Below, one piece after another: positions 1 to 64,000 of a stretch of 64,000 nucleotides of DNA. The stretch covers positions 5,749,299 to 5,813,298 of the forward strand of contig NZ_CP051167.1 of NCBI RefSeq assembly GCF_012295525.1, given 5' to 3'. Below the pieces are notes generated by a model. The model was not told where the DNA came from. It ran no database searches and worked only from the letters and a program-made list of their open reading frames with translations. The DNA is from Oxynema aestuarii AP17 (GTDB lineage: Bacteria > Cyanobacteriota > Cyanobacteriia > Cyanobacteriales > Laspinemataceae). A program made the position numbers and the translations under genes. How positions within the stretch are numbered: position 1 is the first letter of the stretch; each line of letters starts with the position of its first letter.

Positions 1-69
1 TTTAGAAGTCGATTTGGCGGAAATGTCGCGTTTATATCGCAAATTGCAGTTTTTAGAACGGTTGAATCT

Positions 70-744
70 CTAGGATCCCTCGGAGGCGGGACGGTCTTCG
101 TCGGCGGGGGAGGGTTCGGCGTCGGCAGTGGCAGGGGATGAGGGGGGCATCGCCGCGACCAGTTCCGGCAACAGGCGATCGACGTCGAGACCGAACAGGC
201 TGAAGTTTTGGGGAATTTGTTCGACGGGGAACGGTTCGACATCCTCAAACTCGTTTTGTTGGGCGAGCATGACACCGAGAACGCTGACGGGGACTTGAAT
301 GAAGAGGTGGGCGGCGAGTAAGGAGATCGCGGCGATCGCCAGACCCAGCAGGCGCCAGGACGGCAGCCAGTCGGCGATCCCGCTCGCGGCGGGGGCGGAG
401 CGATACAAGAACCAGGCGGCGGCGATCGGGACGACGGGAACGATGAGGGCTAAGAAGCGATTTTGACCGCGTTTGAACAGGGTCAGCAGGCGACGTTGGG
501 CGTCGGTCAGGCGGATGGGTTTGAGAGCGACGACTAAGATACTGAAGATATAAAACGGTCGCGACCACTGCATCCAGACAACGGGGAGGACGGCGATCGC
601 GACGGGGAGAGAGAATTCTAACCAGACGGGAAGGATCGGGTCGCCGAGGGCAAAGCCTATCCAGCACAGTTCTAGGAATAGGGGCAGGGCGGCGATCCCC
701 GCCAGATGGATCCACAGGAAGGGGTCAAACCAGAAAGCACGCAT
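70..744 (-). CDS. Hypothetical polytopic membrane protein with a Pro/Ala/Asp/Glu-rich low-complexity C-terminal tail. Start chosen at the internal ATG (MRAFWFDPF...), because the longer ORF overlaps infB.
   Basis: ORF track 70..1035(-). An internal Met at revcomp 744..742 gives a 224-aa product with several hydrophobic helices and an acidic tail. Last gene downstream of infB on the same strand. Confidence 0.5.
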   Translation of the reverse strand: MRAFWFDPFLWIHLAGIAALPLFLELCWIGFALGDPILPVWLEFSLPVAIAVLPVVWMQWSRPFYIFSILVVALKPIRLTDAQRRLLTLFKRGQNRFLALIVPVVPIAAAWFLYRSAPAASGIADWLPSWRLLGLAIAAISLLAAHLFIQVPVSVLGVMLAQQNEFEDVEPFPVEQIPQNFSLFGLDVDRLLPELVAAMPPSSPATADAEPSPADEDRPASEGS

Positions 745-935
745 GGATGAAAGGGGGTGACTCGTCGATAAGGGTTCGTCCGGGAAGCCGAGACGATCGG
801 AAACTGCCCTTTTTATACCATTTCGCGTCCGCGATCGCGAGGGACGGCGCCGCTTTTGGAGGCGAGCAGCCCACGGAGAACGCCCCCGAGTGCTTGAAAC
901 CACACTCGGGGGCGTTGGATGGACGGCGATCGCCC

Positions 936-3900
936 TTAGTTCGGGGACAGGGTGCGACGCTTGGCAACCAGGCGATAGGCTTCGATGATGTCGCCTTCCT
1001 CCCAATCGCTGAAGCGATCGATCCCGATGCCGCATTCAAAGCCGCTATTGGCTTCTTTCACGTCATCTTTGACTCGTTTGAGGGAGTCGAGGACACCTTC
1101 GTAGATCACTTGGTTCTGGCGGCGGACCCGCACTTTGGCATTGCGAATCATCTTGCCATTTTGGATATAGCACCCGGCGACGGCACCGCGTCCGACGGGG
1201 AAGACGGCGCGCACTTCGGCTTCGCCGATCGCCTCCTCGACCATTTCCGGTTCGAGTAGACCTTCCATCGCCCCTTGGATGTCGTCGAGTAGTTTGTAGA
1301 TGATGTTGTACTCGCGAATGTCCACCCCACTGCGATCGGCAGCTTGGCGGGCCCCCGTCGCCAGGGTGGTATTGAACCCGATAATGACCGCATCGCTAGC
1401 GGCGGCCAAGTCCACGTCCGTTTCGCTGATTTCCCCGGGAGCGGAGAGCAGCACGCGCACTTGCACCTCATTTTGGGGAAGCTGGCGCAAGGAGCCGAGA
1501 ATCGCCTCGACGGAGCCTTGAACGTCCGCTTTGAGAATCAAGTTGAGTTCCTTGAGTTCTCCTTCTTGAGCGCGGGCGCTGAGGCTGTTGAGGGTGACCC
1601 GGCGAGAAGCCATCGCTTGCTGCAAGCGCGATTGACGGCTTTCTTCGGCGCGAGAGTCGGCCACGGCGCGGGCTTCTTTTTCGTTGCCGAAGACCTCGAA
1701 CTCGTCTCCGGCGGCGGGGACGTCGCCCAAGCCGAGGACTTCGACGGCAAAGGACGGACTGGCGGCTTCGACGCGCTGACCGCGATCGTCCACCATCGCC
1801 CGGACTTTACCCATAGCCGATCCGGCGACGAGGATATCGCCGACGCGCAGGGTGCCGTTTTGAACCAGTAAAGTCGCCACCGGACCTTTGGCTTTGTCTA
1901 AGTTGGCTTCGATCACCGTGCCTTTGGCGGGGCGATCGGGGTTGGCCATCAGTTCTTCGATTTCGGCCACCAGGACGATCATTTCGAGGAGAGTGTCGAG
2001 GTTTTCACCTTTGATGGCACTCAACGGCACCATAATCGTATCGCCGCCCCATTCTTCCGGAACCAGACCGTGTTCGCTCAGTTCTTGTTTGACGCGATCG
2101 CTCTGAGCCCCTTCCTTGTCAATTTTGTTGATCGCCACCACCAGGGGAACCTCGGCGGCGCGCGCGTGACCGATCGCTTCGAGGGTTTGCGGTTGCACGC
2201 CGTCGTCGGCGGCGACCACCAGCACGGCGATATCGGTCACCCGGGTGCCTCGGGCGCGCATGGCGGTAAAGGCTTCGTGACCGGGAGTGTCGAGGAAGAC
2301 GATCTGATGGATGGCGTCGTTATGCTCGACATCGACGTGATAGGCGCCGATATGCTGGGTGATCCCGCCCGCTTCGCCTTGAGCGACTTTGGTTTTGCGG
2401 ATGGCATCGAGCAAGGTGGTTTTCCCGTGGTCTACGTGACCCATGATCGTCACCACCGGAGGACGGGACTGGAGATTTTCCAGATCGTCGGCGTCGAGCA
2501 TTTCGCTGACTTTCTTCGCCTCGGATTCGGCTTCGGCGGTTTCGACTTCGACGCCGAGTTCTTCGGCGACCATTTTCGCCGTCGGAATGTCGAGGGTCTG
2601 GGTGACGTTAACCGCTATGCCTTTGAAGAAGAGAATTTTGACAATTTCTGTTTCGGCGGTTTCCAATTCGGTCGCCAGCTCTCGTACGGTGAGGGCTTGG
2701 CGCAACACCAGATGTTCCGGACGTTGTTTTTTCTCGGCTTTGTCCTGGCGCCGTCCGCGATGCCGCGAGCCACTGTCGCGAGTGGGGCTAGATTTTTTGT
2801 TTTTCGGCGCGCTACTCGGCCCCGACGTGCCTTGTCGCGGCCCTTGGCTAGTTTTGGGTTTGTTGGGACGGGCAGTTGACAAGCTGACATCGATCGCGGC
2901 GGACTGCTTGTCGTTGTCGAGGTCCAATTCTTCCTCGTCTTCGTCATCGATGGGTTTAGCCCGCCGTTTCGATTTCGACCCGGTTTTCGAGGTTTTCGCG
3001 GGAAACTCTTGGATGTCTTCTTCTTCTTCTTCGTATTTTTTCGAGCGTTTCGGGGGACGCGGCGGCGTCGGTCGCTTGAGTTTGAGACCCTCCGTTTCGA
3101 TCTCTTCATCCACGGAAGTTTCTTCGTCAAAGCTTCGCCCGGCGCCGGGGCGATCGCCACTGGCGGCTACCTCTTCGTCTCCTTTGCCTTTGCTCGGGCG
3201 CGGACGCTGCAATTCAGGCACGGACTCCGGTTTGCGCTTGACTTGCTTCGGCGCGCGATCGCCCGACGACTCTGCCGAAGCGGCAGGCGCCTCGCGTTCT
3301 TTCCCCGGGATCGCTTCGTCGGATTTTTTCGGGGAACTCGGCGACCCGGCACCGTCGCCTTTGGGCTTTTTAAGAATTGGTTTTTCTTTGAGCGGAGCCG
3401 AGGTCGAATCCGACGCCGTCGTCGGTGGGTTCGGTCGGGTCGGCGGTCTTTTGAGTTGAGGAGATTCTACTTCGGAACTCGTCGTTGCTTGCGATCCCGA
3501 CTCGGTGTCGTCGGTTTCAGTCGAGGCTAACTGCGGCTTCTGGAGCGCAGGTAATTCTTCGGGTGAGGGTTCTGAGGGTTGATGCACGTCTTCTTGCGGA
3601 CTGGTTTCACTCGGTTTGGCATAAACCGGACGATCGAATGTCGTCACTTCACTCGGGGAAGGGGGAGATGGCGGTTGGGGCGCGGGAGGGGGGGTTTCGT
3701 CCGCCGAGGGGGTCTCGGCTCGTTGGTTTTTGTCCCCACTCGATTTGTGCTTGCGAATTTCCAAAATTTGTTGTTTTTTCTTGCCCTCAGCCGAACCGCC
3801 CGATTCGGCGGTGGCTTTGGAGCGATGCCCTTTTCCCGAACCCGAGGTTTTGGCTTCGGGGTGAGCGGCCACGTACTTATCGGAATAGGCGCGAATGCGA

Positions 3901-4037
3901 TCGGCCTCATCTTCTGAAATCGTACTGCTATGACTTTTGACGGCTATGTTTAGCTGCTCGCAAACTGCCAAAATGTCTTTATTTTCCAAATTCAATTCCC
4001 GTGATAACTCGTATATTCTGACTTTGCCGTTGTTCAT
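936..4037 (-). CDS. infB: Translation initiation factor IF-2
   Basis: 1033-aa ORF. The N-terminus [31 protein letters not shown] is the IF2 N-domain. There is a long Pro/Lys/Glu-rich linker. The G-domain has [20 protein letters not shown] and NKIDK motifs, and C-terminal beta-barrel domains follow. Confidence 0.97.
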
Positions 4038-4523
4038 AAAACCTCCTTCCGGCGACTCCCTGTCTTTCCTTGGGTTAGTGTTGGCGCGCTCGGGGCGCTG
4101 GGCGCTCGCGGACGCATGTCGAGTGAAGACTCAGGATCCTAGGGCATGAAAACTCGCGAACGGTCGGACAGTGGCGTCGGGGGTCGAGGGGGATACTCTA
4201 CCGACAACTGAGAATGGCGATCGCCCGATCGCGAGTCGTAGACCTCTAGAAAGGATCGCGGATGAAGAACGAAGCGTCAAACCCAAGCGCCTGTTCCTGT
4301 ATTATTCGTCTCTCCCTTTCGCCTTTTGCCTTCGTTTTGAACCCCTTCTCCAAGAAGGCTCGCTTGCTGTCGATCGAATCGATAACAATGGACAACAGCT
4401 AGTTTAGCCTGCCGCCGCAGTCACCTGCGCCGATGGATTGCGCTCTCCCGGTCGGGGGAATCCCTCCCTCTAGTCTTGCACGACTTTCTATACGAGTGCG
4501 GACTGGATTGAGGGCAATCTCTG

Positions 4524-4865
4524 TCAGTCGCGCGGATTGGGCGATCGGAGCAAGCTGCCCGATTCGCGTTCTGGATCGTTCGACGAGATGGATTCCTCCG
4601 CAGCCGACCCCTCCCGGACAACCCGTTGCCGCAAAGTTTCGTACAGTTGTGGGGGAACAGTGGCTTTGAGCGATCGCCCCAATCGATTTTTCTTTTGAGC
4701 GGCTCGGACACACTGTTCGCTCAGACAAATATATGCCGATCGCCCCATCCCCCTGTCTAATTGTACCGTATGGGACGGATGGACTCGGACGACCCGACAA
4801 AACTCCTGTTTGGGAGCGACTCGGCGACAACTGATACAACGTCGGTAATTGACTTTCATCGGCAA
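4524..4865 (-). CDS. ylxR: YlxR/DUF448-family protein (putative RNA-binding protein in the nusA-infB operon)
   Basis: 113-aa ORF with an [19 protein letters not shown] Cys-containing N-terminal motif typical of YlxR. It sits between nusA and infB, as in the canonical operon. Confidence 0.7.
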
Positions 4866-4998
4866 CGGCTTGGCGGTCGGTCTACAAGGGGGCGATGGCG
4901 ACGCTCATCTCCCCGGTTCGAGGGGCTTCGCTCCCCGCGCGGTCTCCCGGGTTCGGGGGTGGCGCCAAGCCCCCGCCGGGCGCGATCCCGGGGTTCGA

Positions 4999-6192
4999 TT
5001 ACTCGGATTCTTCCAGGGGCACGACCTCCTCGGCAGTTTCTTCCACTTGTACTGTTTCCTCTTCGTATTTCGCACTATCCTTGATATCGATCTTCCACCC
5101 GGTCAGTCGAGCTGCCAGTCGGACGTTCTGCCCCTCTTTCCCAATCGCCAAACTGAGCTGGTCTTCCGGAACCAAAACGTGAGCTTGGCGGCTGTCGGGA
5201 TCGACTAGGCGCACTTCGTCCACTTTCGCCGGACTCAAGGCATTGGCGATATAGGTCGCCGGGTCCGGAGACCAACGAATCACGTCGATTTTTTCCCCGC
5301 GCAGTTCGTTGACCACGACCTGAATCCGCGATCCGCGCGCCCCTATGCAGGCCCCTACGGGATCGACTTCTCGCTCTAACGTATCCACGGCGATCTTAGT
5401 ACGCGGTCCGACGTGACGGGAGGGGGGATTGGCTTCGCGCGCTACGGCGACAATCCGCACGACTTCATCTTCAATTTCCGGCACTTCGTTGGCAAACAAG
5501 TAAACCACCAATCCGGCGTCTGCCCTCGATACCAACAATTGCGGCCCTCGATGGGGTCCTTCGCGGACTTTCTTGAGATACACCTTCAAGGTCGCATTCG
5601 CCCGATAATTATCGTTGGGCAACTGCTCGCGTTTGGGCAATTCGGCTTCGACTTCGGGATTGCCAAACCCACTGTTGACCGCCAAAATTGCCGACTGTCG
5701 CTCGAAACGCAAGACCCGCGCTTGTAAAACCGTTCCTTCCAAGTCCTCAAACTCTTCTTGAATCAGTTTGCGCTGTTGGTCGCGCAGTTTTTGCGCCAGC
5801 ACTTGTTTGGTTTGAATCGCTGCCATCCGCCCGAAATCGCCTTGGTCCGGGGTGACATCTAACACCACCGTATCTCCCAATTGGGCTTCGGCGGCCACTT
5901 CTCGCACTTCTTGCAAGGCGATCTCGTGATCCGCACTGCTGACCGTTTCGACGATCGTTTTGGTCGAAAGCACCCGAAATCCCTCTTCTTCGGTATCGAG
6001 TTCGATCTCGAAGTTGTCGAAAAAGGTTTCGTCAAAATGCTGGCGATCCATACTCAAGGTGCGACGGTAGCGCTCGTACCCTTTGAGGAGGGCTTCGCGC
6101 AAGGCCGCTTGTACCGCGTGTTTCGGTAAATTCCGCTCTTGAGAGATATTATCGATCATGTCCCGGAGTCCGGGCAAACTAACCATTGACAT
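4999..6192 (-). CDS. nusA: Transcription termination/antitermination factor NusA
   Basis: 397-aa ORF. The N-terminus [44 protein letters not shown] matches NusA. S1/KH-like regions (GxxGxRI) are present, and the gene lies in the rimP-nusA-infB context. Confidence 0.95.
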
Positions 6193-6252
6193 AGGCGTTC
6201 CTATCCGTATTCGATGGGAGAACTGGGGACGCGGACGATCGCGTCTCGGGGA

Positions 6253-6714
6253 TCAAACTCCGTCGGCGAGTCGGACTTGCGTCACGATCGATCTCGGAAT
6301 TTTCATCACCCGTCCCTTTTGATTGAGATAAACGGCGCCCTCGTCCCGGCGCACGAGTTTGCCGCTCCATTCTTGATGTCCTTGAAAGGGTTCGGCGGTC
6401 GCGACCGTCACCCCAAACCCTTTAAACGCGACAAAATCGCGATCGCTACTCAACTCGGAAGAAATCCCGGGACTCGAAATTTCCAAAATGTAAGCGTCGG
6501 GAATTAAATCGCTTTCGTCTAACAGGGTGTCGAGGGCTTTGCTCATCCGTTCGCAGTCATCGAGACTGGTGTCCGAAGCGGGGTTGCGGATGTCCACCCG
6601 CAAGATCGGCGGACTTTCGTGAGTGTGAAATACTGCCGTTACCACTTCCAACCCGAGTTGTTCGGCTACGGGGGTCGCCAATTCGATAATTTGGGGGATC
6701 AAAGGATGAGTCAT
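6253..6714 (-). CDS. rimP: Ribosome maturation factor RimP
   Basis: An internal start [25 protein letters not shown] matches the RimP N-terminus. It is immediately upstream of nusA on the same strand. The ORF track gives a longer 6253..6786 frame. Confidence 0.85.
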
Positions 6715-7068
6715 TGCACAGCTCCAACAAAAAAAGTGGGCAGCTACCCACTTCCCGCAACATTGATGTCTTCCAAGAAGGTTCACGACGAGCGAAAGAC
6801 CCTCGGGTCGTCGTCGGATTGCGGCCCGTTGTCGGCGAGGGCCATCAACTTCGGGGGCGATCGCTCGCTCCCTTTGCAGGATAGGGCTTCCCTCGAAGGC
6901 TGTCGAACTCGCCTTTCCCTCTTTCCTTCTCCTCTTTCGGCTCGCCTGGTGGCTCTCGCGAGAGGGAAGAACTTCGCTTGACCGGAGGATCGGGGGTTCT
7001 CGACCTACAGGTGGGACGCTGGGAAAGGCGAAGCGTTCGGCCAGCAGACCTGACCGAGTTCGGATGAC

Positions 7069-7093
7069 AAAAAAAAACGCTCGCCTCCGAGCA
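7069..7093 (-). terminator. Candidate Rho-independent terminator read on the minus strand: GC hairpin followed by a U9 run
   Basis: Plus strand shows A9 (7069..7077) followed by cgctcgcctccgagc. On the minus strand this reads gctcggaggcgagcg + TTTTTTTTT. It lies downstream of the 7328..9211(-) gene and upstream of the rimP operon. Confidence 0.4.
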
Positions 7094-7327
7094 GTTAAGC
7101 GCTGCTGAAGTCTACCCTCGGGGGGCTGACTTTACCGAGCGCGTAGGCGATTTTTTCGTTCGCTCAAGTCTGGGAGGAACGTGCGGGAGAAGGGGATCTC
7201 CGCATCGGTACAACCGCATCACCGAACTGAGCCGCTTTCTATTCTAGTGGCTCCTGACGGCTTTTGTCTATCTCGCCCGTTGTCGGCGATCGCCGGATCG
7301 CCGCCTTCCCTCCCACTCGGGTTCACC

Positions 7328-9211
7328 TTAACGCGATGGATTCGGAGGGTTCGGATTGCGTCCGGCGAGCTGGCGCAATTGCTCGGTTTCGGCGAAAATA
7401 CGGTCGGGATCGGTTTCGATCGCCCGTTTGACGTAGTTGAGCTTGATTTCTTCGAGTAAGTCGGACACCAACGCCTGCAGTTCGGCGAGGGTATTTTCGG
7501 TCTGCAATTCCACCCGCAAGGCTTCGCCAAAATTCTCGACCAACTGCTCGATCAATTCGTCGGCGATCGGATCCGGGGGCAGGTCGGCGATCGCGTGATA
7601 CGCACTGTCTGGCCCTTCTGCCAGCAATTTCGACACCCTCACCGACACTTGTTTGGCAATCTGCTCGGACCACCCCGCTAACCCCATTCCCTGCAATCGC
7701 CGATAAAAATCCGTGCTTTTAATACTCGTCTCCAGCACGTGATAGATCAACTGCTCCAGATCCGGTTGCACTTTGGGCAAGACTTTACACACTCCCAATT
7801 GCAACAGTCGCCGCGAAATTTCCTGCACTTCATTCGTATCGTTAATGTCGATATATTCCTGTTCGTTTGGCTGGAGCAGCGATTTGGTCAATTCTCCACT
7901 TTCGACGCTACTTTTCATTTGATTGATAATCTGCACGACCACCACTTGGGTCAGTTCTTCGGCGAAACTGGCGACGACCCCCAAGCGCAATTGCGCGCGC
8001 AACCATTCAATATCCACTAAACCGGATTCGTCGAGGCGAATGACTACGGGAACGACGCGCAACCACCGCCAAAAAGGAATTAACAATAACAAGTCGTACC
8101 AGCGCCAAAATACGGCACTTTCCAGGGTAACGTTGGGATGACGCCGGGTAATCAGCCAACTGCGAAATAAAATATCGATAAAAAATAAGGCGACGAAGAA
8201 AAAGTCAATCAACCAAAAGCGATCGATATAATCACTATTCACCCCGATATGGCGGTAATAGTTACTCTGCATTAAAAACCGAATCTTGCCATTGAAAAAC
8301 TTTAGTTCTTCCTGCCAGCCGTGCTCCCGGAAATTCTCCAGACTCCAAAACTCCTCAAAGGCTCCCGTGGAAGACTTATTCGCCCAAAACACTTCGGGGG
8401 CTAAAAAGTCCAGAACCCAAATAATCGGCGCGGGACCCGAGGGAGCCTCTTCGGGTTTGCGCGAGTAAATATGACGGCGAATTTGATTTTTAATCTCTTC
8501 GAGGGTGCCACTTTTCTCGGCTTGGGCGAAATAATTTTCTCGAATCATGTTGCGACTTTCTTCGCGCAATTCTTCGAGTAGGATCGGCACTTCGGGAGAC
8601 TCCATGCCGTACAGTTGCAATTCGGCTTGCAGTTCGGAGACGAGGCGTAAATATTGTTGGGTATCCCGATAAGGTTCGATCCCTTTGACCGGATCGTAAA
8701 ATAATTTAGGTTCGTAAAAGTCGATTAAAAAGCGGATTTCGCTGTTGAAAAATCTGAGGCTTTCTTGCCAGCCATTTTGACGCAAGTAACGCACGCTCCA
8801 GAGGCTTTGGAAGGCGTCGATCGCGTCGTCGGTGCCGAACTGCTCGCTCATGCGGGTTTTCACTTCTTCGAGGGACCCGTAGCTGTCGGTGACGCGAAAT
8901 AAATCTTCTCCTAACAGGCGGGTACTCTGCTGGCGCAATTGTTCGAGCAGGGGAGGGACTTCGGGGGAATCCAAGCCTTGCTCTTGTAACAGGGTTTCGA
9001 GGCGATCGACGTTTTTGAGATATTTCTCGCGATTGGTGACGTTGAATTTTTGGAAGAACAGATCGGCGCGCAAGTAATAGTCGCGTCCGGGGATATAGCT
9101 GAGGTCGAACAGGACGAGACCCAAGTTTAAAACGGCCACGATCGCGATCGTTTTGTCGATCCAGTGGAGCCAGGAGGGAAAGCGGCGATCGGGACGTTGT
9201 GGGGATGGCAT
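7328..9211 (-). CDS. Hypothetical membrane protein with an internal tandem duplication of a ~150-aa soluble module and a C-proximal arginine-periodic (S4-like) transmembrane helix
   Basis: 627-aa ORF with an N-terminal TM. Two repeats share the motifs (EQGLDSPEVP...LRQNGWQESLRFFNSEIRFL) and (YGMESPEVP...REHGWQEELKFFNGKIRFL). These are followed by FWLIDFFFVALFFIDILF and FWRWLRVVPVVIRL helices. Confidence 0.6.
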   Translation of the reverse strand: MPSPQRPDRRFPSWLHWIDKTIAIVAVLNLGLVLFDLSYIPGRDYYLRADLFFQKFNVTNREKYLKNVDRLETLLQEQGLDSPEVPPLLEQLRQQSTRLLGEDLFRVTDSYGSLEEVKTRMSEQFGTDDAIDAFQSLWSVRYLRQNGWQESLRFFNSEIRFLIDFYEPKLFYDPVKGIEPYRDTQQYLRLVSELQAELQLYGMESPEVPILLEELREESRNMIRENYFAQAEKSGTLEEIKNQIRRHIYSRKPEEAPSGPAPIIWVLDFLAPEVFWANKSSTGAFEEFWSLENFREHGWQEELKFFNGKIRFLMQSNYYRHIGVNSDYIDRFWLIDFFFVALFFIDILFRSWLITRRHPNVTLESAVFWRWYDLLLLIPFWRWLRVVPVVIRLDESGLVDIEWLRAQLRLGVVASFAEELTQVVVVQIINQMKSSVESGELTKSLLQPNEQEYIDINDTNEVQEISRRLLQLGVCKVLPKVQPDLEQLIYHVLETSIKSTDFYRRLQGMGLAGWSEQIAKQVSVRVSKLLAEGPDSAYHAIADLPPDPIADELIEQLVENFGEALRVELQTENTLAELQALVSDLLEEIKLNYVKRAIETDPDRIFAETEQLRQLAGRNPNPPNPSR

Positions 9212-9355
9212 GGTTTCAAATATTCGCGGAAAACGGAAAGGGCTCGCTTAACAATTCGCCGAACTCGGGCGGCGTCAGGTCGCGCGCGCGAGTCTAGGGG
9301 GAAGCTTAGCGGAAAGGGCGTGAAGCTGGCAAGGGATCGCGCTTTCGGGAGGGCT

Positions 9356-9919
9356 TTACGGCTCGCGATCGCCGGAATTGGGAAAGTTTTGGCGGTAGGA
9401 TTGGCCGTCATTGGGGGCGCCATCGTCGGGGTGGCGATCGCCGGAGTCGGTGCGATCGCGTAGGGTCTCCAAAGAAGAATCGCGCAAATCGAGGGGCTGC
9501 CGTTGCGAGGGGGGCAGGCGATCGATGGACCTTCGGCTGCTTCCGGCGTTGGAACCGGGACGGGTAAAGGTTCTCCAGGCGACTTTGAATCCGGTCACGA
9601 CGCTGCGGGTGGTATGGCGCGCTTTTTGAGCCTGTCGTTTGGCGGAACCGAGGGAGCGATCGACTTGTTTGACGACTCCCGAGGCGCTCTGAACCCCGTC
9701 GGACACTTCGTCGGTGAGGTCGCTAATTTCCATTCCCGTGAGTCGGATCGCTTCTAAGGTCGGTGGGAATTCGCGTGCGAGGGTGTCGGCGAGTTTTTCG
9801 ACGCTGCGCGCGGCCCGTCCGACGGCTTGCAAGGCGGGTAGGGCTGCCAGCAAGACGAGGATCAAGCTGACAGCCACGAGTAGGAAAGACAGTCCGAGCC
9901 AAAACAGGGGATCAGTCAC
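9356..9919 (-). CDS. DUF948-like membrane-anchored protein (general-stress-protein-like)
   Basis: 187-aa ORF with an N-terminal TM (LFWLGLSFLLVAVSLILVLLAAL) followed by a helical region and a disordered tail. It is adjacent to a YtxH-like gene, as in the Bacillus ytxGHJ arrangement. Confidence 0.5.
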   Translation of the reverse strand: MTDPLFWLGLSFLLVAVSLILVLLAALPALQAVGRAARSVEKLADTLAREFPPTLEAIRLTGMEISDLTDEVSDGVQSASGVVKQVDRSLGSAKRQAQKARHTTRSVVTGFKVAWRTFTRPGSNAGSSRRSIDRLPPSQRQPLDLRDSSLETLRDRTDSGDRHPDDGAPNDGQSYRQNFPNSGDREP

Positions 9920-9958
9920 GGGAGAGTAGGGATAGCTTGCGATGACAGTCGATCGATC

Positions 9959-10342
9959 TCACGATTGGGTGGTGTGAGCGGAGGAGGGGTTGGAAAACTC
10001 GTTGTCTGGGTCTTCTTCGGGATCTGGGCGATCTTCGCGATTTTGGCGATCGAGTTGTTCTTTTTCGAGTTGGCTCGCTTCGATCCCGGAGGCGATCGCC
10101 TCGCGCAAGCGCACGAGGGTTTCGTCCCAATTGCGAAGGGTTTTCGCGGAGAGGCGATCGGCTTGCAGTTGCAGGGTACTCGATAGGTCTTCGGCGAGTT
10201 CGGGAAGGGCCGCCGCCGATTTTTTCACCAGTTGGCGGGTTTTGCGACCGCTACGAGGAGCGACGAGCAACCCGGTAATCGTCCCGATCGCCGTTCCCAG
10301 CAAGACCCCACCAATAAATGCTCCAGTACGATTCTTGGACAT
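9959..10342 (-). CDS. YtxH-domain protein
   Basis: 127-aa ORF. The N-terminus GAFIGGVLLGTAIGTITGLLVAPRSGRKTR is the YtxH glycine-zipper signature. A coiled-coil follows. Confidence 0.6.
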   Translation of the reverse strand: MSKNRTGAFIGGVLLGTAIGTITGLLVAPRSGRKTRQLVKKSAAALPELAEDLSSTLQLQADRLSAKTLRNWDETLVRLREAIASGIEASQLEKEQLDRQNREDRPDPEEDPDNEFSNPSSAHTTQS

Positions 10343-10406
10343 TGTAAATGGTTTCGATTGAGCTTACAGATATTTTAGGCGGCTTTTGACCGCTCCACCG
10401 CCCTCC

Positions 10407-10775
10407 CTAGCGGGGATTGCCCTTCGGCGGCGCCCCCGCGCGCGCTTTTCCTTTGGAGACGCTACGCGAATGCTCGCTCCGGCGCCCTCGGCGAAACCAC
10501 AAGCCCCCAATCCAATTCAATACGGCTAAAATTTGGCGGACTTGGTTGACTTGTCGTTCGAGCTGACTGTAGAGATCGCGTAAATTGCGGGTGCCTTGCT
10601 GTCCTTTCGCTAAGGTGGGCGGGATCGGATGGAGGGCGTTGTAGGTGACGCGATCTGCGTAGAGAATGGCATTGGCGGCGCGATCGATGCTGCGACTCAA
10701 GCACCACAGTCTCCAGGCTACAGATAGGGCGATCGCCGCCATCGTCAAGTTGATCGCAACTACTGCCAAGATCAT
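10407..10775 (-). CDS. Small hypothetical membrane protein
   Basis: 122-aa ORF with one N-terminal TM (ILAVVAINLTMAAIALSVAW). It is co-directional with, and upstream of, the YtxH-like and DUF948-like genes. Confidence 0.4.
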   Translation of the reverse strand: MILAVVAINLTMAAIALSVAWRLWCLSRSIDRAANAILYADRVTYNALHPIPPTLAKGQQGTRNLRDLYSQLERQVNQVRQILAVLNWIGGLWFRRGRRSEHSRSVSKGKARAGAPPKGNPR

Positions 10776-11079
10776 CGCCGTCCTCCCGCACTCCAGCGCG
10801 ATCGCTCCTGGGTTTGGCTCAATTTTCGCACTCCTCCCCCCCTCTTTTGTCGATTTTTCCGCGATCGGTTTTTAACAACAATTTGATTAAAAACGAACGA
10901 TCTCCCGGGTTTTTATCTTATCATCAACTTGACAAAATCTCGATTTTTTAACTCCGACGAACCCTATTGACCGTCTCCCGGTCGATACGTTCCTCCCCTC
11001 GGCGTTAACTGACCGTTAACATCAGGTCGTTCGTCTTATTGTTCTCCCCGCTCTTTTTCTATCTTCAGCGATCGCCTTC

Positions 11080-12648
11080 ATGCTATCTAAAACACGCGGA
11101 ACTATCGCCGCCGGACATCCCAAAACTGCCGAAGCGGGAATCGAAATGTTTCGCTTGGGTGGCAATGCTTTTGATGCCGCCGTCGCCGCCATGCTCGCTT
11201 CTTTTGTCGTCGAATCCGGTCTCACCTCTGTCGCTGGCGGCGGCTTTCTCCTCGCACGAACTCGGGAAAATCGACAAATTTTATTCGATTTTTTCGCCCA
11301 GACTCCCCGCCATCCCCAACCTCTTGAAACTTTAGATTTTTATCCCGTGGATCTCGATTTTGGCGGCACCACCCAACAGTTTCATATCGGCTTGGGATCG
11401 ATCGCCGTCCCCGGCAATCTCGCAGGTCTGTTCGCCGTTCACCAACAGTTAGGAACTTTACCCTTTCACGTCCTTGCCGAACCCGCGATCGCTTACGCCG
11501 GTCAAGGAGTAGAAATTAATCCCTTTCAATCTTATTTATTAAACCTACTCGCTCCCATCTTACTGCGCGATCCGGCGTCCCGTCAGATCTACGCCCCCCA
11601 AGGGACTTTATTACAAGTGGGCGATACGATCGCCATGCCCAATTTAGGGACAGTTTTTGAAGAATTTGCTAAAAGTGGAACTTACGAATTTTATCGCGGT
11701 GAAATTGCCCGCCAAGTCGTGCGTGACTGTCAAGAAAAAGGCGGACATTTAACTTTAGAAGACTTTGAAAACTATCGAGTTATTTTACGCTCTCCCTTAC
11801 GCATTCCCTATCGCGATCGCCAACTGCTGATGAACCCGCCCCCGAGCTCGGGAGGCGCCCTCATCGCTTTTACGCTCAAGCTGTTATCTACTTTCGATTT
11901 CGATCGCTTCTCTTTTGGCAGCTTACCCCATTTACACGCCCTTTGTCGGGCAATGCAGTTAACGAATGTTGGAAGAAAAGATGGGTATGACGACTCACTT
12001 TATAATGCGGATGTTTTAGATGATTTCTTGTCTAAAAAACATTTATTAGACTATCAATCCCAGTTTCAAACTTATCTGAAAAACGATCTGAATAAATTAG
12101 GCAGTACCACGCATATTAGCGTCCTCGATTGCGAAGGAAATGCGGCCAGCGTGACCACCTCCAACGGCGAAGGGTCTTCCTATATCATTCCCGGGACGGA
12201 TATTGCCATGAATAATATGTTAGGAGAAGCGGATTTAAACCCGCGCGGGTTCCATCGATGGCGCCCGAATTGTCGGATGTCTTCAATGATGACACCGACG
12301 GTGTTAATGAAGGGCGATCGCCCGGAAATGGTTCTCGGTTCTGGCGGTTCCAATCGGATTAGAACGGCTATTTTTCAAGTAATTTCTAATTTTGTCGATT
12401 TTAAAATGGAGGCGATCGCCGCCGTCGAAAGTCCGAGAACTCATTATGAAAATGGTGTTTTTCATCTCGAACCCGGACTACCGGGAGATCTGTTCGATCC
12501 TCCGGAATTTTCTTCGGAGTTTGAATGGATTTATTGGCAAGAAAAAAGTATGTTTTTTGGGGGAGTGCATAGTGTGGCGATCGCCCCCGACGGTTCGATG
12601 TTTGGGATTGGAGATTCCCGACGGAGTGGAATGGGTTTGAGTGTTTAA
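11080..12648 (+). CDS. ggt: Gamma-glutamyltranspeptidase family protein
   Basis: 522-aa ORF. The N-terminus GTIAAGHPKTAEAGIEMFRLGGNAFDAAVAA and the catalytic-Thr region GSTTHISVLDCEGNAASVTTSNGEG are typical of GGT (Ntn-hydrolase). Confidence 0.9.
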   Translation: MLSKTRGTIAAGHPKTAEAGIEMFRLGGNAFDAAVAAMLASFVVESGLTSVAGGGFLLARTRENRQILFDFFAQTPRHPQPLETLDFYPVDLDFGGTTQQFHIGLGSIAVPGNLAGLFAVHQQLGTLPFHVLAEPAIAYAGQGVEINPFQSYLLNLLAPILLRDPASRQIYAPQGTLLQVGDTIAMPNLGTVFEEFAKSGTYEFYRGEIARQVVRDCQEKGGHLTLEDFENYRVILRSPLRIPYRDRQLLMNPPPSSGGALIAFTLKLLSTFDFDRFSFGSLPHLHALCRAMQLTNVGRKDGYDDSLYNADVLDDFLSKKHLLDYQSQFQTYLKNDLNKLGSTTHISVLDCEGNAASVTTSNGEGSSYIIPGTDIAMNNMLGEADLNPRGFHRWRPNCRMSSMMTPTVLMKGDRPEMVLGSGGSNRIRTAIFQVISNFVDFKMEAIAAVESPRTHYENGVFHLEPGLPGDLFDPPEFSSEFEWIYWQEKSMFFGGVHSVAIAPDGSMFGIGDSRRSGMGLSV

Positions 12649-12804
12649 AGGAAAAGCCAATATAGGGTGTTCGATCGCGATCGAGGACGGCGACTCAAGG
12701 GATAACGACCTCAATCCGTCGGTATCGTCAAGGGATAGAGATAGTTTTGATGGCGAGGGGCTTACAATAGGAAAAGAATTAAAAACAAAAGTGCGATCGC
12801 CTAG

Positions 12805-13749
12805 ATGATGAAATCTTATTCTCTTGCTGCTTTGTGTGCTTGTTCGTTGAGCGTGCTGCTGGTTTGCAATACATGGACGATCGCTCGTGCGATCGCCGAA
12901 CCCGTGGCGGACCGCTCGTCCGAGGTAGAAGTGAGATCGCCGGAGGTGCGGGCGCGGCAACTGGCGGCGGAATGGGCCGACGCACGAGTGATTTATTTAG
13001 GCGAAACTCACGATCGCCAAGCGGACCATCGAGCGCAGTTGGCCATTATCCAGGCGTTACAGGCTCAAAATCCCAAAGTGGCGATCGCGATGGAAATGTT
13101 CCAACGACCGTATCAGGGGGCGATCGATGCCTATCTGGCGGGAGAATTGGACGAGGCTCAGTTGGTGGAACAAACCGAATACGATCGCCGATGGGGATTT
13201 CCGTGGGAAAATTACGCGCCGATCCTGCGGTTTGCCCAAGCGCAACAGTTACCGACCCTCGCCTTAAACGTGCCGAGTGAAGTGACGCGCAAACTGGCGC
13301 GGGAAGGCTGGGAGAGCCTCGACGAGGGCGATCGCCAGTATATCCCGCCTCGGGAACAAATCGACCTCGATAACGAAGACTATCGAGCCTTATTGCGCGG
13401 GGTGTACGAGCAACACGCGCAAGCGGGTCACGGGTCGAGTGAAGATCTCGATCGCTTCTTCTTCGTGCAAGTGTTGTGGGACGAAACGATGGCGGAAAGG
13501 ATCGCCGAATTCCTGGAGGATAACGAAGACTATCAAGTGGTGGTGTTGACCGGAAGCGGTCACGTGGTCTACGGTTACGGGATTCCCGATCGCGTCGCCC
13601 GACGGATGGGCGATCGCCGCGACTTCGTACAGCGATCGCTGGTGTTCGACCCGCCGGAGAGCTTACCCAATCCCGGAGGACGGGCGATCGCCGATTTTGT
13701 CTGGACTCACGACCCCACGGCGTCGGGCGATCGGTCAAAAGGTGACTAA
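12805..13749 (+). CDS. ChaN/Tiki-like (haem-binding-uptake family) putative lipoprotein
   Basis: 314-aa ORF with a signal/lipobox-like N-terminus (LAALCACSLSVLL). The motifs VIYLGETHDRQADH and VVVLTGSGHV resemble the ChaN/TraB/Tiki fold. Confidence 0.55.
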   Translation: MMKSYSLAALCACSLSVLLVCNTWTIARAIAEPVADRSSEVEVRSPEVRARQLAAEWADARVIYLGETHDRQADHRAQLAIIQALQAQNPKVAIAMEMFQRPYQGAIDAYLAGELDEAQLVEQTEYDRRWGFPWENYAPILRFAQAQQLPTLALNVPSEVTRKLAREGWESLDEGDRQYIPPREQIDLDNEDYRALLRGVYEQHAQAGHGSSEDLDRFFFVQVLWDETMAERIAEFLEDNEDYQVVVLTGSGHVVYGYGIPDRVARRMGDRRDFVQRSLVFDPPESLPNPGGRAIADFVWTHDPTASGDRSKGD

Positions 13750-14547
13750 TTCCGAAACAAGGGGGCGAAACACCCCGGTTAAATCCCCGTGAGCGACTAC
13801 TAAGGTCGGGAAGTTGCGATCGCCGTAATCTTCCCCGGGGTTGAGGGGAAAGATCGGGGTCGATTGCAATTCCACCCAGGTTCCTCCGGCGGCGCGGACG
13901 ATCGGCCAAACTCCGGCAATATCCCAAATCTTCGGCGTCGCTTCGACCCCGCCGAGGGTAACCCCGTTGGCGACCATCAAAAAGTTATAGCTGGCGACTC
14001 CTAGCAGGCGAATTTTGCAGGGAAATGGTTCGTGAAACAAGCGGATCGATCGCGAACAAAAGCTGAAAAAGTGGTTGCCACTCGGTTCGTCCGCACTGGT
14101 GGCGATCGCCCGATTGTTGAGAAATGCCCCTTGCGGGCCGTCTAACCCGGTGTCGCCGTACCAAAACCCATAAAAGGACTGTCCCAGAGGTGGGAGGTGC
14201 ACGTAACCGAACACGGGAGTTCCGCGATAGAACAATCCCAAAGAAATTCCCCAAATCGGAATACTGCGGGCGAAATTGGTCGTTCCGTCGAGGGGATCGA
14301 CGACCCAACACCATTCGTCGCCGCCAAAACAGGTGTCGCCTTCCTCGCTCAAAATGCCGAAGTCCGGGAATACGCCAGAAATGGCCTCGCGGATTTCGCG
14401 ATCGGCCCATTTGTCCGATTGCGTTACCAAGCTGCCATCCGCCTTTTCCGACGGCTGAACTTGACCGAAATCTGCCATGAGATCGTTACCGACTTTCCCC
14501 GTCGTCGTCTCGGCAAAGTTTAAAACCCTATCCCAAAAATCACGCAT
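13735..14547 (-). CDS. Inositol monophosphatase family protein
   Basis: 270-aa ORF carrying the WVVDPLDGTTNF motif and the metal-binding EE..D pattern characteristic of IMPase/SuhB-family phosphatases. Confidence 0.85.
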   Translation of the reverse strand: MRDFWDRVLNFAETTTGKVGNDLMADFGQVQPSEKADGSLVTQSDKWADREIREAISGVFPDFGILSEEGDTCFGGDEWCWVVDPLDGTTNFARSIPIWGISLGLFYRGTPVFGYVHLPPLGQSFYGFWYGDTGLDGPQGAFLNNRAIATSADEPSGNHFFSFCSRSIRLFHEPFPCKIRLLGVASYNFLMVANGVTLGGVEATPKIWDIAGVWPIVRAAGGTWVELQSTPIFPLNPGEDYGDRNFPTLVVAHGDLTGVFRPLVSELVTF

Positions 14548-14642
14548 CCAACTTTTAGAGGTTAAATTTTAGAGTTCAGATTATCAAAAACATGGCCCGT
14601 GAAAACCTCGCGTAACTCTCTGGGACTATCCCAAATTCCGAT

Positions 14643-16082
14643 TCAGTCGAGTTCGCCTTCCATGACGGCGGCGATCGCCTGTTTGGCATTTGCTTGGAAT
14701 TCTACTGCATTGACCCGCCGCAACAGCGCCACCGCCGAGATCATGCCGACGTATTGAACCGCGAACACGGTACTGTAAGCCAACACCGGACTCTGAAAGA
14801 TCGCCCGACCCAAATCTAAGACGGCCCCCCCGGTGACGGTTGCCAGTCCGCGCGCGATCGCCTGGGCCAATCCCCACGCCCCGATAAAGGTTCCCGCCGT
14901 TTCCGCCGCCGTCAGATCGAGCATCAAACTGATCGCCCCGGTGGTAATCACTCCAGACCCGAAGCCGTACAGTAGCAACGCCCCCATCAACATCGACGGT
15001 TCGGCGACAAAACCCGCCAGGGCCAGCAATGCCAAACAACCGGAAACCCCGATACAACCGATTTTGGTCGTTTGCTGTTTGCCCAAACGCGGCGCGATCG
15101 CAAAACCTGTCAAGCTAATCCCGATTAAGGTTCCCATGCCAAAAAAAGCATTGAGTTTGGTGGTTTCGGCGATCGGCATTCCGAAAACTTCGCCGCCGTA
15201 AGGTTCCATCACTGCATCTTGCATGAACAGGCTGATACTCATTACCAGCAGAAATGAGAAAAAGATGCCCGTCTGGCGGCTGGCGGTCAATACCCGCAAG
15301 GCATGACCCAGGGTGATTTTATCTTCGCGATGGGCGACGCTAGAACGCTGGGAATAGCGAGAATAGTTCTGTTCCACGCCGACGGTCGCGATAAAGGTCA
15401 AAAACACGACGATCGCCGGGACAGTTAAAAATAAACGATTGACCGACGCTTGTAACTGTTCGATGGGCGTGTCGAGGGCAATTTGTTTGAGCAACACACT
15501 GCTGACGATCGCCCCGATAATAATCCCCACCATCAACATCGACCAAACTGTGCCGACTAATTTAGAACGGTTGTCTTCGTCGGAAATATCGACTAACAAC
15601 GCCGCAAAGGGCGTAGAACTGGCACTGAGGGCCAAACCGTAACCGGAAAAGACTAACCCGAAAACCGCAGCCCAGCCGTAACTGTCCGGGGTCCAGCCCC
15701 CCGCTTGTTCCATCGACTGACCCAATTGCCAGACAACTTGCACCGCTACGAAGGACATGGCGGTAAATAAGATGCTTCCTCCCCAAACATAGGGCGTTCG
15801 GTGCAGTCCGGCGATCGGTTTGGCGTCGGACATTTGCCCGAACCATACCCGCGCCGGGGCGACAAATTGGTGCATGGCGATCGCCCCGGCGGCAATCAGG
15901 GCGGGGACTTTGAGCTCGTCAATGGCAATCCGGTTGATCACGCCGAGGGTCAACACGGACATGATGCCCAAGCCCATTTGAAATAAGCCCAAGCGAAACA
16001 TGGTGGCGAGATTGATTCGCGGTAAGCTTTCCCCCGCGATCGCTTCTGCCTCGGGTAGATTGCCTGTTTCCATAGTTGTCAA
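14643..16082 (-). CDS. PucC/BCD-family MFS transporter
   Basis: 479-aa ORF with ~12 TM segments. The N-proximal FRLGLFQMGLGIMSVLTLGVINR resembles the PucC/LhaA (BCD) family. Confidence 0.65.
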   Translation of the reverse strand: MTTMETGNLPEAEAIAGESLPRINLATMFRLGLFQMGLGIMSVLTLGVINRIAIDELKVPALIAAGAIAMHQFVAPARVWFGQMSDAKPIAGLHRTPYVWGGSILFTAMSFVAVQVVWQLGQSMEQAGGWTPDSYGWAAVFGLVFSGYGLALSASSTPFAALLVDISDEDNRSKLVGTVWSMLMVGIIIGAIVSSVLLKQIALDTPIEQLQASVNRLFLTVPAIVVFLTFIATVGVEQNYSRYSQRSSVAHREDKITLGHALRVLTASRQTGIFFSFLLVMSISLFMQDAVMEPYGGEVFGMPIAETTKLNAFFGMGTLIGISLTGFAIAPRLGKQQTTKIGCIGVSGCLALLALAGFVAEPSMLMGALLLYGFGSGVITTGAISLMLDLTAAETAGTFIGAWGLAQAIARGLATVTGGAVLDLGRAIFQSPVLAYSTVFAVQYVGMISAVALLRRVNAVEFQANAKQAIAAVMEGELD

Positions 16083-16137
16083 TCGTTGTTTTTCTTTAGG
16101 GGTTATCTTTGGTTTATGTTAAACCCAAGGCCGCCTT

Positions 16138-16196
16138 TTAAATTAGATTTTAGATTTTAGATTTTAAATTAGATTTTAGATTTTAGATTTTAGATT
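16138..16196. repeat. Heptanucleotide tandem repeat array (TAGATTT/TAGATTG units), STRR-like
   Basis: attagattttagattttagattttaaattagattttagattttagattttagattg, visible directly in the sequence. Confidence 0.8.
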
Positions 16197-16391
16197 GTAT
16201 AGCATTTCTCAATCCGTTGAGTCCGGCTTGCCTAGCTCAACCCCTCGGTCCTGGGAAGATCTTGTTCCCTGTGGGAGCATCTTGCTCCCGACTTGAGTTA
16301 CCCATCATTTACAATGGCGATCGAAGCGAGCAGCGCGAGCTAGCACGACCCGGATCGATCCGGTTATTTTTTCGTTGTCCTTTCGATCGCT

Positions 16392-16421
16392 AACAAAAAA
16401 TAACCCGCCAAAGCGGGTTAT
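16392..16421 (-). terminator. Rho-independent terminator (minus strand) downstream of the pentapeptide-repeat gene
   Basis: Perfect 9-bp stem ataacccgc-caaa-gcgggttat followed (on the minus strand) by a T6 run. It is ~45 nt past the stop of the 16463..17074(-) gene. Confidence 0.6.
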
Positions 16422-16462
16422 CTCTACGTCGAGCGAACTAAATTTTTTCAACTCAAAAGCCT

Positions 16463-17074
16463 TTATCGGACTCGGGCGCGATCGCGTTCCGTCACTTCGA
16501 CGGCGCTGGTTTCTCCCGTTCCCAACCCGTTCGCCTCGTTGATACTGGCAGGATCTAAATGAGCGTCGGTCAGATTTGCCGCTTCCCAACTGACTCCGCT
16601 TAAATTTGCACCGATTAAATTGGCTCCGCGTAAATTGGTATAACTTAAGTTCCCATCGCTCAAGTTGGCCATCCCTAAATTGGCTTGGGATAAATTCGCC
16701 CCGTTTAAGTCCGAACGACTTAAATTAATAAAACTGAGATTGGCATTCCCTAACTGCGCTTGTCTGAGATTGACTCCAGATAAGTTCGCTTCAAATAAAT
16801 TGGCATTAATTAAGATAGCCTGTTCTAAATTTGTTTCTGATAAATCTGCATTACACAGGTTCGCCGCTTCTAAATTTGCTCCCGTTAAATTCGCACCCTT
16901 TAAGTTCGCTTCGCGCAAATCCGCCCCGACTAAATCCGCATCACTTAAATCGCATCCCTCGCATTGTTTCGTTTGTAACAATTGGGTGACGTGTTCTGGG
17001 TTGGCGGCGTGACCGGGACTCGACCAAGCGATCGCTACGGGTAAAACTAAAGAGAGTAAAAGACTGAGTTTCAC
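16463..17074 (-). CDS. Secreted pentapeptide-repeat protein
   Basis: 203-aa ORF with an N-terminal signal peptide (MKLSLLLSLVLPVAIAWSSPGHA) followed by continuous A(N/D)L(S/T/R)xA(N/D)L pentapeptide repeats. Confidence 0.85.
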   Translation of the reverse strand: MKLSLLLSLVLPVAIAWSSPGHAANPEHVTQLLQTKQCEGCDLSDADLVGADLREANLKGANLTGANLEAANLCNADLSETNLEQAILINANLFEANLSGVNLRQAQLGNANLSFINLSRSDLNGANLSQANLGMANLSDGNLSYTNLRGANLIGANLSGVSWEAANLTDAHLDPASINEANGLGTGETSAVEVTERDRARVR

Positions 17075-17282
17075 GGTTTCCCCCCCGTAATTTATAATCT
17101 TGTCGCTTAGTGTTCCCCCGCTCCGGCGATCGCTAACAGGTTCTCTCTAAAAAAATCCCCGTTTTCGATCGACCGCAGACCTGCGATAATTTTTCTTTTA
17201 AAACAAATAAAAACATCGCGATTTGACCTGCATTTTCGATCGCTCCGGTGGCGATCGCTCCGACGCCCTCACTCCCTCTTAT

Positions 17283-17864
17283 TTATGGCGTAAACCCAAT
17301 AGCATTGGTAAAGTTACCGCCTCTCGAACCGAGGACGTTCGCCCCGATTAAATTCGCTGCATTAAAATTGGCATTGAGTAAATTCGAGCCTCTTAAGTTT
17401 GCCGCATTCAAATTTGCCCGAAATAAATCGGCATTGCGCAAATCTACTTCTACTAAATGGGCTCCACTCAAGTTTGCAGCTTTTAACAGTGCGTCTTGTA
17501 AATTAGCTCCGTCTAAGGTCGCTTCGACTAAATTGGCAACGGATAAATCGGCTTCTGTTAGATTGGCGGCGCGTAAATTTGCCCCTCTGAGGTTGGCCCC
17601 GGTTAAGTTCGCACCGGATAAATTAGCGCCGGATAAATCGGCGCCGTTGAGGTTGGCCCCGCGCAGATCGACCCCCACCAAATCGCGACCGGACAGATCG
17701 GCGCCGTTGAGGTTGAAACCCGCACCGTTCCGGGTTTCTAGCAGCTCTTGCACCGGGGCATTGACTTGGGCGAGGGTGGGAAGGGAGCATCCCAGGACGA
17801 GGGCGAGGGCGCTGGCAGTCAGCAATGTGGGACGGTTCATGGAAATCGTGCCTCCTAGCTGCAT
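17283..17864 (-). CDS. Secreted pentapeptide-repeat protein (paralog of the preceding gene)
   Basis: 193-aa ORF with a signal peptide (LLTASALALVLGCSLPTLA) followed by ANLxGANL pentapeptide repeats throughout. Confidence 0.85.
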   Translation of the reverse strand: MQLGGTISMNRPTLLTASALALVLGCSLPTLAQVNAPVQELLETRNGAGFNLNGADLSGRDLVGVDLRGANLNGADLSGANLSGANLTGANLRGANLRAANLTEADLSVANLVEATLDGANLQDALLKAANLSGAHLVEVDLRNADLFRANLNAANLRGSNLLNANFNAANLIGANVLGSRGGNFTNAIGFTP

Positions 17865-18109
17865 GAGTTGGCGGAGTTGACCTCAATCGGCGATCGCGCG
17901 ATCGCTCGCGATTCGGTATTCTTACGGTCAGTTGGTTACGTGCTTTTACTTAATTTTAACATGAGGGTTTCAAAGCTAACCCGTTTGCAGCATGTTGACG
18001 GAGGAAGATCGCCCCTCGTCGTCCTCGAAAAGGGGATCGAAATGGGGGGCGATCGAGATTTATTCTCGTCCAATTTTCTTTCAAGAAATCTTTAAATTAA
18101 GGTTGCGGG

Positions 18110-18139
18110 GGTAGGGAGACGAGATTGCCGTATCCCTAC
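18110..18139. repeat. Dispersed hairpin repeat, family member 1 (ggtagggagacgagattgccgtatccctac)
   Basis: Imperfect palindrome related to the copies at 24606..24636 and 25561..25588. Confidence 0.5.
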
Positions 18140-18271
18140 ATTTCTTGTTTCAATAAATGGGGTGAATTAGGTTCTCGATCGCCCAGGGAAGACGGGCGAT
18201 CGCCTGGGGTTAAAATCAGCAATTTTACGGTATTACCGAAGGGGTGACAATTCTCGATTTCGACCGCCGTT

Positions 18272-20041
18272 CTAAAAATTAAACTGCGTTCTCACCGTTC
18301 CCGTATAAATATTGGGATTTCTATTAAAATTATTGGCATTACCAATCCAATATAAGGAAGGAATCACCGCAATTTTATCGGTAACGGGAAAATAATAGGT
18401 CGCTTCGATTTCGTACTGAGTTCCGCCATCGCCATCGCCGGACAGTAAAAATCGTCGTCCTTCGATCGGACTGAAGGGAATAATATAAGATAAAGTGGCT
18501 AACGATCCTTCTTTGCCCAAATCGGGAAATGCCATGCCGAGTTGGAGGGACTGGACGGTCAAATCGCCGCCGGGAACCGCATCGCTCGCCGGATCGATAT
18601 CGATATTGCCGTAGCTGTAGCGTCCGAATAGCCCGAATTTCGGGGAAACTAACCAATCGAAATTGACCGCGAAGACATCGGCGTTGGCGTCTTCGAGATC
18701 GCCGCCGAAGCCGTCGTCGGCGACACCGATGAGAGGTCTGCCGCTCACTTGACCGTTGCTGGCTGCGATTTGGGAGCGATCGTAGAGTAAGCGTAAGTTG
18801 AGATTGGGAACGGGAGAGATAGTCAATTGTGTGGTGAGGGCGCGATCGCCGCGAAATAAACCCTCACTGGGGTCGCTACTATCGATCGCCGCGTAACCGA
18901 GGCGTAACTCGAACTGTTCGCTGATGCGCCAGGTGGCGACAGCTCCGGAACTGCGGGCGAGATCGTTAATCAGGGGAGAGCCGTAAGTATCGAAACCACT
19001 GGCGCCGCGACCGAAAGCGGAGGTAAAGGCGTTACTGTCGAAGAAGCGCGACCACAGGAATTTTGGCCCGATCGCCAGTTGTACGGAAGAGGTAACGGGG
19101 AAAATATAAACGGCCTCGGAAATACTGAGGCGGTTCGTTTCTGGGGTGGGTGTGAGATTTAAAACTGGGGTGCCGAAACTGTTAAACCAGCCGTCCGATG
19201 TATAGTTATTGGTCGGCGAGTTACCATTTCCGGTGACCAAGGTGGTAATTAAACTATCTTTTCCGGTGAAAGAAGTGGTGAGAAAGAAGGCGATCGCCTC
19301 GGAAAAGGTGATGCTGGGGTCTTCGCGAACGCGACTGACGATCGCCCGACCGTCGGCGTCCCGTCCGGAACCACTGCCCGTGTCGCCGGGATCGAGGCGA
19401 TTGACCCGCAGATCGTCCCCCGCCGTGGCGGCGGCGACGTTGAAGGTGGCGAGGACGTTGAGTTTGGTGGTGGTGGAGAATTGACGGGCGTCTAGGTCGG
19501 CGAGGCGGGTTTCTACGTCGGCGAGACGATCGCGGGTGGCGGCGAGTTCGGCGGCAAATTCCGCTTGCAGTCGTTCGACCACGGCGAGATCTTCTGGGGT
19601 CAGGTCTACGGGTCCGACGGCGATCGTGTCGAGAAAGGCATTGAGTCCGGCGGCGAATTCGTAGCGGGTGAGGGCGCGATCGCCGCGAAAACTGCCATCG
19701 GGATAGCCTTGGAGGATGCCGTAGGTTTCCACGAGGGATTGCAAGGCTTGAAAGGCCCAGTCTGTCGGTTGCACGTCGGACAATTGTGAGACCGAGGTGA
19801 TTTGAGCCAGGGGATCCGGTTCTCTGGGGGCGGCGATCGCGCCGAGATCGGCCCATCCCGCGCCGACGAGGGCGATCGCGCCGAGGGTCGATCTCAGAAC
19901 AACGGAGAACCGTTGGCAAAGGGCGGGTCGTGCGACTCGGTCAAGCCCTTGGCGAAGGGAAAATTTATCTAAATGATTTTTTGTGTGTCTCACTTTACGC
20001 AAACAGAGAGGAGTCCAGGGCGATCGCGTCACTGGAGCCAT
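18272..20041 (-). CDS. Cyanobacterial outer-membrane porin: N-terminal SLH domain + coiled coil + OprB-family beta-barrel
   Basis: 589-aa ORF. The SLH motif is DVQPTDWAFQALQSLVETYGILQGYPDGSFRGDRALTRYEFAAGLNAF. A coiled-coil linker follows. The C-terminal half is rich in alternating amphipathic beta-strands and ends in an aromatic residue (..TQFNF). The start is uncertain; the true start may lie downstream of 20041. Confidence 0.8.
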   Translation of the reverse strand: MAPVTRSPWTPLCLRKVRHTKNHLDKFSLRQGLDRVARPALCQRFSVVLRSTLGAIALVGAGWADLGAIAAPREPDPLAQITSVSQLSDVQPTDWAFQALQSLVETYGILQGYPDGSFRGDRALTRYEFAAGLNAFLDTIAVGPVDLTPEDLAVVERLQAEFAAELAATRDRLADVETRLADLDARQFSTTTKLNVLATFNVAAATAGDDLRVNRLDPGDTGSGSGRDADGRAIVSRVREDPSITFSEAIAFFLTTSFTGKDSLITTLVTGNGNSPTNNYTSDGWFNSFGTPVLNLTPTPETNRLSISEAVYIFPVTSSVQLAIGPKFLWSRFFDSNAFTSAFGRGASGFDTYGSPLINDLARSSGAVATWRISEQFELRLGYAAIDSSDPSEGLFRGDRALTTQLTISPVPNLNLRLLYDRSQIAASNGQVSGRPLIGVADDGFGGDLEDANADVFAVNFDWLVSPKFGLFGRYSYGNIDIDPASDAVPGGDLTVQSLQLGMAFPDLGKEGSLATLSYIIPFSPIEGRRFLLSGDGDGGTQYEIEATYYFPVTDKIAVIPSLYWIGNANNFNRNPNIYTGTVRTQFNF

Positions 20042-20385
20042 CGCGATCGAGTGATGTTGAAATCGGCGATCGAACCCGGGGAAATGCCAAATTTCCCGAG
20101 GGAATTGTCGCCGACGAACCCTGACGTTTCATCGGTTATATAAAAATGGCGTATAGATGCGACCCTCGCCGATCGCCCTCGTTTGCGGCCAAGCGGGCGA
20201 TCGCGCGGTCAAAGAAGCGTAAAAATCAGGCCAGTTCGGGGGCAGATTTCCCCTCGATGCTCCCCAATTATTAGCACTGAGTTCTTACAATGTCTAGAGG
20301 GATTTACAAATATTTTTTGGCGATCGACGAAGCGAGAAGAGCGCGGCAACGGCGATCGCCCGCTCCCCGTTGCCGCACTCTCGCA

Positions 20386-20892
20386 CTAGGGTTGTTGGTA
20401 CCCTTGCAAATTTTCCGGTTCTAACTTGCGTAACAGTCGCGACGCTTGGCGCGTCAGGGTTTCGCTTCCGGTGACCACGACTAAATACTTCCCCGCATTG
20501 AGGCGATTGCGATAGGGGAGGGCGTCACCACTACCGAGGGCAATCCCGACCCCGCCACCGACAAAAAAGCTGCCCATTGCTCCCGAAGCGGCGCCGAGTA
20601 GACCGCCGACCAGGTGATTGCCAAGTTCCCCCGCCCAAGCGAAGGTATTCAAGCCCGTAATGATGCTGAAGGTCGTCCCGGCGGCAAATCCGAACGGAAC
20701 CAACCACAGGGCCATAAATTTGATTTGTTTGTACGCTTGTTCGTTCGGGTCGATCAAGCCAAACTCGTCGGCGCTTTTGTAGCCTTTGCCTAAAATTTGG
20801 ATTTGATTCGCAGATAAGCCTTCTTTTTCGAGGGTACAGTACGCCTCTTCGGCCTGAATGCGATCGGGAAAAACGGCAACCAAATAATTCAT
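20386..20892 (-). CDS. Hypothetical membrane protein with glycine-zipper segments
   Basis: 168-aa ORF. The soluble N-terminal part is followed by the hydrophobic Gly-rich segments LVPFGFAAGTTFSIITG and GGLLGAASGAMGSFFVGGGVGIALGSG. Confidence 0.5.
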   Translation of the reverse strand: MNYLVAVFPDRIQAEEAYCTLEKEGLSANQIQILGKGYKSADEFGLIDPNEQAYKQIKFMALWLVPFGFAAGTTFSIITGLNTFAWAGELGNHLVGGLLGAASGAMGSFFVGGGVGIALGSGDALPYRNRLNAGKYLVVVTGSETLTRQASRLLRKLEPENLQGYQQP

Positions 20893-21231
20893 AAACTAAA
20901 AAACAGAAAATCTTTGCGATTAAATAAAAATTTTAGAGCAATGGGGAGAATCGAGAACACGATAACTGGGGTGAAGCCGAGGCGATCGCCCCTTGCCAAC
21001 CTAAAAAATTTCCCCCCTCGACCCTGTAAGCGCCCCATTTACGGTTAAAATGTCCTACTGCAGCAAGTCTGCCGAGTGGCGAGGTAAGCGCAAGATTGCT
21101 GCTTGACACCACCGATGTCGATCGCCCGTCAAGTCCCGAAGCTCGCCAATGCTAGGCGGCTATTGCGGCTCATGCATTCACCCTCAGTCGTTCCGGGACT
21201 ATTGTTTTTTGTTGCCACTTAAACGCTGACC

Positions 21232-22815
21232 ATGCCAAAGCTTCTCGTCTCCGATCCAATTGACCAAGCTGGGATTGATATCCTTTCGCAAGTCGCTCAA
21301 GTCGATGTCGAAACCAGTCTATCCCAGGAAGATTTAGTGCGCGTCATCCCAGAATACGACGCGCTGATGATTCGTTCTGGCACCCGCGTCACCAAAGAAA
21401 TCATCGAAGCTGCGACCCAGCTTAAAATTATTGGCCGTGCGGGCGTCGGTGTCGATAATGTGGACGTTGCCACAGCCACTCGTAAAGGGATTGTCGTCGT
21501 CAACTCGCCCGAAGGCAATACGATCGCTGCCGCCGAACACGCGATCGCCATGATGCTCTCCCTTTCTCGCTACATTCCCGATGCCAACCAATCGGTCAAA
21601 AGCGGCAAGTGGAACCGCAAGGCGTTTGTCGGTACCGAAGTTTATAAAAAAACCCTCGGGATCGTCGGTTTGGGGAAAATCGGCTCCCACGTCGCCGCCG
21701 CCGCTAAAGCGATGGGCATGAAATTGATTGCCTACGATCCGTTCATTTCCACCGAACGGGCCGAACAAATCGGCTGTCGCTTGGTCGATCTCGACCTGCT
21801 CTTCCGCGAAGCCGACTACATCACCCTCCACGTTCCCAAAACCGCAGAAACGGCGAACATGATCGACGCCGCCGCCTTGGCGAAAATGAAGCCCAACGTG
21901 CGGATTGTCAACTGTTCCCGAGGCGGGATTATCGACGAAGCCGCCTTAGCGGAAGCCCTGCGGGAAGAACGGATCGGCGGCGCCGCTTTAGATGTGTTTG
22001 AAAACGAACCCCTCGAAGCCGATTCCCCCCTGCGCAGTGTCGGCAAACAGTTGATTCTTACCCCGCATTTGGGCGCTTCTACCGCAGAAGCTCAAGTGAA
22101 TGTGGCGATCGATGTGGCCGAACAAATCAGGGATGTTCTGCTCGGATTGCCCGCCCGTTCGGCGGTCAACATCCCCGGACTCTATCCCGACGCCCTCGAA
22201 AAACTCAGACCTTATCTGCAATTGGCGGAAACGTTGGGTAATTTGGTCGGACAAGTCGCGGGCGGTCGCATCGAGTTGCTCAACGTCCGGATGCAAGGGG
22301 ATTTGGCGAACAACGACAGTCAACCCGTGGTTGTCGCCGCCCTCAAGGGTTTGTTATCCCAAGCCCTGCGCGAGCGCGTCAATTACGTCAACGCCAGCAT
22401 CGAGGCTAAAGAACGGGGCATCCGCGTGATCGAAACCCGCGATGCGTCGATTCGCGACTATGCCGGATCGCTTCACTTGGAAGCTAAGGGATCGTTAGGA
22501 GATCACGCGGTGACGGGGGCTTTGTTAGGGGATGGTGAAATCCGAATCACCGATATTGACGAATTTCCGATTAACGTTCCCCCAAATCACTATATGCTGT
22601 TTACAAGACACCGCGATATGCCGGGAATTATCGGCAAAATCGGGTCTTTGCTCGGCAGTTTTAACGTCAATATTGCCAGTATGCAAGTCGGTCGCAAAAT
22701 TGTACGCGGCGATGCGGTGATGGTTTTGAGTATTGACGATCCCCTGCCGGATGGATTGCTCGATGAAATCAAGAAGGTACCGGGGATCCGGGATGCTTAC
22801 ACCGTAACGCTGTAA
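21232..22815 (+). CDS. serA: D-3-phosphoglycerate dehydrogenase (with C-terminal ASB and ACT regulatory domains)
   Basis: 527-aa ORF with the Rossmann motif GIVGLGKIGSHVA, a 2-hydroxyacid dehydrogenase catalytic region, and a C-terminal ACT-like segment (VMVLSIDDPLPDGLLDEIKKVPGI). Confidence 0.95.
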   Translation: MPKLLVSDPIDQAGIDILSQVAQVDVETSLSQEDLVRVIPEYDALMIRSGTRVTKEIIEAATQLKIIGRAGVGVDNVDVATATRKGIVVVNSPEGNTIAAAEHAIAMMLSLSRYIPDANQSVKSGKWNRKAFVGTEVYKKTLGIVGLGKIGSHVAAAAKAMGMKLIAYDPFISTERAEQIGCRLVDLDLLFREADYITLHVPKTAETANMIDAAALAKMKPNVRIVNCSRGGIIDEAALAEALREERIGGAALDVFENEPLEADSPLRSVGKQLILTPHLGASTAEAQVNVAIDVAEQIRDVLLGLPARSAVNIPGLYPDALEKLRPYLQLAETLGNLVGQVAGGRIELLNVRMQGDLANNDSQPVVVAALKGLLSQALRERVNYVNASIEAKERGIRVIETRDASIRDYAGSLHLEAKGSLGDHAVTGALLGDGEIRITDIDEFPINVPPNHYMLFTRHRDMPGIIGKIGSLLGSFNVNIASMQVGRKIVRGDAVMVLSIDDPLPDGLLDEIKKVPGIRDAYTVTL

Positions 22816-22940
22816 GCGGCGATCGCCACTGAGATCGGAAGGAAAGGGGATCGGTGGGGTCGCGGACGAGTGGATCTCCCGCCCCTCTCCTCTCGGTGCA
22901 TTCCCCAACTGCTCACCCCCGAAGTCTTCAATTGCGAACT

Positions 22941-23837
22941 ATGGCCAACAATTGGTGGGAAATTCAAGTGCTGTGCGATCCGGCTCTGGAAGATTCGATC
23001 TTCTGGCGCTTGGAAAATTTCGGCTGTCGCGGGATGGCCACGGAACTAAAGGGTCATTCCTGTTTGATTTCCACCTATCTGCCCCAGGAACGCGCTCAAA
23101 TGCTGGATTTGTCCGCGCTTTCCCTACTGTTGCGCCAAGATGCTCTCGCGATCGGATTGCCCACTCCCGCGATGCAGTGGAATTTAATCGAGGAGGAAGA
23201 TTGGGCGATCAGTTGGAAAAAACACTGGCACCCGCAAGAGATCGGCGATCGCTTTTTGATTTATCCGGCGTGGCTTCCCCTTCCGGAACAGTGCGATCGC
23301 CTGCTGCTGCGCTTGGACCCCGGCGCCGCTTTCGGTACGGGCGCCCACGCCACCACTCAACTCTGTCTCGAAGCGTTAGAAATGCGTTTGGGCTTCGATC
23401 CGAGCGATTCTGGGGTACAAGTGGCCGATATCGGTTGCGGTTCGGGGATTTTATCCATTGGGGCGCTGTTGTTGGGCGCCGGAAAAGCCTACTCGGTGGA
23501 TATCGACCCCCTCGCCGTTCGGGCCGCCCGTCGGTGTCGCGAACTCAATAAAATTGCCGAGTCGAAAATGTTAGTTAAACTCGGCAGTGTCGAACGGGTC
23601 AAACAACTGATTGAAGAACCTGTCGATGGCATTATTTGCAATATCCTCGCCGAAACTATTTTAGATTTAATTCCCGAGATGGATCATATTTGCAAGCCGA
23701 GTACCTGGGGAATTATTAGTGGGGTGCTGCTCGAACAAGCGAAACCTGTCGCCGATACCCTCGAACAGCATGGCTGGGTCGTCGCGACCCTTTGGCGGCG
23801 TCAAGATTGGTGCTGTTTTAATATTCGGCGGTCTTGA
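22941..23837 (+). CDS. prmA: Ribosomal protein L11 methyltransferase
   Basis: Start at the internal ATG ([11 protein letters not shown]...). It has a SAM-binding motif ([18 protein letters not shown]) and the PrmA-typical [14 protein letters not shown] motif. Confidence 0.85.
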
Positions 23838-23892
23838 GATTTTAGATTGTAGATTTTAGATTGTAGATTCTAAATTTTAAATTTTAGATGTA
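23837..23892. repeat. Heptanucleotide tandem repeat array (TAGATTT/TAGATTG), STRR-like
   Basis: gattttagattgtagattttagattgtagattctaaattttaaattttagatg, between convergent prmA and trx. Confidence 0.8.
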
Positions 23893-24144
23893 AGGCGATC
23901 GCACGGTCCTAGGATTGTCGGAGTTTTCTCAGGAGGGGGATGAAATAATAGCGGCTATAAAAGTATAAAAAAAGCTGTTCGCGACAGCGATCGCGCCGCG
24001 CGCGATCGCTGTCGGATATTGAGAGAGAGAAACTTGGCTAAAAATGGCCAAATTCACTAAGACATGAGATGGCGAAAAGTTAAACGCTCAAACAATAACG
24101 GCTGAGAAGAGAACCGAGAACAAACTAAAAAACGGGCGATCGAC

Positions 24145-24462
24145 TTACAACAGGGGTTCGAGTTCTGCAATTAGTTGTTCGGCGCTCCTGAGTCCTTCAA
24201 AACGCTCTACAGGTTTGCCTGCTTTAAATAAAACTAACGTCGGTAACGCATAAATATGATGATCTGTGGCTAAATCCGTGTATTTCTCCGTGTCGATCTT
24301 GACAATTTTTAGCCGTTGTTTGAGTTTGGCATTGACTTCGTTCAGAATCGGCACCATCATCTGACAAGGCCCGCACCAATTGGCATAAAAATCGACCAAC
24401 ACGGGTAACTCCGATTGTTGGAGCATTTCATCAAAACTGTTGAACTGTTTTTTGACGGCCAT
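24145..24462 (-). CDS. trxA: Thioredoxin
   Basis: 105-aa ORF with the WCGPC active site (FYANWCGPCQMM) and a thioredoxin-fold length. Confidence 0.9.
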   Translation of the reverse strand: MAVKKQFNSFDEMLQQSELPVLVDFYANWCGPCQMMVPILNEVNAKLKQRLKIVKIDTEKYTDLATDHHIYALPTLVLFKAGKPVERFEGLRSAEQLIAELEPLL

Positions 24463-24605
24463 CAGTCACAAACACCATGAACGGTGTGGCGTGAAAACAT
24501 TTCTATGATAGCGAGACTTGGGTACAAGTGCGATCCCGTTTTTCTAGAAATGCACAGATATCGATCGCCATTATACCGCTTTTCAAAAATAATGAGAGAG
24601 GTCGA

Positions 24606-24636
24606 GGGTAGGGACACGACATTGCCCTGTCCTTAC
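24606..24636. repeat. Dispersed hairpin repeat, family member 2 (gggtagggacacgacattgccctgtccttac)
   Basis: Imperfect palindrome similar to 18110..18139 and 25561..25588. Confidence 0.5.
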
Positions 24637-24771
24637 AGGCGATCCATCTCCATCGAGGTTTTAGAAAAATGCTATTAGATGCAATGAGAATCGGCGCAGC
24701 TTGCGAGAGAAAACAATCCCATGCGCGCGATCGCATTTCACCTTAAAATAAGTGAGTTTGCAATCAAGTGA

Positions 24772-25551
<780 letters not shown>

Positions 25552-25560
25552 CATCACCAA

Positions 25561-25588
25561 TAAGGACACGGCAATGCCGTGTCCTTAC
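25561..25588. repeat. Dispersed hairpin repeat, family member 3 (taaggacacggcaatgccgtgtccttac). A perfect 12-bp stem, and a candidate fabG terminator hairpin.
   Basis: Perfect inverted repeat aaggacacggca/tgccgtgtcctt 10 nt after the fabG stop, immediately followed by a heptamer repeat array. Confidence 0.6.
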
Positions 25589-25608
25589 CGTGGATTAAAG
25601 ATTAACAT

Positions 25609-25653
25609 CCAATCTACAATCTACAATCTACAATCTACAATCTAAAATCTAAA
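25609..25653. repeat. Heptanucleotide tandem repeat array (ATCTACA/ATCTAAA; reverse complement of the TAGATTT family)
   Basis: caatctacaatctacaatctacaatctacaatctaaaatctaaaatc, between convergent fabG and the pse-like cluster. Confidence 0.8.
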
Positions 25654-25654
25654 A

Positions 25655-26707
25655 TCAAATCACGTCCCAACTCACCGGAGTTCCCTTTTTTAAATCTTTT
25701 TTCACCACTTTCCCCAGCAGGATTGGATAATATTTGGGCGACAAGCCCAACCCGGGACGAATCGCCCGCAAATTCTCCGGCGTAAAACAGTCCCCCGCCT
25801 TCATATCTCGCGCCACATACAAAGAACGACGAAAGCCCATTGAAGCCCTTTCTGCGTCACTCGGGCCGTATTGAATTCGCCCCAATGATTGCCAAGCTTT
25901 TTGAGTTTCGATCGCCAATTGTTGCATCTCCTGTGGTTCCATCGAAAAAGCAGAATCGACACCTCCATCGGCTCGTCTGAGGGTAAAATGTTTTTCGATA
26001 AATGTGGCTCCAAACGCAACACTCGCCACCGCGACGCCAACACCCATCGTGTGATCGGAAAGACCGACTTCGACATCAAAAAGTTGGCGTAAATGGGGAA
26101 GCGTTCGCAAATTACTATTCTCTGGTGTCGCCGGATAGGTACTCGTACATTTTAATAAAATGAGGGATTGACATCCCGCTTCTTTCGCCGTTCTCACGGT
26201 TTCATCTAATTCGGCGATCGTTGCCATTCCTGTAGAAATAATTAACGGTTTTCCCGTACTGGCAACTTTACGAATTAAGGGCAAATCGGTATTTTCAAAA
26301 GAAGCAATTTTATAACAAGGAACGTCTAAAGATTCGAGAAAATCAACGGCAGTTGCATCGAAAGGTGTACTGAATCCGAGGATTCCCAATTGTTGGCAGC
26401 GATCGAAAATTGGCTGGTGCCATTCCCAGGGAGTATGTGCTTTTTCGTAAAGTTGGTAAAGAGAATAACCATGCCAAAGACTATCGGTATTGTTAATAAA
26501 AAACTCTCTTTCGGCGAGGTCGAGGGTCATCGTCTCCGCCGTATAAGTTTGTAGTTTAACTGCGGAAACTCCAGCAGCAGCCGCCGCTTCGACAATCTCT
26601 AAGGCACGATCTAAAGATTGATTGTGATTGCCGGACATTTCGGCCACAATAAAGGGCGGACGATCGATTCCAATCGAATAGTTACCAATTTTAATACTGT
26701 TCATCAT
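25655..26707 (-). CDS. pseI: N-acetylneuraminate/pseudaminic-acid synthase family (NeuB/PseI-type nonulosonic acid synthase)
   Basis: 350-aa ORF. The N-terminus FIVAEMSGNHNQSLDRALEIVEAAAAAGVSAVKLQTY is the NeuB TIM-barrel. A C-terminal SAF/antifreeze-like domain is present (RSLYVARDMKAGDCFTPENLRAIRPG). Confidence 0.85.
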   Translation of the reverse strand: MMNSIKIGNYSIGIDRPPFIVAEMSGNHNQSLDRALEIVEAAAAAGVSAVKLQTYTAETMTLDLAEREFFINNTDSLWHGYSLYQLYEKAHTPWEWHQPIFDRCQQLGILGFSTPFDATAVDFLESLDVPCYKIASFENTDLPLIRKVASTGKPLIISTGMATIAELDETVRTAKEAGCQSLILLKCTSTYPATPENSNLRTLPHLRQLFDVEVGLSDHTMGVGVAVASVAFGATFIEKHFTLRRADGGVDSAFSMEPQEMQQLAIETQKAWQSLGRIQYGPSDAERASMGFRRSLYVARDMKAGDCFTPENLRAIRPGLGLSPKYYPILLGKVVKKDLKKGTPVSWDVI

Positions 26708-26719
26708 TATTGAAGGTTA

Positions 26720-28264
26720 TTAAATATTATTGATATATTCCTGGATATATTCTTGCCTGGTTAAAGATAAACACAGGGCTGGCTGTCCGCAATAACTAAT
26801 GTTTTCTTTGAATTTAAAATAGCATTTAGAAAAGGCTTTAATAGAGGGCTTGTTTGTCGGTTTGATATAGGCGTGGACGATGGGAACGGTGGTATTTGAA
26901 AATAGCCTTTGCGTTCCCAAGCGAATCAAATGGGTTCCGTAACCCAAACCGCGAAATCGGCGATCGATATTGATGGAAACAACGGCTTCGTTCTCGACAA
27001 TTAAATAGCGAATCGAACCGATCGCGCGATCGTCGCGATCGAGTGCTAAATAAATCAATGAATTCGGATTCTTCAAGTGCGATCGCCACCATTGCACGTG
27101 ATGTTCCCAAGGGATGGGATCGCTGGAAAATGAGGTATTTCTTACATCCGGATCGTTGGCCCATTGCCACAGTAACCGACAATCGCGATCCTGGGGCGAT
27201 CGCAATCGAATCTTTTCGCCTTCTAAAACCATTAAAACTCGTTCGCTTCCTTCTCCATCTACGAGTTGACAGGCGCGTTGCGAGATTTGCGCGCATTTAG
27301 TTTTAGAACCTAGCAAATCGGCGATCGCCTGTGTCATTGTATGGAGGTCTAACTCTCGATAGTCTCCTAAGTTAATAGCGATCTTTTCTTTGGCTAAAGT
27401 TTCGGCGATCGCGCGTTGATTTTCCGCGAGAATCACCGTCAAACTCGGTAATCCCATAAACGCCAATTCCCAACAGGTACTCCCTCCGGCTGAAATCCCT
27501 AGATCGGCCCACGCCATTAATTCTGGCATATCGGTGACATTTTGCAGCAACCGAATTGAAAATGTTGAAGATCGAGCTGCTTTTTCGAGACTAGAATAAT
27601 GTGGATTACTTCCACCGACGACGATCGCGACATCTAAATCTGGGTTGTCTAAATTTTCTAAGGCTTGAATGACTTTTAAAGTCACGTTATCGGAATCGCC
27701 GCCACCTAATGTAACTAAAATTTTACGGGCGATCGGGGCAATTTCTCGTCGCCATCCTCGCCACGCCCAAAATTCACGGCGCAGTAAGGCGTAACGAGTG
27801 CCGAGTAACAGTTGGGTGTCGGGCGATCGCTGTTTGTAAAAGCTGTCATTGGCGTAAATATTTTGATTTAATATCCAATTGGCATAATAACTTTCACTAT
27901 GTCCGTAATCGTCTAAAAATAAAAAGTTTAACTGCGCTTCTGCGATCCTTTTTTGATACTTGGTTTTAAAGTGATAGCCGTCTAAAACCAAGTATTTTAT
28001 GTTCAATTTACGAGCAATTTCTATAGTTTTTTGGCAATCTTCTACACTACCGGGTTGCACTTCAATTTCGATCGCTTTCATTCCTTCTGCGTTGAGGCGA
28101 TCGGCGATCGCGCGGCTACAATCAGCCATGACGAAGATCGGGCGATCGCCGTTTTGTTTGGCAGCTTGCGCTAATGCCAAACAGCGCATCACGTGACCCG
28201 TTCCGATCGCTGTAGAGGCATCGGCGCGAATCAGAAATTTGAAGTTTGACTGATTATTGCCCAT
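26720..28264 (-). CDS. PseG-type UDP-sugar hydrolase fused to a C-terminal GNAT N-acetyltransferase (PseH-like)
   Basis: 514-aa ORF. The N-terminus FLIRADASTAIGTGHVMRCLALAQAA is a PseG/SpsG glycosyltransferase-28-like fold. The C-terminal ~170 aa carry a GNAT motif (RFRGLGYGTHLI). It overlaps the upstream cytidylyltransferase gene by 11 nt. Confidence 0.75.
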   Translation of the reverse strand: MGNNQSNFKFLIRADASTAIGTGHVMRCLALAQAAKQNGDRPIFVMADCSRAIADRLNAEGMKAIEIEVQPGSVEDCQKTIEIARKLNIKYLVLDGYHFKTKYQKRIAEAQLNFLFLDDYGHSESYYANWILNQNIYANDSFYKQRSPDTQLLLGTRYALLRREFWAWRGWRREIAPIARKILVTLGGGDSDNVTLKVIQALENLDNPDLDVAIVVGGSNPHYSSLEKAARSSTFSIRLLQNVTDMPELMAWADLGISAGGSTCWELAFMGLPSLTVILAENQRAIAETLAKEKIAINLGDYRELDLHTMTQAIADLLGSKTKCAQISQRACQLVDGEGSERVLMVLEGEKIRLRSPQDRDCRLLWQWANDPDVRNTSFSSDPIPWEHHVQWWRSHLKNPNSLIYLALDRDDRAIGSIRYLIVENEAVVSINIDRRFRGLGYGTHLIRLGTQRLFSNTTVPIVHAYIKPTNKPSIKAFSKCYFKFKENISYCGQPALCLSLTRQEYIQEYINNI

Positions 28265-28991
28265 ATTTTTTCTGTTCTATATGGGTATTAATTTTAGACC
28301 ATTCTGGATGGTTTTCTAACAATATCAAGCAATTTTTGAAGGTAAGTTTTTCTTCCGACCTAGACAAACTTTTAATTATTTTTTCAATCAATTGAAAATC
28401 TTCCGGGGTATCGACCGTCCAGCGATGATGACTGTTATTTTTCTTATCCTTTAAATGAGCGATTCGATAGCGTTGGGGCTGACGGTAAATAAATGGGGTA
28501 ACGTGTTCGCGATCGGGTTGGGCGGTTGCTTCTTGAAAAGCTTCTTCTAAACTCTTAAAAGAAAAGATTTCTGCATCCATTCCTCGGGGATACGTTCTCT
28601 CCAAACAGTTGGAGAAGTAATCGACTGGAGGCTGACTGTCGAGATAGCTTTGAATGAGGCGATCGACGATTTCGGGATCGATTAGAGGACAGTCGGAAGT
28701 GACGCGAATAATCGGATCGATTTGATACGTTTTTGCGGCGTGATAATATCGCGAAAGTACGTCATTTTCCGAACCGCGATAGTAAGCAATGGCGAGGCGA
28801 TCGCACCATTGAATGATGGGATTATCCGTTGCGTTTGTTGTCGTTGCTACAATGATGCGATCGGCCAGTCGAACTTGTTGCAATTGTTCGAGGTGATATT
28901 GCAAAAGCGGTTTGTCGAGAACGGTTTTTAACACTTTTCCCGGTAAGCGAGTTGAAGTCATTCTCGCTTGGGTGACGATACCGATGTTCAT
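28254..28991 (-). CDS. pseF: Acylneuraminate cytidylyltransferase family (CMP-nonulosonic acid synthetase, PseF/SpsF-like)
   Basis: 245-aa ORF. The N-terminus IGIVTQARMTSTRLPGKVLK is the typical CMP-NeuAc synthetase-family motif. It is the first gene of a three-gene minus-strand operon. Confidence 0.75.
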   Translation of the reverse strand: MNIGIVTQARMTSTRLPGKVLKTVLDKPLLQYHLEQLQQVRLADRIIVATTTNATDNPIIQWCDRLAIAYYRGSENDVLSRYYHAAKTYQIDPIIRVTSDCPLIDPEIVDRLIQSYLDSQPPVDYFSNCLERTYPRGMDAEIFSFKSLEEAFQEATAQPDREHVTPFIYRQPQRYRIAHLKDKKNNSHHRWTVDTPEDFQLIEKIIKSLSRSEEKLTFKNCLILLENHPEWSKINTHIEQKKYGQ

Positions 28992-29130
28992 TTTTAGGAA
29001 TCTACACTACGCCGAAATCGACTTAATTAGTATAGCATTGGCGCGGGCGATCGCCAAAAAGTACGGCATGATTTGCCGTACTTTCTCGGACTTCTAAATC
29101 TTGGTGAATTTAGAATTTATAGAACGGGGA

Positions 29131-29403
29131 TTACCACCATCGGCGATCGCCATTCTCATCCATTCTCGCTTGGCGAATCACGTCAGAAATTTCTTCCGCA
29201 TCTCGCACGTGATGGAGGGCTTCTTTATTTCCTTCTCCATCTTCAACGATAAAATAGGTGGGAATTTTAACGTGTTCCATCGTAATATCCGCAACATCTA
29301 CCGCGACTTGACGGGCTTTTTCTTCTAAAGTTTGCGATTCGTTAGGAACATAATCGCCAGGATTAATTGTTAAGTTTTTCGGTTCGTGTTCTTGGGTTCT
29401 CAT
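29131..29403 (-). CDS. Hypothetical small acidic protein
   Basis: 90-aa ORF with no recognizable motifs. A plausible RBS region is present. Weak call. Confidence 0.3.
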   Translation of the reverse strand: MRTQEHEPKNLTINPGDYVPNESQTLEEKARQVAVDVADITMEHVKIPTYFIVEDGEGNKEALHHVRDAEEISDVIRQARMDENGDRRWW

Positions 29404-29454
29404 TTCGATAATTTCCTCAACTTTTTCAGACAGAATTTATTAAACTTAGATCGT

Positions 29455-30258
29455 TCAGGCGTTTTGCCACATTTGTTGAATTCTACCGGGCAGAAACTCG
29501 CTAATTTCCTCCACGCGATCGCGGGATAACTCATCTTTAGTTGCGGCAAAAACCGCACAAATTACCGTTTCCGGATCCGTATAGCGCGGTATACCGCCTT
29601 CTTGGGCAACCCGTCGCACGAATAAGTCAGCATCGATCTTCAGAGGCGGACGAATTCGACCGATCCAGGTGACAATGGGATTGGTATCCATCCACAAATC
29701 GACAATCTCATCTTGCAGCGCTTTATTATCACTAGAAACAGCTTGTGTGTGCAATTGATCTGCGACTTTATCCACCGTTTGATTGGGCATTAAATCGCGC
29801 ATCGTTCTAAACACGACTTCGCTGAGGTTGCGTGCGTCAAAAATATCGGGAAGAGCAGCTTTTACCCTAACTTTTTCTAAGAAAGAAACTTGCCGATCGC
29901 CGATCGCTCGCTGCTGTGAATTTTCCGCGAGGGATTCCGGGGGATTCGCTTCCATTTTTTGCAGCATTTCCCGACCTTTATCGGTAATTTTTGCCGCTTT
30001 AACGTTTACAGGGGCGCTCAGTTTCGAGACCTGTTCGGCTTGGGGACTGCCCGTATATTCGACTTCAATATAGCCATTGCGATTGAGATAGTCGAGATTG
30101 CCGAGTAAGGTTTTCTCATCGACGGGATTGCTGCCAAAATCTGCCGCCGAAAACTCGATCTGGGGGTTTCCTTCAGCTTCCCCAGCGTCGCGCAGTTTTT
30201 TGAGCAAAATATAGGTAATGTCTTCTCGAATAGCGATGGTCATGTGGGTCAATATCAA
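29455..30258 (-). CDS. Hypothetical protein with a DUF2267-like C-terminal region, divergently transcribed from the MVP gene
   Basis: 267-aa ORF. The C-terminal half contains two similar ~60-aa helical units (..LSEVVFRTMRDLMPNQTVDKVADQL.. and ..ETVICAVFAATKDELSRDRVEEISEFLPGRI..). Confidence 0.5.
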   Translation of the reverse strand: MILTHMTIAIREDITYILLKKLRDAGEAEGNPQIEFSAADFGSNPVDEKTLLGNLDYLNRNGYIEVEYTGSPQAEQVSKLSAPVNVKAAKITDKGREMLQKMEANPPESLAENSQQRAIGDRQVSFLEKVRVKAALPDIFDARNLSEVVFRTMRDLMPNQTVDKVADQLHTQAVSSDNKALQDEIVDLWMDTNPIVTWIGRIRPPLKIDADLFVRRVAQEGGIPRYTDPETVICAVFAATKDELSRDRVEEISEFLPGRIQQMWQNA

Positions 30259-30665
30259 ACAACAATTAACTAAAGTGGAAAAAGAGAAAAATCTTTAATC
30301 TCACAGTAATTATCTTAACGAAGATAGAGAAATAATCGCTCTCTCGTTAGTATGAACTTTATTCCCAACGGCGATCTAACTGAAGTATGATTTCACCGGG
30401 CGATCGCGCGCACTCCACGATCGCCCGATCCCCCATGAGATCGAAATCACAGGCGGAATTTAAAAAAGCCGATAGGACAGAAGAACCATCAAAAATCGGT
30501 CGTAAAATCCCGGTGCGATCGCCACTGACTCGCAGATCCCCCAGTCTGGCGAAGCAGTTAATCGGTCGATTGGAGTCGATCTCCAGCCGACCGCGCGACG
30601 ATTTAAGACAGATTTAAAATGGAGATATTTCACGCTCAAAATCCTGCCAGTAAAGGATATTTAAC

Positions 30666-39653: not shown

Positions 39654-41090
39654 TTATTCGATCTCCAAGGTCCGATCTCCACCTGTTTTCAATTCCAAAA
39701 CCCCCTGCGATCGCGCAGTTTCACCCTCGAACTTATCGGAAATTAGAGCATAAAAACGCCAGGGCAAAATCAGGGCAGCAACTCCCAAACCGAGCACCCA
39801 ACCCCACCACAATCCCAAACTTCCCCAGCCCAACTTAAACGCCATCCAATAGGCAGACACCAAACCGACCCCCCAATAAGAAAACAAACCGATCGCCATC
39901 GGGATGCGGGTATCTTTTAAACCGCGTAACGCACCTGCTGCAATAACTTGAACCCCATCAAAAATTTGAAAAAATGCAGCAATTCCCAACAGCGAAATCG
40001 CCAACTCGACCACCGCACTATTTTCCGGATTATTTAAGTCGAGATAAACTCCCACAATCGATCGCGGAAATTGCCAGACACACACCGCCATAACTGCCAT
40101 AAACAAGCCGCCGATACCCATACCCACCGATCCGGCCCGTTTCGACCCTTGCCGATCTTTTCGTCCCAGTTCGTGACCGACGCGCATGGTCGTCGCGTAA
40201 GAAATACCCACGGGAACCATAAACGTAATCGAGGCCGTTTGAAGGGCAACATAATGGGCGGCGAGGGGAACCGTCCCCAGGTATCCCATTAAATAGGTGG
40301 TCACGGTAAATAAACCGGCTTCAATGGCCAGTAAAATGCCACTCGGCCATCCAATTTGGACGATTTCCCAAAATACGGGGGGATGAAAACGGCGAAGGGT
40401 TGCAAAAATTCGATACGGTTCAAACTCTGTTTTAAGCTTGAGAACGGCGACTGCGGCTAGGAAAGCAGCCCAGAAAGAAAAGGTACTCGCCCAGCCAATT
40501 CCGGCTAGCCCGAGTTCGGGAAATCCGAATTTCCCAAACATTAAAACGTAGTTGCCAATTACATTAATGGGTACGCTACCGATGACGATCGCCAGAATCA
40601 TATTGGGGCGATGAATGGCGGAATAAATATTGCGTAAAACAATAAATCCGATCGCGCCGGGAAAGCCCCAGACGATCGCGCGCAAATAGGTTTGAGCAAT
40701 GGCTACAGTCTCGGGATTTTGACCGAAGTGAACGGCGATCGCGGCAAAGTTCCAAATGACGATCGCGATCGGGATCGAAACCCCCATTCCCAGCCACAAT
40801 CCTTGTTCGGCAATTCGGCCAATTTTCTTGTATTCTTTGGCTCCATAGGCTACAGCAGCCATTGCCCCGACGGAGGATAACAGCCCGGTTCCAATTAAAA
40901 AAAGGGTGCTAAAAGAAATTGAACCTAATGCCCCAGCCGCCAAGCGTTCGCTACCCAACCATCCCATCACGATCGTATCGACAAAATTGGTCGAGGCTTG
41001 AGCGAGTTGGGCAGCCGCTAAGGGAATTGATAATTGGAGGCAGGCTTTAATTTCCGATAATATCGGTGATTTGACTGCGATTCTTTCCAT
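39654..41090 (-). CDS. MATE-family efflux transporter
   Basis: 478-aa ORF with 12 predicted TMs and a two-fold internal repeat. The N-terminus LQLSIPLAAAQLAQASTNFVDTIVMGWLG is typical of NorM/MATE. Confidence 0.85.
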   Translation of the reverse strand: MERIAVKSPILSEIKACLQLSIPLAAAQLAQASTNFVDTIVMGWLGSERLAAGALGSISFSTLFLIGTGLLSSVGAMAAVAYGAKEYKKIGRIAEQGLWLGMGVSIPIAIVIWNFAAIAVHFGQNPETVAIAQTYLRAIVWGFPGAIGFIVLRNIYSAIHRPNMILAIVIGSVPINVIGNYVLMFGKFGFPELGLAGIGWASTFSFWAAFLAAVAVLKLKTEFEPYRIFATLRRFHPPVFWEIVQIGWPSGILLAIEAGLFTVTTYLMGYLGTVPLAAHYVALQTASITFMVPVGISYATTMRVGHELGRKDRQGSKRAGSVGMGIGGLFMAVMAVCVWQFPRSIVGVYLDLNNPENSAVVELAISLLGIAAFFQIFDGVQVIAAGALRGLKDTRIPMAIGLFSYWGVGLVSAYWMAFKLGWGSLGLWWGWVLGLGVAALILPWRFYALISDKFEGETARSQGVLELKTGGDRTLEIE

Positions 41091-41432
41091 CAGATTTTGA
41101 TTCCCTGAATTGTCCGATCGCCAAGTTATCAGATCGATATTGTTTGGATTTTAGGGTAAGGTTAAATTGCTCTTAAATCGATCTTGAACTCGTCACGGCG
41201 ATCGCTCGAAATGCTATTTTAACTTTGAAATTTTACGATTCACCTCACCCGATGGGGGGATCTAATGGGGTGAAAGGATGTCAATTCTAGGGAATGGGGA
41301 ATCGGGAAGAAATCATTTTTAAGGCAAAAAAGAGAAGATACCCAAGGGTTTCTAAAAATAGCAAAACCCCCGGAGAGACAAGGCCATGCCCGATCGTCAG
41401 CGTCTCTTTATCTGTCTATACCTATCTACCTT

Positions 41433-42005
41433 TTAAGCATTATGGTTTTCTTCTCCCTCCAAGGGAAACTGGGTGTAAATATGCCACTGACGATCGCGGT
41501 GGAGGAGTAAAGTCAACTCGGAAACAGTAAATTGGGCGGCAAAAGGGAGATCGCGAAATTCGGGCCAAGCCGCTTTAAAGGCTTGCCGTTTTAAATCTTT
41601 AAACGCCACGGTCATGTGAGGGGAAAAAGCGCGTCCTCGGGCGCGATCGTCTACAATCCCTAAACGGCGTTCTAAATCAAGTGCTAACTCGGCTTGGACT
41701 TGTAAAAGTTCCGGGGTTTTTTCGACATCAATATAAATGACCCGAGGGGGAAAAGCCCCGAACCCGGAAAGGGCGATCGAGATCGGATCGTGAAATCGGG
41801 CAAATTGGCGCAACGGTTCGGTCAGGCGATCGAGATCCTCCTCAACCCATTTAAACGGGGCCTGTAAGGTGACGTGAGGGGGAGATTTGAGGGCGTGAGA
41901 ACTGCCGTAGCGATCGGCAAAATCCTGCTTGATGGCGGTGACCTCCGCTTGCAGTTCGGCGGGAGGCAAGAGCGCGATAAAGTAGAGGCGGGGAGATTTT
42001 TCCAT
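41433..42005 (-). CDS. 2'-5' RNA ligase / 2H phosphoesterase family (LigT/ThpR)
   Basis: Two H-x-(T/S)-x motifs (PHVTLQ and PHMTVA) are spaced as in LigT. The start is chosen at the internal ATG (MEKSPRLYFIALLPP). Confidence 0.8.
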   Translation of the reverse strand: MEKSPRLYFIALLPPAELQAEVTAIKQDFADRYGSSHALKSPPHVTLQAPFKWVEEDLDRLTEPLRQFARFHDPISIALSGFGAFPPRVIYIDVEKTPELLQVQAELALDLERRLGIVDDRARGRAFSPHMTVAFKDLKRQAFKAAWPEFRDLPFAAQFTVSELTLLLHRDRQWHIYTQFPLEGEENHNA

Positions 42006-42053
42006 GGAAAATGAACCGAAATTCAGCAATAACAACGAGAACCGTTAAATCAA

Positions 42054-42320
42054 ATGCCTTGGTTTGCCAAAATTGAGGAAGGAATTGTCGAAAAACCGAT
42101 TTTCGACCAATATGTAGAGGCTCACAAAGCCTACGTGCGCGATCTCAATGCCAAAGGACATCAAGCCAAAACGGGCTATTGGGCGGGCGCAGCCGGGGGA
42201 ATGTTGCTGTTTCAAGCAGCATCAATAGAGGAAGCCCGGGCCATTGTCGAAGCCGATCCCCTGGTGGTCAATCATTGCGTCAAATACGTGCTGTACGAGT
42301 GGCGCGTAGTCGTGGAATGA
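42054..42320 (+). CDS. YciI-like domain protein
   Basis: 88-aa ORF of ferredoxin-like-fold size. The YVEAHKAYVRDLNAKGHQAKTGYW...AIVEADPLVVNHCVKYVLYEW pattern resembles YCII-related proteins. Confidence 0.65.
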   Translation: MPWFAKIEEGIVEKPIFDQYVEAHKAYVRDLNAKGHQAKTGYWAGAAGGMLLFQAASIEEARAIVEADPLVVNHCVKYVLYEWRVVVE

Positions 42321-42384
42321 GGGGGTTTTGGGGATTTTTCAGCCCGAACCCTTGTTTTCTCCTTTAATAATGATATGCTAGTAA

Positions 42385-42487
42385 ACGATCCGGACCCATG
42401 CGATCGCAACGCCTAAACCTTGTCAGGCCCGGAAGGGAGCAGCAACACGGGATGCTTGCGGTAGGCGTGGACTCCGGGTCACTTTTT
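42385..42487 (+). ncRNA. ffs: Signal recognition particle RNA (4.5S, ffs) candidate
   Basis: The sequence cttgtcaggcccggaagggagcagcaacac matches the conserved SRP RNA domain IV motif (E. coli GGUCAGGUCCGGAAGGAAGCAGCC). The flanks are partly complementary (gaccc ... gggtc), and a T6 run follows at 42484..42489. It sits in an intergenic region. Confidence 0.55.
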
Positions 42488-42579
42488 TAAGAGTAGACCC
42501 CAACTTCTGGTCACTCGGCAGGTTTGCACCCTATCCTGGAATCAGTACCGTAATTGCATAACAAGGAGCAACAGTCGTT

Positions 42580-42987
42580 ATGGCTGGTTTCGGAGATGTG
42601 GTTCAAAAAGCCTTCTATCTCGGGGTGGGTTTGGCGTCCTATGCGGGAGAAAAAGCAGGAACCAAACTGACCGAGTTACAAAAACAAGCCCAGAAGTTAG
42701 CGGACGAACTGGTAGAACGCGGGGAGATGAGTACGGACGAAGCCCGCCGTTTTGTCGAAGATATGGTCAATCAGGGTCGCCAGTCGGTGAACGAGTCGGC
42801 GGGAGACGAGACACCGAAAGAACCGCGTCGCATCGAAATTCTCGAAGATGAAGAAGGCGAGACCGGGGAGACGGAAGCGCAAGCGCCGACACAAGCCGCG
42901 CCGGGTAAAGGTTCTGACAATGTAGACCAACTGCGCGATCGCGTGCGATCGCTTCAAGACGAACTGCGCCGCCTGCAAAACGAGTAG
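42580..42987 (+). CDS. Phasin-like/coiled-coil protein with an acidic tail
   Basis: 135-aa ORF. The N-terminus MAGFGDVVQKAFYLGVGLASYAGEK is followed by a helical region and an acidic low-complexity stretch. Confidence 0.4.
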   Translation: MAGFGDVVQKAFYLGVGLASYAGEKAGTKLTELQKQAQKLADELVERGEMSTDEARRFVEDMVNQGRQSVNESAGDETPKEPRRIEILEDEEGETGETEAQAPTQAAPGKGSDNVDQLRDRVRSLQDELRRLQNE

Positions 42988-43003
42988 TCTCGCCGAGGCT
43001 GTA

Positions 43004-43504
43004 GTGACATGGCAAAAGCTTATGGAAAATTGGCCGACTGATTTATTTAAACTCCTCGAAAGCGCCACCGAAGATGTCGAAGGCTTTTTTCAGGAATTAA
43101 GCGAAGAGGTCAACGAATTTTTTGACGATTTAGCGAAGATTCCCGAACAAATCACCCGGGATTTTAACGACGGCTTGGATTTAGTAGAAGAACTCGAAGA
43201 GGGATTTTTTCTCGAAATCGATCGCTTTTTCTTGGAAGTCTTCGATCCGACCCTCGCCGAGGAATTAAACCGATTCGATTTAGAAGACCTATTCTACGAT
43301 CTAGATCGGTCCGTCGATGAAAACTCTCCAGACCCCCCCCAGCCGTTCGTGACTTACGTCCGACCCACCCAAGGGCGACATCCGGCTTGTGTAGGATGTT
43401 ACCACTATCACGGTCACGTTTACGGCGGCAATTTGCTCGTATGCGGGATGCATCCTTACGGTTGGGACGGAGAAAGCTGTCCCGACTGGGAATCGGAAGT
43501 TTAG
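43004..43504 (+). CDS. Hypothetical acidic protein with a C-terminal Cys/His-rich motif
   Basis: 166-aa ORF with a GTG start; an alternative ATG lies at 43022. The C-terminus is HPACVGCYHYHGHVYGGNLLVCGMHPYGWDGESCPDWE, a putative metal-binding motif. Confidence 0.45.
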   Translation: MTWQKLMENWPTDLFKLLESATEDVEGFFQELSEEVNEFFDDLAKIPEQITRDFNDGLDLVEELEEGFFLEIDRFFLEVFDPTLAEELNRFDLEDLFYDLDRSVDENSPDPPQPFVTYVRPTQGRHPACVGCYHYHGHVYGGNLLVCGMHPYGWDGESCPDWESEV

Positions 43505-43585
43505 CGAAGTCGGCGCCAACAGTCGCGCCGCTTCCCTCGTCAACGGTTCGGAGTCGGGTGTTGTACGAATTCACGACGATCGCCT

Positions 43586-46459
43586 ATGAATAAAGCTACA
43601 ACAACACGACGGCGAACCTCTACGGGTCTGCAGAGAACGGTTTTGTTCGCAACGATCGCCTGTTCCCTGTTCTCTTCGGGTACGATCGAACGACAGGCGA
43701 TCGCTCAAATCGTACCCGATGCGACCTTACCCGATCGCTCCACGGTCACCGTCGAAGGAAATACGATACAGATTACCGGAGGAACGGCGCGATCGCGCAA
43801 TTTATTCCACAGTTTTGAAAGCTTCTCGATCCCTACCGGAACAACCGCCACCTTCGACAACCCCCGGACGATCGAAAATATCTTTTCGCGGGTGACCGGA
43901 AGCGACCTGAGTAACATCGACGGTCTCCTCCAAGCCAACGGCGGCGCCAACCTCTTCTTAATCAACCCCAACGGCATCGTTTTCGGGCCGAATGCCTCCT
44001 TAAATGTAGGCGGTTCCTTTGTTGCAACCAGTGCGGACGCGGTCTTATTCGACGACGGCAGCCGTTTTAGCGCGATCGCCCCTCAAACCGACACCCTGCT
44101 CACCGTTAGCGTTCCCGTCGGCTTGCAATTGGGCGACAATCCCGGGGCGATCGCCATCAACGGAATCGGACTCGGGCGCAGTTTTGCCACCCCAGATTTC
44201 GACGGAAGCGAAACGGCGACCCAGAACGTCGAAACCGCGCGCCAAGAAATCGCCTTTCAACTGAGTATTCTCGCCCGCGAGGACGGGTTGGGGGTTCGAC
44301 CCGATCGCACCTTAGCCCTCGTTGGCGGTCCGATTGTCTTAGACGGGGCCTTATTAAAAGCCCCCCAAGGTCGAATCGAGTTGTGGTCCGGTCGCAACGG
44401 ACAACTGAGAACGACGGGAGAACGAGGAGAATTCGGGTTTGAAGAAACCTCCCCCTTCTCCTCATTTCAAGATATCTCCATCACCAACGAATCCGGCTTA
44501 TTCACCGGGTTGGGCGGCGATGGCGGCGTCCGCGTACACGGGCGCAATCTCACCATTACCGGAGGATCGGAAATTCGTTCCGACAGTCTCGGCGAAGAAG
44601 ATGGGGGCGAAATCGCCCTAGAAGCGTCGGAAGTCGTCGAAATTAGCGGGATTTCCAGAGATGGCACCTCTCGCACGATCGTCGGATCCGGCGCCTTCGG
44701 TAATGGCGATGCGGGTAGCGTCGAAGTGCGTGGGACCCAATTAAACGTGTTGGACGGCGGCTGGATTACCGTGGGAACCGTCAGCGACGGCGAAGCGGGA
44801 ACGATCGCGATCGCCACCTCAGAATCGGTAGAATTAAGCGGCATTCCCATAAATGGCCAATTCGCCAGCATCCTCGACGCTTCCACCCTCGGAGTCGGTA
44901 ACGCCAGCAATGTCGATATTACCACCCGGCGCCTGACGATGCGCGACGGCGCCCAAGTGCGCGTTCGAACCTTCGGCCCGGGACGGGGAGGCAACTTGAC
45001 CATCCGCGCCTCAGAATCGGTGCAGTTGAGCGGAACCGACCCCCAAACCGGAACATCGACCCAAATCGAGGCGACCGCTTACAGCAGTGGCGAGGCGGGG
45101 GAAATCGAGATCGTCACCCCCCTACTCAGTTTGAGCGACGGCGCCCAAATCGAAGCCGCCAGCAACGGGACGGGAAAGGGCGGCAGACTGGAGATCGAGG
45201 GGGCCGAGTTAGTAGATATTGCCGGAGTCAGTGCGGATGGGGAACGCAGTTTGCTGACGACGAAAGGGTTCGGGTCGGGAGACGCGGGGGACGTGACCGT
45301 GAGAACCCGCCGTTTGATCGTGCGCGATGGCGGCGAAATCGGGACGAGTACCTCGGTGGACGGGGTCGGCGGGTTGATGTTGTTGGAGGCGTCGGAGGCG
45401 ATCGAGTTTAGAGGGACCTCGCCGGATGGCAGTTTGCCGACCTTAATCACCGCCGATACCGACGGGGCGGGGAATGCGGGGAACGTGACGATCGCCACTC
45501 CCCGCTTGAGGGTGGGCGACGGGGCGATCGTGCTCTTGGGAACCTCTGGGGAAGGGAATGCGGGCCGTTTGCGCTTAGAGGCGACGGAAAGCGTCGAAAT
45601 CGTCGGGAATGCTCAAATTGACGCGCGCACCCTCGGATCGGGCAATGGCGGGGGCATCGCGATCGCCACGGACCGCCTCCAGGTGGCCGACGGATCCCGG
45701 ATCGGCGTCAACGGGGAAGGGACGGGAACCCCAGGCAATATTGAGATTGCGGCGTCGGACGTGCAACTCGATCGCGGCGCCTTGCAAGCGTCATCGGCGA
45801 TCGGAAAAGGGGGTAATATTGACCTGCGATCGCCCGATATTCTCTTACGCAATCGCAGCGAAATTGTCGCCGCAGGCAGTCAAACCGGGAATATTACGCA
45901 GGAAGGCAATATCACGATCGCCGCCGAAACCCTGGTATTGCTCGAAGCCAGCCAGATCGTCACCAGCGCCACGGACCCTCAAGGAGGCAGCAATATCGCC
46001 ATTAGCGCCATCCGAGGAGACGAGTTATTAGTTCTACTCTCTCCCGACAGTATTATCAATGCCCGAGGGCAGTTAAATATTGACGGCGATATCGATATCG
46101 AACCCGCCAATCTGCCCGAAGTCGAGGTCGCCGACCCGGATGCGGCGATCGCGCGCAGCCCCTGCAATCCCGAACAACTCGCCGAAAGTAGCTTTGCCAT
46201 TCGCGGACGCGGCGGCTTACCCGTCAATCCCGGTCAACCCCTCAGCCGCGACGGGGTGTCGGTGGAGTTGGTCGAACCCATCTGGGAGACCCGGGAGACG
46301 CCCTCGGCGGCCAACTCATCCCGCGATCGCCCTTCGGATCCTTTAATCGAGGCGCGCGGCTTCGATCGCACTGCCGACGGCCAAATCTTGCTGACGGCGG
46401 CGCGATCGTCCGGTGCCAGTTCGCCGCCTCACATCATGGACTTATGTTCTCCCGAGTAA
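43586..46459 (+). CDS. Two-partner-secretion (TpsA) exoprotein with an N-terminal filamentous-haemagglutinin TPS domain and a long beta-helical repeat region
   Basis: 957-aa ORF with a signal peptide. The TPS domain motifs are NLFHSFESFSIP, GLLQANGGANLFLINPNGIVFG and VGGSFVATSAD. Downstream there are many degenerate ~20-aa beta-helix repeats (..GDAGxVxV..L.v.dGa.I..). Confidence 0.85.
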   Translation: MNKATTTRRRTSTGLQRTVLFATIACSLFSSGTIERQAIAQIVPDATLPDRSTVTVEGNTIQITGGTARSRNLFHSFESFSIPTGTTATFDNPRTIENIFSRVTGSDLSNIDGLLQANGGANLFLINPNGIVFGPNASLNVGGSFVATSADAVLFDDGSRFSAIAPQTDTLLTVSVPVGLQLGDNPGAIAINGIGLGRSFATPDFDGSETATQNVETARQEIAFQLSILAREDGLGVRPDRTLALVGGPIVLDGALLKAPQGRIELWSGRNGQLRTTGERGEFGFEETSPFSSFQDISITNESGLFTGLGGDGGVRVHGRNLTITGGSEIRSDSLGEEDGGEIALEASEVVEISGISRDGTSRTIVGSGAFGNGDAGSVEVRGTQLNVLDGGWITVGTVSDGEAGTIAIATSESVELSGIPINGQFASILDASTLGVGNASNVDITTRRLTMRDGAQVRVRTFGPGRGGNLTIRASESVQLSGTDPQTGTSTQIEATAYSSGEAGEIEIVTPLLSLSDGAQIEAASNGTGKGGRLEIEGAELVDIAGVSADGERSLLTTKGFGSGDAGDVTVRTRRLIVRDGGEIGTSTSVDGVGGLMLLEASEAIEFRGTSPDGSLPTLITADTDGAGNAGNVTIATPRLRVGDGAIVLLGTSGEGNAGRLRLEATESVEIVGNAQIDARTLGSGNGGGIAIATDRLQVADGSRIGVNGEGTGTPGNIEIAASDVQLDRGALQASSAIGKGGNIDLRSPDILLRNRSEIVAAGSQTGNITQEGNITIAAETLVLLEASQIVTSATDPQGGSNIAISAIRGDELLVLLSPDSIINARGQLNIDGDIDIEPANLPEVEVADPDAAIARSPCNPEQLAESSFAIRGRGGLPVNPGQPLSRDGVSVELVEPIWETRETPSAANSSRDRPSDPLIEARGFDRTADGQILLTAARSSGASSPPHIMDLCSPE

Positions 46460-46488
46460 AATATAAATAAGGGGCTTTTTGTATATCT

Positions 46489-47427
46489 CTATCCCTGGGG
46501 ACGCGACCCGATCGCGGCGATCGCCACTCCAAATAATAAAACGATCGCTCCAATTAAAACCGAGATCCCGGGAACTTCATTAAAAACGAGAAAGCCCAAA
46601 AAACTCGATGCAACGGGTTCAAATAAAACCGCCAACGCCACCAAAGTCGGCGACGTCCAACGAACGGCCCAATTTAAGCTCGTATGACCGATCATTTGAG
46701 GAATCAAAGCCATCAGAAGAATATAAAAATAAACTTCCGTGGGATAGCCGAAATATGAAGTTTGAAAAACAAACGGCATCGGGAGTAAAACCAGCGCCGC
46801 ACAAGTACAAACGATCGCGCTGTACGGACCAATTCCCATCCCCCGACTTTGCACCGACTTCGCCAGCAATAAATAGATACTAATCGTCCAAGATCCTAAC
46901 AACGCGAGCAGATCTCCCAAAATTGGGTTACTTCCGCCGTACAACCCGCCACTATCTCCCAATCCGATCGCCATTCCCCCCATTAAGGCGATCGCGATTC
47001 CGGTGACCGTCATTTTCGTGGGTTTGTCTTTGTAAATCCACCAAGACAGCAAGGAAACCCAAATCGGATTCATGGTGACGATCGTCGTCGAAGCGGCGAT
47101 CGAAGTATAAGAAAGCGACGCGATCCACCCGGCGAAATGGAGCGCTAAAAACACGCCAGCGAGGGCAGCTTGGGCGATCGTCACTTTTTCGAGACGCGCG
47201 GGTTTGAAGTTGCGCCACGCGGGAGCCAACAAAAGTGAGGCAATTGTGAGGCGAGTGGCGGCCATCACCAAACTAAAGCCAATCCCTCGGGTTCCCGCAG
47301 CTTCCAGGGTCAAGCGGATAAAAATGGCGGCAGTGGAGACCGCTAAAACCCCAACCGCGATCGTCAGATTGAGCTGCCACGCCAGGGGATGTTTTACAGG
47401 AGAGTCCAGAGTATGTTTGACAGTCAT
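46489..47427 (-). CDS. EamA/DMT-family transporter
   Basis: 312-aa ORF with 10 TMs and two EamA-like halves. Confidence 0.8.
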   Translation of the reverse strand: MTVKHTLDSPVKHPLAWQLNLTIAVGVLAVSTAAIFIRLTLEAAGTRGIGFSLVMAATRLTIASLLLAPAWRNFKPARLEKVTIAQAALAGVFLALHFAGWIASLSYTSIAASTTIVTMNPIWVSLLSWWIYKDKPTKMTVTGIAIALMGGMAIGLGDSGGLYGGSNPILGDLLALLGSWTISIYLLLAKSVQSRGMGIGPYSAIVCTCAALVLLPMPFVFQTSYFGYPTEVYFYILLMALIPQMIGHTSLNWAVRWTSPTLVALAVLFEPVASSFLGFLVFNEVPGISVLIGAIVLLFGVAIAAIGSRPQG

Positions 47428-47533
47428 TGGGGATCTTCTGGGGTAAAATCTAGGGGGAATTTACCACAGATAAAACTAAATCGCTGTCAGGAAAAGAGCA
47501 TAGAGCAGTTTTCGCTGTTCGGCAGTACATTTC

Positions 47534-47642
47534 GATCCCCCTAAATCCCCCTTAAAAAGGGGGACTTTCACTGCCCCCCTTTTTAAAGGGGGGTTGGGGG
47601 GATCTTTGCCTCTTGTACCTCATGACAGCGCGAATTGCTGTA
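47534..47642 (-). mobile_element. MITE-like small dispersed repeat, copy B (inverted relative to copy A)
   Basis: The reverse complement of cgatccccctaaatcccccttaaaaagggggactttcactgcccccctttttaaaggggggttggggggatctttgcctcttgtacctcatgacagcgcgaattgctgta aligns with copy A at >90% identity by eye. Confidence 0.7.
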
Positions 47643-47761
47643 GAGGGTTAAGAACCTCGCCGATCGCCGCCACCCTTAAAATCAATCAAAATTGACTGAG
47701 TGAAGGCGATCGCCGAGAACGGCAAAAACTGCCCCCTTTTGCTAATCGTAATTCGATCGAA

Positions 47762-48652
47762 ATGACCGAAGTCAAATCACAGGTTCGTAAAGCTGTCATT
47801 CCGGCGGGTGGATTTGGAACCCGACTGTTTCCGGCGACCAAAGCGATCGCCAAAGAATTATTTCCGATCGTCGATCGCGACGGGATCGCCAAACCGATTA
47901 TATTAGCGATCGCCGAAGAAGCCATCAGTGCCGGAATCGAACAAATTGCGATCGTCACCCGCGAGAGCGATCGCGCCCAATTTGAAGACTTTTTTAAAAC
48001 GCCACTTTCCGAAGCCTTTGCCAATAAAATCAAACCCCATCAAAAAGAATACGTCCGTTATTTAGAAACCGTCGGCGAACGGATTAATATATTGACCCAA
48101 CCCGTACAAGACGGCTTCGGTCACGCCGTTTGTTGCGCTAAAGATTGGGTTGGCAAAGAACCTTTTTTATTAATGTTAGGCGACCATATTTATCGTTCGA
48201 CGCGGGAAATCTCTTGCGCGCGTCAACTGGTTGAAGTCTACGAACGAGTCGGAAAAAGTGCGATCGGGCTGACCGTGACTCCCGCCGAGGAGCTGTATCA
48301 TTGCGGCTGTGTCGCGGGGACTTGGCAGCCGGAAACAGGGCTGATAAACTTAAGCGAAGTAGCCGAAAAGCCGGATTTGAATTACGCGCGATCGCATCTG
48401 CGGGTCGAGGGCTTGGCGGAGAATGATTTTTTAACCGTTTTTGGGCTGTATTTGTTAACGCCCAAAATCTTCGAGATTCTCGAACAAAACATCCGAGACG
48501 GACGGCGCGATCGCGGCGAAATCCAACTCACGACAGCCTTAGAACAGTTGCGTCAGTTGGAAGGAATGTATGGCTGTTGTTTGCAAGGAAAATGTTTCGA
48601 TACGGGGGTTCCTCTTTCCTACTGGCAAAGCGTGCGTGACTTTCGATTGTAG
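47762..48652 (+). CDS. galU: UTP--glucose-1-phosphate uridylyltransferase
   Basis: 296-aa ORF. The N-terminus KAVIPAGGFGTRLFPATKAIAKELFPIVDRDG is the GalU signature. Confidence 0.8.
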   Translation: MTEVKSQVRKAVIPAGGFGTRLFPATKAIAKELFPIVDRDGIAKPIILAIAEEAISAGIEQIAIVTRESDRAQFEDFFKTPLSEAFANKIKPHQKEYVRYLETVGERINILTQPVQDGFGHAVCCAKDWVGKEPFLLMLGDHIYRSTREISCARQLVEVYERVGKSAIGLTVTPAEELYHCGCVAGTWQPETGLINLSEVAEKPDLNYARSHLRVEGLAENDFLTVFGLYLLTPKIFEILEQNIRDGRRDRGEIQLTTALEQLRQLEGMYGCCLQGKCFDTGVPLSYWQSVRDFRL

Positions 48653-48818
48653 ACTCCCCGAGGGTGCGATCGCGATGCCGTGCGGCCTCCTCATTCCCCA
48701 AGCAGCGCTTTTAAAAGCCCCAGTCGCCCTTGGGGTCGCCCTCAAACGTGGAGGAACGCGAACAATCGCATTTGAGGGCATCAGGATTGAGAAATGATGT
48801 CAATCCGAGGGGGGTCAA

Positions 48819-49202
48819 TTAACCCGCGTTGGTATTGAGTAACTGTTTGACCGTTCCCACTAAATCGGACGGATGAAAAGGCTTGGTAATGTAAGCATCA
48901 GCCCCTTGTTTCATCCCCCAATAGCGATCGAATTCTTCACTTTTACTCGAACACATTAAAATCGGGATATTTTGACCTTGGGGCTGGCGTCTGAGCCATC
49001 GGCAGAGGTCGTAGCCGTTCATGCGAGGCATGATAATGTCCATGACAACGAGATCGGGAAGTTTCCCTTGCAATTTTTCTTGAGCTTCCACACCATCGCG
49101 GGCCTCGATCACGTCGAGGCCAATTTTTTTGAGAAGTCCGGCAACCATTTCTCTAGCGGTTGCGCTGTCGTCTACAATCAGAACGGTACTCATCTGCATC
49201 AT
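48819..49202 (-). CDS. Single-domain CheY-like response regulator
   Basis: 127-aa ORF. The receiver motifs are VLIVDDS, the phospho-acceptor context DLVVMDIIMP, and a conserved K in KPF. Confidence 0.85.
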   Translation of the reverse strand: MMQMSTVLIVDDSATAREMVAGLLKKIGLDVIEARDGVEAQEKLQGKLPDLVVMDIIMPRMNGYDLCRWLRRQPQGQNIPILMCSSKSEEFDRYWGMKQGADAYITKPFHPSDLVGTVKQLLNTNAG

Positions 49203-49534
49203 TCCTGGTTCTGGGGTGAAAAGAGTCCTCCGGTCGGTTAGCCGATTGCTAATTTAAACATACCCTTGTTAGCCCAAAAAACGATCTGGGTGTCCTGCCC
49301 TTCGAGAGGCAGGCAGGGGAGGACATCTTAATTTTAATCGTATTGGTGACAAACATTAGTCGTTCGCAACGGATCGGAACAAACGGCGGCGAACGCCCCT
49401 CGGACGGCTCGTTCGACTGGGGAATCGAGTTCGGTCAGGGCTCGTTGCTGCTGTAAGTTCCAGCCTCAAATGCAGGTGGAGTCAAGGGGAGACAAGGGAT
49501 TGAGGGCGTAGGCGATCGCCTGATTCGGGTCGAT

Positions 49535-49639
49535 CTAAAGGCCAAGTTGTAACGCTAAAGCGGTCGATGACCGTTCGACTTCGGCAGCGACGAGGGGTTC
49601 GATCTCGTTGCGATAATGGGGCGAACTCGTCATTTGCAT
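49535..49639 (-). CDS. Candidate small protein (34 aa) with a strong Shine-Dalgarno
   Basis: AGGAGG lies 5 nt upstream of ATG. The product is MQMTSSPHYRNEIEPLVAAEVERSSTALALQLGL. It lies in a ~1-kb intergenic region, and there is no homology evidence. Confidence 0.2.
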   Translation of the reverse strand: MQMTSSPHYRNEIEPLVAAEVERSSTALALQLGL

Positions 49640-50232
49640 GTCATCCTCCTCAAATAATCGATCGGCTTGGATCGGGATCGGTTTCTATCGGATTCTATTG
49701 TAAAAATTGCCCCCGCCAAAAACATCGAGCCAAGGTCATCAACCGTTCTACGAGTTGACTTGCGATTCGATCCTTAAAAATCACGAATCGATCGTCTACT
49801 CGGGTAAAAAAGGGGGTCAAACCATCGGGGGCGATCGCCCAACATTCCCTGCAAACCCTTCGTGAATCGACGGAGAGATCGGCTAAACTGGGAGTGGGTG
49901 CCAAGGGCTTCAAGGGCGCCCGGGCTGGGTTTGCTCTCACAAGTGAAGATCGCCCTGGAAAACGACGGGAAATTTCACCGATCCCCGTGGAAAATTTCAA
50001 CGATCGGCGAGGAATTACTCGCTAGCGAACCGGACTGACATCCCTTTGGCAAACCCGCTCATCGAGAGTCAGCGATTCTCCTTTAGAGACCCTACGAGAA
50101 CGCCATCCTCGACGAATTAGCCCGTCATTCCAAGCCGCCAGACGCGATCTTGAAGGACGTCCACAAAGCTTGCAGGGAGACTGAAACTTCGGGAATTTTC
50201 AAGCTTTTATATTAAAATAATCGACAAATCCT

Positions 50233-50847
50233 TTGTTGATTGAAACGGCCAAAAAACACACAGCAGCGATGACCAATTCTCAACCACAAATCTTGAGTAT
50301 CGACGAATATCACAACCTGGCCGATCGCGGCTTTTTCAAAGAAGACGAAGCCGTCGAACTCGTAGAAGGAACCCTGGTGCAGATGGCTCCGATCGGCCAA
50401 GACCACGCTGCTTGTTTGCGTGCTTTATTAGAAGACTTGCCCGTGTTTGTCGCCCAACGCGCCCTCGTGCAAACCCAAGAGGCGATCGTTCTCAACGAGA
50501 ATACCGAAGTGCAACCGGACTTCGCGATTTTAGCCTATGCCGACGATTACTATCGGGCCCGGTTACCCCAAGCCAGTGAAGTTTTACTAGCGATCGAAAT
50601 TGCGGACGAACTCTCTCTCGAATACGATCGCGCCATCAAACAACCCCTTTATGCCCGAGCGGGAATTTCAGATTATTGGATTTTCAATTTAAACGATAAA
50701 TATTTAGAAATTTACAGCGAACCCGACGAACTCAGCCCCGGAAAATTCGGCTATCGAACCAAACGAATTCCCTTCATCAACGAAGCCATTCCTCTCCCTG
50801 GATTTCCCGATTCTTTGCTCTCTTTAACCAAGATTTTTCCCGAGTAA
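50233..50847 (+). CDS. Uma2-family (DUF820) putative endonuclease
   Basis: 204-aa ORF with ..ELVEGTLVQMAPIG..H..., the acidic ..EI.D.. motif (AIEIADELS) and ..Y.RAGI..YWI, typical of the abundant cyanobacterial Uma2/DUF820 family. Confidence 0.75.
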   Translation: MLIETAKKHTAAMTNSQPQILSIDEYHNLADRGFFKEDEAVELVEGTLVQMAPIGQDHAACLRALLEDLPVFVAQRALVQTQEAIVLNENTEVQPDFAILAYADDYYRARLPQASEVLLAIEIADELSLEYDRAIKQPLYARAGISDYWIFNLNDKYLEIYSEPDELSPGKFGYRTKRIPFINEAIPLPGFPDSLLSLTKIFPE

Positions 50848-50956
50848 AACCGGGGAACGAGCAACTGAGAGACGAAACTTTTCGCGATCGCGCAACGGCA
50901 ATTCAACCGCCCGCGATCCTTTTTGTATCTTTTTTCCTGTATTTTCCCCGTAAATT

Positions 50957-51601
50957 ATGGCCATTTATCTCGATTCGGCGATCGTTGCCGACGCCAAAGC
51001 TGCCCAAAAACTCGGCTGGGTCAAAGGAATCACCACCAACCCGACCTTACTGGCGCAAAGCGACGATCCGCCAGAAATGACCTTGAAAAACTTACTCCCG
51101 TTCGCCGACGGTCCGCTTTACTATCAATTGCTAGCTGGCGACGTTCCTGGAATGGTCGCCGAAGGACGCCGAGCTTACGAGATTATCGGCGATCGCACCG
51201 TCCTCAAAATTCCCGCCACGCCGACCGGATTTGAAGCCGTCGCCATTCTTTCAAAAGAGATGACCTGTTCGGTGACCGGGATTTACGGACCGATCCAAGC
51301 GGCGATCGCCCGGGAAGCCGGAGCCAAAATCGCGATCGCCTACGTCAACCGCGCCACGAGGCTTTTGGGCGACGGGATCGCCCTCGTGCGCGAGATGGCC
51401 GCGATCCTCGAAGACAGTGACGTCGAAATCTTGGCCGCCAGTATCAAGTCTCCCGAAGAAGCTGCCGCCGCCTTACAAGCAGGCGCCGACCACTTGACCC
51501 TACCGTTGCCGATGTTAGCGGCGATCGCCCAGCACGAGTTTTCCGATAAAACCGTCGAAGACTTCGCCAAAACGGGCCGGGGATTACCCCTTAAAACGTA
51601 A
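50957..51601 (+). CDS. Transaldolase-family protein (short TalC/fructose-6-phosphate aldolase type)
   Basis: 214-aa ORF. MAIYLDSAIVADAKAA...GITTNPTLL... matches the N-terminus of short transaldolases. The catalytic Lys context is VLKIPAT. Confidence 0.85.
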   Translation: MAIYLDSAIVADAKAAQKLGWVKGITTNPTLLAQSDDPPEMTLKNLLPFADGPLYYQLLAGDVPGMVAEGRRAYEIIGDRTVLKIPATPTGFEAVAILSKEMTCSVTGIYGPIQAAIAREAGAKIAIAYVNRATRLLGDGIALVREMAAILEDSDVEILAASIKSPEEAAAALQAGADHLTLPLPMLAAIAQHEFSDKTVEDFAKTGRGLPLKT

Positions 51602-52631
51602 AAATTTGCTTGACCCGGGTCGCTTCATTCTCCTGTTGCGCCCGGGCGAGTTCCCGGTCTAAGGCGGCTAAATTTTCCTCGATCGCCCCGACCAGACGGG
51701 CGATCGCCGACCCATTGGTCGGCAGACGGCGCCCGAGTTCGACATCGGTGCGATAGTGGGTTTCGAGGGCGTTGCGCCCCTGTCGAATCGCCGTTTGATA
51801 CTCGTTCGACTCGGCGATCGCCCGATCCAACTCGCCGCGCACCCGATCGTACTCCCGGCGTTGGGAGTCGAGTTCGTCTAAGAGCTGTTGTAAGCTGTCG
51901 CCGAGGCGATCGCGCTGTCGGGCGTAGTCCGCGATCGCCGCTTTCGCTGTTTCTTCAGTTCGCAATTGCAGGCGATCGCGCCGTCCGCGCAATAATTCGA
52001 TTTCTTCACCGAGTTGGGACTGCTGACGCCGTAACTGCTCGATTTGACCGTCGAGATCCGCTTTTTCGCGCTCCAGTTCGCTCAATTGCGCCTGTTGCGG
52101 TGCCAAGACGGCGCGATCGCGGGCGATCGACGCGCGCAAGCCATCGAGATCGGTGCGTTCCAACTCCCCACGCAGTCGGTCGAATTGCTCTGCTTCGTGT
52201 TGCAGTTGCTCTAATTCGGCGATCGCGTCGCGCATGTCGCCATCGATCGCCGAAAATTCGCCCGTTTTTGTCAGCAATTCGCTGTGTTGCGCGCGCAACT
52301 GTTGTAATTGGCGGGCGCGATCGCCGATTTTGGTTTGGAGGGCGTCTAATAACGAGAGGCGATCGAGGGTCGCGCCCGTGCGATCGAGCCATTGCAGTTG
52401 GGCGTCTAAGGCGCGAGTGAGGGCGATCGCCCACGCTTCCAAGGTTTCCGGTTCGGTCGCGTCCAACTGTTGCAAAACCTCGGGTGGATAGAGTTGTGCC
52501 CAAACATCGAGCAGAATTTCGAGCCATTGCAACGGGAGGGCGATCGTCTCGAAGGTCAACAAGGGGCGTTCGTCCTCAGAGGCGAGGTGTTGGAGACGGG
52601 CGATCGATTGGGCGAGGAGATCGAGGGACAT
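51591..52631 (-). CDS. Hypothetical coiled-coil protein (Arg/Glu/Leu/Gln-rich), downstream partner of the Hsp70-like gene
   Basis: The internal ATG start (MSLDLLAQS...) gives a ~346-aa product. It is almost entirely predicted helical and coiled coil, with no enzymatic motifs. Confidence 0.5.
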   Translation of the reverse strand: MSLDLLAQSIARLQHLASEDERPLLTFETIALPLQWLEILLDVWAQLYPPEVLQQLDATEPETLEAWAIALTRALDAQLQWLDRTGATLDRLSLLDALQTKIGDRARQLQQLRAQHSELLTKTGEFSAIDGDMRDAIAELEQLQHEAEQFDRLRGELERTDLDGLRASIARDRAVLAPQQAQLSELEREKADLDGQIEQLRRQQSQLGEEIELLRGRRDRLQLRTEETAKAAIADYARQRDRLGDSLQQLLDELDSQRREYDRVRGELDRAIAESNEYQTAIRQGRNALETHYRTDVELGRRLPTNGSAIARLVGAIEENLAALDRELARAQQENEATRVKQIFTF

Positions 52632-52711
52632 GGGTAAGGGGGAGTAAAGAGCCAATGTGAAGTACCCGACGCTCATTGCTACGCAATAGAGCGCGGGCTT
52701 CTCTCTTCACC

Positions 52712-52733
52712 CTAAAATCTAAAATCTAAAATT
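52712..52733. repeat. Short heptanucleotide repeat (CTAAAAT x3)
   Basis: cctaaaatctaaaatctaaaat, between the Hsp70-like and coiled-coil genes. Confidence 0.7.
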
Positions 52734-52737
52734 TCCA

Positions 52738-54336
52738 TTATTCAATTAACACGAAACCGGGAAACATTTTCGCTAAAACATTGCCTAACTCATATTCCAC
52801 TCGTTTTTCCCCGCGAACTTCTTCAATGGTTAAATAAGCAATTTGAGAGCGATCCACGCGCATTCCCACCCGCCATTTATCCTCGGGAGAATAACTCGGT
52901 AACTTCACCATCTCCGGTAAGGATTCTTCGACCAAGACGCCTTTTCCTTGGGGGTCTACCCAGAGGGTGAGGGTCAAGGGTGCATCTTGTTGAAAGGTCA
53001 CTAAAGGGGGAATATCGGCAAATTGGGGTTGAGATAACTCTTCCAAGCGGGTGCCACCTTTGATAATTTCGATCGCGCGGCGTTGGCGTTCGGCGTTGGC
53101 GTCGATGGTATCGACCACGATCCCGAGATTGTGCAGATATTTTTCGCTGGGTTGGACGCGATCGTTGGCGATCAAACAGGCGCCGTAGGAGATCGCATAA
53201 GCGCTGTGGGTGAGGTTAAAGGTTGCGTCGAGACGGGGATCGTCTGTAGCGAATTGTAAGGCTGAGGCGATCGCCCGTCGGACGAGGAAAAACTGAGAAA
53301 AACCGCCGACGAGGAAGACGCGATCGATCGTCTGTTGTCGTTCGGCGATCCAGGTTCGGACTCGTTCGATGACTGCGGTAATTCCGGCGGCGATCGGTGC
53401 GAATGCCTCGCACACTTGTGCGAAATTGAGGGAATACCCCCCGGCAAACACGTAAATCTGGCGATCGCCGTAAATTTCCGGCTCGCGCACGGCATTTGTG
53501 AGGTATCGCGTCACGCGGGCGTGAGAGCCGATTTTGACCGTTTCAAATTCCCGTAACAGGCGCAGGAATTCCGGGTCGTTTTCGTCGAGAGTCGAGTCGT
53601 GTTTTGCCTTGTAAGCTGCTTGCACGCAACGGCGATCGAAAGCTACCCCGGCGGATTCGAGACCGCGATCGCCCTGTCCGTCAAAATAGAGGACATCGAC
53701 TTTTTGTTCCCCGTAAATTCGGCATAAACTCACATCAAACGTACCGCCACCCATATCGCACACGAGGAGATTTCCCGAAAAACTCTCATCTCCCGCATCT
53801 TTTGCCCGTCGTTGCATGTCCCAAGTATAGTAAGCGGCGGCGGCGACGGGTTCGCTGACCAATTGAATGAGGGGCAAATCGAGAGCGGCGATCGCCTGTT
53901 TTAACAATTCTCGTCCGCGATTGTAAAGATCGCGCTGCCAAATTTCGGGAACCGAGACCACCAGACCGGAGATTTCCCCTTGTTGTTTGCAAAAACTGTA
54001 AGGATTTTCCTCAGAAACGAGCAGTTCGCGCAAGTAATCCGTAGTGACGCTGGCGGGGGTGCGATCGTGGCGAATGTACTCCGGCAATCGATCGGCGGGA
54101 ATGGGCAAGCGCATTTTAAAATTGCCGTAAGTTTCCACATCCCCGTGATTGGCGGCGAGAGTCCGCGCGGCGGTGCCAATTTCGACAAATTCCTCGTCGT
54201 AGCCGATAAACGAGGGAATATAGCGGCGACCGTCAGGACCGCCATATTGAAAGGCTTCTACTTCGGCGGAGGAGGTGAAATAAGAAATAATCGAGTTCGT
54301 CGTCCCGAAATCGAGGCCGATTTTGTACCCGGACAT
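52738..54336 (-). CDS. Hsp70-family actin-like ATPase, apparently lacking the canonical substrate-binding domain
   Basis: 532-aa ORF. The NBD motifs are IGLDFGTTNSIISY, LLVCDMGGGTFDVSL and RVFLVGGFSQFFLV. The C-terminal ~150 aa do not resemble the DnaK SBD. Confidence 0.8.
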   Translation of the reverse strand: MSGYKIGLDFGTTNSIISYFTSSAEVEAFQYGGPDGRRYIPSFIGYDEEFVEIGTAARTLAANHGDVETYGNFKMRLPIPADRLPEYIRHDRTPASVTTDYLRELLVSEENPYSFCKQQGEISGLVVSVPEIWQRDLYNRGRELLKQAIAALDLPLIQLVSEPVAAAAYYTWDMQRRAKDAGDESFSGNLLVCDMGGGTFDVSLCRIYGEQKVDVLYFDGQGDRGLESAGVAFDRRCVQAAYKAKHDSTLDENDPEFLRLLREFETVKIGSHARVTRYLTNAVREPEIYGDRQIYVFAGGYSLNFAQVCEAFAPIAAGITAVIERVRTWIAERQQTIDRVFLVGGFSQFFLVRRAIASALQFATDDPRLDATFNLTHSAYAISYGACLIANDRVQPSEKYLHNLGIVVDTIDANAERQRRAIEIIKGGTRLEELSQPQFADIPPLVTFQQDAPLTLTLWVDPQGKGVLVEESLPEMVKLPSYSPEDKWRVGMRVDRSQIAYLTIEEVRGEKRVEYELGNVLAKMFPGFVLIE

Positions 54337-54423
54337 GGAGCAGTTCAGTATTGAGATTTTCGAGTGGAGACAAGGCGACTAAGCTATTTCTACATTATCT
54401 CAAGGCGATCTTGACGGGGGTGG

Positions 54424-54459
54424 GGAGTTTGGAGTTTAGAGTTTAGAGTTTAGATTTAA
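54424..54459. repeat. Heptanucleotide tandem repeat (GAGTTTA/TAGATTT-like)
   Basis: gagtttggagtttagagtttagagtttagatttaaag, upstream of the Hsp70-like gene. Confidence 0.7.
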
Positions 54460-54706
54460 AGTAAAAAATTGGTTTTTAAAGTATTTATTTGCTAAAATTT
54501 AGCGCAATTGCTCAGAAAATGGGGTTTAAATCGATAAAGATGTCTGTAGTTCCTGCATTCTAGAGGAATGGGGAAGCGGCGGGCAAAATAACCGCGCCAC
54601 AGTTGACGATACCGATGGAGATGGATTTTTGCTTCTTGTCTTCGGCTCCTTCCCCCCAACGGCTCGTGACAAGGGACAATTAAAGAGAACATCTAGCAAA
54701 GCGATC

Positions 54707-55264
54707 ATGTTACGCAATCTTTCTTTAGCGCTGTTGGCGTTGGGTGTCGGTGGCGTTTTAACCGTCGTCGGTTTTGTGGCGTATTTCAATGACAATGCCA
54801 CGTTGAATTTAGCGGGGTTTTTCTATGGAATTCCGGTGTTACTGGGTGGGTTGGCTCTGAAGGCGGCGGAATTGGAACCGACGCCGTTGACTCAAGCGAG
54901 TTCTGAGGAAACGATCGCCTTACGGGAACGACAAGCGACGCCGATTCAAAATCAAATTCGCAAGGATGTCAGCCGTTATCGGTACGGTCAGAAGGTTCAT
55001 CTCGAAGATGCGCTCGAACGGTTGGGGTTGAGTCCGAACGACGAAGTTTGTCCGGTTCTGGAGGGAATTCGGGAAGAGGCGATCGAGGGGAATTATGCAC
55101 TCATTTTAGAGTTTGATTCGCCCAATTTGGCCTTAGAAACGTGGCAGGAAAAGCAGGAAAAAATCGAAAAGTTTTTCGGTCCGGGGGTGCGATCGCGCCT
55201 CAGTGAAGTCCGCAAAGGTCGAATTGAGGTGGCTTTAATTGCGATCGCCGACGACGCGGCTTAA
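54707..55264 (+). CDS. Hypothetical membrane protein (cyanobacterial DUF-like)
   Basis: The internal ATG (MLRNLSLALLALGVGGVLTVVGFVAYF) gives ~185 aa with two TMs and a soluble C-terminal domain. Confidence 0.5.
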   Translation: MLRNLSLALLALGVGGVLTVVGFVAYFNDNATLNLAGFFYGIPVLLGGLALKAAELEPTPLTQASSEETIALRERQATPIQNQIRKDVSRYRYGQKVHLEDALERLGLSPNDEVCPVLEGIREEAIEGNYALILEFDSPNLALETWQEKQEKIEKFFGPGVRSRLSEVRKGRIEVALIAIADDAA

Positions 55265-55412
55265 AAGTTGGGTGATTTTTAGCTTTCCTGCACGGATTGA
55301 ATGAGTTGGTGGTTGACTCCCGGCGAAGATCGGGAGGGCAACCATCAACCCAAAAATGGGCGATCGCGTCTCTTGCTTCTGTCGCCTCGATCGCCTCTGT
55401 TCCTGTTGCCGC

Positions 55413-55673
55413 CTATTTTTCCAAACGCACCACATACCACTGGAGAAAATGACCGGGGGCGACATCAAATTCGCAATGATTTTCGAGTAAATAGCGAGCT
55501 TGTTCTGCTACGGTTGAAAACCTCTGAAGTTCTCGGGGTAAATCATCTTGACGGCGCTCTAAAATAGCGGACAATTTTGCTAAAAGTTCCGGGGCGCTAA
55601 GAAATTCTTCCGGGCGATCGGCTTCGAGAACGACATAGTGTTCTTCTTCTTGATACATAATCGAATCGGGCAT
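55413..55673 (-). CDS. Hypothetical small protein (86 aa), divergent from the hybrid kinase
   Basis: The internal ATG MPDSIMYQEEEHYVVLEADRPEEF... is used. The longer listed ORF overlaps the kinase start region. Acidic, soluble protein. Confidence 0.45.
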   Translation of the reverse strand: MPDSIMYQEEEHYVVLEADRPEEFLSAPELLAKLSAILERRQDDLPRELQRFSTVAEQARYLLENHCEFDVAPGHFLQWYVVRLEK

Positions 55674-55989
55674 CGTTTGACTCCTTGGGTTTAGACAGAT
55701 CGATCGCGATTGTAAAGGATAAGAGCCCTCGGGGCGATCGCGCAGAATCTCTCGAATGTAGGGATTACCGAGGATCTGCGTAAACTCGGATGGGTATTTT
55801 TGGGGAGGTTCGTCCGGCGCACTCAAGCTAAAGTGGGAGAGAGTGCAGATCGCATCAATGCTCGTCGGTAAGATCACCCGTAAGGGCGATCGCCCGATTT
55901 TGACGGCTCTACCCATCGGTACGTTGCTGAGGTGTTTGACGCCGAGACAAGCGCTGCTTGCATCCCCTGTTTCTCCATCCTTAAAACCC

Positions 55990-61746
<5,757 letters not shown>

Positions 61747-61778
61747 GATAATCCCAGATCCTTTTATGCTTTCAGGAC

Positions 61779-61991
61779 ATGGATAGTCGAGCGATCGCCC
61801 AGTATCTCGAATCCACTAACAGCGCCAGCAAACCCTGGCTGTTAGTGCAACTACGCTTGCAAAAACTTAAGGAAAATCGAGATCGTCTCTCCCCGGAACA
61901 ATATTCCCAAGCCCTCGCGGACATTCACCAGGACTTGATGAACCTGGGCGAATGGTGGGTCGGAATCGAAGACGAAGCCTTTGGCCCCTAA
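61779..61991 (+). CDS. Hypothetical small protein (70 aa) immediately downstream of the hybrid kinase
   Basis: The ORF starts 33 nt after the kinase stop. The product is helical with no known motif. Confidence 0.4.
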   Translation: MDSRAIAQYLESTNSASKPWLLVQLRLQKLKENRDRLSPEQYSQALADIHQDLMNLGEWWVGIEDEAFGP

Positions 61992-62088
61992 TCCTCTTTA
62001 ATTCCTAAGCCTACGTCGGGGCGATCGCATTCCCCACCCCATCGCCTCAACGCCGAACTTCTCCCTTCTACTTTCCTGCGATAGAACC

Positions 62089-64000
62089 ATGACCAAAACC
62101 AAAAAGAATAAAGAAGCAACGACGGGCGACGAGTTGAATTTGCGAGATCCGCAATATTACTTCAACCGGGAACTGAGTTGGGTTGAATTTAACTACCGCG
62201 TCCTCCACGAAGCCCTCGATTCGCGCACGCCTTTACTCGAACGGCTCAAATTCTTAGCAATTTTTAGCTCCAACCTCGACGAATTCTTCATGGTCCGCGT
62301 CGCCGGACTCAAACAGCAAGTCGAAGCCAAAGTCTCTTCCCTGACCCCGGACGGACGCACTCCCCAACAACAACTCGACGATATCAGCGATCTCCTCCAT
62401 CCGATGGTCGCCGAACAACACCGACATTTCGAGCAAGAGATCCGCCCGTTACTCGTGGAACACGGCATCCACATCCTCGACTACATGGATCTCAACCAAG
62501 AACAGCGCACCTACCTGCAACATTATTTTGAAGAGCAAATCTTCCCGGTCCTCACCCCCCTCGCCGTCGATCCGGGCCATCCTTTCCCCTATATCTCCAA
62601 TCTCAGCCTCAATTTAGCCGTGGTCATCAAAGACCCGGAAACCGACGAAGAACTGTTCGCCCGGGTCAAGGTCCCGAAAGTGCTGCCCCGTTTCGTCGCC
62701 ATTCCCGAACAACAATGCGATCCTCCTGACTCTTTTGGAGTCGCTTCGCGAACGGAGTCGCCTCGCGATCGCAACGCCACGGGCAATTCCTCGAACAAAC
62801 AAAAACAGTGGCACTGGGTCGCTTTGGAACAAGTGATCGCCCACAACCTCGAAGCCCTGTTTCCGGGCATGAATATTCTCGAATACCATCCCTTCCGCAT
62901 TACCCGCAACGCTTCCCTAGAGGTCGAAGAAGATGAAGCGGACGATCTCTTACTGGCGATCGAACAAGAACTGCGCAAACGCCGTTTTGGCGGTTCGGTC
63001 GTGCGCATGGAAATCCAGTCCGATATGCCCGAACCCGTGCGCGAAATGGTCGCCCGGGAAATGTCCCTCGACAATAAGGATATTTACGAAGTCGAAGGAC
63101 TCCTCAACTTGCGAGACTTGATGGGGTTTATGGATTTACCCCTTCCCGACCTCAAAGATCCCCCCTGGTCTGCGGTGATCCCCCCGCGTTTCCGCCGCCT
63201 GGGAGAGGTCGAAATCGACCCGTCCCAACGCGACGGCGAAGAAGCGGAAGATATTTTTGGGTTGATCCGCCAACGGGATTTACTCCTCCACCATCCCTAT
63301 CAGTCGTTCGCCGCCACGGTGCAGCGTTTTATCACCCAAGCGGCTTACGATCCGGCGGTTTTGGCGATTAAAATGACTCTTTATCGCACTTCGGGAGATT
63401 CGCCGATCGTCAATGCTTTGATTGCCGCCGCCGAAAATGGCAAGCAAGTGGCGGTGTTGGTCGAACTCAAAGCCCGTTTCGACGAGGAAAATAATATCCT
63501 CTGGGCCCGTAAGTTAGAAAAAGTCGGCGTTCACGTGGTTTACGGGTTGGTCGGACTCAAAACTCATACCAAAATCGCGATGGTGGTGCGCCGGGAAGAT
63601 GAAGGGATCCGCCGTTACGTCCATATCGGGACGGGCAATTACAACCCGAAAACGGCGAAGTTGTACACGGATTTGGGTTTGTTGACCTGTCGTGAAGATT
63701 TGGGCGCGGATCTGACCGATTTGTTCAATTTCTTGACGGGATATTCTCGCCAGCGTTCTTATCGTAAGTTGTTGGTGGCTCCGGTGAATATGCGCGATCG
63801 CATGAGTTCGCTGATTCAACGGGAAATCGAACATTCCCGCAATGGCTATGGCGGTCGCATCGTCGCCAAAATGAATTCTTTGGTCGATCCGAAGATTATC
63901 GCTTTGCTTTACGAAGCGTCTCAAGCGGGGGTGCAAATCGATTTAGTGGTGCGCGGCATTTGCTGTTTGCGACCGGGAGTTCCCGGTATCAGCGACAATA
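62089..64000 (+). CDS. ppk: Polyphosphate kinase 1 (partial; continues beyond the window end)
   Basis: I translated this myself. MTKTKKNKEATTGDELNLRDPQYYFNRELSWVEFNYRVLHEALDSRTPLLERLKFLAIFSSNLDEFFMVRVAGLK is the PPK1 N-domain. The open frame continues to the window end through PLD-like HKD regions (e.g. ..TGNYNPKTA..). Confidence 0.9.
   Translation, partial: MTKTKKNKEATTGDELNLRDPQYYFNRELSWVEFNYRVLHEALDSRTPLLERLKFLAIFSSNLDEFFMVRVAGLKQQVEAKVSSLTPDGRTPQQQLDDISDLLHPMVAEQHRHFEQEIRPLLVEHGIHILDYMDLNQEQRTYLQHYFEEQIFPVLTPLAVDPGHPFPYISNLSLNLAVVIKDPETDEELFARVKVPKVLPRFVAIPEQQCDPPDSFGVASRTESPRDRNATGNSSNKQKQWHWVALEQVIAHNLEALFPGMNILEYHPFRITRNASLEVEEDEADDLLLAIEQELRKRRFGGSVVRMEIQSDMPEPVREMVAREMSLDNKDIYEVEGLLNLRDLMGFMDLPLPDLKDPPWSAVIPPRFRRLGEVEIDPSQRDGEEAEDIFGLIRQRDLLLHHPYQSFAATVQRFITQAAYDPAVLAIKMTLYRTSGDSPIVNALIAAAENGKQVAVLVELKARFDEENNILWARKLEKVGVHVVYGLVGLKTHTKIAMVVRREDEGIRRYVHIGTGNYNPKTAKLYTDLGLLTCREDLGADLTDLFNFLTGYSRQRSYRKLLVAPVNMRDRMSSLIQREIEHSRNGYGGRIVAKMNSLVDPKIIALLYEASQAGVQIDLVVRGICCLRPGVPGISDN

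Follow-up and report, generated by a model that had tools for sequence, protein, structure and literature searches.

Which nonulosonic acid does a short, AT-rich operon in the chromosome of the cyanobacterium Oxynema aestuarii AP17 serve, for how long has it been there, and from where does it obtain its substrate? The operon occupies positions 25655-28991 of the window, the whole stretch of 64 kb analysed, and consists of three tightly packed co-directional ORFs on the minus strand, whose coordinates agree exactly with those given by a sequence-only reading of the same DNA (Table 1). The first two ORFs overlap by 11 nt and a gap of 12 nt precedes pseI. The order proposed by that reading, namely a cytidylyltransferase, a PseG-GNAT fusion and a NeuB-family synthase, is borne out by the ORFs and their domain content. 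In the NCBI annotation for AP17, two of the three genes are already named PseG and PseI, the latter product as 'pseudaminic acid synthase [Oxynema aestuarii]'. The module is of an ordinary kind, has been annotated before and serves the final steps of pseudaminic acid synthesis; its sole unusual feature is that the first-step genes pseB and pseC, which are normally adjacent, are not nearby. We regard it as rather probable that one operon of AP17 provides the four post-aminotransfer activities leading to CMP-pseudaminic acid, as a long-resident set of cyanobacterial lineage which is detached from pseB and pseC.

Table 1. Features of the pseudaminic acid operon of O. aestuarii AP17 and its borders (window positions).
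Feature	Position	Strand	Remark
GC-rich inverted repeat	25562..25586		between convergent pseI and fabG; read from sequence
PseI, pseudaminic acid synthase, 350 aa	25655..26707	-	step 5
PseG-GNAT fusion ORF, 514 aa	26720-28264	-	
GNAT domain of fusion, residues 346-514	26720..27229	-	putative PseH-like 4-N-acetyltransferase, step 3
PseG domain of fusion, residues 1-345	27230..28264	-	UDP-2,4-diacetamido-2,4,6-trideoxy-beta-L-altropyranose hydrolase, step 4
SpsF/FlmC-type cytidylyltransferase, 245 aa	28254..28991	-	putative CMP-pseudaminic acid synthetase, step 6
Promoter-like site	29029..29057	-	-35 TTGGCG, 17-nt spacer with HIP1 site, TG-extended -10 TATACT
Terminator-like hairpin	29056..29081	-	GTACGGCA-loop-TGCCGTAC, then TTTTT; read from sequence

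The synthase reaches 493 bits with the curated equivalog model for PseI (TIGR03586, cut-off 340.25), whereas its 299 bits with the NeuB_NnaB model stay below the cut-off of 399.65. The protein consists of a Pfam NeuB TIM-barrel domain (297.6 bits) and a C-terminal SAF domain (48.5 bits). Its best solved relative is PseI of C. jejuni (8H2C; 283 bits, E 2e-83), compared with 176 bits for SpsE of B. subtilis. The counterparts of its residues E23, H240 and R317 in C. crescentus NeuB are E30, H245 and R322, which were chosen for mutation there. From its family, the enzyme is predicted to condense 2,4-diacetamido-2,4,6-trideoxy-L-altrose with phosphoenolpyruvate. Since PseI and PseG both exceed their NCBIfam cut-offs and related clusters hold bona fide pseB and pseC genes, the sugar is, on sequence criteria, of the pseudaminic and not of the legionaminic type. 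Of the earlier description as a pseudaminic/legionaminic-like module, the nonulosonic acid assignment and the pseudaminic part hold, and the legionaminic part is dropped on the scores against the PseI, NeuB, SpsE and PseG references.

In the case of the second ORF, the claimed fusion is real, as TIGR03590 and Acetyltransf_3/Acetyltransf_1 matches lie in one protein. The PseG model is matched by residues 9-290 over positions 2-280 of 280, with 234.1 bits (cut-off 153.55), and C. crescentus FlmD shows 29% identity to this domain (E 1e-30). The closest solved structure is C. jejuni PseG (3HBM), and H24 within the N-terminal GxGHxxR loop aligns with His17 of that enzyme, a residue said to be catalytic in the work of Rangarajan and colleagues from 2009. 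The two Pfam acetyltransferase families cover residues 352-483, and the GNAT domain carries an RGLGYG acetyl-CoA motif. With the PseH model TIGR03585 it scores 29.1 bits, far from the cut-off of 93.1, and we therefore label it a GNAT domain working like PseH and not a member of the PseH family. Its matches among solved structures are MJ1062 (3EO4, E 2e-9) and C. jejuni PseH (4XPK, E 4e-4), and its similarity to C. crescentus FlmH is weak (26% identity, E 9e-5). The same domain is the sole acyltransferase in 11 contiguous five-gene clusters of the order pseB-pseC-cytidylyltransferase-fusion-pseI, and in loci without the fusion a separate GNAT or a formyltransferase fills this slot. Genomic context and remote homology together suggest that the GNAT domain performs the PseH step. 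The fusion as such is common and not special: it occurs in 57 of 80 related loci from several phyla and in all of the best 120 database matches, and was reported as early as 2009, for FlmD of Aeromonas caviae.

The cytidylyltransferase is a member of the Pfam family CTP_transf_3 (111.6 bits) and is far below the cut-off of the PseF model TIGR03584 (23.1 against 205.7 bits). Over residues 1-222 it matches the structure 6OEW (E 1e-46), and with C. crescentus FlmC it shares 34% identity over 226 aa (E 4e-44) as well as the motifs ARMxSTRLPGKVL and DCPLxDP (here ARMTSTRLPGKVL and DCPLIDP). A grouping with SpsF-type spore coat enzymes had been named beforehand as evidence against a nonulosonic acid module. 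The protein does group with them through 6OEW, yet this no longer speaks against such a module and even supports it, because SpsF and FlmC are now evidenced as CMP-activating enzymes. Genetic and reconstitution data place both in nonulosonic acid pathways: the phenotype of an spsF mutant supports such a role in B. subtilis (PMC7439481), and FlmC of C. crescentus was the sixth enzyme in the reconstitution of Pse-dependent flagellin glycosylation in E. coli (PMC7591256). The Oxynema enzyme is not PseF and, judging from context and remote homology, would make CMP-pseudaminic acid in its place.

PseB and PseC are missing not only from the cluster, as noted in the sequence-only reading, but from the whole 64 kb, where tblastn with cyanobacterial PseB and PseC gave no hit (best E > 1) and Pfam annotation found no extended-SDR dehydratase or DegT aminotransferase among 35 other ORFs. 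No PseC from AP17 turned up among the database matches that share at least 78% identity with an Oscillatoriales PseC. At the place in AP17 that corresponds by synteny to the pse island of O. mangrovii CENA135 lies another polysaccharide island, whose first 10 kb contain no pse genes. For AP17, these negative results cover the window, the database matches and the said 10 kb, which is part of the genome. Among the 80 related loci surveyed, this block of cytidylyltransferase, PseG/GNAT fusion and PseI follows directly downstream of pseB and pseC, and both genes lie alongside in 60 of the 64 informative loci. They are equivalog-level members of their families (pseB 541 bits, cut-off 408, TIGR03589; pseC 561 bits, cut-off 424, TIGR03588). 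Detachment from pseB and pseC is thus an atypical trait of the AP17 module.

The sister species O. mangrovii CENA135 (95.8% ANI) possesses the module at a syntenic position among housekeeping genes, and none of the three ORFs is disrupted in either strain. Between them, dN/dS is 0.26 for the cytidylyltransferase, 0.18 for the fusion gene and 0.09 for pseI at dS of 0.14-0.18, which indicates purifying selection; the flanking genes compared range from 0.00 to 0.25, and the first two values are above most of these. In CENA135, pseB and pseC are located on another contig, on a separate, recently acquired island which shares 83-96% identity with the one in Phormidium sp. CCY1219. This island encodes a parallel set: PseG is unfused there, a formyltransferase takes the place of the GNAT, and PseI and a cytidylyltransferase are each encoded for a second time. 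A supply of PseB and PseC in trans is plausible by analogy, since CENA135 has these genes on another contig and pse genes divided over separate loci are on record for Aeromonas and Caulobacter.

A consensus scan and inspection of the sequence revealed a promoter-like site 38 nt upstream of the first ATG of the operon. It is a consensus match only, and its -35 and -10 hexamers are both identical in CENA135. The terminator-like hairpin next to it may close the upstream unit of a 90-aa ORF and a DUF2267 gene and thereby insulate the operon; in CENA135 the stem is kept and the loop alone differs. The GC-rich repeat at the opposite end is probably a bidirectional terminator. Neither structure was called by a simple terminator scan, and the T-run of the repeat is weak.

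The AT-richness that was claimed for the module is real and modest. Its GC content of 0.445, against 0.530 for the window, makes it the AT-richest 3.3 kb there. The deficit is about 0.083-0.085, or about 2.5 sd under the mean of same-length sliding windows (0.528, sd 0.033; lowest value outside 24-33.5 kb, 0.490). The AT-rich string quoted as an example is the 3' end of the fusion gene (26720-26752); it is present there with one mismatch (TTAAAT and not TTTAAT). GC3 is 0.419, 0.447 and 0.419 in the three genes, compared with a mean of 0.579 (sd 0.080) in 35 other genes (z = -1.7 to -2.0), just one of which is lower, and GC1 and GC2 are likewise under those of the host. As the neighbouring 90-aa ORF, the DUF2267, vault-protein and thioredoxin genes are also low in GC3, and the convergent fabG has 0.68, the region is not one clean island. 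The GC deficit exceeds the difference between module and flanks in any of 65 related loci compared; in most other genomes, GC in the module agrees with that of the flanks. The GC content below that of the host, together with this agreement elsewhere, makes an ancient transfer from a lower-GC cyanobacterium possible.

The motif HIP1 occurs eight times in the module (2.4 per kb) and 174 times in the window (2.7 per kb; 4.4 expected by chance). This density corresponds to that of the host, and the earlier interpretation of the HIP1 sites as a sign of long residence stands. All eight sites are in the first two genes, none in pseI, and every one is shared with CENA135. The modules of relatives carry 0-2.1 sites per kb, so that none reaches the density in Oxynema. 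Neighbour-joining trees place each of the three proteins within a cyanobacterial clade or at its base. Their branches are long and basal, and identities to other cyanobacterial sequences are 50-55% for the fusion, about 60% for the cytidylyltransferase and 72-78% for PseI. Pfam annotation of the window ORFs revealed no integrase or transposase flanking the module and placed it among housekeeping genes.

Three other explanations have to be weighed against these data. Recent import of a foreign island from outside the lineage, partly ameliorated since, takes up the foreign origin suggested beforehand. It would account for the lowest GC in the window, for GC3 about 2 sd under the mean and for a deficit unmatched in the 65 related loci, and pse clusters do travel as islands, as the one in CENA135 exemplifies. 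However, the proteins group within cyanobacterial clades or at their base, the module has the full HIP1 density of its host, the sister species keeps it at a syntenic site and under purifying selection, its flanks hold no mobility genes, and recently acquired-looking islands in these genomes are different (GC 0.28-0.45, HIP1 0-0.5 per kb). Among the signs of an island, only the compositional deviation was observed; HIP1 depletion, presence/absence variation, mobility genes and phylogenetic incongruence were not. The claim of a foreign origin is hence weakly supported, and we consider a recent import highly unlikely, whereas an ancient transfer within the phylum is possible and compatible with the long residence that we favour.

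It is also unlikely, although less so, that the operon is a relic whose genes were left without substrate after the loss or relocation of pseB and pseC, and which decays or is kept for another role. The two genes were not found in the parts of AP17 covered, nearly all informative related loci keep them adjacent, and dN/dS of the cytidylyltransferase and the fusion is higher than in most flanking genes. Against decay stand the intact ORFs in two species, dN/dS values far under 1, the conserved catalytic residues and promoter-like element, and the partial coverage of the AP17 genome by the searches. To a pathway for legionaminic or another nonulosonic acid of the B. subtilis Sps type (SpsF-type cytidylyltransferase, PseG-like SpsG, NeuB-like SpsE) we give almost no credence. 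The cytidylyltransferase is of the SpsF/6OEW type, and PseG-like and GNAT enzymes serve legionaminic acid in B. subtilis (PMC7439481), but the synthase is above the PseI and below the NeuB cut-off and nearer to C. jejuni PseI than to SpsE, the hydrolase exceeds its equivalog cut-off, the related clusters hold inverting PseB and PseC equivalogs and not PglF or LegB types, and the Pse pathway of Caulobacter uses the same type of cytidylyltransferase.

According to the pathway for pseudaminic acid that we prefer, the C-terminal GNAT domain would N-acetylate UDP-4-amino-4,6-dideoxy-beta-L-AltNAc, after which the N-terminal PseG domain of the same protein would remove UDP by hydrolysis. PseI would join the free sugar and phosphoenolpyruvate to pseudaminic acid, and the FlmC/SpsF-type cytidylyltransferase would make the CMP-activated donor. 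No glycosyltransferase or acceptor gene is linked to the module, and the product is presumably moved onto a surface glycoconjugate by an enzyme encoded outside the window. The module would be a long resident of the Oxynema chromosome that has since been physically separated from pseB and pseC, so that the first two steps must come from elsewhere in the genome; we infer both this source of substrate in AP17 and the acceptor of the sugar. More tentatively, and with considerable doubt, the operon may be a self-contained branch cassette which starts at UDP-4-amino-4,6-dideoxy-L-AltNAc with its own acyltransferase, hydrolase, synthase and activating enzyme, and receives PseB and PseC from strain-variable, recently exchanged surface-glycan islands. 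If so, Oxynema would retain in its chromosome a conserved way of making 7-N-acetyl pseudaminic acid, and in a cell of O. mangrovii a single trunk could lead to two pseudaminic acids that differ in their N-acylation. Should AP17 truly be without PseB and PseC, the substrate of the cassette would come from non-orthologous enzymes.

Compared with the CMP-pseudaminic acid pathway of C. jejuni and H. pylori (PseB, PseC, PseH, PseG, PseI, PseF), the chemistry of steps 3-6 would be the same, with PseI and PseG as members by HMM cut-off and the catalytic His of PseG conserved. In Oxynema, however, PseG and a GNAT domain that is remotely PseH-like form one polypeptide, a cytidylyltransferase from another family takes the place of PseF, pseB and pseC are unlinked and there is no flagellum. 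Fusion and splitting are both known from Aeromonas: A. caviae FlmD joins PseG to a RimL-like PseH domain, a likeness drawn from its description only, and A. piscicola and A. hydrophila have split pseBC and pseHFGI loci, at different chromosomal sites and in low-GC regions (PMC7874193). There, in contrast, the cytidylyltransferase is of the NeuA/PseF type and flagellin is glycosylated via Maf. In C. crescentus the pathway genes are scattered and an FlmC-type cytidylyltransferase gene lies immediately upstream of the PseG homologue (PMC7591256), whereas FlmD is unfused, FlmH is encoded separately and flagellin is the acceptor, through FlmG; in addition to the identities given above, its NeuB is 51% identical to the window synthase. 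The Sps system of B. subtilis (SpsM, SpsC, SpsD, SpsG, SpsE, SpsF) has the same cytidylyltransferase family, with 6OEW as the nearest structure to both, and likewise a PseG-like hydrolase, a GNAT and a NeuB-family synthase, but makes legionaminic acid. Apart from the two upstream genes pseB and pseC, which the modules of the window and of O. mangrovii do without, the five-gene clusters of Nostoc, Anaerolineae, Acidobacteriota and Methanoregula (loci L001, L034, L042, L049, L076 and others) share with Oxynema the three downstream genes, their order and the fusion.

The three minus-strand genes at 25655-28991 had been recognised in the sequence-only reading as a nonulosonic acid module, and this holds for the open reading frames, for the PseI and PseG cut-offs and for the GNAT fusion. 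Judged by homology, the functional call as a pseudaminic acid (Pse) module is essentially right. The synthase reached 493 bits on the NCBIfam model TIGR03586 (PseI; cut-off 340) and stayed below the cut-off of the NeuB model (299 vs 400 bits). Its top solved relative is C. jejuni PseI (8H2C, 283 bits), compared with 176 bits for B. subtilis SpsE and 170 bits for meningococcal NeuB, and its residues E23, H240 and R317 are aligned with those picked for mutagenesis in Caulobacter NeuB. The N-terminal 345 residues of the fusion protein scored 234 bits on TIGR03590 (PseG; cut-off 154), and alignment to C. jejuni PseG revealed that the catalytic histidine loop is kept (GTGHVMR, H24). The C-terminal part of about 170 residues is a GNAT domain (Pfam Acetyltransf_3/1). 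Since its likeness to PseH is weak (29 bits vs a cut-off of 93; 4XPK, E 4e-4; Caulobacter FlmH, E 9e-5), the assignment to the PseH step rests on cluster context. The exact proteins of the window are QIZ73123 and QIZ73124 of Oxynema aestuarii AP17; the existing NCBI names are 'pseudaminic acid synthase' and 'UDP-2,4-diacetamido-2,4,6-trideoxy-beta-L-altropyranose hydrolase'. The 21-kb neighbourhood of the module was also found on a 6.3-Mb JGI contig.

The cytidylyltransferase belongs to Pfam CTP_transf_3. Its classification as PseF was rejected (23 bits vs a cut-off of 205.7). It is close to PDB 6OEW (E 1e-46) and to Caulobacter FlmC (34% identity over 226 residues, E 4e-44), with which it has the motifs ARMxSTRLPGKVL and DCPLxDP in common; the FlmC sequence was translated from a synthetic operon given in the supplementary material of PMC7591256. 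In E. coli, Pse-dependent glycosylation of flagellin was reconstituted with a set of enzymes of which FlmC was the sixth (PMC7591256). For B. subtilis SpsF, which is required for the transfer of legionaminic acid to the spore surface and not for its synthesis, 6OEW was likewise reported as the nearest structural template (PMC7439481). Grouping with SpsF/SpsG-type enzymes had earlier been regarded as speaking against a nonulosonic acid role. This view is out of date: an SpsF-type grouping was found, and because of the evidence on FlmC and SpsF (PMC7591256, PMC7439481) it supports the role.

The Pse pathway of C. jejuni and H. pylori (summarised in PMC7591256) served as the model for the assignment of steps. 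Following this model, the GNAT domain would acetylate the PseC product at its 4-amino group, UDP would then be removed by the PseG domain, PseI would add PEP and the cytidylyltransferase would form CMP-Pse. Membership in the PseG and PseI families, the GNAT fold and the FlmC-type homology of the cytidylyltransferase can be read from the proteins themselves, and the roles of the four in the Pse steps are suggested by pathway knowledge together with cluster context. As acceptor, type IV pilin is a possible candidate, with a precedent in the non-flagellated bacterium Thermus thermophilus, whose pili bear a Pse derivative (PMC7203116); LPS, S-layer or porin glycans would be equally possible.

The three genes appear to form a single self-contained operon, because a promoter-like site and a hairpin upstream and an inverted repeat downstream, all recognised as consensus matches, delimit them. 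Both the promoter-like site and the upstream hairpin are kept in the sister species O. mangrovii CENA135, where the hairpin differs in the loop only. A tandem repeat of the heptamer CAATCTA (25610-25656; 6.7 copies, 97% matches) covers the stop codon of pseI, extends into the pseI-fabG spacer and adjoins the GC-rich hairpin. The pse operon is separated from the DUF2267 gene by an acidic ORF of 90 aa (29131-29403, minus strand), which is conserved (98% identical in CENA135), matches no family and has the lowest GC3 of the window (0.36).

Genes and putative signals of the pse module (window coordinates)
Feature	Position	Strand	Remarks
Cytidylyltransferase, 245 aa	28254-28991	-	ORF
PseG-GNAT fusion, 514 aa	26720-28264	-	ORF, 11-nt overlap with cytidylyltransferase ORF
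PseI synthase, 350 aa	25655-26707	-	ORF, 12-nt gap after fusion ORF
Terminator-like hairpin	29056-29081	-	perfect 8-bp stem followed by TTTTT; ends the unit of DUF2267 gene and 90-aa ORF
Promoter-like site	29029-29057	-	TTGGCG-17 nt-TG-TATACT, consensus match
GC-rich inverted repeat	between pseI and convergent fabG, downstream of module		

In a scan of one genome per species, relatives of the fusion protein were found at 80 loci, in cyanobacteria, Chloroflexota, Acidobacteriota, Desulfobacterota-like lineages, Bacteroidota and the archaeon Methanoregula. In most of them the genes for the cytidylyltransferase, PseG (usually fused to GNAT) and PseI occur together and in the same order. Both pseB and pseC, the genes for the first two Pse steps, are present in 60 of the 64 loci with enough flanking sequence; in Nostoc they lie directly upstream of the block and reach equivalog level (PseB 541 bits vs 408, PseC 561 bits vs 424). 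In eleven loci, pseB, pseC and the block form a strictly contiguous cluster of five genes, and the GNAT domain is there the sole candidate for the N-acetylation step. Other genes inserted in related clusters encode a Pse-associated methylase and the amidotransferase proteins WbuX/HisH/WbuZ. Where the fusion is missing, the slot between PseG and PseI is taken by a separate GNAT (n = 2), by a formyltransferase (n = 6) or by other tailoring genes, for example for a PIG-L deacetylase, a PhyH dioxygenase, a methyltransferase or a MaoC dehydratase. The PseG-GNAT fusion is a common and already known architecture, since it occurs in 57 of the 80 loci, both domains are found in all of the 120 best database matches (120/120), and it has been described before: according to the passage of PMC7874193 that cites Tabei et al. 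2009, Aeromonas caviae, like the window, carries PseG and a PseH-type (RimL-like) domain on one polypeptide.

The separation from pseB and pseC, which is conserved, is the only feature that makes the locus mildly unusual. Their absence from the cluster, noted before, extends to the whole 64-kb window, where tblastn with PseB and PseC of Nostoc gave no match below E = 1. Pfam annotation of 35 further ORFs of the window revealed an ordinary housekeeping neighbourhood (including infB, nusA, rimP, ggt, serA, prmA, trx, fabG, xfp and ackA) and no glycosyltransferase or mobility gene among them. In CENA135 (ANI 95.78%, genome GC 51.6%; PMC12895190) the three-gene module occupies the corresponding site and likewise lacks pseB and pseC; the detachment is therefore older than the split of the two species. 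The reading of the module as a dead relic is made unlikely by its genes, which in both species are intact and under constraint: dN/dS is 0.26 for the cytidylyltransferase, 0.18 for the fusion and 0.09 for PseI at dS of 0.14-0.18, and the eight flanking genes compared with CENA135 range from 0.00 to 0.25. A phosphoketolase pseudogene in CENA135, where no gene is listed, was rejected by tblastn, which found it intact at 98.5% identity.

As to the source of the first two steps, a protein search with Phormidium sp. CCY1219 PseC as query led to an O. mangrovii PseC (P0127) on a contig other than that of the module. None from AP17 was among the best 120 matches to this query, down to 78% identity, and in 90%-identity clusters P0127 was a singleton, with no O. 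aestuarii entry in the ten multi-member PseC clusters. CENA135 possesses a complete second pse cluster (L085; JAEOXH010000001.1, 3134161-3155363), comprising pseB, pseC, an AAC(3)-like acetyltransferase, DUF4910 proteins, a second cytidylyltransferase, an unfused PseG, a formyltransferase in the GNAT slot and a second PseI; a sulfotransferase and genes of unknown function follow. Its product is possibly a 7-N-formyl pseudaminic acid. By its composition (gene GC 0.28-0.45, GC3 0.20-0.42, 0.47 sites per kb of the host-specific repeat HIP1 across the locus) this island looks recently acquired, and the identity of its proteins to the cluster of Phormidium sp. CCY1219 (83-96%) suggests recent exchange among Oscillatoriales. 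Identities to the window are just 54-75% (cytidylyltransferase 64%, PseG domain 54%, PseI 75%), so the module of the window represents a separate and older lineage rather than a copy of the island. We located the AP17 orthologue of the dehydrogenase bordering the CENA135 island and read 10 kb beyond it. The syntenic site (L166 11100-21059, on the AP17-like JGI contig Ga0573901_01, 3655563-3676621) holds a different polysaccharide island with a Wzx flippase, a GT4 glycosyltransferase, three methyltransferases and an AsnB-like amidotransferase (GC 0.29-0.41, zero HIP1 sites), and no pse genes were found within these 10 kb. The site next to the zinc dehydrogenase gene appears to be a hypervariable surface-glycan locus. 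Planktothricoides raciborskii has two distinct PseC paralogues (P0257, P0269) on a single 7.2-Mb chromosome, so that genomes with more than one pse cluster are a recurrent finding in Oscillatoriales.

The module had been described as AT-richer than its surroundings, which was taken to suggest a foreign origin. GC profiling bore out the composition: no other 3.3-kb stretch of the window has so low a GC (0.445 vs a sliding mean of 0.528, sd 0.033), GC3 lies about 2 sd under the mean of the other genes, and GC1 and GC2 are low too. Low GC as an intrinsic property of these genes was rejected, since in 65 other loci the GC of the module tracks that of its flanks without systematic deficit; the deficit is thus specific to Oxynema. 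It favours a foreign origin, but this part of the proposal is weak in view of the synteny with CENA135 and of the evidence against a recent import, namely cyanobacterial tree placement, HIP1 at host level and sites common to CENA135. In neighbour-joining trees (identity distances, without support values) PseI falls within the cyanobacterial clade, and the fusion and the cytidylyltransferase are basal in cyanobacterial clades. PseI sequences from other cyanobacteria are 72-78% identical to that of the window, those from outside the phylum about 50%. HIP1 (GCGATCGC) occurs 174 times in the whole window vs 4.4 expected, and its density in the module is 2.4 per kb compared with 2.7 per kb in the host. 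All eight module sites are also present in CENA135, in agreement with the earlier view that the acquisition is old or the region ameliorated. Import of these sites from a cyanobacterial donor was rejected, because modules of relatives contain 0-2.1 per kb, each matching its own genome and none at the Oxynema level. The two strain-specific islands, with low GC and 0-0.5 sites per kb, differ from the module, which is therefore unlike recently acquired DNA. The most economical reading is that of an old resident whose GC has not fully converged and which was inherited or else taken up long ago from a cyanobacterium of lower GC.

Three other genes of the window, all on the plus strand, are worth mentioning. 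The product of the first (30666-33335) is a homologue of the Major Vault Protein (MVP), 889 aa long, which contains four Vault repeats, Vault_2/3/4 and the MVP shoulder domain; its identity to the O. mangrovii protein is 98%, dN/dS is 0.07, and GC3 is low here too (0.46). A preprint of 2023 on MVPs of viruses had already included cyanobacterial ones, that of O. aestuarii among them. A hybrid histidine kinase of 1967 aa (55843-61746) combines an ethylene-receptor-like N-terminal domain (ETR1_N) with four PAS, GAF, HisKA/HATPase, two receiver and Hpt domains. The N-terminal TPS (two-partner secretion) domain of a 957-aa protein (43586-46459) suggests a filamentous-haemagglutinin-like exoprotein.

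Pse has been studied mostly as a sugar of flagellin, pilin, capsule or O-antigen in pathogens. Its role in non-flagellated cyanobacteria is barely studied, although the gene set is widespread there; the published work we found merely notes that such clusters exist (PMC7005997). The locus could be a starting point for work on cyanobacterial surface glycans. For annotation, we propose to name the fusion bifunctional and the cytidylyltransferase a putative CMP-Pse synthetase. In the genomes compared here, old residents (2-3 per kb) and recent islands (0-0.5 per kb) are told apart more sharply by HIP1 density than by GC, which offers a practical calibration for Oscillatoriales. The current understanding of the Pse pathway is unchanged by the locus, which is a clean example of a conserved 'lower-half' operon apart from the first two pathway genes and an instance of an FlmC/SpsF-type enzyme in place of PseF. 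Compared with known systems it is ordinary, an annotated member of a widespread known pathway in which the fusion, the FlmC/SpsF-type enzyme and split loci all have precedents.

Follow-up and report, generated by a model that had tools for sequence, protein, structure and literature searches.

A solitary TpsA-type gene of Oxynema aestuarii: a probable two-partner secretion passenger carrying the conserved cysteine-bracketed tail of a large cyanobacterial family

The gene at positions 43586..46459 (+ strand) of a contiguous 64-kb piece of the Oxynema aestuarii AP17 chromosome, which we refer to as the window, most probably encodes a functional TpsA passenger of two-partner (type Vb) secretion. 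The protein would be exported through a TpsB transporter encoded elsewhere on the chromosome and held at the cell surface by its C-terminal tail; we assign this reading as a whole, inclusive of both the TpsB acting in trans and the tail anchor, a probability of about 0.7. The reading frame, taken from the ORF list and its translation, opens with an ATG and specifies 957 aa, and an exact-sequence look-up identified the product as QIZ73137.1 (WP_168571283.1). Its gene is on the 6.36-Mb chromosome of a genome for which the genome paper (PMC7595944) reports 6.37 Mb and 4,801 proteins. Annotated before and in no way exceptional, the protein belongs to a very large family of secreted cyanobacterial β-helix surface proteins. 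This family has thousands of members, found almost only in cyanobacteria, which combine a signal peptide, a TPS domain, β-helix repeats of ~64 aa and a tail bracketed by two cysteines; WP_168571283.1 shares 35-46% identity with proteins of the family in Microcoleus, Kamptonema, Nostoc and other genera.

By eye, the N-terminus of the protein was recognized as a Sec-type signal peptide (aa 1-40, 43586..43705, + strand), with a basic RRR n-region, the hydrophobic core VLFATIACSLF and a terminal AIA followed by Q. Its pLDDT lies below 50, and conservation in the family alignment begins at AQIVPD, directly after it. The TPS secretion domain that comes next (aa 40-274, 43703..44407, + strand) is matched by the Pfam model PF05860 over aa 40-274 with E=1.8e-60 (205 bits; cutoff 33.5) and by TIGR01901 (adhes_NPXG) with E=2.3e-28 (97.9 bits; cutoff 29.1). 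These matches confirm the initial annotation, which had called this a TPS-domain protein and named the motifs NLFHSF and NPNGI; the two were located at aa 72-77 and aa 127-131, respectively, and are invariant or nearly so across the family alignments. The domain also holds a lineage-specific helical insert (aa 211-230), which appears as a single helix (H211-230) in the AlphaFold2 model. When the gene is compared with an orthologue (locus L003) encoding a 95% identical protein of equal length, without any indels, the TPS domain emerges as its most strongly constrained part, with a dN/dS of 0.09. Beyond it no Pfam domain was detected in WP_168571283.1, even at E-values up to 1.

The AlphaFold2 model (mean pLDDT 81, pTM 0.79) predicts a continuous β-helix from aa 42 to ~835, with confident strands reaching ~aa 832. 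Its shaft is built of six divergent repeats of ~64 aa (aa 336-735, 44591..45790, + strand), which are apparent both from the repeat register and from a strand period of 64 aa at pLDDT above 90, and which conform to the consensus GxGxAGxxxIxTxxLxVxDGAxV...GxGxGGxLxVxASESVExxG; the β-helical repeats proposed in the initial annotation are thus borne out. The helix's C-terminal end (aa 736-835, 45791..46090, + strand) is marked in the aligned columns by the conserved turns GGNI..L, EGNI.I and GGSNI. No tandem repeat was found at the DNA level beneath the ~64-aa protein repeats. The GC content of the gene is raised, mainly on account of these Gly/Ala/Ser/Thr-rich repeats; its GC3 (0.67) is close to that of infB (0.65) and the raised GC was therefore not counted as evidence of horizontal transfer.

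Among solved structures, the closest sequences to the TPS domain in the PDB are EtpA (2.5e-10) and HxuA (1.4e-8). A Foldseek search of the PDB returned TpsA proteins at all of its top 23 ranks, including EtpA (2e-11), HxuA (3.5e-8) and HMW1 (3e-7), and with HpmA and FHA (the latter at rank 13) also among the best matches. WP_168571283.1 has the Sec signal peptide, N-terminal TPS domain and long right-handed β-helix of HMW1, HxuA and EtpA from Haemophilus influenzae and ETEC, but its sequence similarity to them is confined to ~100 residues within the TPS domain and does not reach the repeats or the tail.

The region beyond the β-helix is a family-specific C-terminal tail (aa 836-957, 46091..46456, + strand), which is recovered by a profile of the family tails with E=5.4e-24 and has no Pfam or NCBIfam detection. 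It is bracketed by Cys860 (46163..46165, + strand), which is invariant in alignments of 81 and 66 sequences, and by Cys954 (46445..46447, + strand), the second of the invariant pair, which lies 4 residues from the C-terminus with 3 residues after it. The only other cysteine of the protein is C26 in the signal peptide, and the body is Cys-free. Between the pair lies the motif F870-AI-R-G-R875-G-G-L-P-VN-P882 (46193..46231, + strand; family consensus F.[IV]TG[RK]GG[LI]P..P), in which the family keeps F870, G874, G876, G877, P879 and P882 without exception or in 90% or more of its sequences; at the basic position of TG(R/K)GG, 232 of 245 sequences have R or K. It is followed by a conserved β-hairpin, LIEARGFDRTADGQILLTA (aa 920-938, 46343..46399, + strand; family consensus [IV]EAxGW.....G.[IV].LTA), with family-wide conservation of E922, A923, G932 and L936. 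The motif residues and both cysteines are in place in the Oxynema protein, with F instead of the consensus W at position 926. The hairpin, with strands at 925-928 and 934-937, is the sole structured element of the tail in both AlphaFold2 models, reaching pLDDT 74 in that of the fragment, and the tail is otherwise predicted to be largely disordered, at pLDDT ~35-55. It is also, with a dN/dS of 0.53 against the L003 orthologue, the least constrained region except for the signal peptide.

The same tail is present in 115 of 120 homologues, and in 98 of these 115 the body is free of cysteine while the tail has exactly two. Across the family the spacing between the two cysteines has a median of 98 residues (IQR 97-100), and the median distance of the last cysteine to the end is 4 residues. 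The tail profile matches 6,839 cluster representatives; in all 150 best of these 6,839 matches it occupies the extreme C-terminus, and 71 of the 82 members of at least 700 aa among the best 150 carry a TPS domain, the other 11 having the appearance of N-terminally truncated sequences. One proteobacterial CHAT-linked TpsA gave no match to the profile. A motif scan and the Pfam search revealed neither VENN nor any other pretoxin motif nor a toxin domain in WP_168571283.1. Accordingly, the initial annotation was right that there is no toxin, and its statement that the protein ends without a recognizable CT domain overlooked the conserved two-cysteine tail of the family, here at aa ~851-957.

HMW1 and HxuA have a C-terminal disulfide-closed anchor, which is kept in the periplasm or in the TpsB pore (PMC5422565). 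Purely by analogy with these two proteins, the tail may be a periplasmic disulfide stopper or anchor, the invariant cysteine pair resembling their terminal disulfide, which is a predicted one here. As the last step of the secretion mechanism proposed below, the final ~100 residues would be retained inside the cell, with the two cysteines closing a periplasmic loop of ~98 residues that would be too big for the TpsB pore, leaving the fiber tethered. Against this anchor step, the tail is not similar in sequence to the anchors of HMW1 and HxuA, and its Cys-Cys loop, with a low-complexity linker, is far longer. The confidence of AlphaFold2 in the tail is low, and therefore no fold supports a periplasmic plug.

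We examined 83 related loci among the matches listed, of which 40 have complete 10-kb flanks; a CHAT gene is present at 27 and a DUF928 gene at 14 of these 40 full-flank loci, and the seven CHAT proteins inspected all have signal-peptide-like N-termini. Cyanobacteria have tpsA-(tpsB)-CHAT clusters of this kind, often accompanied by DUF928 and a CHASE2 cyclase, for which RefSeq offers only the labels 'filamentous hemagglutinin N-terminal domain-containing protein', 'CHAT domain-containing protein' and 'ShlB/FhaC/HecB family'. A literature search on the cyanobacterial family, and on CHAT, DUF928 or CHASE2 together with TPS, returned nothing relevant. The Oxynema protein has the same architecture, repeats and tail as the proteins of these clusters, but its gene differs in standing alone: the window contains no accompanying gene, with TpsB, CHAT and DUF928 missing from every reading frame. 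The absence of CHAT, DUF928 and CHASE2 genes, the usual partners of the family, from the window counts against our reading as a whole, as does the lack of a promoter-like site ahead of the gene.

In relatives, a CHAT (caspase-like) protease, whose gene lies immediately downstream and which would act in the periplasm, may, speculatively, cut at TG(R/K)GG and so release the fiber. One could go further and see in the Cys-bracketed loop of ~98 residues and the TG(R/K)GG motif a module for regulated release that would be new to type Vb secretion, wherein the disulfide loop would stall the tail in the periplasm or TpsB pore and tether the fiber, and CHAT would cut after the basic residue and shed the fiber, possibly under CHASE2 control, with few TpsBs serving many dispersed TpsAs. 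We offer this extended scheme tentatively, as a possibility with the odds against it.

It is conceivable, if rather unlikely, that the tail is instead a removable periplasmic prodomain, which would hold back or regulate release before its own degradation, while the mature fiber is shed into the sheath or the medium. The precedent would be FhaB of Bordetella, secreted by FhaC (which has FhaS as a second substrate), which is likewise a TpsA β-helix adhesin and has a C-terminal region that stays in the periplasm and undergoes proteolytic processing. The predicted disorder of the tail, its weak constraint, the conserved basic residue in a Gly-rich motif and the exported CHAT proteases beside two thirds of the family members are all in line with such a role. 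However, the prodomain of FhaB comprises ~1,200 aa without a Cys bracket, compared with only ~100 aa in the tail, and fhaB and fhaC are linked, unlike the gene studied here. The two invariant cysteines with their fixed spacing speak for a structural lock and against a simple spacer, and the window has no CHAT gene. Moreover, removal of the tail would be compatible with a TpsB-exported, tail-anchored passenger as a later step, and is not an exclusive alternative to it.

No TpsB accompanies the gene within the window, as the initial annotation had maintained for its vicinity. A Pfam scan of 29 ORFs detected no ShlB or POTRA domain in the window, and a profile built from seven annotated proteobacterial TpsBs found no TpsB in any of the six frames over the whole 64 kb, its best match being a 93-aa segment with E=0.076. 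The same profile recovers 14 cyanobacterial TpsBs at E<1e-59, as true matches, with the next best at 0.14; it was used in place of a filter for aromatic C-termini, which recovered none of the TpsB genes. A 627-aa ORF (7328-9211, - strand) was considered as a potential barrel and rejected, having no Pfam match and being predicted as helical or membrane-embedded. The window is no assembly artifact, and its synteny is kept in the relative with the 95% identical protein. Immediately downstream lies the EamA transporter gene (46489-47427, - strand) that the initial annotation had named as a neighbor, convergent and 30 bp from the tpsA-type gene. Upstream, the 135-aa neighbor described as phasin-like proved to be merely a coiled-coil protein with sub-threshold matches, and the 166-aa Cys/His protein has no Pfam match; as both ORFs recur only in the 95% identical relative, they were rejected as partners of the family.

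The solitary state had been presented as noteworthy, a view that the family does not sustain: the lack of a neighboring TpsB is its usual state and no anomaly. Among the matches listed, a TpsB gene lies within 10 kb at 14 of the 83 related loci and at 11 of the 40 with full flanks, leaving 69 and 29 loci, respectively, without one. Similarly, a paralogue in a close Oxynema-like genome sits in a CHASE2/DUF928/TpsA/CHAT cluster without TpsB, and on plasmid pNPUN01 of Nostoc punctiforme a TpsA gene has no TpsB within 15 kb, while pNPUN02 carries an adjacent TpsA/TpsB pair. HMW1, HxuA and EtpA are encoded in operons with TpsB and glycosyltransferase genes, in contrast to the solitary Oxynema gene. 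Where TpsB does occur in the 83 loci listed, all 14 copies directly abut a tail-bearing family member, in the order tpsA-tpsB-CHAT or tpsB-tpsA-CHAT. The stop-to-stop ORF boundaries between TpsA and TpsB measure 13-144 bp in 12 loci and 754 bp in one, and at a further locus (L040) the two form one read-through ORF. At several loci 2-3 TpsA genes accompany one TpsB. On plasmids, TpsA matches were found for 39 of Nostoc and 16 of Acaryochloris, and TpsB matches for 15 and 7, respectively; TpsA genes are about twice as many as TpsB genes on cyanobacterial plasmids. The few linked TpsBs, the several TpsAs per TpsB and the plasmid excess of TpsA therefore make an unlinked, shared TpsB the likely route of secretion for WP_168571283.1. 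TpsBs serving more than one TpsA are established (reviewed in PMC5422565), and the suggestion of a distant TpsB in the initial annotation is the best-supported reading in light of these statistics and of established TPS biology.

The mechanism we favor would thus begin with export to the periplasm by Sec, as indicated by the signal peptide. The TPS domain would then dock on the POTRA domains of a TpsB encoded elsewhere on the O. aestuarii chromosome, which, judging from the family statistics and established TPS biology, is probably shared with paralogous TpsA proteins. The chain would thread outwards from N to C and form on the surface a rigid, Cys-free β-helix fiber of ~800 residues, a fold predicted with high confidence, which may serve as an adhesin or a surface-layer-like fiber of the filament; retention of the tail would complete the process.

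Export without any TpsB is improbable. In this alternative WP_168571283.1, and perhaps the orphan majority of the family, would leave the cell by a BamA/TamA-type Omp85 protein, a type I system or vesicles, and the TPS domain would act only as a folding nucleus. The absence of TpsB from the 64 kb and from most family loci is compatible with this, as is the presence of an ABC transporter and an HlyD adaptor immediately upstream of a family member on the alpha plasmid of PCC 7120. Against it, any TpsB in reach sits right beside a family member, constraint on the protein is strongest in the TPS domain, and the TpsB-docking motifs are invariant. We know of no TpsA shown to be secreted without a TpsB. 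TpsB genes, furthermore, are common in cyanobacteria, as a tblastn-type search with a cyanobacterial TpsB query showed; in a tblastn search with EtpB of E. coli, the ten commonest genera included none from cyanobacteria, and none of the 60 matches listed was cyanobacterial. That O. aestuarii lacks TpsB altogether is likewise unlikely. A homologue search with the TPS domain only, run for Oxynema paralogues, returned short fragments only, with Oxynema absent.

We consider it highly improbable that the gene is a decaying orphan, whose partners were lost and whose product has ceased to be secreted or expressed. It stands alone in a window that lacks TpsB, CHAT, DUF928 and CHASE2 genes, and no promoter-like site or consensus was found upstream of 43586. 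Nevertheless, its frame of 957 codons is intact and equal in length to that of the orthologue, with an overall dN/dS of 0.25, and the gene is therefore under selection; the TPS domain is still more constrained, and the family-invariant residues are all kept, including both cysteines. Orthologues of at least 90% identity occur in four further assemblies, several Oxynema-like genomes keep the gene, and 12 of the 40 full-flank loci among the matches listed are equally solitary in missing TpsB, CHAT and DUF928. Least credible of all is CdiA-like contact-dependent inhibition or polymorphic-toxin delivery with a toxin too divergent to recognize: the TPS domain and filamentous β-helix passenger are those of a TpsA protein as in CdiA/CdiB, and polymorphic toxin systems occur in cyanobacteria (PMC3482391), but WP_168571283.1 has neither a pretoxin motif nor a polymorphic toxin, immunity gene or linked CdiB, its C-terminus is a conserved, non-polymorphic disordered tail common to thousands of proteins, and the gene is followed not by a small immunity-like ORF but by the convergent EamA transporter.

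An unlinked tpsA-type gene in itself matters little, as this is the usual arrangement of the family and an annotation as a TPS-domain protein is already in place in RefSeq. Of more interest is the family at large: it counts thousands of members in filamentous cyanobacteria, is uncharacterized as far as our searches show, and is recurrently partnered with exported CHAT proteases, DUF928 proteins and CHASE2 cyclases. If its tail is an anchor-and-release device, it would represent a new variation on type V secretion; such a device, if real, would help to account for the way in which the surface of filamentous cyanobacteria is made and reshaped, and would bear on adhesion, mats and perhaps gliding sheaths.

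The tpsA gene (window 43586-46459, + strand) is an intact ORF of 957 codons with an ATG start, deposited as QIZ73137.1/WP_168571283.1, [quoted passage not shown]. Its product opens with a Sec-type signal peptide, judged by eye from the sequence (a basic stretch, then a hydrophobic one, ending at AIA/Q), followed by a TPS secretion domain at aa 40-274 (PF05860, E=1.8e-60; TIGR01901, E=2.3e-28), beyond which searches to E-values of up to 1 detected no Pfam or NCBIfam domain. AlphaFold2, run with 66 sequences, models the stretch between aa 42 and roughly aa 835 as a single unbroken beta-helix (mean pLDDT 81, pTM 0.79), part of which is a shaft of six divergent repeats of ~64 residues each (aa 336-735), with no tandem repeat detected behind them at the DNA level. 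A short helical insert is modeled in the TPS domain region (aa 211-230, nt 44216-44275, TARQEIAFQLSILARE...), and among 16 aligned sequences only 4 homologues (P0001, P0044, P0089 and P0100) have a comparable segment. The solved structures that best match the model are all TpsA passengers, namely EtpA, HxuA, the HMW1 secretion domain, HpmA and FHA, while the nearest solved chains by sequence are EtpA (2.5e-10) and HxuA (1.4e-8). These structural and sequence matches therefore bear out the initial annotation of a TPS-domain protein with beta-helical repeats. That the product is a Sec-exported beta-helix of the TpsA fold is strongly supported.

The family shares a conserved C-terminal tail, here residues ~851-957. 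It comprises, in order, a Cys, ~14 residues, the motif F.[IV]TG[RK]GG[LI]P..P, a low-complexity S/T/P/N/Q-rich linker, a hairpin of the form [IV]EAxGW.....G.[IV].LTA, ~15 residues and a second Cys, which lies a median of 4 residues before the protein end. Neither cysteine (C860, C954) varies in alignments of 81 and of 66 sequences, the spacing between them is narrowly maintained (median 98, IQR 97-100) despite the variable linker sequence, and a Cys-free body of ~1,000 residues combined with exactly two tail cysteines is seen in 98 of 115 homologues. Of 245 sequences, 232 have R or K at the [RK] position of the motif. Against 1.84 billion cluster representatives, a profile of the tail recovered 6,839 matches at E<=1e-3 (4,281 at E<=1e-10), and in all of the best 150 of these 6,839 it is at the extreme C-terminus; 71 of the 82 tail proteins of at least 700 aa among these 150 possess a TPS domain, the remaining 11 being apparently N-terminally truncated. 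The tail was not found in the one proteobacterial CHAT-TpsB-TpsA example tested (CHAT being a caspase-like protease). In the AlphaFold2 model it is disordered except for the hairpin, and is therefore predicted not to be a globular effector domain. Thus, the claim that the protein ends without a recognizable toxin or C-terminal domain holds for the toxin and fails to account for this conserved tail. A CDI-type toxin is excluded, as there is no VENN-type motif, no extra domain and no immunity gene downstream.

Database relatives of the protein number more than 7,000, and among the 120 matches listed the named ones are all cyanobacterial. Its cluster mates at 90% or greater identity come from Oxynema sp. 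CENA135, a MAG and a 6.31-Mb JGI genome; the O. aestuarii genome has been described (PMC7595944). On a Logan contig we found an orthologue of equal length and 95% identity with conserved flanking genes, against which dN/dS is 0.25 for the whole gene, 0.09 for the TPS domain, 0.21 for the repeats and 0.53 for the tail. These ratios, together with the conservation, disfavor a decaying orphan; tpsA is under purifying selection and is no relic.

Pfam detected no ShlB or POTRA domain in 29 window ORFs picked from ORF lists. A TpsB profile derived from seven annotated proteobacterial TpsBs was run unfiltered on all stop-to-stop segments of at least 100 aa from 85 cyanobacterial loci and the window; it recovered 14 cyanobacterial TpsBs (E=1e-59 to 1e-79, the following match having only E=0.14) and none in the window. 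A second profile, with the cyanobacterial TpsBs added, had no match when run on every segment of 40 aa or longer in all six frames of the window (best E=0.076). With Pfam and both profiles blank, the earlier observation as a whole stands: tpsA is real and lacks a TpsB in the window. Profiles of CHAT and DUF928 also found no match there. Downstream of tpsA lies a convergent EamA transporter gene. Upstream are two co-directional small ORFs, encoding a 135-aa coiled-coil protein (42580-42987, +) and a 166-aa very acidic protein with a C-terminal Cys/His cluster (CVGCYHYHGHVYGGNLLVCGMHPYGWDGESCPDW) and no Pfam match (43004-43504, +), with tpsA starting 81 bp past the end of the latter. Both adjoin tpsA in the 95%-identical relative too, and are missing from all other family loci searched.

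The more distant window genes have housekeeping and signaling functions. Elsewhere in the window, one gene (30666-33335, +) encodes an 889-aa protein with the full architecture of the eukaryote-type Major Vault Protein (Vault repeats, Vault_2, Vault_3, Vault_4 and MVP_shoulder; E down to 3e-65); its GC3 is 0.46 versus 0.51-0.67 in the other genes measured, and this putative bacterial MVP homologue may have been gained by horizontal transfer. Just downstream (33540-37482, +) a phosphoketolase (XFP, 810 aa) is directly followed by an acetate kinase (406 aa), constituting a phosphoketolase bypass gene pair. At 51591-54336 (-), a divergent HSP70-like protein of 532 aa (PF00012, E=3e-15) adjoins a 361-aa coiled-coil protein, and a hybrid histidine kinase of 1,967 aa (55843-61746, +) combines an N-terminal ethylene-receptor-like ETR1_N domain with many PAS domains, GAF, HisKA/HATPase, two receivers and an Hpt domain.

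A survey covered 80 related loci from species-representative genomes (among the matches listed) along with 3 obtained by exact look-up. Within 10 kb, a TpsB is present at 14/83 loci and at 11 of the 40 loci with full flanks (27%), a CHAT-TPR protein at 44/83 and 27/40 (68%), mostly directly 3' of the TpsA gene where its position is listed, and DUF928 at 22/83 and 14/40; 12 of the 40 (30%) have none of the three. The orphan state singled out by the initial annotation is therefore the normal condition in this family. On plasmids, tblastn matches to TpsA versus TpsB occur on 39 versus 15 in Nostoc and 16 versus 7 in Acaryochloris. On Nostoc punctiforme pNPUN01 a CHAT gene comes after the TpsA gene and TpsB is absent within 15 kb, and pNPUN02 of the same strain carries an adjacent tpsA-tpsB pair (matches H34 and H160). 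The alpha plasmid of PCC 7120 has a TpsA with CHAT, CHASE2, DUF928, DUF1822 and sigma-factor genes and no TpsB, and a paralogue in the 6.31-Mb Oxynema-like genome (P0101) lies in a CHASE2-cyclase/DUF928/TpsA/CHAT cluster with no TpsB within 10 kb.

At all 14 TpsB loci the TpsB directly adjoins a TpsA of the same family, in the order tpsA-tpsB-CHAT or tpsB-tpsA-CHAT, with stop-to-stop ORF boundary gaps of 13-144 bp in 12 loci and 754 bp in one. In Dapis sp. BLCC M229 (locus L040, 9872-14707) a tail-bearing TpsA and TpsB share a single stop-free ORF of ~1,610 codons, which may reflect genuine fusion, read-through or an error in sequencing. That linked family members pair with bona fide TpsB transporters is thus strongly supported. 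This tight adjacency wherever TpsB occurs, and how strongly the TPS domain is constrained, disfavor TpsB-independent export. Two to three TpsA genes stand alongside a single TpsB at four loci, and service of several TpsAs by one TpsB is established (PMC5422565). The best-supported proposal is that the window TpsA is exported by a TpsB encoded elsewhere in the genome, which it would share with other TpsAs.

Across the cyanobacterial loci (L001-L085, L094) we observed a recurrent neighborhood of a CHASE2-guanylate cyclase, DUF928, TpsA, an optional TpsB and a CHAT-TPR protease, at times also holding DUF1822 and a sigma-70 factor (for example L094 7019-16696 and L085 5368-23352); we found no literature on it. 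A proteobacterial CHAT-TPR/TpsB/TpsA operon, whose TpsA is without the cyanobacterial tail, is embedded in the middle of a type VI secretion cluster, between tssJ and tssA, on a Caballeronia sp. M1242 plasmid (L093 2682-12900). On a plasmid of Acaryochloris marina MBIC10699 a TPS-domain match (H55, NZ_AP026078.1 13739-14353) falls within an annotated CHAT domain-containing gene, suggesting that some CHAT proteases may have their own TPS secretion domain.

Once exported, the window TpsA would form a cell-surface fiber, either an adhesin or a sheath- or surface-layer-like part of the filament. It is conceivable that C860 and C954 form a periplasmic disulfide, with a loop too big for the TpsB channel, which would keep the fiber tethered by analogy with HMW1 and HxuA, whose C-termini are anchored by disulfides (PMC5422565); HxuA and EtpA are also the closest solved relatives. 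More speculatively, co-encoded CHAT proteases, all 7 of which among those inspected have signal-peptide-like N-termini, might cut at the conserved basic residue of TG(R/K)GG for regulated release. A role of the tail as a prodomain is compatible with such anchoring, as a later step.

The window TpsA is thus a member of a large, annotated and uncharacterized cyanobacterial family, in its usual orphan state. What novelty there is is modest and belongs to the family as a whole rather than to this window, namely the Cys-bracketed tail and the frequent company of CHAT, DUF928 and CHASE2 proteins.

Follow-up and report, generated by a model that had tools for sequence, protein, structure and literature searches.

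An atypical Hsp70-family ATPase and its coiled-coil partner in Oxynema aestuarii: a conserved gene pair from a multi-gene cluster resembling conflict systems

Results

Two neighbouring genes on the minus strand of a 64-kb window of Oxynema aestuarii (the window being the whole stretch of DNA analysed here) encode an atypical Hsp70-family ATPase and a long coiled-coil protein, and their association is that of a conserved module and does not reflect chance. On balance, we judge it somewhat probable that the pair represents a specialised Hsp70-family ATPase, predicted to be catalytically competent, together with a cognate coiled-coil adaptor, and that the two form the core of a patchily distributed, conflict-type multi-gene module.

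The window sequence matched O. aestuarii, and both open reading frames proved to be real. The ATPase gene (52738..54336, minus strand) encodes a 532-aa protein with 100% identity to an O. aestuarii "Hsp70 family protein", and the partner gene (51591..52631, minus strand), delimited by its open reading frame, a family HMM and an alignment, encodes 346 aa. An alternative upstream ATG at 52676 would extend the partner to 361 aa; the 346-aa start was in better agreement with the homologues and with the isolate's own gene call. Depending on the start chosen, the spacer between the two genes measures 61-106 bp. Downstream of the pair, a convergent transaldolase-family gene overlaps the partner gene by 11 bp, and its synteny with the pair is shared by related Oscillatoriales. 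The further neighbours, namely DUF2854, CRR7, Uma2 and a giant histidine kinase, are likewise of housekeeping or signalling type, and the Oxynema locus is no defence island. Both genes were shown to be under purifying selection, with omega values of 0.11 for the ATPase and 0.34 for the partner, against 0.20 for the transaldolase-family neighbour.

A short heptamer repeat separates the genes, as had been described beforehand: TRF located three copies of CTAAAAT (TTTAGAT on the coding strand) within the spacer at 52712-52732. Upstream of the ATPase gene there is a second array, a generic cyanobacterial STRR-type repeat with 5.6 copies of GAGTTTA (54425-54462). The related claim that the pair has such arrays on either side had to be abandoned, as TRF found no heptamer array downstream of the pair. 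Since arrays of the TTTAGAT-type unit also occur at 16143 and 23837 of the window, the unit is generic; a different heptamer was found at 25610, and the arrays are genome-wide intergenic repeats that are not specific to the pair. A consensus scan also returned a weak promoter-like site upstream of the pair (54557..54586, minus strand), but the two sites observed equal the chance expectation of 2.0, and the site is thus no evidence of function.

The nucleotide-binding domain (NBD) of the ATPase spans approximately residues 1-392 (53161..54336, minus strand; Pfam HSP70, E = 3e-15). Alignment to DnaK NBD structures identified D9, T12, T13, K74, E162, D194, G196-198, T199 and D201, which are invariant across 110 family members and include the equivalents of the Hsp70 catalytic set D8, K70, E171, D194, T199 and D201 of DnaK. 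The initial assertion that all Hsp70/actin-fold nucleotide-binding motifs are present was therefore borne out, as was that of a non-canonical Hsp70. The DnaK models TIGR02350 and PRK00290 matched the NBD only, with 47.8 bits against a cut-off of 822.55 and 51.2 against 648, respectively, and full-length alignment with an ordinary DnaK or HscA did not occur. HscA (TIGR01991) was the top NCBIfam match (E = 5e-17), yet reached only 61.5 bits against a cut-off of 708.55, and the YegD-type model (PRK11678) only 14.4 against 331. In structure comparison, Hsp70s ranked about 10 Z units above any actin-like protein; the BeeR and ParM models stayed far under threshold for the 532-aa protein, and its closest fold and family model was not of the actin-like polymerising type (MreB, ParM, BeeR). 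The family is rare, with 115 clusters (50% identity) in a set of 1.84 billion representatives, and its members are all about 510-560 aa long.

The preliminary description had regarded the protein as consisting of an NBD only; a substrate-binding domain (SBD) of the Hsp70 superfamily does appear to follow. In the predicted model, approximately residues 393-532 (52738..53160, minus strand) fold as a beta-sandwich placed directly after the NBD, and the alpha-helical lid (SBD-alpha) of canonical DnaK is absent from this model, in which the sandwich is followed by one short helix (518-524) and the chain ends 8 residues later. The ATPase is thus predicted to keep a divergent SBD-beta without a lid. 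At the sequence level, the earlier view that the C-terminal ~150 aa are unrelated to the DnaK SBD holds for about 140 aa: hhalign against a DnaK SBD-beta alignment gave a probability of 0.3%, i.e., no signal, and a profile of the domain run against 1.84 billion representatives matched no DnaK of canonical length. At the level of fold the same view fails, the domain being SBD-beta-like, and Foldseek matches include the RAC core with the Ssz1 SBD (6sr6). Because hhalign gave no signal, the proposed SBD homology is drawn solely from fold, position and docking.

The partner is rich in L/A/R/E/Q and displays a hydrophobic 3.5-residue periodicity (z = 5-8) over residues ~100-350. Domain-model searches detected neither an enzymatic domain nor a DnaJ or GrpE domain, in good agreement with its first portrayal as an Arg/Glu/Leu/Gln-rich coiled coil devoid of enzymatic motifs. 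An alignment of 26 partners delineated an N-terminal helical domain of about 100 aa (52332..52631, minus strand) with the motifs FETIxLP..LV and PEVLxQL..D.ETLEAWAIAL, whereas heptad periodicity defined a coiled-coil rod (51591..52331, minus strand) that closes with a C-terminal segment (HY..D..LG..LP; L..LD.EL); both terminal segments are conserved across the 26 proteins. Matches to SMC, Rad50 and JetC coiled coils were weak and sub-threshold, and a profile of the N-terminal domain retrieved from the PDB designed helical proteins and chance matches only. A homologue search with the partner yielded just two matches, because coiled-coil words crowded the candidate list, and the family was instead recovered from gene neighbourhoods with a local HMM.

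With this family HMM, 33 loci could be assessed, drawn from cyanobacteria, Firmicutes and unassigned metagenome contigs; in 28 of them the partner gene adjoins the Hsp70-like gene, and the possibility that the two genes never co-occur elsewhere is thereby set aside. Of the 25 loci with both genes on the same strand, 10 have a stop-to-start gap of -4 to +8 nt; stop and start codons often overlap, and the pair is often translationally coupled. Family members were successfully found by scanning metagenome contigs with an alignment of the C-terminal domain. A scan of genome contigs with a full-length alignment returned, through the generic motifs SEPVAAA and GGGTFDV, ordinary DnaK loci and one true member (Tychonema). 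The IMG/VR viral contigs held no ATPase family member, which was counted as neutral. The distribution of the ATPase family is patchy with clean losses: it is enriched in filamentous cyanobacteria but is often lost from filamentous species. The clade closest to Oxynema has lost a radical-SAM gene described below, and in some of its members (Planktothricoides and contigs L092 and L094 of an uncultured Oscillatoriaceae cyanobacterium) the partner has disappeared as well without leaving a remnant.

The preliminary description treated the pair as such, which its conservation supports, and missed a larger cluster in other bacteria, the remainder of which is absent from the window. Six families recur together across phyla: the pair, an NrdG-like radical SAM protein, a double AAA+ ATPase, a second coiled-coil protein, and zinc-ribbon/coiled-coil proteins, of which a full module carries one to four with variable FGE-sulfatase, WD40 or transmembrane C-terminal ends. 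No gene lies closer to the partner gene than that of the radical SAM (4Fe-4S) protein: it is linked in most relatives, and 11 of 16 measured gaps fall between -4 and +2 nt. No glycyl-radical substrate is evident for its product. The possibility that a stretch invariant in the SBD-like domain, W/Y-R/K-V-G-M-R, serves the NrdG-like enzyme as its glycyl-radical site was rejected as unsupported: the stretch is one residue shorter than the R-V-x-G-Y signature and is modelled as part of a beta strand. The AAA+ ATPase is of SpoVK/CbbX/EccA type in cyanobacteria and, in Dethiobacter, of Clp type (AAA_2) fused to trypsin. Searches of the PDB returned nothing for the second coiled-coil protein or for the N-terminal domain of the AAA+ ATPase, and neither the ATPase family nor the partner nor the second coiled-coil protein has a specific model in Pfam, NCBIfam, PADLOC or PHROGs. 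The cluster was not found described in the domain libraries or in the literature searched, the latter incomplete in coverage, and an earlier description is possible.

In the 64-kb Oxynema window the pair is the only part of this cluster, and there is no Oxynema entry among the best 120 of 785 radical-SAM matches; the pair may therefore work differently in this organism. The system can also be split, the Hsp70-like gene standing alone at one locus in Arthrospira while the AAA+/second coiled-coil and partner/radical-SAM genes lie at another locus in Limnospira, so that absence at a locus does not equal absence from the genome.

Several features of the cluster point to conflict or immunity. A complete copy resides on a mobilizable Calothrix plasmid, where the C-terminal half of the partner is fused to a STAND(NB-ARC)-TPR protein; the Dethiobacter cluster adjoins a type III-B CRISPR-Cas locus; and elsewhere the Hsp70 or SBD-like domain of the family is fused to CHAT, CHAT-STAND-TPR, NERD or kinase-GAF. 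The patchy distribution with clean losses and the variable C-terminal ends of the zinc-ribbon proteins are further hallmarks of this kind. The cluster joins an invariable NTPase/adaptor core to variable sensor/effector domains known from other conflict systems, a property that it shares with them. Cluster neighbours in other genomes are mostly housekeeping genes as well, and none of the six families matched a system model of PADLOC-DB v2.0.0 significantly. In that search the ATPase matched PDC-M61B only (E = 0.012), the partner gave coiled-coil noise only (LmuB/JetC), the second coiled-coil protein gave no match, the AAA+ ATPase gave generic IetA/TRIP13 AAA matches only, and the radical SAM protein matched only pVip, weakly. 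The cluster looks like a conflict or immunity system, a role that we infer from its composition and context. Between the two functions initially envisaged, the defence-type module fits the evidence best, given the CHAT, STAND-TPR, NERD and trypsin fusions, the plasmid and the CRISPR adjacency, whereas the Hsp70 fold speaks against the cytoskeletal or scaffold option.

Discussion

Among known Hsp70s, a close architectural likeness is to Ssz1, which consists of an NBD and a short SBD-beta without a functional lid and forms a stable heterodimer with the long-helix protein Zuo1 in the ribosome-associated complex. The Oxynema ATPase likewise appears to have a short SBD-beta and no lid, and its partner is elongated and helical. 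Ssz1, however, is eukaryotic, ribosome-bound and essentially non-hydrolysing, whereas every catalytic residue is invariant in the family described here and the partner lacks a J-domain; the likeness is one of fold and architecture, the ~21% identity being typical of any Hsp70 and denoting no specific sequence relationship. The DnaK-GrpE-ClpB disaggregase also unites an Hsp70 ATPase, a double-ring AAA+ and coiled-coil coupling elements, and the linked AAA+ of Dethiobacter carries Clp-type AAA_2 domains. It differs from the cluster in that the latter has no DnaJ or GrpE, an Hsp70 without a lid, coiled coils on proteins of their own instead of in a ClpB M-domain, a SpoVK/CbbX/EccA-type AAA+ in cyanobacteria, a radical SAM protein and variable zinc-ribbon proteins.

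Among predicted defence systems, the type III CoCoNuTs contain CnuD/CnuCD, in which an Hsp70-like NBD/SBD is placed in a coiled-coil-rich setting (PMC11090510). CoCoNuTs are McrBC-derived, with an McrB-like GTPase, DUF2357, HEPN and HEAT repeats, and have SpoVK-type AAA+ extensions; their Walker-type motifs are reported to be degenerate (PMC11090510). The present cluster shares with them the Hsp70-like NBD and SBD among coiled coils and the SpoVK-type AAA+, but its ATPase has intact catalytic residues, and neither an McrB-like GTPase (CnuB) nor McrC (N-terminal DUF2357) nor HEPN occurred within +/-10 kb of the Oxynema pair or in the recurrent families of 34 loci. A broader precedent is provided by the NTP-dependent conflict systems of multicellular prokaryotes, which combine an NTPase "switch", constant adaptors and variable sensors/effectors, are enriched in filamentous cyanobacteria and include FGE-sulfatase ("FGS"), WD40, CHAT, STAND and trypsin domains (Kaur et al., 2020; PMC7159879). 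The cluster follows the same plan, an NTPase switch with adaptors and variable domains of this kind. One theme of those systems, the GAP1-N2 DO-GTPase, even occurs with HSP70 and GrpE, one HSP70 copy lacking the peptide-binding domain (Kaur et al., 2020). In contrast, the combination of an Hsp70-like protein, a coiled-coil partner, an NrdG-like radical SAM and a SpoVK-type AAA+ is not in PMC7159879, and the MoxR-vWA-VMAP/iSTAND, DO-GTPase-GAP1 and EACC1-caspase cores are absent from the recurrent families and the top neighbour Pfam families.

In the mechanism that we propose as the most likely for the pair, the partner would dimerise into a rod, and its N- or C-terminal conserved segment would engage the Hsp70-like protein, perhaps by occupying the lidless SBD-beta like a "client", the way Zuo1 occupies that of Ssz1, or else by binding the NBD in the manner of a ClpB M-domain or a nucleotide-exchange factor. 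ATP binding and hydrolysis would then toggle SBD docking and thereby gate the assembly or remodelling of the complex. In full systems this ATPase cycle may be linked to the AAA+ ATPase as well as to variable sensors and effectors, as in the NTP-dependent conflict systems of multicellular bacteria; in Oxynema, the remaining components are perhaps encoded elsewhere, as in Arthrospira and Limnospira, or lost. A bolder proposal, which we advance tentatively and consider rather doubtful, is that the pair is the engine of an undescribed immune system of multicellular bacteria: the activation threshold would be set by the ATP cycle of the Hsp70 and not by a STAND, MoxR or GTPase switch, the NrdG-type radical-SAM activase would install a protein radical or make a small-molecule signal, and the AAA+ unfoldase/protease would act on targets of hypervariable zinc-ribbon sensors.

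The pair might instead be an HscA-like housekeeping chaperone system without any conflict role, the partner serving as a co-chaperone that, for example, loads or protects the Fe-S cluster of the radical SAM protein. This is in line with HscA being the best NCBIfam match and, like HscA/HscB, would make the protein an Hsp70 specialised for one pathway with an Fe-S enzyme gene linked in most relatives; the housekeeping neighbourhood and the transaldolase-family synteny agree with it. We nevertheless regard it as unlikely, since the HscA score lies far below its cut-off, the lid is missing from the predicted model, no HscB J-protein or isc genes are nearby, and no J-domain, IscU-like or GrpE gene was found among the neighbours of 34 loci. 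Moreover, it accounts neither for the AAA+-trypsin, CHAT, STAND and NERD fusions nor for the copy on a plasmid, the CRISPR adjacency and the variability of the zinc-ribbon proteins, and in Oxynema the pair persists at a locus that lacks the radical-SAM gene.

Equally improbable in our estimation is that the Oxynema pair is what remains of the larger system, an orphan that is decaying or co-opted for an unrelated minor role, as might be read from the lack of other components in the window and among the best 120 radical-SAM matches, from the gene losses in the closest clade and from the higher omega of the partner. Against decay, both open reading frames are intact under selection comparable with that on the transaldolase-family gene, the catalytic residues and family motifs are kept, and the split systems caution against equating the locus with the genome. 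That an actin-fold ATPase polymerises or regulates a coiled-coil-rich filament, as in cyanobacterial CCRPs, is very improbable: the long coiled coil and the enrichment in filamentous cyanobacteria suit such a module, but the Hsp70-type structure scores, the SBD-beta that appears to follow the NBD as in Hsp70s, the failing BeeR and ParM models, the non-cytoskeletal radical SAM, AAA+, sensors and CHAT/STAND fusions, and the frequent loss from filamentous species all oppose it.

Although Hsp70s are among the best-studied proteins, bacterial "orphan" Hsp70s are, to our knowledge, mostly unexplained. The family described here is catalytically intact and apparently lidless, has an obligate-looking coiled-coil partner and recurs in a six-family cluster together with an AAA+ ATPase and a glycyl-radical-activase-like enzyme. 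Were this cluster to serve immunity, the NTPase switches known from prokaryotic defence would be joined by one driven by Hsp70, and the question would arise of what an NrdG-like activase acts on where there is no glycyl-radical enzyme. The Oxynema pair alone may offer a minimal two-protein system for the regulation of a lidless Hsp70.

Results

The Hsp70-like ATPase (54336..52738, minus strand, 532 aa) and its coiled-coil partner (52631..51591, minus strand, 346 aa) are encoded head-to-tail. An upstream ATG at 52676 would extend the partner to 361 aa; the start giving 346 aa was favoured because of the homologue alignment and the isolate's own gene call. The 'Hsp70 family protein' of Oxynema aestuarii was 100% identical to the 532-aa protein. 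The pair is bounded at one end by a divergent DUF2854 gene and at the other by a convergent transaldolase/FSA-family gene (50957-51601, plus strand), whose 3' end overlaps that of the partner gene by 11 bp (51591-51601), leaving no space for a terminator. The surrounding genes are housekeeping or signalling ones. Adjoining the locus is a very large hybrid histidine kinase ORF (55843-61746, 1967 aa); in precomputed Pfam annotation, the identical Oxynema gene has many PAS domains. The translation of the ORF, read by eye, displayed a putative kinase core, two receiver domains and an Hpt-like end, and its 5' end overlaps a minus-strand ORF of 233 aa.

The preliminary description had placed heptamer arrays on both sides of the pair. 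One array was found between the genes (3 copies) and another upstream of the ATPase gene (5.6 copies), with none downstream. Three other, longer arrays were present in the window, TTAGATT x8 (16143-16196), AGATTTT x7.6 (23837-23889) and CAATCTA x6.7 (25610-25656), the first two being built of the same TTTAGAT-type unit as that between the pair genes, while the unit at 25610 differs. Since the TTTAGAT-type unit forms arrays elsewhere in the window, the heptamers are not specific to the pair; they are genome-wide STRR-type repeats, short intergenic tandem repeats that cyanobacteria commonly carry. Several period-15 tandem arrays (e.g. CCGGATAAATTAGCA, 2-3 copies each) also lie within about 1 kb at 16596-17646. 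The window is of cyanobacterial origin, and the HIP1 octamer GCGATCGC occurs 174 times in the 64 kb versus approximately once expected by chance, with 13 copies inside the two pair genes.

Pfam HSP70 covered only the nucleotide-binding domain (NBD) of the 532-aa protein (E = 3e-15), and the DnaK, HscA and YegD models scored 14-61 bits against cut-offs of 331-823. When 110 relatives (37-72% identical) were aligned, conservation extended over the full length, including the C-terminal 140 residues, and all Hsp70 catalytic positions (D9, T12, T13, K74, E162, D194, G196-198, T199 and D201) were invariant. The C-terminal domain had been regarded as unrelated to the Hsp70 substrate-binding domain (SBD), leaving an NBD-only protein. 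This view held at the sequence level, where hhalign against a DnaK SBD-beta alignment gave no SBD signal (probability 0.3%), and failed at the structural level, where the clear matches of a separate predicted model of residues 378-532 (pLDDT 79) were Hsp70 SBDs. A ciliary-microtubule chain (6u42_5F) also scored 8.4; it recurred among the top 50 Foldseek hits of this model, which were Hsp70 SBDs in every other case. Moreover, 437-438 residues of the ATPase were aligned with the ATP-state structures of BiP and Sse1, approximately 100 more than with NBD-only structures, and on account of these extra residues the C-terminal domain is read as sitting at the place where SBD-beta docks. No helical lid was found in the ATPase model, in which the chain stops just past the sandwich. 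The C-terminal-domain profile matched only 115 clusters among 1.84 billion representatives, 47 of them at E <= 1e-10, and nearly all matched proteins were 510-560 aa long. Judged from its sequence and predicted fold, the ATPase is thus a rare, lidless, catalytically intact Hsp70.

Within the SBD-like domain, a W/Y-R/K-V-G-M-R motif (52858-52878, residues 487-493) is near-invariant and superficially resembles the glycyl-radical signature R-V-x-G-Y, a resemblance of interest in view of the NrdG-like activase encoded at linked loci. Its assignment as a glycyl-radical site was rejected, because the motif is shorter than the signature by one residue and is placed in a beta strand by the model.

The partner is rich in L, A, R, E and Q, and exhibits a strong hydrophobic periodicity of 3.5 residues (z = 5-8) that runs from approximately residue 100 through to the C-terminus. 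The coiled coils of SMC, Rad50 and JetC gave sub-threshold matches only. A cytoskeletal module is a less well supported reading of the pair. An N-terminal helical domain of approximately 100 residues, with the family-specific motifs FETIxLP..LV and PEVLxQL..D.(E/D)TL(E/D)AWAIAL, is common to 26 partner homologues, as is a conserved C-terminal segment; a sequence-profile search of the PDB matched neither. Judged from these conserved ends, the partner is more than a featureless rod.

Members of the Hsp70-like family were collected from 34 loci (Tychonema, 28 metagenome contigs, Sodalinema, Dethiobacter, Planktothricoides and others) spanning cyanobacteria, Firmicutes and unassigned metagenome contigs, and the homologue list also contained a Chloroflexaceae member. 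As scored by a partner-family HMM, the partner gene was found in 28 of the 33 loci with sufficient flanking sequence, counts that overstate independence owing to near-duplicate loci; the proposed pairing of an Hsp70-like gene with a coiled-coil gene is thereby established as real. The partner lay directly downstream on the same strand in 25 loci and was adjacent but divergent in 3. In 10 of the 25 same-strand loci, the distance from the Hsp70-like stop to the partner start was only -4 to +8 nt, which suggests that the two genes are translationally coupled. Neither partner nor remnant was detected at five loci: Planktothricoides, Arthrospira, two contigs of a single uncultured Oscillatoriaceae lineage (L092 and L094), and one short contig with a zinc-ribbon gene after the Hsp70-like gene. 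The partner of Arthrospira/Limnospira is located at a separate locus together with radical-SAM, AAA+ and second coiled-coil genes, and therefore the components can be split across the genome. A 94-aa Cys-rich ORF, conserved in close relatives and absent from the window, directly follows the Hsp70-like gene at three related loci; it precedes the partner gene in L087 (850-1134) and replaces it in L092 (10481-10765) and L094 (about 2030-2311).

Clustering of the neighbours of the Hsp70-like loci identified four further recurrent families. The first is an NrdG-like radical-SAM protein (approximately 200 aa, Fer4_12 match, CxxxCxxC motif) scoring 98 bits on the NrdG model, under the cut-off of 126; its gene generally begins at a distance of -4 to +2 nt from the partner stop codon, and no glycyl-radical substrate for it was apparent. 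The others are a SpoVK/CbbX/EccA-type double AAA+ ATPase (approximately 850 aa) whose N-terminal domain is specific to the family, a second coiled-coil protein (approximately 500 aa) whose C-terminal domain is conserved and which matched nothing in Pfam, NCBIfam or the PDB, and one to four zinc-ribbon proteins, in which an N-terminal zinc ribbon and a coiled coil precede a variable C-terminus of FGE-sulfatase, WD40 or transmembrane segments.

All six families are present in Dethiobacter, where the Clp-type AAA_2 domains of the AAA+ protein are fused to a trypsin-like protease and the cluster, of eight genes, directly adjoins a type III-B CRISPR-Cas locus. Calothrix PCC 6303 carries a complete cluster on a mobilizable 56-kb plasmid, and in this cluster the C-terminal half of the partner is fused to a STAND(NB-ARC)-TPR protein. 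In other members of the family, the Hsp70 or its SBD-like domain is fused to CHAT, CHAT-STAND-TPR-zinc ribbon, NERD, a LuxR HTH, or a Ser/Thr kinase that also has GAF and HATPase. The cluster neighbours include E1-E2-like, AbiEi, type II methyltransferase, CARF and CHAT genes, but the majority are housekeeping genes. A dedicated housekeeping chaperone is a less well supported reading of the pair. No component matched a PADLOC model, and no family member was found on IMG/VR viral contigs.

Some loci carry additional genes. At locus L114 (455-5911), ThiF/E1-E2-like genes (PADLOC E1-E2 hits) and an ORF of 90 aa lie ahead of a distant Hsp70-like/partner pair; they may constitute a module for ubiquitin-like conjugation that is linked to the system. 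Another three unannotated families (about 330, 340 and 450 aa) were repeatedly found beside the cluster in some cyanobacterial loci (L093 4796-8826; L095 3658-7517; L098 97-2500; L120 22400-23860) and may be accessory components; the approximately 450-aa family gave no Pfam, NCBIfam or PADLOC match. In the Sodalinema cluster, a Dam-type (MethyltransfD12) DNA methyltransferase gene lies between the AAA+ and zinc-ribbon genes (L116 2092-3024; also L089 4193-5119).

None of the radical-SAM, AAA+, second coiled-coil and zinc-ribbon families is encoded within the 64-kb window, and no Oxynema radical-SAM orthologue appeared among the best 120 of 785 homologues. In the clade made up of the closest relatives, the radical-SAM gene is gone from the locus and the transaldolase-family gene stands in its place. 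Comparison with a metagenome copy 95-98% identical to the window genes gave omega values, from small counts, of 0.11 for the ATPase (8 non-synonymous, 22 synonymous changes) and 0.34 for the partner (19 and 17, respectively), and 0.20 for the neighbouring transaldolase-family gene. Both pair genes are under purifying selection, and the view that the Oxynema pair is an orphaned remnant, in keeping with the missing families, is less well supported.

Discussion

Atypical Hsp70s have been described in two predicted conflict systems, the DO-GTPase/GAP1-N2 theme (PMC7159879) and, as CnuD, the CoCoNuTs (PMC11090510). The defining cores of both are absent from the Hsp70-like/partner loci. In the domain libraries and in the papers searched, the latter an incomplete body of literature, we found no description of the Hsp70-like family, of its partner or of the six-family cluster. 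The cluster is an apparently undescribed form of this known kind of system.

Our analysis showed that a lidless, catalytically intact Hsp70 is encoded together with a cognate coiled-coil protein having conserved ends, that their genes are tightly linked over a wide range of loci, and that the pair belongs to a six-family cluster with conflict-system hallmarks. In Ssz1-Zuo1, an elongated helical partner completes an atypical short-SBD Hsp70. By analogy with this complex, and with the contact between DnaK and the ClpB M-domain, we infer that the Hsp70-like ATPase and its partner bind each other. The ATP cycle of the Hsp70-like protein would then gate assembly or remodelling, and complete systems would couple this cycle to the AAA+ ATPase and variable sensors, a coupling that may serve immunity or another conflict function.
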